Positions 1 to 20,000 of a DNA stretch of 20,000 nucleotides are shown here, piece by piece. The position numbers and the translations under genes are program-made. The notes below the pieces were generated by a model. It saw only the letters and a program-made list of their open reading frames with translations, ran no database searches and was not told where the DNA came from. Within the stretch, counting starts at the first letter, position 1, and every line of letters begins with the position of its first letter. Location: positions 53,302 through 73,301 of IMG/VR virus record IMGVR_UViG_3300009784_000011, one strand, 5' to 3'. The stretch is from an uncultured virus (IMG/VR IMGVR_UViG_3300009784_000011) (lineage: Duplodnaviria; Heunggongvirae; Uroviricota; Caudoviricetes).

Positions 1-3000
1 CCGCGCGACGCGGAGTTCTCGGCAATCGGCACGCCAGGCGCCGGCGCCGACGCTGGGCTGGATGCCCAGTTCCGGGCGGTCGGGGCATTGGATGCGGTGG
101 TCGTTGCGGGGATCGCGGCGATCTTCGACGCAGAGGGCTCGTACCTGCCGCATGAGGCCGAGGTCATGCACCCCGAGTTCGGCGCCACCGGCACGCTGGA
201 CGCGCTGGCCGAACAAACTATCGACGCGCAGTTCACCGGGACGGGGTCGGCGAATGCGAGCGCCCAGGTTGGTGTGAATGCCGCGTTCAGTGCGCAGGCA
301 ACTCTTGTCATCACCAATCTCGAATCCGAGGTCATCACCCCCGATGGAACGACGAAGACCATCGTGCTGGAGAACGTGAACGACCTGGAGGACTTCGTTC
401 CCGATGGACTTCAGTCCTGCTACGTCACCCTCATCGGCGGCGGTGGCAGTGGTGGTAACGGCAACAACGCCGCTGTCGCCGGTGGTGCTTCGGGTGGTGG
501 CGGCGGTGGCCGCATCGACCGGGTGTCTATTGATCCGAGCCTGCTGGGCACCACGTTCAGCGTCGTTACGGGCGTGGGGGGCAACTCGCCCAGCGGCGCT
601 CAGGCCCACGGGATCGCGGGCAGCGCCTCCACCTTCACTTCTGGCAGCGTCGCCCTGTCAGCGGGCGGTGGTCAGGGTGGCACTGGCGGGAGCATGGCCG
701 ACCCTATTCCTGGTGGCGCGGGTGGCACCTGTTCGGCCACGGGTGTTTCGGTTACGAGCTACACGGGAGGCGCGGGGGCGGCGTCGGATACCACTACACC
801 GGCCGGGTCGTCGGCTCCCAGCACCTCGAATAACCAGGGCTCCGGCGGTGGCAACGGCAACTGCACCTCTGGCGCTCCACCCACCAAGGGTGGCTCGTCG
901 CTCTATGTCGCCGGGGGCGCGCTGGGGCAGATGCCGCCCAGTGCGGGTCTAGGCAACGGCGGCGCCGGCGGCGGCGGTCAGGGCGATAGCAACAGCGCGG
1001 GTGCCCAAGGTGGCCTCTACGGCGGCGGTGGTGGTGGCGGTGGCAGCACCATCTTGCTGGGCACGCCCGGTACGGGTGGGCCCGGCGCGCAGGGGTACGC
1101 GAAGGTGGAGATGGAAGTCTTCATCCCGGCCGATGCGACACAGCTGGACCCTGTCTCGCTCGAAAACACCAATGTCGTCAACGCGCCGGTGCCAAACTGC
1201 TCGGGCATGTACGTCACCCTGATCGGCGCGGGGGGCGCCGGTACGGTGGGTCCCGGCTCCGGTGGCGGCGGCGGTGGCCGCATCGCGCGAGTGTGGATAC
1301 CGATAGCGAGCCTGGGGTCTACTTACTCGATCACCAGGGGCCTTGGGGTCGCTGGGGCAAACGGCGGGGCCTCCACCTTCACCTCTGGCGCCGTCACGTT
1401 GTCGGCCGGTGGCGGCGTGTGGGGTGGGAGCACCCACGCTGGGGGAACCTGCGTGGTCAGCGGCGTTGCGGCCAGCAGCTATCCCGGCGCTGCAGGGAGC
1501 ACTGCTGCGGGTACAGCATCTGCGGCTGCCGGAGCCGGAGGCGGCGGTGGTGCCGGGTACACCGATGGCGGATCGGGCATCCTCTACGACAACGGGGGGA
1601 ACGCCGGGGGAAACTCCACCGCATCAACTCCCGTAGTTACGGGTGGAGCAGCGGGTCAGCCCGGCAAGGCCCAGGACCCGCAGCTTGGTGGCGGCTCAGG
1701 CGGCGGCGGTGCAGGGTCGAACGCGTATGGGGCCGCCGGGTCCGGTGGACTTGGTGGTAACTACGGCGGTGGTTCGGGTGGTTCTGGGAACAGCCAGTAT
1801 GGGAACGGAGCGTCCACGCCCGGTGGCGGCGGCTACACGCTGCTGGAATACACACCCATCGCGCCGATCAACCGCAACGTGAGGTTCACCGGCGGTGGCC
1901 AGCTCGGCTTCAGCAAGTTCGTCGCCAGCACCTACATCGCCCGGCCGCAGTTCAACACGGCGGGTCAGCTGGGCGCAGCCGTTCTCAAGGGCGCACGCCC
2001 CTCGTTCAACGCTCAGGGCAGCCTCAGTGTGGATATCAAGATCGTCCAGAGATTCGGCCTCAACGCCGCCTTCAGCGCGTCCTCGCAGCTGGCGGCGGGA
2101 ATGATGACCGCTTCCCACGCCGCGCAACTATCCACCTATACGGCCTCGGGCAGCTTTAGCGTTCCCGACTGGTGTGACGCCTACGACGAGATCGCGCTGG
2201 GCGGCGGCGGCGGCGGCCAGGGCGGTGGCGTGGGCTACGTCGCCGGCAGCGGCGGTGACCGGGGCGCCTGGGGTGCGCTCACGGTGGTACGCGGCCGAGA
2301 CATCACCATGACCAACAGGTCGGGAACCATCGCGGTCGGCGGTGGTGGTGCAGCCGGTGGTGATGGCGGCCAAGGGAGCAGCTCCACCGTCACTGCATCC
2401 GGCACATCTCTGACCGCGACCGGCACGGGTGGTGTGGGCGGCAAAGCAAGAAGCTCCTACGACAACAACAACGCGGGCCGGGGAGCGTATGCGCTGAACT
2501 GGACTAACGCCTTCGGCAGCGTGGTATCCATCGCCGGGAGTGCCGACACGGGCACGGTCGGGTCTAACGCCAACGGTCAGGCTGCCAATGCTCCCGGTGG
2601 CGGTGGTGGTGGTGGTGGCGGCGGTCTTGTGGTCAACCTCGGCAACGGCATCGTGGGCGCCGCGGGGCGCTGCTTCGTCAACTTCTATCAGACCCAGCCC
2701 CGGCCCACGATCCTGATCCCGTCCACGGTGTATTACCAGAGCACGGTCTACGCGGACAACGTACCCGCCACCTGGCAATACATGAACAACTTCAACGCCG
2801 ATGCCAGCAAGAACGGCGGTCAGACGGGCACCGATGACACGGGCAACGGCGAGTGGATCATGGCCGATACGAACATGTACGCCAATATCACCCACATCGT
2901 GCTGGGCTACGACTATCTCAACAACCTGGATGGCGGCTGGGGCACGAGCTACACCGAAGGCTGCACGGTCTACGGGTGCAACGATGCCGGGGTGGACTGG

Positions 3001-3159
3001 CCGACGAGCTGGACGCCGATCACCACCACTCCCACCTACGCCAGCACCGGCGTGCAGAACGGCCTCGTCGGTATCCGCATCAACGGGGCTTACCGCTGGA
3101 TTCTGATCGCCTCGGCCGGCTATCTCTGCCTGACCGAGTTCGAGGTGTGGCGGTCATGA
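1..3159 (+). CDS. Gly-rich minor tail/tail fibre protein, 5'-truncated by the window; C-terminal F5/8 (discoidin)-like domain
   Basis: Frame is open from base 1 (PRDAEFSAIG...). Repeated YVTLIGxGGxG...GGGGGGRI modules are typical of mycobacteriophage minor tail proteins. C-terminus EWIMAD...VYGCND...W...YRWILI...LTEFEVW resembles a discoidin fold. Lies just upstream of lysis genes. Confidence 0.85.
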   Translation, partial: PRDAEFSAIGTPGAGADAGLDAQFRAVGALDAVVVAGIAAIFDAEGSYLPHEAEVMHPEFGATGTLDALAEQTIDAQFTGTGSANASAQVGVNAAFSAQATLVITNLESEVITPDGTTKTIVLENVNDLEDFVPDGLQSCYVTLIGGGGSGGNGNNAAVAGGASGGGGGGRIDRVSIDPSLLGTTFSVVTGVGGNSPSGAQAHGIAGSASTFTSGSVALSAGGGQGGTGGSMADPIPGGAGGTCSATGVSVTSYTGGAGAASDTTTPAGSSAPSTSNNQGSGGGNGNCTSGAPPTKGGSSLYVAGGALGQMPPSAGLGNGGAGGGGQGDSNSAGAQGGLYGGGGGGGGSTILLGTPGTGGPGAQGYAKVEMEVFIPADATQLDPVSLENTNVVNAPVPNCSGMYVTLIGAGGAGTVGPGSGGGGGGRIARVWIPIASLGSTYSITRGLGVAGANGGASTFTSGAVTLSAGGGVWGGSTHAGGTCVVSGVAASSYPGAAGSTAAGTASAAAGAGGGGGAGYTDGGSGILYDNGGNAGGNSTASTPVVTGGAAGQPGKAQDPQLGGGSGGGGAGSNAYGAAGSGGLGGNYGGGSGGSGNSQYGNGASTPGGGGYTLLEYTPIAPINRNVRFTGGGQLGFSKFVASTYIARPQFNTAGQLGAAVLKGARPSFNAQGSLSVDIKIVQRFGLNAAFSASSQLAAGMMTASHAAQLSTYTASGSFSVPDWCDAYDEIALGGGGGGQGGGVGYVAGSGGDRGAWGALTVVRGRDITMTNRSGTIAVGGGGAAGGDGGQGSSSTVTASGTSLTATGTGGVGGKARSSYDNNNAGRGAYALNWTNAFGSVVSIAGSADTGTVGSNANGQAANAPGGGGGGGGGGLVVNLGNGIVGAAGRCFVNFYQTQPRPTILIPSTVYYQSTVYADNVPATWQYMNNFNADASKNGGQTGTDDTGNGEWIMADTNMYANITHIVLGYDYLNNLDGGWGTSYTEGCTVYGCNDAGVDWPTSWTPITTTPTYASTGVQNGLVGIRINGAYRWILIASAGYLCLTEFEVWRS

Positions 3160-3235
3160 TCGCGTGCTTACCGCCAAGGGCGAGATACGATCATCGCGTG
3201 GGAAATCACACCCTTGTGATTAAGAAGGATGGACG

Positions 3236-3586
3236 ATGGCCATAGCAGTAGCAACGACCCGGCAGGCGTTGGCGAACGCCTACGTCGCGCTGGGGACCTA
3301 CATCGGGGCGGCTCCTAGCGACCCCGGCACGTCTGCCACTCCGGCCAGTGAAGCCACCGGTGGCAGCCCCGCCTACGCACGCCAGGCGACCAGCTGGACG
3401 CCAGGCTCCGGTGGCAACGCCGCCGGCTCCGCGGTCACCCTCGACGTGCCGGCCAACGACTACAACTACATCCTGCTGTGCGGCGACGCAGCCGGGAACA
3501 CCATGATCGACAAGGTCAGCGTGTCCCAGGTGTCGATGAGCGGCCAGGGCCAGCTTGTCATTACACCGTCGTTCGTCATCCAGTAA
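3236..3586 (+). CDS. minor tail protein
   Basis: MAIAVATTRQALANAY...DPGT...EATGGSPAYARQ..W motif recalled from actinophage small tail proteins; AAGGA SD upstream. Confidence 0.8.
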   Translation: MAIAVATTRQALANAYVALGTYIGAAPSDPGTSATPASEATGGSPAYARQATSWTPGSGGNAAGSAVTLDVPANDYNYILLCGDAAGNTMIDKVSVSQVSMSGQGQLVITPSFVIQ

Positions 3587-3632
3587 CCCGACACTCCCGG
3601 CGCGCGTTCACGGTTAACCCGGCCACGGGCAA

Positions 3633-3644
3633 TACCGTGGAATT
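3633..3644 (+). promoter_or_regulatory. -10 element (TACCGT) for a putative leaderless transcript
   Basis: TANNNT at 3633-3638, 6 nt before ATG 3645; no SD present. Confidence 0.45.
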
Positions 3645-3998
3645 ATGCAGGTCGGGTCAGCGCGCGGCGCCTTTGGTGTCGTGGTATGGCCCGCCTATAT
3701 CGGCGTGGTCACCAGCGCCGGCGTCGAACCCGAATTCGGGTGGGACTACAACCGCGGCCAGATCCGCTGGAGCGTGTGCGACGGCGAGGTCATCGGCGAG
3801 GCCAGCGTCGAGGTCCCCGGCTCCGTCCTGGATTACACCCACGTCATCTACACGCATCACCCCACCAAGATGCCGTACTGGACGGTTCAGAAATTCTCCC
3901 ATCCCTTTCACCTGCCGCAAGGGGGCACCATCCGGCTGTCCCGGATCACTGAACGCGACGTGACACCACTACGACCCGATCCGGTGCTCCATGACTAG
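3645..3998 (+). CDS. hypothetical protein, distant paralogue of the upstream minor tail protein
   Basis: Shares the order YIG...E...YxR...W...G...VP...DY with 3236..3586. Confidence 0.7.
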   Translation: MQVGSARGAFGVVVWPAYIGVVTSAGVEPEFGWDYNRGQIRWSVCDGEVIGEASVEVPGSVLDYTHVIYTHHPTKMPYWTVQKFSHPFHLPQGGTIRLSRITERDVTPLRPDPVLHD

Positions 3999-4143
3999 GC
4001 CGCTGTGGCTCGCGCTGCTGATCGCCTTCATCGTCCTGGCGCTCCTGGCCGCGATGGTCATCCTGGACTACCACCACTCCCTGCCGCAGCTGCCGGAGCC
4101 ACAGCCCGAACCGGCTATTTACCCCGGGGCGGTGATGACATGA
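3991..4143 (+). CDS. small membrane protein (50 aa, absent from ORF track)
   Basis: MTRPLWLALLIAFIVLALLAAMVILDYHHSLPQLPEPQPEPAIYPGAVMT*; one TM; ATGA overlap with the next gene. Confidence 0.7.
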   Translation: MTRPLWLALLIAFIVLALLAAMVILDYHHSLPQLPEPQPEPAIYPGAVMT

Positions 4144-4331
4144 CCAAGGCAGGGCTCTACCTGATTCTCTGCGGGATTGTCGTGCTGATGATCGGCGCAG
4201 TGATCCTGCTCAACGCGTGCGCGCCGCCGCACCGGCCGCGCCATCTCTGCTACGACGACGCCCGGTTCTGCCCACGCGCAGCGATCCTGCACGAACAGCC
4301 CCAGCCGCTCGTCGGGTACGGGCAGCGATGA
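4140..4331 (+). CDS. small membrane protein or possible lipoprotein
   Basis: MTKAGLYLILCGIVVLMIGAVILLNAC...; hydrophobic N-terminus, lipobox-like LNAC; ATGA overlaps at both ends. Confidence 0.7.
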   Translation: MTKAGLYLILCGIVVLMIGAVILLNACAPPHRPRHLCYDDARFCPRAAILHEQPQPLVGYGQR

Positions 4332-5809
4332 CCGAGCTGAGATTGGACTACGACCGGAGCCTGGTCCCGCAGGTCACGGCCTGGTCCTGTGGAGCGGCCG
4401 CGGCCGAGATCATCTTGGACAGCCTGGGCCGCAATCCCGGTGAGTGGCAACTCATTTCAGAAATTGGCACCCACACCGGCGGCACCGATCACATCGGATG
4501 GATAGTAGATCGCAGCCTGCGCAAGCGGGTGCCCGAGGCTGACTACCGGGTCGTGGAGATGCCGCGCGACCCGCCGACCGACTCGCAGGCCGAGGCGCTC
4601 TGGCAACACATCACCCGCTCGATTAGGGCCGGCTTCGGGCTGCCGATGAACTGGGTGGTCCCGGCCAACAACCGCCCGCGCGGCGTCAAGGGCTCCATCA
4701 GTCCGGGTTATCCCGCGTCCACCACCTACCACTACGTCGCCTGCATGGGTTTCGCCGAACATGAGGCCGCCGCCAACGTGCCGGGTGGGCGCGCGGTGTG
4801 GATCGCCGATTCGGCCAACTTCGGCAACATCCAGGGATTCTGGATCAGCTTCTGGCAGTGCGCGACGCTGATCCCGCCCAAAGGCTACGGCTGGGCCGCG
4901 GCCTCGCCGATCGTCGTTGAGCCGCCGCCGGCGGTCGTCGCGCCGCCGGCGCCCGGTGACGTCGACCGGGTGGGGCTGCTGACCGAGCTGATGGGCAACG
5001 CGGTGACCCGCGAGCGGTACGCGGAGCTGCTGGCGCATGTGGCCGACGCGCTGGTGCGTACCGACTGCCTGACCGTCGACCGCATAGCCATGTGGATCGC
5101 CCAGATCGGGCACGAAAGCGTCGGCTTGAAATACTTCCGCGAGCTCTGGGGGCCCACGCCCGATCAGTTGACCTACCAGGGCAGGATGGGCAACGACCAG
5201 CCCGGGGACGGGCAGCGGTACCTTGGACGGGGCCCCTTGCAGGTCACCGGGAAAAACAACTACCGAAACCTCTCGAAGTGGGCCTTCGACCGCGGTTATA
5301 TCGAGGACCCGCAGCTGTTCGTGACCAACCCCGAGCTGCTGGAAACACCCGAGTTCGGCTTCATGGGCGCCATCTGGTACCTCACCGAATGGCATAACTG
5401 GTATTCGGGCCGCGAGCCGATCATGGTGATGGCCGACCGACGCGACATCCGGGGCGTCACGCACGCGATCAACGGCGGCTACAACGGGCTGCCCGACCGG
5501 GAGGGCCGCTACAACCGGGCGCTGGGCCGCGGTGATGCCCTCCTGGCACTGGTGAGCGCGCCCGAATCCGGGCAGGAACCGCCCGACCTGGAGCCCGAAC
5601 TGCCCTATGTGCCGCCCGGGCCGGAACCCGAGCCGGAATTGCCCTATGTGCCACCGCCCGGGCCGCCTACCACGATTCCGCTGATGCCATCGCCCGAGCA
5701 GTGGGACCAGATGATGGCGCTGCAACGCGAGACACTCGACCTGGTGCGCGACCTGGCCGAGGTCACCGTCCAGATCGCCGGACTGCTCACCGAGCAGGTG
5801 AACCGATGA
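4328..5809 (+). CDS. lysA: endolysin (lysin A): C39-like cysteine peptidase + GH19 glycoside hydrolase + Pro-rich tail
   Basis: QVTAWSCG...HYV peptidase motifs; HESVGL..ELWG, YLGRGPLQVTGKNNY and INGGYNGLPDR GH19 motifs; start placed at the ATGA overlap at 4328. Confidence 0.92.
   Translation: MTELRLDYDRSLVPQVTAWSCGAAAAEIILDSLGRNPGEWQLISEIGTHTGGTDHIGWIVDRSLRKRVPEADYRVVEMPRDPPTDSQAEALWQHITRSIRAGFGLPMNWVVPANNRPRGVKGSISPGYPASTTYHYVACMGFAEHEAAANVPGGRAVWIADSANFGNIQGFWISFWQCATLIPPKGYGWAAASPIVVEPPPAVVAPPAPGDVDRVGLLTELMGNAVTRERYAELLAHVADALVRTDCLTVDRIAMWIAQIGHESVGLKYFRELWGPTPDQLTYQGRMGNDQPGDGQRYLGRGPLQVTGKNNYRNLSKWAFDRGYIEDPQLFVTNPELLETPEFGFMGAIWYLTEWHNWYSGREPIMVMADRRDIRGVTHAINGGYNGLPDREGRYNRALGRGDALLALVSAPESGQEPPDLEPELPYVPPGPEPEPELPYVPPPGPPTTIPLMPSPEQWDQMMALQRETLDLVRDLAEVTVQIAGLLTEQVNR
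5588..5664 (+). repeat. tandem duplication encoding EPELPYVPPGP twice
   Basis: gagcccgaactgccctatgtgccgcccgggccg / gagccggaattgccctatgtgccaccgcccgggccg. Confidence 0.8.
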
Positions 5810-6348
5810 GCATCGAGGACCTGCGCCGGGCCGCCGAGCGACTGGCGACCGCCGCACGGATACCGCCCACCGAGGCGGCGCCCCAGCTCCCCGTCACCGG
5901 CCTGGTCGCCTCCATCCAGGAGGAGCTACTGGCCCAGCCGTGGCTGCGCGAGGTGTACCCGGGCCTGTCGGTGACGGGGATACTCGACGGCGCGACCAAG
6001 GCCGCGCTCACCGAGTTCCAGGAACGTGCCGCGCAGTTCGGGGCCCAGCTCACCGCGATCCCGCTCTCACTACCCCAGCCCCAGGCGCAAATGAGCGCCC
6101 AGTGGCAGCTGCCGCCGGTGCGCGCCGCAGCGCGTCAGCCCCGCGGCTGGTTGGCCGCGGTGATCTCGCTGGTGGGGATGCTGATCACGGTGCTGACCCT
6201 GATCACCGGCCTGGGCATCCTGTCGCCCGACGCCCGCGACGCCATTGCGGTCGTGCTGGCCGTGCTGACCCCGATCGCCGTCTTCTACGCACCAACGAAG
6301 GGAGTGTCCGATGCCGTCACGACTGAGCCGCCGCCGGCTGGACCATAG
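5806..6348 (+). CDS. holin-like 2-TM protein with N-terminal peptidoglycan-binding-like domain
   Basis: ATG at 5806 overlaps the lysin stop. VASIQEEL...GLSVTGILDGATKAALTEFQ resembles PG_binding_1. Two C-terminal TMs ending AVLTPIAVFYAP are holin-like. Confidence 0.75.
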   Translation: MSIEDLRRAAERLATAARIPPTEAAPQLPVTGLVASIQEELLAQPWLREVYPGLSVTGILDGATKAALTEFQERAAQFGAQLTAIPLSLPQPQAQMSAQWQLPPVRAAARQPRGWLAAVISLVGMLITVLTLITGLGILSPDARDAIAVVLAVLTPIAVFYAPTKGVSDAVTTEPPPAGP

Positions 6349-6787
6349 GCCGCTTTATCTCGCGGTCCTGATCGGGTTCGTCATCGACTCGGGGATCGTC
6401 TTGAGCCACGCCGCGCTGGGCACCGAGGCCCATGCGCGGCTGTCGACCAGCGCGAGCGACCTGATGGCACTGACGCTGGGCATCTTCTCGCTGGTCTGCC
6501 TGTTCGCCGCCGCGTCGGGAACTCGCTTTAGGCCGCACGCGGATTTGAGGGATACCTACCTGCTGCAAGCGTGGGCCCTGATCCCGGTGGTGCTGGCTGT
6601 CGGCGTGTTCGCTGTGGGCATCGTGGCCACCGTGCCCTGGATCGCCAACATCGAGACGGTGGTGGTGCTGATCTCACTCATCGTCGGGCTGGGCTGGACG
6701 GCCGTGCACTTCTACCAGCAGGCCCACCGGCTCACGCGCGAGCTGGTCGTCCGGGCAGCCGAGGAGGCACGGCGTGAACAGCAATAA
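6311..6787 (+). CDS. 4-TM membrane protein of the lysis cassette
   Basis: Four hydrophobic segments; GGAG SD; follows the holin-like gene. Confidence 0.75.
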   Translation: MPSRLSRRRLDHRPLYLAVLIGFVIDSGIVLSHAALGTEAHARLSTSASDLMALTLGIFSLVCLFAAASGTRFRPHADLRDTYLLQAWALIPVVLAVGVFAVGIVATVPWIANIETVVVLISLIVGLGWTAVHFYQQAHRLTRELVVRAAEEARREQQ

Positions 6788-7061
6788 CCTCATCGAAATA
6801 CTGACCCTGGTGTCGGGCATCATCGTGAGCGTCACCGGCGCGCTGACCACGATTCGCAACCGCCGGGCCAACGACACCGCACTCGGGGGCACCGACCTGG
6901 AGCGTGCCAAGGCCACCCAGGACATCGTGCGCGTCGACCAGAGTTACATCGAGCAGGCCGAGGCGATGCGCAAGGAGCTCATTCGGGTCCAGGCGGAGCT
7001 GGTGGCGGCGAGAGCCCGATCGTCCCAGCAGCAGCCACCGCCCACTTCTCCAGCGCCGTAA
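6774..7061 (+). CDS. 1-TM coiled-coil membrane protein of the lysis cassette
   Basis: GAGGAGG SD, N-terminal TM, helical C-terminus (EQAEAMRKELIRVQAELVAAR). Confidence 0.75.
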   Translation: MNSNNLIEILTLVSGIIVSVTGALTTIRNRRANDTALGGTDLERAKATQDIVRVDQSYIEQAEAMRKELIRVQAELVAARARSSQQQPPPTSPAP

Positions 7062-7212
7062 CCCGCTTGTGTAATTTGACCAGTTCAGTCCAGACCAGTG
7101 TCTCCACGCCCCAGCGCGGAGGTTTGCCGCAGGGACAGTCGATCGCCGACTCCCAGCACCAGTCTCGTGGTTCGGGTTTGCCACACTTCGAACAGACCTC
7201 GTCTTCACTCAT
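6979..7212 (-). CDS. hypothetical Cys-rich protein
   Basis: MSEDEVCSKCGKP...CPCG; start overlaps the 3' end of 7205..7390; 3' end overlaps 6774..7061 convergently. Confidence 0.55.
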   Translation of the reverse strand: MSEDEVCSKCGKPEPRDWCWESAIDCPCGKPPRWGVETLVWTELVKLHKRVTALEKWAVAAAGTIGLSPPPAPPGPE

Positions 7213-7390
7213 CGCCAAATCCTGCCAGTACCTGCTCGAAGCCGTCATCAAGGTCGGCGGGCTCCGCTATCGGCCCCCCTGGAAAACACCGGGCGACCAG
7301 CCTGCTGCGGTCGTCGGGAAAGTGAAACCAGCCCACCTCATCCGGCGTGATGAGGTGGGCGATCGGTTTCCCACAGTGCGCGCACATCAC
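7205..7390 (-). CDS. hypothetical protein (CxxC)
   Basis: MMCAHCGKPI; overlaps the stop of 7387..8037. Confidence 0.6.
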   Translation of the reverse strand: MMCAHCGKPIAHLITPDEVGWFHFPDDRSRLVARCFPGGPIAEPADLDDGFEQVLAGFGDE

Positions 7391-8037
7391 AGCTCGATCT
7401 GCCGCCCGGTCGAAGTCCGGTCGGCGATAGGGCCGGGCTGGTCGAAGTCGATGGCCCGGGCATTGGGAGCCTCGGGCTTCGGCTTCGCCAGCTCGGCGTA
7501 GGCGATCAGCACGTTCTCCAGCTGCTGGCGGGCCCGCTCCATCGGATCGCGGCCCTCGATGGAGGCATACTTCGTGTATTCCACGCGCTCGCTGTCACGC
7601 GACCGGACCGGACCGACGCGCCGGCCGAGTTCTTCGGTGCGGTACTCGGTGCGGTACTCACCCCACATGCAGGTATTACCCGGCATCTGGCGCCACAGCG
7701 GGCCCGGCTTGTCGCGCCACACCACCTCGGCGATCCCGTGGGTGCGCACCCGCTGGGTGAGCAGCGGCTCGCCGCCCCATAAACGGAACTCGTCGCGCAC
7801 GTCGGTGACCTCGACATAGAACGCCGGCGGGTTGCGGATCTCGAGATTCGACCCGTCGTTGAACACGAACGACACGCTGCGGTACTGGTCTTCGTCGAGG
7901 TCAGACACGACCTGCTCGAACAGCTCGCCACCGGCTGCGGGCAGCCGCAACTGCCACCACCACCAGTCCGGCGGCAGGAGCGATGGCCGGCCCGCGCCCA
8001 GGTCGAGCAGCGAGGAGTAGAGCGTGACCTTGGTCAT
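7387..8037 (-). CDS. hypothetical protein
   Basis: 216 aa, high-GC codon usage, part of a coupled leftward operon; contains WWWW and a 12-bp tandem repeat (EYRTEYRTE). Confidence 0.7.
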   Translation of the reverse strand: MTKVTLYSSLLDLGAGRPSLLPPDWWWWQLRLPAAGGELFEQVVSDLDEDQYRSVSFVFNDGSNLEIRNPPAFYVEVTDVRDEFRLWGGEPLLTQRVRTHGIAEVVWRDKPGPLWRQMPGNTCMWGEYRTEYRTEELGRRVGPVRSRDSERVEYTKYASIEGRDPMERARQQLENVLIAYAELAKPKPEAPNARAIDFDQPGPIADRTSTGRQIEL

Positions 8038-8043
8038 GTCGAG

Positions 8044-8247
8044 TTACCACACCTTGCATGATTTACAGAGACCGATTTCGTAGGAACCCTGGACGATCAT
8101 GGCAATAATGCCAGCGATAGCCGCCGTGGCCAAGATCGAAAGGACCAGTGTCGCGATCCAGAATAGGAAGTCCTCGCCGCCCATCGCCACCGCCAGTAGC
8201 ACGATCATCAGCACCGCCAGGACGATCCCGGTCACGAACAGGATCAC
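8044..8247 (-). CDS. 2-TM membrane protein
   Basis: GTG 8247 overlaps the upstream TGA; two hydrophobic helices; C-terminal CKSC. Confidence 0.7.
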   Translation of the reverse strand: MILFVTGIVLAVLMIVLLAVAMGGEDFLFWIATLVLSILATAAIAGIIAMIVQGSYEIGLCKSCKVW

Positions 8248-8546
8248 TCGCGGGCGCCCTGCTGCTTGACCTGATAGGCCCACTCGCGAGTGCCCTGCTG
8301 CTTGATCTGATAGATGCGGCCCATCGAGAGGCCCGCAGCTATATGGATCGGCACGGCGGTCAGGCCGGCGTCGAAGGCTTCCACGATCATTTTTTGCAAC
8401 CGTTCCTCGGCGGTGCGTACCACGCTGCGTTTGTGGGCCAGGTCAAGTGCGGCGGCCCGTAACTTTTTACACCAGGCGTCGACGACTTCGGCGCTCGCGC
8501 GGGAATGATGCGTCAGCACCCCACCCTGCCCGTCTACAATTTGCAT
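8244..8546 (-). CDS. helix-turn-helix DNA-binding protein
   Basis: LQKMIVEAFDAGLTAVPIHIAAGLSMGRIYQI is an actinophage-type HTH; TGG-CATACT extended -10 sits 7 nt before the ATG (leaderless). Confidence 0.75.
   Translation of the reverse strand: MQIVDGQGGVLTHHSRASAEVVDAWCKKLRAAALDLAHKRSVVRTAEERLQKMIVEAFDAGLTAVPIHIAAGLSMGRIYQIKQQGTREWAYQVKQQGARE
8245..8313. repeat. 33-bp direct repeat, period 36
   Basis: cactcgcgggcgccctgctgcttgacctgatag (8245-8277) vs cactcgcgagtgccctgctgcttgatctgatag (8281-8313), 3 mismatches. Confidence 0.9.
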
Positions 8547-8619
8547 GTCCGTTAGTATGCCACCACTAGTAACCCTGCCGCGATATACGATGGTGAGAAG
8601 CCGTTGGCATAGGAGCCGG

Positions 8620-8958
8620 GTGAACGACCCCGTTGACGACCTGATCAGCCGGATCGACGCGCTGGTCGACTACCAGATGCACGGCGGCGAGGAAAACGCC
8701 GAGTGGCGCGCCCGCAACCATTATCCCGTTGATGACGCCGGCCACTGCACCTGCCCGGCGTGTAACCGCTACGCAATCCCGCCTGCCTACGCCGAGCGCC
8801 AGGCCGCGCACCACCTCGACCAATACCGCTGCTGGCAGTGCCAGAGGTATCTACCCGTGACGCGCGCCATCATCGGATTGCGACCCGGCACCTTTGGCGA
8901 GCAGGCGATTTGGTGCCAGGAGTGCCTTGATGCCTGGAGCCGAAGTCAGGGCCGATAG
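8620..8958 (+). CDS. hypothetical Cys-rich protein
   Basis: AGGAG SD at 8611, GTG 8620, TACGAT -10 at 8586; DLISRIDALVDYQM N-terminus; three CxxC motifs. Confidence 0.7.
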   Translation: MNDPVDDLISRIDALVDYQMHGGEENAEWRARNHYPVDDAGHCTCPACNRYAIPPAYAERQAAHHLDQYRCWQCQRYLPVTRAIIGLRPGTFGEQAIWCQECLDAWSRSQGR

Positions 8959-8960
8959 AG

Positions 8961-8982
8961 GAGTGCCCGGATTCGGGCGCTC
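8961..8982. terminator. hairpin between convergent genes
   Basis: gagtgcccg-gatt-cgggcgctc lies between the stops at 8958 and 8991; no clear U-tract. Confidence 0.5.
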
Positions 8983-8990
8983 AGATTCCT

Positions 8991-9392
8991 TCAGAAACCA
9001 CTGAACCGGGGCGGTTCATCCTCGTCTTTAGCCTCGGTCGGCTCTAACGGCTCTAACGGCTCGGGATCGACCACTTCGGCCTGGACGTCCTCGGCTTCGT
9101 CGAGCGGTTGCGACTCAGGTTCGAATAGCTCAGGCTCGTTTTCGGACTGCCCGGTGGATTCGGGCGTCTCGCCACCTGGAACCTCGCCAAAGTGCTCGGG
9201 CGGCTCGTGCACGTCCTCGTTCACTACGCCGTGCAGGCGCGCCACAGCGTCGCTGAGCGCGTCGACTGTCTCGGGCCTGACCTGGCCTGCGGCGACATCC
9301 TCTTTGAGCGCCTTCACCTGGTCCTGCACGGCGTCGATGCTGGCGTGCAGATTTTCAGCGATCTCGACGAGCACGTCGTCGATGTGCGACAT
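8991..9392 (-). CDS. hypothetical protein with helical N-terminus and acidic disordered C-terminus
   Basis: GGAGGA SD before ATG 9392 (MSHIDDVLVEIAENL...); E/P/D-rich tail. Confidence 0.75.
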   Translation of the reverse strand: MSHIDDVLVEIAENLHASIDAVQDQVKALKEDVAAGQVRPETVDALSDAVARLHGVVNEDVHEPPEHFGEVPGGETPESTGQSENEPELFEPESQPLDEAEDVQAEVVDPEPLEPLEPTEAKDEDEPPRFSGF

Positions 9393-9493
9393 GACAAATT
9401 CCTCCATACGGCGGCGGGATACGGGCCAGAACCGGCACACGCGACAAGTATGCGGTCGCGTGATGAACATGGGGTGGATATGGGCCGACGTGT

Positions 9494-9685
9494 CTAATTC
9501 GGGCAGACCGCCAGTCGCGTGACGCACGGAATCTTACGCGGCTGGCGGTTGATCGGGTTGATGCACATGTGCCACGGGTCGGCATCGCACGTCGGGCAGC
9601 GCCACGCGATGACACGGTAGTAAGCGCGCGGCCAGCCACGCAAAACGCCCCCGAGGTCGAGGTACGGCTGACTAACGGCGTTCAC
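9494..9685 (-). CDS. small zinc-finger protein
   Basis: CPTCDADPWHMC...RKIPCVTR phage Zn-finger motif; likely start GTG 9685. Confidence 0.7.
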   Translation of the reverse strand: MNAVSQPYLDLGGVLRGWPRAYYRVIAWRCPTCDADPWHMCINPINRQPRKIPCVTRLAVCPN

Positions 9686-9700
9686 GCCTACTATTTTACC
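9686..9700. promoter_or_regulatory. bidirectional promoter with overlapping -10 elements
   Basis: + strand: TACTAT (9689-9694) 6 nt before GTG 9701. - strand: TAAAAT (9698-9693) 7 nt before GTG 9685. Confidence 0.6.
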
Positions 9701-10255
9701 GTGGCTGTGAAGTTCCTGGAGACGCGAGAAGTCCCCGTGGGTGACCTCAAGAAACATCCCGAGAATCCCAACCGCGGCGATGTCAACACGATAGCCGAGA
9801 GCCTGGAGCAATTCGGTCAGTACCGCTCCATCGTGGCGACCAAAGACCTGACCATCCTGGCAGGTCACCACGTCGTGCAGGCCGCCAAGAACATCGGTCT
9901 GAAAACCCTGCGTGTCGACATCATCTCGGCCAACGCGCAGGACGCCAAGAGGATCATGCTGGCGGACAACCGCATCGCAGACTTGGGCCCAGGGCCCGAC
10001 ATCGAGGTGCTCGTCGAGGTGCTGCGCAGCATCGAGGACCTGACCGGGACCGGCTATGACCCGGAATACCTGGAGAACTTCGAGGAAGACGACGAGCCGC
10101 AAGACGACGGGCCGGAGCCCGACGTGGTGCGCCGGCGCATCAGCTTGACCGTCGACTACCGCCTGGCGCGGGCCTGGGATGACCACCGGGCCGGTTACGA
10201 TAACGACACCGACGCGCTGGGCGCCGTGCTGAAGTGGGACGAGCAGACGGACTGA
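9701..10255 (+). CDS. ParB N-terminal (ParB/Srx-like) domain protein
   Basis: LKKHPENPNRGDV..IAESLEQFGQ...ILAGHH..QAA...MLADNR, the ParBc type seen with phage DNA-modification and terminase genes; no central HTH. Confidence 0.85.
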   Translation: MAVKFLETREVPVGDLKKHPENPNRGDVNTIAESLEQFGQYRSIVATKDLTILAGHHVVQAAKNIGLKTLRVDIISANAQDAKRIMLADNRIADLGPGPDIEVLVEVLRSIEDLTGTGYDPEYLENFEEDDEPQDDGPEPDVVRRRISLTVDYRLARAWDDHRAGYDNDTDALGAVLKWDEQTD

Positions 10256-10256
10256 C

Positions 10257-11045
10257 GTGGCCTCACTGGCAGGACTCGATACCTACATCGAGGCGATGGA
10301 GTCGGTGGAGGGTTGGTTCGAGCCCGAGGACGTCTACCTGTTCGACGGGATGCTCTCGGCGCAGCAGCGCCTCATCGGCTCCGGCGACATTCTGGAGATC
10401 GGCACCTACCGCGGCAAGAGCGCGATCGCACTCGGCTATGGGGTGAACCGGCGCAATAACGAGGAGCTGGTGATCTGCGACCCGTTCGAGCGGTTGCCCG
10501 AGCACAAGCACGCCGAGTCCAACATCGCCTCACTAAACCCGGACGGCTGCGACATCAACCACTTCGACGCGGCACATTTCCTGGCGAACTGGGATAAATA
10601 CCATGACTGGGAGCCTGAAATCTGGAAGTGCGAGTCGGCCGAACTCAAGCTGCGCCGCCGCGTGCGGTTCGCGCACATCGACGGCTGCCACAGCTATTCG
10701 TGTGTGCGCCGCGACATTGGGTTATGCGCTGCCGCGCTCACCGACAAGGGCGTTCTGGCGATCGACGATTACCGTAATTCGCGCGTTCCCGGCGTGGCGG
10801 CCGCCACCTGGGAGGCTGCCCAGATTCGGGCGGATGGGCGCCGCGGCATCTATCCGTTCTGCCTGTCGGTGGGCAAGCTCTACGCTGCGACCTCACCCCA
10901 GGCGCAGAAGTTCTGGCTGGATGTGGCCACTGGCTGGATCGACTATGGGAACTGGCGCGGGAGTGTCTATCCGCTATCCGGCATTGAAGTCGTGACAATC
11001 TGGCACGAATACCCGCAAGAGGAAACGGAAGCCGAAGAAGAATAG
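10257..11045 (+). CDS. class I SAM-dependent methyltransferase (Methyltransf_24-like)
   Basis: ILEIGTYRGKSA, FAHIDGCHSY and GVLAIDDY motifs. Confidence 0.85.
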   Translation: MASLAGLDTYIEAMESVEGWFEPEDVYLFDGMLSAQQRLIGSGDILEIGTYRGKSAIALGYGVNRRNNEELVICDPFERLPEHKHAESNIASLNPDGCDINHFDAAHFLANWDKYHDWEPEIWKCESAELKLRRRVRFAHIDGCHSYSCVRRDIGLCAAALTDKGVLAIDDYRNSRVPGVAAATWEAAQIRADGRRGIYPFCLSVGKLYAATSPQAQKFWLDVATGWIDYGNWRGSVYPLSGIEVVTIWHEYPQEETEAEEE

Positions 11046-11047
11046 CC

Positions 11048-11518
11048 ATGTCCGACTCCGAGCGATGGGTGGCAATCCCGGGCTGGGAGGGACTCTATGA
11101 AGTCAGCAACCGTGGACGGGTGCGCAGTTGCGACCGGGTGGTCGTCAACTGGCGCAAGAACCGCACCGGGCGCCGGCGTGAGATTCGCTCGGTGTGGCGG
11201 GGCAGGATTTTGCGGCAGGCCCGCAAGCGCCGGGCCCATCACATCGGCACGGCCGGCGAGAACTATTACGCGGTCGTCACCCTGATCGACCACAACTCGC
11301 ATCGCCGCTGGTGTGGCCCGGTGGCCCATCTCGTGCTCGAAGGCTTTGTCGGACCTCGGCCCTATGGTCTGGTTTGTTGCCACACCGACGATGACGGGAT
11401 GAACAATGACCTCAGTAATCTCCGCTGGGATACCAGCGCCGGAAACACTGCCGACGCCTACCGAAACGGCCGCCACAACTTCCTGGCCGCCAATCGGGGC
11501 AAGGCTAAATGGCGTTGA
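11048..11518 (+). CDS. NUMOD4-HNH homing endonuclease
   Basis: ERWVAIPGWEGLYEVSNRGRVRS (NUMOD4); HLVLEGFVGPRP..VCCHTDDD..NN..SNLRW (HNH_3). Confidence 0.92.
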   Translation: MSDSERWVAIPGWEGLYEVSNRGRVRSCDRVVVNWRKNRTGRRREIRSVWRGRILRQARKRRAHHIGTAGENYYAVVTLIDHNSHRRWCGPVAHLVLEGFVGPRPYGLVCCHTDDDGMNNDLSNLRWDTSAGNTADAYRNGRHNFLAANRGKAKWR

Positions 11519-11519
11519 G

Positions 11520-12401
11520 ATGAGGGCCACGACGTCGGTCGCCTACGCCGGTTCAGACGAGTTCATCACGGCCGGCACGCCCGAGCACGCTCAGACCATC
11601 AGCCCGTCCAAGGTCGCGGCCATCTGCGGGGTGAGCCGCTTCGAATCCCCTTACAGCCTGTGGTGCCGGATGAAGGGATGGACTGAGCCGATACCGCCCA
11701 ACGACATCTTCGCGGTCGGCCATGCTTTTGAGCCGGCCCTAGCAGCGCTGTGGAAGATCGAGAATCCGGGCTGGAAGCTGTCCAAGGGCGAGGTCCAGTA
11801 CGTCACCGACAAGCTCGGCTTCCCGGCGGTGGCCACGCTGGACCGCCGCGCGGTGCGCGGCTCCAAGCGGCGCATCGTGGAGTTCAAGACCGCCCGGGAC
11901 CTGTCCCTGTGGGGCGATCCCGACCTGGACGGCGACTGCCCGGCCGACTACGCGCTGCAGGTGATCGCCCAGCAGGTCATCACCGGACTGGCCGAACCGG
12001 CGCACCTGATGGTGATGGGCCCGTTCTTCAAATGGCGCACCTACACGGTCTCCTACGACATCGAGGTCGCGTCCTGGATGCTGGAGAAGTGCCGGGCGTT
12101 CTACGCCAGCCTGCAGGCCGATGAGCCCCCGCCATTGGATAGCCATGTGGCGACCTACGCCAGCGTGCGCGAGCAACATCCCGACATCGAGGAGGGCCTG
12201 TCCGCAGAGATTCCCGCGGAGCTGGCGCGAGCGTGGCGCGAGCAGAGCCGGGTGGTCGAGGACGCCAACACCACCCTGCGCGGAGTGAAGGTCCGGGTGC
12301 TCAGCAACGTGCGCAACGCCCAATACGTGACGTGTGACGGCCAGACGGTCGGCTCACGACGGCCGCATCGCAGCGGATCTGTGATGTTGGTGCTCAGATA
12401 A
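11520..12401 (+). CDS. recE: RecE-like exonuclease (YqaJ viral recombinase family)
   Basis: ISPSKVAAICGVSRFESPYSLW, GHAFEP, ATLDR, VEFKT and PADYALQV..Q motifs. Confidence 0.9.
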   Translation: MRATTSVAYAGSDEFITAGTPEHAQTISPSKVAAICGVSRFESPYSLWCRMKGWTEPIPPNDIFAVGHAFEPALAALWKIENPGWKLSKGEVQYVTDKLGFPAVATLDRRAVRGSKRRIVEFKTARDLSLWGDPDLDGDCPADYALQVIAQQVITGLAEPAHLMVMGPFFKWRTYTVSYDIEVASWMLEKCRAFYASLQADEPPPLDSHVATYASVREQHPDIEEGLSAEIPAELARAWREQSRVVEDANTTLRGVKVRVLSNVRNAQYVTCDGQTVGSRRPHRSGSVMLVLR

Positions 12402-12452
12402 CAAGAAAAAAGAAACCGGGTGGCCGAGGCGGGCAACCGTTACCACCCGGTT
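12402..12452 (-). terminator. intrinsic terminator-like hairpin oriented for minus-strand transcripts
   Basis: Stem aaccgggtgg (12414-12423) / ccacccggtt (12443-12452), preceded by an A-rich run (U-tract on the - strand). Confidence 0.55.
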
Positions 12453-12473
12453 CACCAGAAAGGGTAAGAGGAA

Positions 12474-13418
12474 ATGTCCATCGAGCAAGCCAACCACGCC
12501 GAACCAGAAGTCATGGTGAGCCAGCCGGCCACCAAGATGCAGCTGCGGCTGCGCGCCGAGGTCGAAGCACTCAACGATGCCTACCGCTTCGCATCGGCGC
12601 TGAGCAAGACCCAGATGGTGCCGCGGGAGTACCAGCAGTCCTACATCCCCAAGAACGAGCGGGAGCCGCTCGGCGAGACGGCGATCCAGAACCTCGCCGC
12701 CGCGATCATGTACGGGATGGAGATCGGCCTATCTGCGGTGCAGTCCGCGCAGAACGTCTTCGTCGTCCAGGGCCGTCCGGCCGTCTACGCGCGCACGATG
12801 GCCGGCCAGGTGCGCCAGGCCGGCTACGTCATCGAGCCGGTCGAGGAATCCGACGATCGGTGCGTCTGGAAGGCGCTGCGCGATGGTGCATGGGCGTTCT
12901 CGGAGTGGACGATGGACATGGCCACCAAGGCGGGTTACACCACCAACGACATGTACCGCAAGAACCCGCGCGCCATGCTGCGTGCCAAGTGCATCGCCGA
13001 CGTGTGCCGGATCAAATACCAGGACATCCTCTTGGGGATGGCCTACACCGTCGAGGAGCTGCAGCTCGAGCACCAGACGATGACGCGCATCGAGCCCGCA
13101 TCGGTGGTCAAGGGCCTGGCCAAGCTGCGCGAGCTGGCCAATAACGGCAACAAGAAGGTGGTTGAAGCCGAAGCCCCGCCCGAATCCGGGCAGGAACCCG
13201 AGCCTGAACCCGAGCCCGAAGCCGACGCACCGGCCGTGGGCGCCCAGCTGGCCGAGATCAAGAAGCTCTACAAGGCCCGCGGCTTCACCGCCAAGGACAT
13301 GCTCGGCGACATGGCGCAGTACCTGTGCCGCGACGAGCCGCTGCGGGACTTTACCGAGCTGACCTACGGCGAGGCCGCCGATGTCATCAAGTACCTGACC
13401 ACCCCGCCGTCGAAATGA
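12474..13418 (+). CDS. recT: RecT-like ssDNA-annealing protein
   Basis: AAAIMYGMEIGLS..Q..QNVFVVQGRP and YRKNPRAMLRAKC motifs; directly after recE; SD present. Confidence 0.85.
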   Translation: MSIEQANHAEPEVMVSQPATKMQLRLRAEVEALNDAYRFASALSKTQMVPREYQQSYIPKNEREPLGETAIQNLAAAIMYGMEIGLSAVQSAQNVFVVQGRPAVYARTMAGQVRQAGYVIEPVEESDDRCVWKALRDGAWAFSEWTMDMATKAGYTTNDMYRKNPRAMLRAKCIADVCRIKYQDILLGMAYTVEELQLEHQTMTRIEPASVVKGLAKLRELANNGNKKVVEAEAPPESGQEPEPEPEPEADAPAVGAQLAEIKKLYKARGFTAKDMLGDMAQYLCRDEPLRDFTELTYGEAADVIKYLTTPPSK

Positions 13419-13639
13419 CAGACAAGGAGTTGCTGCAGTGCCTGATCTGCCGGCACCGTATCCGTGGCAACGTCTACGTCACCGAGGCGCAGCAGGTGGT
13501 CTGTCCGGTCTGCATAGGGCAGGCCCAGACGCACGCCCGGCTACACCCGGGCTGCCCGATTCCGGGTCACCTGGCGTCGGATCACTGGGCCAACTTGTGC
13601 TCCCAGGATGAAGCGCGGTCCATCCTGACCCAGCAGTAA
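13415..13639 (+). CDS. hypothetical Zn-binding protein
   Basis: ATGA overlap; CLIC...CPVC. Confidence 0.65.
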   Translation: MTDKELLQCLICRHRIRGNVYVTEAQQVVCPVCIGQAQTHARLHPGCPIPGHLASDHWANLCSQDEARSILTQQ

Positions 13640-13730
13640 GTACCGAAAGTTTACCCGCACGTCAATGTTAATACTAACAGTCTGGGGACAACTCTGTGCA
13701 TAACGTGTTAGTGCAGGTGGGGAGTATTTT

Positions 13731-13792
13731 TTGACGCGCAACACGCCGGGAATAGCCTTGAGATCAGGTTTCGCCAAGGTTAACCTGACCCG
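13731..13792 (+). promoter_or_regulatory. tandem sigma-A-like promoters
   Basis: TTGACG-16-TAGCCT (13731-13758) and TTGAGA-17-TAACCT (13758-13786). Confidence 0.6.
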
Positions 13793-13870
13793 ATGCCACT
13801 AGCCGATCCGCGAGGGGAGGTGGTGTCTAACGAGGTAATTCCTTCTGGGCAAAGCGATGTGTGTTGCATG

Positions 13871-13904
13871 CAAGAGGCCACGGTTCTGACGCCGTGGCCT
13901 CTTG
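13871..13904. terminator. perfect 13-bp stem-loop (terminator/attenuator or antisense-RNA hairpin)
   Basis: caagaggccacgg-ttctgacg-ccgtggcctcttg. Confidence 0.7.
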
Positions 13905-13923
13905 TGCACAAATGACAATAAAG

Positions 13924-13952
13924 AGGTTATCTAATAGATGGGCACGATTCAA
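13924..13952 (-). promoter_or_regulatory. antisense sigma-A-like promoter
   Basis: Minus strand reads TTGAAT-17 nt-TAACCT. Confidence 0.55.
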
Positions 13953-13978
13953 GGCGGGGCATATCAGGCGGTGTCCTG

Positions 13979-14827
13979 ATGCCCGATACACGACTTCCGG
14001 TCCGCTGGCTCAATGACCGCAGGATTCAACGCTTATCGTCGCGCGCCTTCAAATCATTCATCTGTTCGCTCATCTGGTCGGTCGCTAATCGGACTGACGG
14101 CGTAATCGAGCCGGCCGACCTGTCCCTTATTCCAGGCTTTGAACTTGGTGACGAACTTGAGCTGTGCCTGTCAACCCTGTGGCTCCATGTCGAGACAGGG
14201 TGGTGCATCGACCAGTTCGAGGCCACCCAGACGAGCAAAGCTGAGCACGAGGCATTAGAGCATGCTCGGGCCTGTGGTCGTGTGCGTCAGGCCAAATATC
14301 GCGCCAAGCAGGCCGAACAACAGCGTAACGCTACGCCAAACGTCACGGGTGACGTTACGGATGACGTTAGCGACGTTACGGGTGACGTTACTGGTGACGC
14401 TACGACCGGCGTTACTACACAGGAAGGCAGGCAGGCTTCGCCTGCCTGCTCTGCAAAGGACATACACACACAAGCAACTACCCCAGCACTACCAACAGAA
14501 CCTGGGGTTGCGTTACCGAGCAAGAAGACCGCGCGTGCGCGAGCAACTCGGCTGCCACAAGGGTGGGACCCTCCACGCAAGGTCATCGAGGAGATGCACG
14601 AAAGGTTTCCTGACCTGGACCTCAAGACCGAGCACGAGCTGTTCTGCAACTACTGGCACGCGAAGTCGGGCCAGGGCGCCACCAAGGTCGATTGGCTGTT
14701 GACCTGGCGGAACTGGATCATCAAGGCCGCACAGCAGGCACCACGGCAAAACGGTCACAACGGACACCAGCTCAATGGTGTCGACGAGAAGGCAGCAGGT
14801 TGGCAATCAAGAAAGGATCGCTCATGA
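13979..14827 (+). CDS. phage replication initiator protein
   Basis: N-terminal W..DRRI..LS..AF....W...NRTDG.I domain; internal iteron-like repeats; C-terminal ATRLPQGW.P...F.NYW.AKSG..ATK.DW..TWRNW motif. Confidence 0.8.
   Translation: MPDTRLPVRWLNDRRIQRLSSRAFKSFICSLIWSVANRTDGVIEPADLSLIPGFELGDELELCLSTLWLHVETGWCIDQFEATQTSKAEHEALEHARACGRVRQAKYRAKQAEQQRNATPNVTGDVTDDVSDVTGDVTGDATTGVTTQEGRQASPACSAKDIHTQATTPALPTEPGVALPSKKTARARATRLPQGWDPPRKVIEEMHERFPDLDLKTEHELFCNYWHAKSGQGATKVDWLLTWRNWIIKAAQQAPRQNGHNGHQLNGVDEKAAGWQSRKDRS
14325..14417. repeat. iteron-like repeats (TGACGTTAC core), probable replication origin
   Basis: aacgtcac ggg tgacgttac gga tgacgttag cgacgttac ggg tgacgttac tgg tgacgctac...gcgttac inside the initiator gene. 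Confidence 0.75.
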
Positions 14828-15099
14828 CAATCGAATTCCCGTGGCTGCTGCAGAAATCAACAGGTAATCCCTGCGATCACTGCGGCGAGTCGATTGATAA
14901 CGGCTTTTTGATATTCCAGCCCGTCGAGGCATTTCACGAATCACCGAATGGCGATTCGTTCCCGTGCAAGCATTGGCTTTGTCTGTCGTGCTGCTCGCGG
15001 ATCGTCACGAAGTGGACCCGCGACTCGGGTGTCGCCTACCGGCCCAGCCGCAAGGAGGACCGGCCGCACTACCAGAACCAGGAGGAACCGCCATTTTAA
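14824..15099 (+). CDS. hypothetical Zn-finger protein
   Basis: ATGA overlap, AAGGA SD; CDHC...CLSC; ends in EEPPF. Confidence 0.7.
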   Translation: MTIEFPWLLQKSTGNPCDHCGESIDNGFLIFQPVEAFHESPNGDSFPCKHWLCLSCCSRIVTKWTRDSGVAYRPSRKEDRPHYQNQEEPPF

Positions 15100-15719
15100 G
15101 CCGCAACGACGTCCTTGACGCCATCACCAAGTGTGTGGGCTATGACCCCGTGCGTGCACCCAAACAGTCCGAGATCATCGAAAACGCCTGGGCAGAGCAC
15201 TTCGAGCAATTCCCGAACCTCACTCGCACCGACCTGCTGGCCGCGGTCACGGAGTATTACCGGACACCGGGACAGCCGTGGCCGCAGCCGGCAGCGATCA
15301 GCTCGATCGCAGTGCTGCTCGCCGGCAGCCGGGCCGCGATCGAGGGAGCCCCTGAGAGGGACAACCTCGACGCCATCCAAAGCCTGTGCCGCGAAGCCCT
15401 GGGTGACGCGAAGTCCGGCGACGAACAGGCGCTGGCATGGCTGGTGCGCGAGTTCGACTACTACGGCCGCAGCGCGGTGCTGTGGGCGACCAAGCGCAAG
15501 ATCGACTGGCGCAATACCAGCCTGGTGATGTCGGGTGGTCCGGTTCACGGTGACCGTGCCGGAGTGGGCGCGCAGAACAGCGGGGGCTGGCAGAACACGC
15601 GCCGGGTGCGAACGCCCGATTTCATGATCCCTGAGCGGCATCGCGATGCGGTGAACAAGGAGCTGCGCAAGCTGCTCACCGAGGATGAGCGGTGGCAAGT
15701 GCTTGGAGATCCGGCATGA
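15093..15719 (+). CDS. helicase loader/inhibitor-like protein (start uncertain)
   Basis: SRNDVLDAITKC..YDP......AWAEHF....L...DLLAAVTEYY resembles proteins that follow actinophage initiators; no canonical start at the expected position. Confidence 0.6.
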   Translation: MLSRNDVLDAITKCVGYDPVRAPKQSEIIENAWAEHFEQFPNLTRTDLLAAVTEYYRTPGQPWPQPAAISSIAVLLAGSRAAIEGAPERDNLDAIQSLCREALGDAKSGDEQALAWLVREFDYYGRSAVLWATKRKIDWRNTSLVMSGGPVHGDRAGVGAQNSGGWQNTRRVRTPDFMIPERHRDAVNKELRKLLTEDERWQVLGDPA

Positions 15720-16060
15720 CCGGCGCCGGATCTCTCAGGTGCACCTGGTGCGGGGCGCTGCCGGGAACGCCGTGCATGGTCCCGGCCGGCCCGGGCGCCA
15801 AGAAGAAACTTTTCCCGCGCGCACCGCTGCGCCTGTCGAGTTACCACCCCAGCCGCATCGAGGCCGCAATGAAGCTGGATGGCGCCACAGAGGCCGAAAT
15901 CGAGCAGCGGGTGACCGGAGTGCTCGGCGCGGCGGTCAACGCCGCCAGGGAGATCCTGGGGGATCGTAAACCCACGACCTACATCGCTGAGCCAGAGATC
16001 AAACCCACCGAGAAACCACAAGAACCACAGGCACCGGAAGGAGAACCCACAGATGCCTGA
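15716..16060 (+). CDS. zinc-finger protein
   Basis: ATGA overlap; CTWCGALPGTPC...HPSR motif. Confidence 0.7.
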   Translation: MTGAGSLRCTWCGALPGTPCMVPAGPGAKKKLFPRAPLRLSSYHPSRIEAAMKLDGATEAEIEQRVTGVLGAAVNAAREILGDRKPTTYIAEPEIKPTEKPQEPQAPEGEPTDA

Positions 16061-16403
16061 TGTCACCCTTTCCGGCAAGCTTCCCGGCGGCAACGCCAAT
16101 GGCCTGTCGCAGATCATCAAGTCGTTGATCGAGGAGCCCGATCGTGTCCATGCGCTGATGGTGCTGGTGTCCACGGCCAAGCTGGTGACCGAGGTGGATA
16201 CCGGCGAGACTGTGCCGGCACTGCGCATCCGTCGCGTCGAGGTCATCCGCGACGAGGACTTGGCCCAGGCCCAAGGGCTCATCCTGCGCTCATGGGAGGA
16301 ACGCAACGGCGGCCAGGTGTTGCCCCAGGATGTCGCTGACGAAGTCAGCCAGCTCGGTCTGGGACGTGAGATCGACCTGACGCCACCCGAGGTCGCCGAG
16401 TGA
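16053..16403 (+). CDS. hypothetical phage protein
   Basis: AAGGAG SD, overlapping gene junctions, typical codon usage. Confidence 0.75.
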   Translation: MPDVTLSGKLPGGNANGLSQIIKSLIEEPDRVHALMVLVSTAKLVTEVDTGETVPALRIRRVEVIRDEDLAQAQGLILRSWEERNGGQVLPQDVADEVSQLGLGREIDLTPPEVAE

Positions 16404-16678
16404 ACAAACACGACCCCGCCTACGCCCAGTCCCTGCGTCTGGTCATGGGGCATCTCGTCGACCCGCACGACGCTGCACCGATCCAAGCGGTCATGGCCGA
16501 CATCGAGCGCATCGTGGGTGACGGTTCCGGCAGTCACGAGAAGTTCGTCGGCTGCATCGTGCGGCTCATGCAGGCGCTCACCAGCGCCGCCGGTGCGTTC
16601 GCCCTGATCGCCTTCCGCAGCTCTGACGAGGCGACCAGAGTCCTGGCGCAGATGATCGACATGGAAATCTCGGCGTAG
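16400..16678 (+). CDS. hypothetical protein
   Basis: GTGA overlap with the previous gene. Confidence 0.65.
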   Translation: MNKHDPAYAQSLRLVMGHLVDPHDAAPIQAVMADIERIVGDGSGSHEKFVGCIVRLMQALTSAAGAFALIAFRSSDEATRVLAQMIDMEISA

Positions 16679-16680
16679 CC

Positions 16681-17670
16681 GTGTACTACCACGACGAGCA
16701 GATCACGCTGTATCACGGCGACGCGCTGGCGATCGCCCGGCAGCTGCCCGAGGACAGCGTGAACTGCATCTGCACCAGCCCGCCCTATTTCGGGCTGCGC
16801 AACTACGGCGACCCGGGCCAGTACGGGCACGAGCCTTCCGTCGCCGAGTACGTCGAACGGCTGCGCGTGCTGTTCGCCGAGCTGCGCCGGGTGCTGGCCG
16901 ACGACGGCACGGCGTGGCTCAACATCGGCGAGAGCTACGCGCGCAAGAACATGCTGGGGATTCCCTGGAGTGTGGCGCTCGCGCTCCAGGCCGATGGCTG
17001 GTTCCTGCGCAACGCGATCGTGTGGGAGAAGATCAAGACCGTGCCGGAGTCCGTGGTCGACCGGCTCTCCAACCGCTACGAGCACATCTTCCTGCTTTCC
17101 AAGGCCGCGAACTATTGGTTCGATCTCGATCCGATCCGTGACGAGCGCAAGGACCCCAAGCCCGACGCCGGCTGGTCACAGTGGGACCAGCATCCCTACC
17201 AGCCCAGCGAACGGCTCAAGGGGATGCCTGAGCGCAAGGCCAAGTGCCGGGAGCTGCTGAGCCAGGGTGTGGGCCAGGAGAAGGCGGCGGAGCTTGCGGG
17301 CGTCAGCAAGGGTGTGGCGTGGGAGCTGGCCAACGGCATCGAGCGCGGTATTCACAAGCGGTCGCGCAAGGCCACCGGCGACGTCAACCGCGGCACCAAC
17401 CCCGGCGACGTGTGGAAAATCTGCACCGAGTCCGTGCCGGGTCACCCGGCGGTGTATCCGCTCGCACTGCCGGCGCGCTGCATCGTCGCCGGCTGTAAAC
17501 CCGGCGGGACCGTGCTCGATCCGTTCTCCGGCTCGGGAACGACCGGCCTGGCGGCCCAGCAGCTCGGGCGCAGCTACATCGGCATCGACATCAACGCGCA
17601 ATACCTCGACCTGTCGCTGCGCACCCGGCTGGCCGGGCGGCTGATGGACTTCGGGGAGACGGGAGCCTGA
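16681..17670 (+). CDS. orphan DNA amino-methyltransferase (N6_N4_Mtase, beta class, probably m4C)
   Basis: TSPPY (motif IV) precedes VLDPFSGSGTT (motif I); also HPAVYP and YIGIDIN. Confidence 0.92.
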   Translation: MYYHDEQITLYHGDALAIARQLPEDSVNCICTSPPYFGLRNYGDPGQYGHEPSVAEYVERLRVLFAELRRVLADDGTAWLNIGESYARKNMLGIPWSVALALQADGWFLRNAIVWEKIKTVPESVVDRLSNRYEHIFLLSKAANYWFDLDPIRDERKDPKPDAGWSQWDQHPYQPSERLKGMPERKAKCRELLSQGVGQEKAAELAGVSKGVAWELANGIERGIHKRSRKATGDVNRGTNPGDVWKICTESVPGHPAVYPLALPARCIVAGCKPGGTVLDPFSGSGTTGLAAQQLGRSYIGIDINAQYLDLSLRTRLAGRLMDFGETGA

Positions 17671-17671
17671 C

Positions 17672-17890
17672 GTGGGCGGTGGCCTGAGAGTCAACATCAA
17701 CGGCGGCGAGGACCAGGGTGGCGAGCCCACCGGCGAGTTCGAGGCGTTGCAGCGCGACGACGGCCTGTGGCGCTGGCGCTACGTGTCGCCCAACGGCGCG
17801 GAATACCTGGGCGCGGACTGGTACAAATCTAAGTCCAGCGCGCTCAAGGCCGGTCGCGCGTGGCTCACCAAAAAGCAGAAGCGCCGGTGA
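17672..17890 (+). CDS. DUF1508/YegP-like protein
   Basis: FE....DGLWRWRYVSPNG.......YKSKSSA pattern. Confidence 0.65.
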   Translation: MGGGLRVNINGGEDQGGEPTGEFEALQRDDGLWRWRYVSPNGAEYLGADWYKSKSSALKAGRAWLTKKQKRR

Positions 17891-17902
17891 TACGTTGCCC
17901 CA

Positions 17903-18433
17903 ATGCCGCGCCGGAAACGGTCCGTGGACAGCGACGAGGGCTGGGAGTTCATCATCCCGGAGCGAGTTCCTTTGCCGCTGGGCCGGCGCACCGTGCGGCC
18001 TCCCGTCGAGCCGATCTGCCCGGCCTGCTGCACTCCCGTTGACATTGCTGAGGGCGGCCGTATCGGGCCTCACAAGGACGCAGACGGCCGTTTATGCCCG
18101 ATGGGTGCCGGAGGGCCAGGATGGACCGAGCAGGACAGCAGGGACGCTGTAGCGGGCCGCTCCGGCGGCATCTGCGAGTTCTGCCAGATGTGCTCGGCCC
18201 GCGACATGCACCACCGCAAGAGCCGGGGTGTGGGCGGTCCCTGGACGCCGGCCAACCTGCTGCACCTGTGCCGGGGATGTCATCGCCGGGCCACCGAGCA
18301 CCCGGCCTGGGCGCGCGGCTTTGGCCTGGTGATCTGGCGCCGCGACGACCCGGCCAAGATTCCCGTAATTCGGGAGAACATGACGCGCTTCCAGCCCAGC
18401 GACGACGTAACGACGAGAGGACCCCGGGGGTGA
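17903..18433 (+). CDS. HNH endonuclease
   Basis: RSGGICEFC...DMHHRKSRGVGG....NLLHLCRGCH; extra N-terminal CPAC...H...CP Zn motif. Confidence 0.85.
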   Translation: MPRRKRSVDSDEGWEFIIPERVPLPLGRRTVRPPVEPICPACCTPVDIAEGGRIGPHKDADGRLCPMGAGGPGWTEQDSRDAVAGRSGGICEFCQMCSARDMHHRKSRGVGGPWTPANLLHLCRGCHRRATEHPAWARGFGLVIWRRDDPAKIPVIRENMTRFQPSDDVTTRGPRG

Positions 18434-18642
18434 AGTTGCTGCTGCGCACGTTCTTTCTGGCGGCGGTGATCGCCAACGTCATCGCCTACATCACCACGCG
18501 TGACGTTGATAAACTGGTGGATGCCGGCCTGGTGTTCACGATCATGCTGTTGGTCGATGCTCTATGGAGGGCCCACGCTTTCAACACCCAATGCCTGCGA
18601 CTGCTCGAACTCGAGCGATCCAACGTCTGGGCCGACGATTAA
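18430..18642 (+). CDS. small 2-TM membrane protein
   Basis: GTGA overlap; MKLLLRTFFLAAVIANVIAY...LVDAGLVFTIMLLVDALW. Confidence 0.7.
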   Translation: MKLLLRTFFLAAVIANVIAYITTRDVDKLVDAGLVFTIMLLVDALWRAHAFNTQCLRLLELERSNVWADD

Positions 18643-18705
18643 GACCATCGGCGGGCGCGTCAAACCGGGCTTTTACATGTCTGAGTTCACCGGCAAGGGC
18701 GGATC

Positions 18706-19041
18706 ATGACCCCCTCCTTTCGGGGAGAGTCCGTTCCTGCGCGCCCGCCGAACCCCCACATCGCCGATCGCGTCGAGATTCGCCACGAATGTGACTGCCC
18801 CAGCGCCACTGTGCGGCCCCGGGGCGGTCACCCCGAGCACGTCTTCACCGTGGACGGGGTCGACTTCCCCTGGTATATCACCGAGTCCGGCCCGAGCATC
18901 GCGCGCGTCTTCGATGACCTCTACGAGATCACCGTCACGTTCTACGCGCACGAGGTGGACGCTAGCGGCGTCGACGTGATCGACGCACGATCCAGATCAG
19001 CGCCCACAGCAGAAACTTCCACCACATCTAGTCATCCATGA
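18706..19041 (+). CDS. hypothetical protein
   Basis: 111 aa; HVFTVDGVDFPWYITESGP; typical codon usage. Confidence 0.65.
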   Translation: MTPSFRGESVPARPPNPHIADRVEIRHECDCPSATVRPRGGHPEHVFTVDGVDFPWYITESGPSIARVFDDLYEITVTFYAHEVDASGVDVIDARSRSAPTAETSTTSSHP

Positions 19042-19243
19042 ACAGCAGCCGGGTGGCGCCCACCGGGCCGATCGCGATCATCTCGTTGATGTTGTCGTAG
19101 ATCCCCAGGCGCAGCTGCTCGTCCCACCAGCGCAGCGCGACCATCCCATCGCTGAACACCACACCCTCGGCCACGGCCAGCTTGCCGTCGAGCACGAACC
19201 GGCGCATCGAACCGCGCTGGAATTCCCTCAGTCGGCGTGCCAC
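19028..19243 (-). CDS. hypothetical phage protein
   Basis: RRFVL...VAEGVVFSDGMVALRW motif recalled from actinophages; start is GTG 19243 (GGAGG upstream) or ATG 19207. Confidence 0.7.
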   Translation of the reverse strand: MARRLREFQRGSMRRFVLDGKLAVAEGVVFSDGMVALRWWDEQLRLGIYDNINEMIAIGPVGATRLLFMDD

Positions 19244-19650
19244 GTCCCCTCCGTAGACCATGCGGTAGCCACGTTATCGGAGCCGGCCCGAAGTTCGACG
19301 CAGACAAGCTGGGTCAGCGGCAGGGCATGGATGGCACGACGCGCCAGCTCGCAGGCGATCGCCTCGGTGCTGGGCGGTCCCTCGATCACATAGTGCTTGA
19401 GCTTGTGCTCGCGCAGATAGGACAGGAACTCATCGTCGCGGCCGACCAGGAAGCCATGGTCGAACAGCTCCGCGACCATCACCCGCAGGATGGCCTTGAT
19501 CGCGTCGAACTCCATCGTGCCGTGCACGAAACTGAACACCGCACGGTAGGTGTGACCGTGCAGGTTGCCGCACTTAGCCGCCGAACCCGACAGCCCTAGC
19601 ACGCGATGGCCCGCGGAGAAGTCGCAGCCCACCGACACCGTGACGGTCAC
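19228..19650 (-). CDS. queD: QueD-like 6-carboxytetrahydropterin synthase
   Basis: FSAGHR, KCGNLHGHTY, FDHGFL and PSTEAIA T-fold motifs. Confidence 0.88.
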   Translation of the reverse strand: MTVTVSVGCDFSAGHRVLGLSGSAAKCGNLHGHTYRAVFSFVHGTMEFDAIKAILRVMVAELFDHGFLVGRDDEFLSYLREHKLKHYVIEGPPSTEAIACELARRAIHALPLTQLVCVELRAGSDNVATAWSTEGTWHAD

Positions 19651-19670
19651 GGCAAGCCACCGCGGCGAGG

Positions 19671-20000
19671 TTACTCGTCGTCGCCGGTGTCCTCGACGTC
19701 CTTGTGCTCTTTCTTATCCTTGTGCTCGCGCTTGCGGTCGTCGTCCTTGTCGGGCTTGTCCTTGTCCTTGTGCTCGCGCTTGCGGTCCTTGTCGTCATCC
19801 TTGTCAGGCTCGCGGTCCTTGTGCTCGCGCTTGCGGTCCTTGTCGTCCTTGTCGTCCTCGCGCTCCTTGTGCTCGCGCTCGGGCTTCTTGTCGTCGTCGA
19901 CCGTCTCCTCACCGGCACCGTGCTTGCCGGGGAACTTGTCCTTGTCGGCGCGCTCGGAGCTGATCTTGGTGGTGTTGGTGGCCACCTCGGCATCGGCCCG
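19671..20000 (-). CDS. highly charged low-complexity repeat protein; may begin beyond the window
   Basis: Frame is open to base 20000; DRKREHKD repeats. Confidence 0.7.
   Translation of the reverse strand, partial: RADAEVATNTTKISSERADKDKFPGKHGAGEETVDDDKKPEREHKEREDDKDDKDRKREHKDREPDKDDDKDRKREHKDKDKPDKDDDRKREHKDKKEHKDVEDTGDDE
19717..19879. repeat. tandem repeat, period 48-51 bp
   Basis: tccttgtgctcgcgcttgcggtc at 19717, 19765 and 19816, with a partial copy at 19864. Confidence 0.9.

Follow-up and report, generated by a model that had tools for sequence, protein, structure and literature searches.

Gene organization around the replication initiator

We analyzed a window of 20,000 nt from the uncultured phage IMGVR_UViG_3300009784_000011, and genome-wide scans covered its 73.3 kb. 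At the center of the locus is a + strand gene of 282 codons (13979 to 14827). Its 282-aa product matches PHROG replication-initiation families (1e-17), and a structure model gives it a winged-helix N terminus, a disordered linker, and a DnaT-like C terminus. With the iteron array described below, these features make the gene a plausible lambda-O-like replication initiator, in line with the role given to it in the earlier note. Its matches are phage families, with no homology to IncFII RepA. Pfam and NCBIfam contain no family that matches the protein, a sequence search of the PDB gave nothing meaningful, and Foldseek found no match to the model at E values up to 0.001. A 91-aa Cys-rich ORF (14824 to 15099, + strand) follows directly, its ATG overlapping the initiator stop codon (ATGA).

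According to a repeat scan, the likely origin lies inside the initiator gene (14323 to 14449), where about 6 to 8 copies of a 12-bp iteron, GTGACGTTACGG, precede a perfect 10-bp hairpin (14427 to 14449). The iteron cluster (14323 to 14405) coincides with the stretch coding for the disordered linker, residues 119 to 185. Iteron-like sites number 28 in the whole window, a total within the chance range (attained in 11 of 200 shuffles), and this cluster alone stands out.

For comparison, we used six lineages: the window and the homologous loci L007, L010, L049, L050, and L091, whose initiators share 31 to 59% identity. At the place of the iteron cluster, L050 carries the same CGTTACGG core and L091 has other 12-bp repeats. 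GTAACG boxes found upstream in L007, L010, and L091 were considered as iterons and rejected, as they fail to match the repeats of the lineages concerned. No new lineage emerged when viral contigs were scanned with patterns from the initiator C terminus. Among 401 genomes of one actinobacterial order, a homologue is present in five and the full-length form in none; one of the five, G010, is an unpublished genome from which no other result is drawn. The 104-codon ORF of the window has no relative among the genes that precede distant homologues.

The host is actinobacterial, and Mycobacterium is not established. The phage had previously been taken for a mycobacteriophage, an assignment that we do not retain: the window DNA comes from termite-gut metagenomes (six entries from four studies, all DNA and all possible sources), a near-identity search of cultured phages with positions 13400 to 15800 returned no nucleotide match, and the initiator N-terminal domain was not found in the cultured-phage collection. 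The cultured mycobacteriophages Xeno, BigNuz, Jebeks, and Hilltopfarm have only the C-terminal domain, or RecT, in common with the window, and their genes are tightly packed, without a leader.

A stem-loop conserved in position and pairing

The segment upstream of the initiator contains a perfect inverted repeat with a 13-bp stem and an 8-nt loop (13871 to 13883 and 13892 to 13904), seen both in the sequence and in its predicted fold. This hairpin and every other string described in the earlier note were found in place by direct reading. The + strand stem is lengthened at its base by two G·U pairs. The window hairpin has a folding energy of −29.6 kcal/mol, and when the 520 upstream nt are shuffled, none of 100 trials reaches −25 kcal/mol; a minus-strand 66-mer containing it has a z score of −4.9. 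A strong stem-loop is present in all six lineages (−27 to −42 kcal/mol), with shuffled upstream regions reaching −25 kcal/mol in only 0 to 4 of 100 trials per locus.

The earlier note had suggested looking for covariation among related leaders, and the stems display it. For the outer 11 pairs of the six stems, all 66 cells are Watson-Crick, the letters differ by lineage, and each of the 11 positions shows two to four pair types; here, pairs were counted by script from the stem base, which is not a homology alignment. A covariance model was given up after MAFFT placed the window hairpin out of register. Rfam 15 covariance models gave no match on either strand of 13300 to 14300 at E values up to 1. 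Two stems are irregular: that of L050 has an internal G·U pair that works only on the + strand (in DNA, a T:G mismatch), and that of L049 has one bulged base. Loop motifs of the YUNR type, judged by eye, were inconsistent between lineages and were set aside.

The position of the hairpin, together with that of a putatively coupled leader ORF, is conserved in the five further lineages, and the sequence is not. From the stem-loop to the ATG of the upstream ORF, the distances are 33, 32, 32, 35, 36, and 61 nt (33 in the window and 61 in L091). The distance from the hairpin back to the preceding stop codon lies anywhere between 0 and about 230 nt; the L049 hairpin begins 8 nt past the RecT stop codon, and those of L007 and L010 lie 0 to 5 nt past a small ORF.

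In none of the six lineages is the stem followed by a U-tract on either strand, the 9 nt after it on the + strand holding one to four U residues. The window hairpin has the GC-rich stem of a canonical intrinsic terminator, lacks the U-tract, and is absent from the terminator scan; a terminator role is therefore doubtful. The genome as a whole has 10 distinct perfect hairpins with stems of at least 10 bp (18 rows in the scan, versus 2.1 on average in 20 shuffles). Another hairpin without a U-tract spans the stop codon of the ORF at 14964 to 15719 (15706 to 15734).

A 40-codon frame, which could be leaderless or led by AAGG, is open through the hairpin on the + strand (13793 to 13915; GC3, 0.56 to 0.57). 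It is unsupported, and a frame running through the hairpin is not consistent among four compared relatives, being confined to the window.

A short upstream ORF and its SD-like box

Between the hairpin and the initiator lies the 13-codon ORF noted earlier (13938 to 13979, + strand; MGTIQGGAYQAVS*), and direct reading confirmed that its TGA (13977 to 13979) shares its A with the initiator ATG at 13979, forming TGATG. The upstream ORFs of the relatives have 15, 12, 70, 80, and 6 codons and, with the initiator start as reference, end at +8, +1, +4, −7, and +8; thus, frames of 6 to 80 codons close at −7 to +8 in six of six lineages. In the window alone, 13 open codons are unremarkable (P = 0.70), so the support for this frame comes from the relatives. 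The product of the chance probabilities of openness across lineages is 0.0017, with the 70- and 80-codon frames that close at the initiator start contributing 0.06 and 0.08. The encoded peptides are not conserved between lineages, consistent with a role of translation as such. An apparent pattern in many distant homologues, with an upstream ORF stopping 4 nt inside the initiator, was discarded because the sequence ATG-ACN (Met-Thr) itself creates the TGA. By comparison with the relatives, two of the four elements originally described, the hairpin and the putatively coupled leader ORF, are real.

The upstream ORF is preceded by an SD-like box, AGGTTATC (13924 to 13931, + strand), conforming to AGGWTAYC, a word with a single copy on the two strands of the 73.3-kb genome. 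The box lies between the hairpin and the upstream ATG, 4 to 7 nt before the latter, in all six lineages; additional GGWTAHC copies near the leader are at chance level. A hairpin-plus-box pattern picked out 30 other viral contigs, and in 15 of them AGGATAYC and a start codon precede ORFs of at least 66 codons, indicating ordinary SD use of the box. Read on the opposite strand, the box gives the −10-like GATAACCT. Position 5 of the box is T in six of six lineages; pairing with 16S rRNA does not explain this base (an extended SD would have G), which lies at 13928 in the window, exactly where a minus-strand −10 has its A(−11). The 3′ arm of the hairpin (CCUCUU) could pair alternatively with the SD of the mini-ORF in the window only, and this candidate was dropped.

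The initiator had been described as lacking a strong SD, which is only partly right. Its GGCGGTG pairs with the anti-SD at −10.6 kcal/mol in the window, close to the mean of −11.1 kcal/mol in 30 cassette-free homologues. The mean for the six lineages is −6.4 kcal/mol, weaker than that of the homologues (one-sided Mann-Whitney test, P = 0.005, on rows that are not phylogenetically independent). Folding further predicts a + strand stem that pairs the initiator AUG (GGGCAU..CAGG with CCUG AUGCCC; 13957 to 13984). The predicted probability that the AUG is unpaired is 0.06 in the window, 0.00 in L049, and 0.27 in L007, and the AUG is predicted not to be paired in L010, L050, and L091; such a sequestering stem is predicted in only two to three of the six lineages.

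Promoter-like motifs on both strands

The facing promoter-like strings of the earlier note are both present. On the + strand, TTGAGA (13758 to 13763) and TAACCT (13781 to 13786) are separated by 17 nt; the start predicted from them, 13793, falls 7 nt past the −10 and is the A of an ATG. On the minus strand, TTGAAT (13952 to 13947) and TAACCT (13929 to 13924) have the same spacing, with a predicted start near 13917. A sigma-70 scan lists neither motif, because TAACCT matches TATAAT at only three of six positions. TTGANN-17-TANNNT occurs three times on the two strands of the 73.3-kb genome and twice inside the 339-bp gap upstream of the initiator, where simulations give means of 0.93 per genome and 0.026 per gap, a comparison devised post hoc. 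One more + strand match, TTGACG-16-TAGCCT (13731 to 13758), which had gone unmentioned, is a motif match only and was missed by this pattern because its spacer is 16 nt.

Conservation separates these elements. The hairpin, the leader ORF, and the minus-strand −10-like hexamer (TAWCCT), which overlaps the ribosome-binding site of the short frame, are kept in six of six lineages. The minus-strand −35 is absent in five of six, occurring in the window only, and the + strand promoter motif is not conserved in the five relatives. A + strand promoter in the spacer between hairpin and ATG, or a leaderless mini-ORF, was also considered and rejected, as the relatives have no TANNNT at the place needed. 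Overall, an antisense promoter is plausible from these motifs.

Comparison with known control systems

The model inherited from the earlier note likens this locus to plasmid R1. In the CopA/tap/repA region of R1 (IncFII), translation of the initiator is dependent on a short leader ORF that ends at the initiator start, the ribosome site of this ORF is closely preceded by a stem-loop, and an opposite-facing promoter lies in the leader. Here, the leader stop codon is likewise at the initiator start, the stem-loop has the same place, and an opposite-facing promoter-like site is present as a motif. The initiator is not homologous to that of R1, and the gene, lambda-O-like and with its origin inside, belongs to a phage rather than to a copy-controlled plasmid. 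Also unlike R1, a putative counter-transcript would have no U-tract terminator, there being no minus-strand U run in any of the six lineages and no terminator listed, and the leader ORFs vary from 6 to 80 codons.

The leaders of IncI-alpha and IncB plasmids (ColIb-P9 repY-repZ and pMU720) also couple a leader peptide to the initiator and place a target stem-loop upstream of the leader ribosome site. Their defining pseudoknot has no counterpart evidence here: inspection by eye of the hairpin loop against the initiator start region revealed no conserved complementarity, with a 5-nt match in L010 only. In pMV158, the hairpin of RNAII is a U-tailed terminator and the 5′ tail of this RNA covers the repB start region. 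A counter-transcript in our phage, if real, would resemble the antisense RNAII of pMV158 (PMC4485353) in being a very small single-hairpin RNA acting on initiator translation, and would differ in having no U-tail and in a predicted 5′ end (13917) that stops short of the mini-ORF SD at 13921 to 13926.

Phage lambda offers another parallel, although we know of no leader ORF for lambda O. As in lambda, the origin iterons lie in the linker-coding part of the initiator gene (repeats occupy the same place in L050 and L091), and a leftward promoter may sit just upstream, opposing rightward early transcription. The putative short RNA would, like oop, end in or mainly be a strong hairpin. Unlike oop, which targets the 3′ end of cII, it would have no conserved upstream gene over the hairpin (four relatives), and there is no sequence or Rfam similarity. 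For lambda, the pO promoter is leftward and its oop antisense RNA is made beside gene O and ori-lambda (PMC3985674). Finally, a preprint (bioRxiv 10.1101/2022.06.01.494293) links translated upstream ORFs in Mycobacterium tuberculosis to conditional termination involving Rho. That case is likewise actinobacterial, with translation of a short upstream ORF deciding whether expression reaches the next gene, and differs in being a host-genome phenomenon that uses Rho.

Possible functions of the leader

Since its layout is kept in five distant relatives, the segment upstream of the initiator is probably a real expression control element. The reading that we prefer, to which we give roughly even chances, is a leader of the lambda-O-like initiator gene that acts in cis on the sense mRNA, with no working antisense RNA. 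Transcripts would arrive from upstream, in the window phage probably from the promoter-like sites at 13731 to 13786 and in some relatives by readthrough from recET, and would bear the very stable stem-loop at 13871 to 13904. Ribosomes would load at AGGTTATC and translate the 13-codon frame, whose ATG sits 33 nt past the stem-loop, halting on the UGA that overlaps the initiator AUG. We infer that termination-reinitiation there, along with melting by the ribosome of the local stem that pairs the AUG, sets the amount of initiator. The stem-loop itself may be a boundary with the upstream unit, serving as a partial stop or as a protector of RNA ends. This cis-acting leader is favored by the layout in six of six lineages, the constant spacing, the weaker initiator SDs, and the G·U pairs that form on the + strand only. 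Against it stand the window SD, which at −10.6 kcal/mol is not weak, the restriction of the AUG stem to two or three lineages of six, the T at box position 5, the well-spaced minus-strand −35 of the window, the lack of a U-tract in all six lineages, and L091, which breaks the spacing rule with 61 nt.

The counter-transcript model of the earlier note is a possibility that we consider doubtful. In it, a minus-strand RNA starting near 13917 pairs with the sense stem-loop and blocks the mini-ORF and hence initiator synthesis; convergent transcription might, tentatively, also hinder rightward transcription, as proposed for lambda pR/pO. The conserved hairpin and leader ORF and the plausible initiator on which this model was built stand, and its placement in a mycobacteriophage is not established. 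The reverse complement of the box reads G-R-T-A-W-C-C-T in six of six lineages, 19 to 23 nt from the stem-loop in five of them, and fits GnTANNNT, the actinobacterial form of the −10. A minus-strand −10 is the only explanation for the invariant T at box position 5, and in the window the motif is ideally spaced, being one of the three TTGANN-17-TANNNT sites. The stems covary with free loops, as expected if both RNAs come from the same DNA, and the duplex would end just upstream of the leader-ORF SD, as in R1. Lambda sets a precedent for a leftward promoter and an antisense RNA beside the O gene and origin (PMC3985674).

Extended to this group of actinobacterial phages, the idea is a plasmid-style circuit over a lambda-O-type initiator with an internal origin: an antisense RNA of about 50 nt, its −10 being the reverse complement of the leader-ORF SD, would pair with the stem-loop and shut off the leader ORF and the coupled initiator. 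We hold this circuit to be less than probable. Several results argue against it: the −35 is absent in five of six lineages, the site is missing from the sigma-70 scan, and no minus-strand U-tract follows the hairpin in any lineage, leaving a short RNA with no canonical end. The box is also an SD, used before ordinary genes elsewhere. The + strand-only G·U pairs suggest that selection acts on the sense RNA, and two more distant homologues (L019 and L040) have a strong hairpin 24 to 26 nt before the initiator's own SD, without TANNNT on either strand.

It is unlikely that the stem-loop is only an end signal or 3′ stabilizer of the upstream unit, with incidental short frames and an initiator that uses its own weak SD. 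An upstream ORF does end before or at the hairpin in every lineage, hairpins lacking a U-tract occur elsewhere in the genome (for example, at 15706 to 15734), and other viral contigs commonly show a hairpin followed by an SD and then a gene. Yet the distance to the upstream ATG is held at 32 to 36 nt in five of six lineages while that to the upstream stop codon varies widely, two of the open frames that end at the initiator start are as long as 70 and 80 codons, and initiator SDs are weaker in lineages bearing the cassette. We consider it very improbable that the inverted repeat works as DNA, whether bound by a dimeric regulator as its operator or forming a cruciform that is part of the origin: both arms change together, as those of a palindromic protein site would too, and no more than about 420 nt separate it from the origin-like iterons, but the T:G mismatch in L050 and the bulged base in L049 interrupt the palindrome, sequence conservation such as a shared binding protein would impose is absent, no iteron-like site occurs in 13640 to 13978 at up to 3 of 12 mismatches, and the operator-like words common to the leader and the rest of the genome are chance-level 11- to 12-mers.

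Implications for actinobacterial phages

To our knowledge, there has been essentially no study of how the amount of replication initiator is controlled in phages of Actinobacteria, temperate or lytic. Cluster A mycobacteriophages have RepA-dependent and RNA-based prophage origins (PMC7157519), and the papers that we found on such origins, that report included, do not describe control of an initiator by a leader or an antisense RNA. The cassette of hairpin, SD box, and mini-ORF in six diverged lineages is a concrete control element that reporters can test, and vectors for Actinobacteria may be able to use it to tune expression. With the iterons inside the gene, it also marks out a candidate minimal replicon at about 13640 to 15100. 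If the antisense promoter is active, plasmid-type counter-transcript control would extend to phage lytic initiators beyond lambda oop, and one 8-bp box would be an SD on one strand and a −10 on the other.

Genomic setting and relatives of the initiator

The viral record comprises 73,301 bases with 65.7% G+C, the window being its final 20 kb, and an identical sequence (6,846 of 6,846 bases) lies inside a 127-kb contig. Upstream of the initiator, genes for a ParB-like nuclease, a methylase, an HNH protein, and RecE-like and RecT-like proteins are followed by a small ORF that stops at 13639. Between this stop and the 282-codon initiator ORF (13979-14827) lies a gap of 339 bp, with a G+C content of 0.51 versus 0.63-0.68 on its flanks. 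The small ORF, listed as 104 codons, shares 94 nt with RecT; read instead from an internal ATG (13415), which overlaps the RecT stop, it would yield a 74-aa protein (13415-13639) with two CxxC pairs in a zinc-ribbon-like pattern. Downstream, the ATG of a Cys-rich 91-aa ORF (14824-15099; CxxC ... CxxCC) overlaps the initiator stop (ATGA); therefore, an apparent 136-bp gap 3' of the initiator is probably coding. The closest cultured relatives of RecT are from Mycobacterium phages (48% identity), and homologues of the initiator N-terminal domain occur in Mycobacterium, Tsukamurella, Microbacteriaceae, Curtobacterium, and Cellulomonas genomes; these relationships indicate an actinobacterial host, which need not be Mycobacterium.

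Homologue searches yielded 22 proteins, plus 32, 11, 5, and 12 loci. We removed identical copies of the window (L003, L005, L048, L090, and L105) and of the loci L007 (L006 and L008), L010 (L009 and L011), L049 (L066, L092, and L107), L050 (L068 and L093), and L091 (L106). Beyond the window, these five loci represent the lineages carrying the full-length or nearest form of the initiator. Pairwise initiator identity is 31-52% among the window, L007, L010, L049, and L050, while the L091 protein is 59% identical to that of the window across the N-terminal 110 residues. Synteny with the window, including the upstream RecE/RecT, extends to L049, L050, and L091.

The initiator and a candidate internal origin

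Pfam and NCBIfam searches assigned the initiator to no family; it hits PHROG families annotated as "replication initiation protein" (8.7e-18 and 1.4e-16) and one annotated as "primosomal protein" (3.5e-14). Its start at 13979 is backed by an N terminus, M-[TPV]-D-x-R-x-P, common to 44 of 47 fetched homologous loci. In the structure model (mean pLDDT, 66), a disordered linker (residues 119-185) joins a winged-helix N-terminal domain to a helical C-terminal domain whose top structural match, with a middling score, is the DnaT single-stranded-DNA-binding domain (Z, 6.8; rmsd, 3.3; 66 aligned). About 6-8 tandem copies of a 12-bp unit, GTGACGTTACGG, form an iteron array (14323-14405) that encodes the linker with its "VTGDVT" repeats; together with the perfect 10-bp hairpin and A/C-rich stretch that follow, it makes up a candidate origin (14323-14449). 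Iterons in the linker-coding part of an initiator gene are the layout of lambda O and ori-lambda. The CGTTACGG core recurs at the matching place in the L050 gene (+357..+409); in L091, the corresponding place carries 12-bp repeats of another sequence (+328..+368).

The GC3 of the initiator is 0.63, and that of the initiator and its neighbors (13419-16052) is 0.63-0.75, far below the 0.8-0.9 of most other phage genes. The L049 and L050 initiators show a matching dip (0.70-0.71 versus 0.82-0.86). This low GC3 suggests either a mosaic or mobile module or constraint from an internal origin.

A conserved stem-loop upstream of the initiator

Direct reading confirmed every string in the earlier note, including the inverted repeat (13871-13904), at its coordinates. 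A highly stable stem-loop precedes the initiator in all six lineages, with energies of -29.6 (window), -27.1 (L007), -28.6 (L010), -32.5 (L049), -42.4 (L050), and -29.4 (L091) kcal/mol. Among the 31 sources scanned, only L019 besides these lineages has a hairpin of -27 kcal/mol or lower in the 520 nt upstream, and shuffled upstream regions reached -25 kcal/mol in 0, 0, 1, 0, 4, and 4 of 100 trials, respectively. When positions are numbered from the stem base, an anchoring that is positional and involves no homology alignment, all 66 cells of the outer 11 pairs hold Watson-Crick pairs, and each position shows 2-4 pair types. Loop sequences are unrelated across lineages. In every lineage an ORF ends upstream of the stem-loop, at a distance that varies, for example 8 nt in L049 (after RecT) and about 230 nt in the window (after the preceding gene).

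The leader stem-loop is not a canonical intrinsic terminator, because a U-tract is absent on both strands in all six lineages and a terminator scan does not list it. G.U pairs, inside the L050 stem and at the base of the window stem, are possible only in plus-strand RNA, which favors a role in sense RNA rather than in DNA. Elsewhere in the genome, U-less hairpins include 10 distinct perfect stems of at least 10 bp (18 rows versus a mean of 2.1 in shuffles), one of which, a 10-bp hairpin at 15706-15734, spans the stop of ORF 14964-15719. At 18198-18233 of the phage's own genome (G000 C1), a perfect 15-bp stem lies between an A4 and a T6 run, as in a bidirectional intrinsic terminator; in contrast to the leader hairpin, it indicates that this phage does have putative U-tract terminators.

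Putative sense promoter and 40-codon ORF

The plus strand of the window has two promoter-like motifs, TTGACG-16-TAGCCT and TTGAGA-17-TAACCT (13758-13786). The latter predicts a start 7 nt past the -10 box, exactly at the first base of the ATG that opens a 40-codon ORF (13793-13915). This ORF, with AAGGTTAAC 10 nt upstream of its start, extends across the hairpin, and its stop lies 22 nt short of the upstream mini-ORF (13938-13979); it may be read from a leaderless mRNA. It has no counterpart in relatives, and no ORF spans the hairpin consistently across them. By reading, L007 and L010 share GTGACA-18-TA(A/T)GGT about 280 nt 5' of their hairpins. This conserved block (L007, 2075-2104; L010, about 2083-2112), with CGTAACGCGGAGTA, precedes the initiator by about 400 nt; a small ORF (56 or 94 codons) follows it and ends at the hairpin base, and the replication operon of both lineages probably begins with this promoter and gene. 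Since L007 and L010 share a motif other than those of the window, and L049 has no space for a promoter before its hairpin, the putative sense promoter is lineage specific.

The box and upstream ORF: possible translational coupling or counter-transcript

An AGGWTAYC box (13924-13931 in the window) lies 4-7 nt 5' of the upstream-ORF ATG in all six lineages. The 73-kb genome, with both strands counted, has a single copy; a scan of 31 sources (274,928 bases, both strands) gave 7 copies, of which 5 are at this position, and L091 supplies a sixth. The stem-loop-to-ATG spacing (33, 32, 32, 35, 36, and 61 nt, in the same order) is fixed in five of the six lineages. From the ATG, the frame stays open for 13, 15, 12, 70, 80, and 6 codons and closes at +1, +8, +1, +4, -7, and +8 relative to the first base of the initiator. 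The chance of the frames staying open has a product of 0.0017, driven by L049 (0.06) and L050 (0.08). The encoded peptides are unrelated in sequence.

The earlier note proposed that an antisense RNA from a minus-strand promoter, TTGAAT-17-TAACCT (13952-13924), may control the initiator. TTGANN-17-TANNNT occurs only three times in 73.3 kb, two of them being the proposed promoter pair; the reverse complement of the box reads G-R-TAWCCT in all six lineages; and the invariant T at box position 5 is explained by a -10 element (A at -11) and not by Shine-Dalgarno (SD) pairing. However, the minus-strand -35 is missing in five of the six lineages, L050 having a conserved ATTCAA 27 nt from the box instead of 17, and the short minus-strand RNA would lack a terminator. 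Moreover, in 15 of 30 other contigs that match the hairpin-plus-box pattern, ordinary genes use the box as their SD, and L019 and L040 place a hairpin immediately 5' of the initiator SD without TANNNT. The "identical -10 boxes" of the earlier note are two AGGTTA copies (13777 and 13924), each with an ATG 8-10 nt downstream; the copy at 13777 lies inside a palindrome, AGGTTAACCT. We consider control by a counter-transcript plausible but less likely than not.

We favor translational coupling of the upstream ORF to the initiator, because of where the frames end, the weaker SD pairing of the initiators, and the predicted pairing of the initiator AUG in some lineages. Anti-SD pairing of the initiator start averages -6.4 kcal/mol in the six lineages versus -11.1 in 30 homologues without these elements (one-sided P = 0.005; rows not independent), the window being an exception (-10.6 kcal/mol). 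Inside the upstream ORF, the initiator AUG is predicted to be base paired in the window (unpaired probability, 0.06) and L049 (0.00), partially paired in L007 (0.27), and unpaired in L010, L050, and L091. Among viral contigs L058-L089, a GCCCCGG...CCGGGGC hairpin with AGGATAYC and a start codon after it lies 5' of small helix-turn-helix and other genes; examples in unrelated contigs are L072, L080, and L084, the last with a doubled GGATACC as in L007 and L010.

A literature search for such a leader in actinobacterial phages found no description; PMC7157519 concerns other RepA proteins and RNA-based origins. The nearest known systems are R1 CopA/tap/repA, the IncI/IncB leaders, pMV158 RNAII, and lambda pO/oop. 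The leader belongs to none of them, since the initiator is unrelated and there is neither a U-tailed counter-transcript nor pseudoknot complementarity. By analogy, it would resemble the coupling part of R1 in its working. If the role of the upstream ORF is purely positional and translational, its frame is expected to vary in length and sequence yet always to close at the start codon, as it does here.
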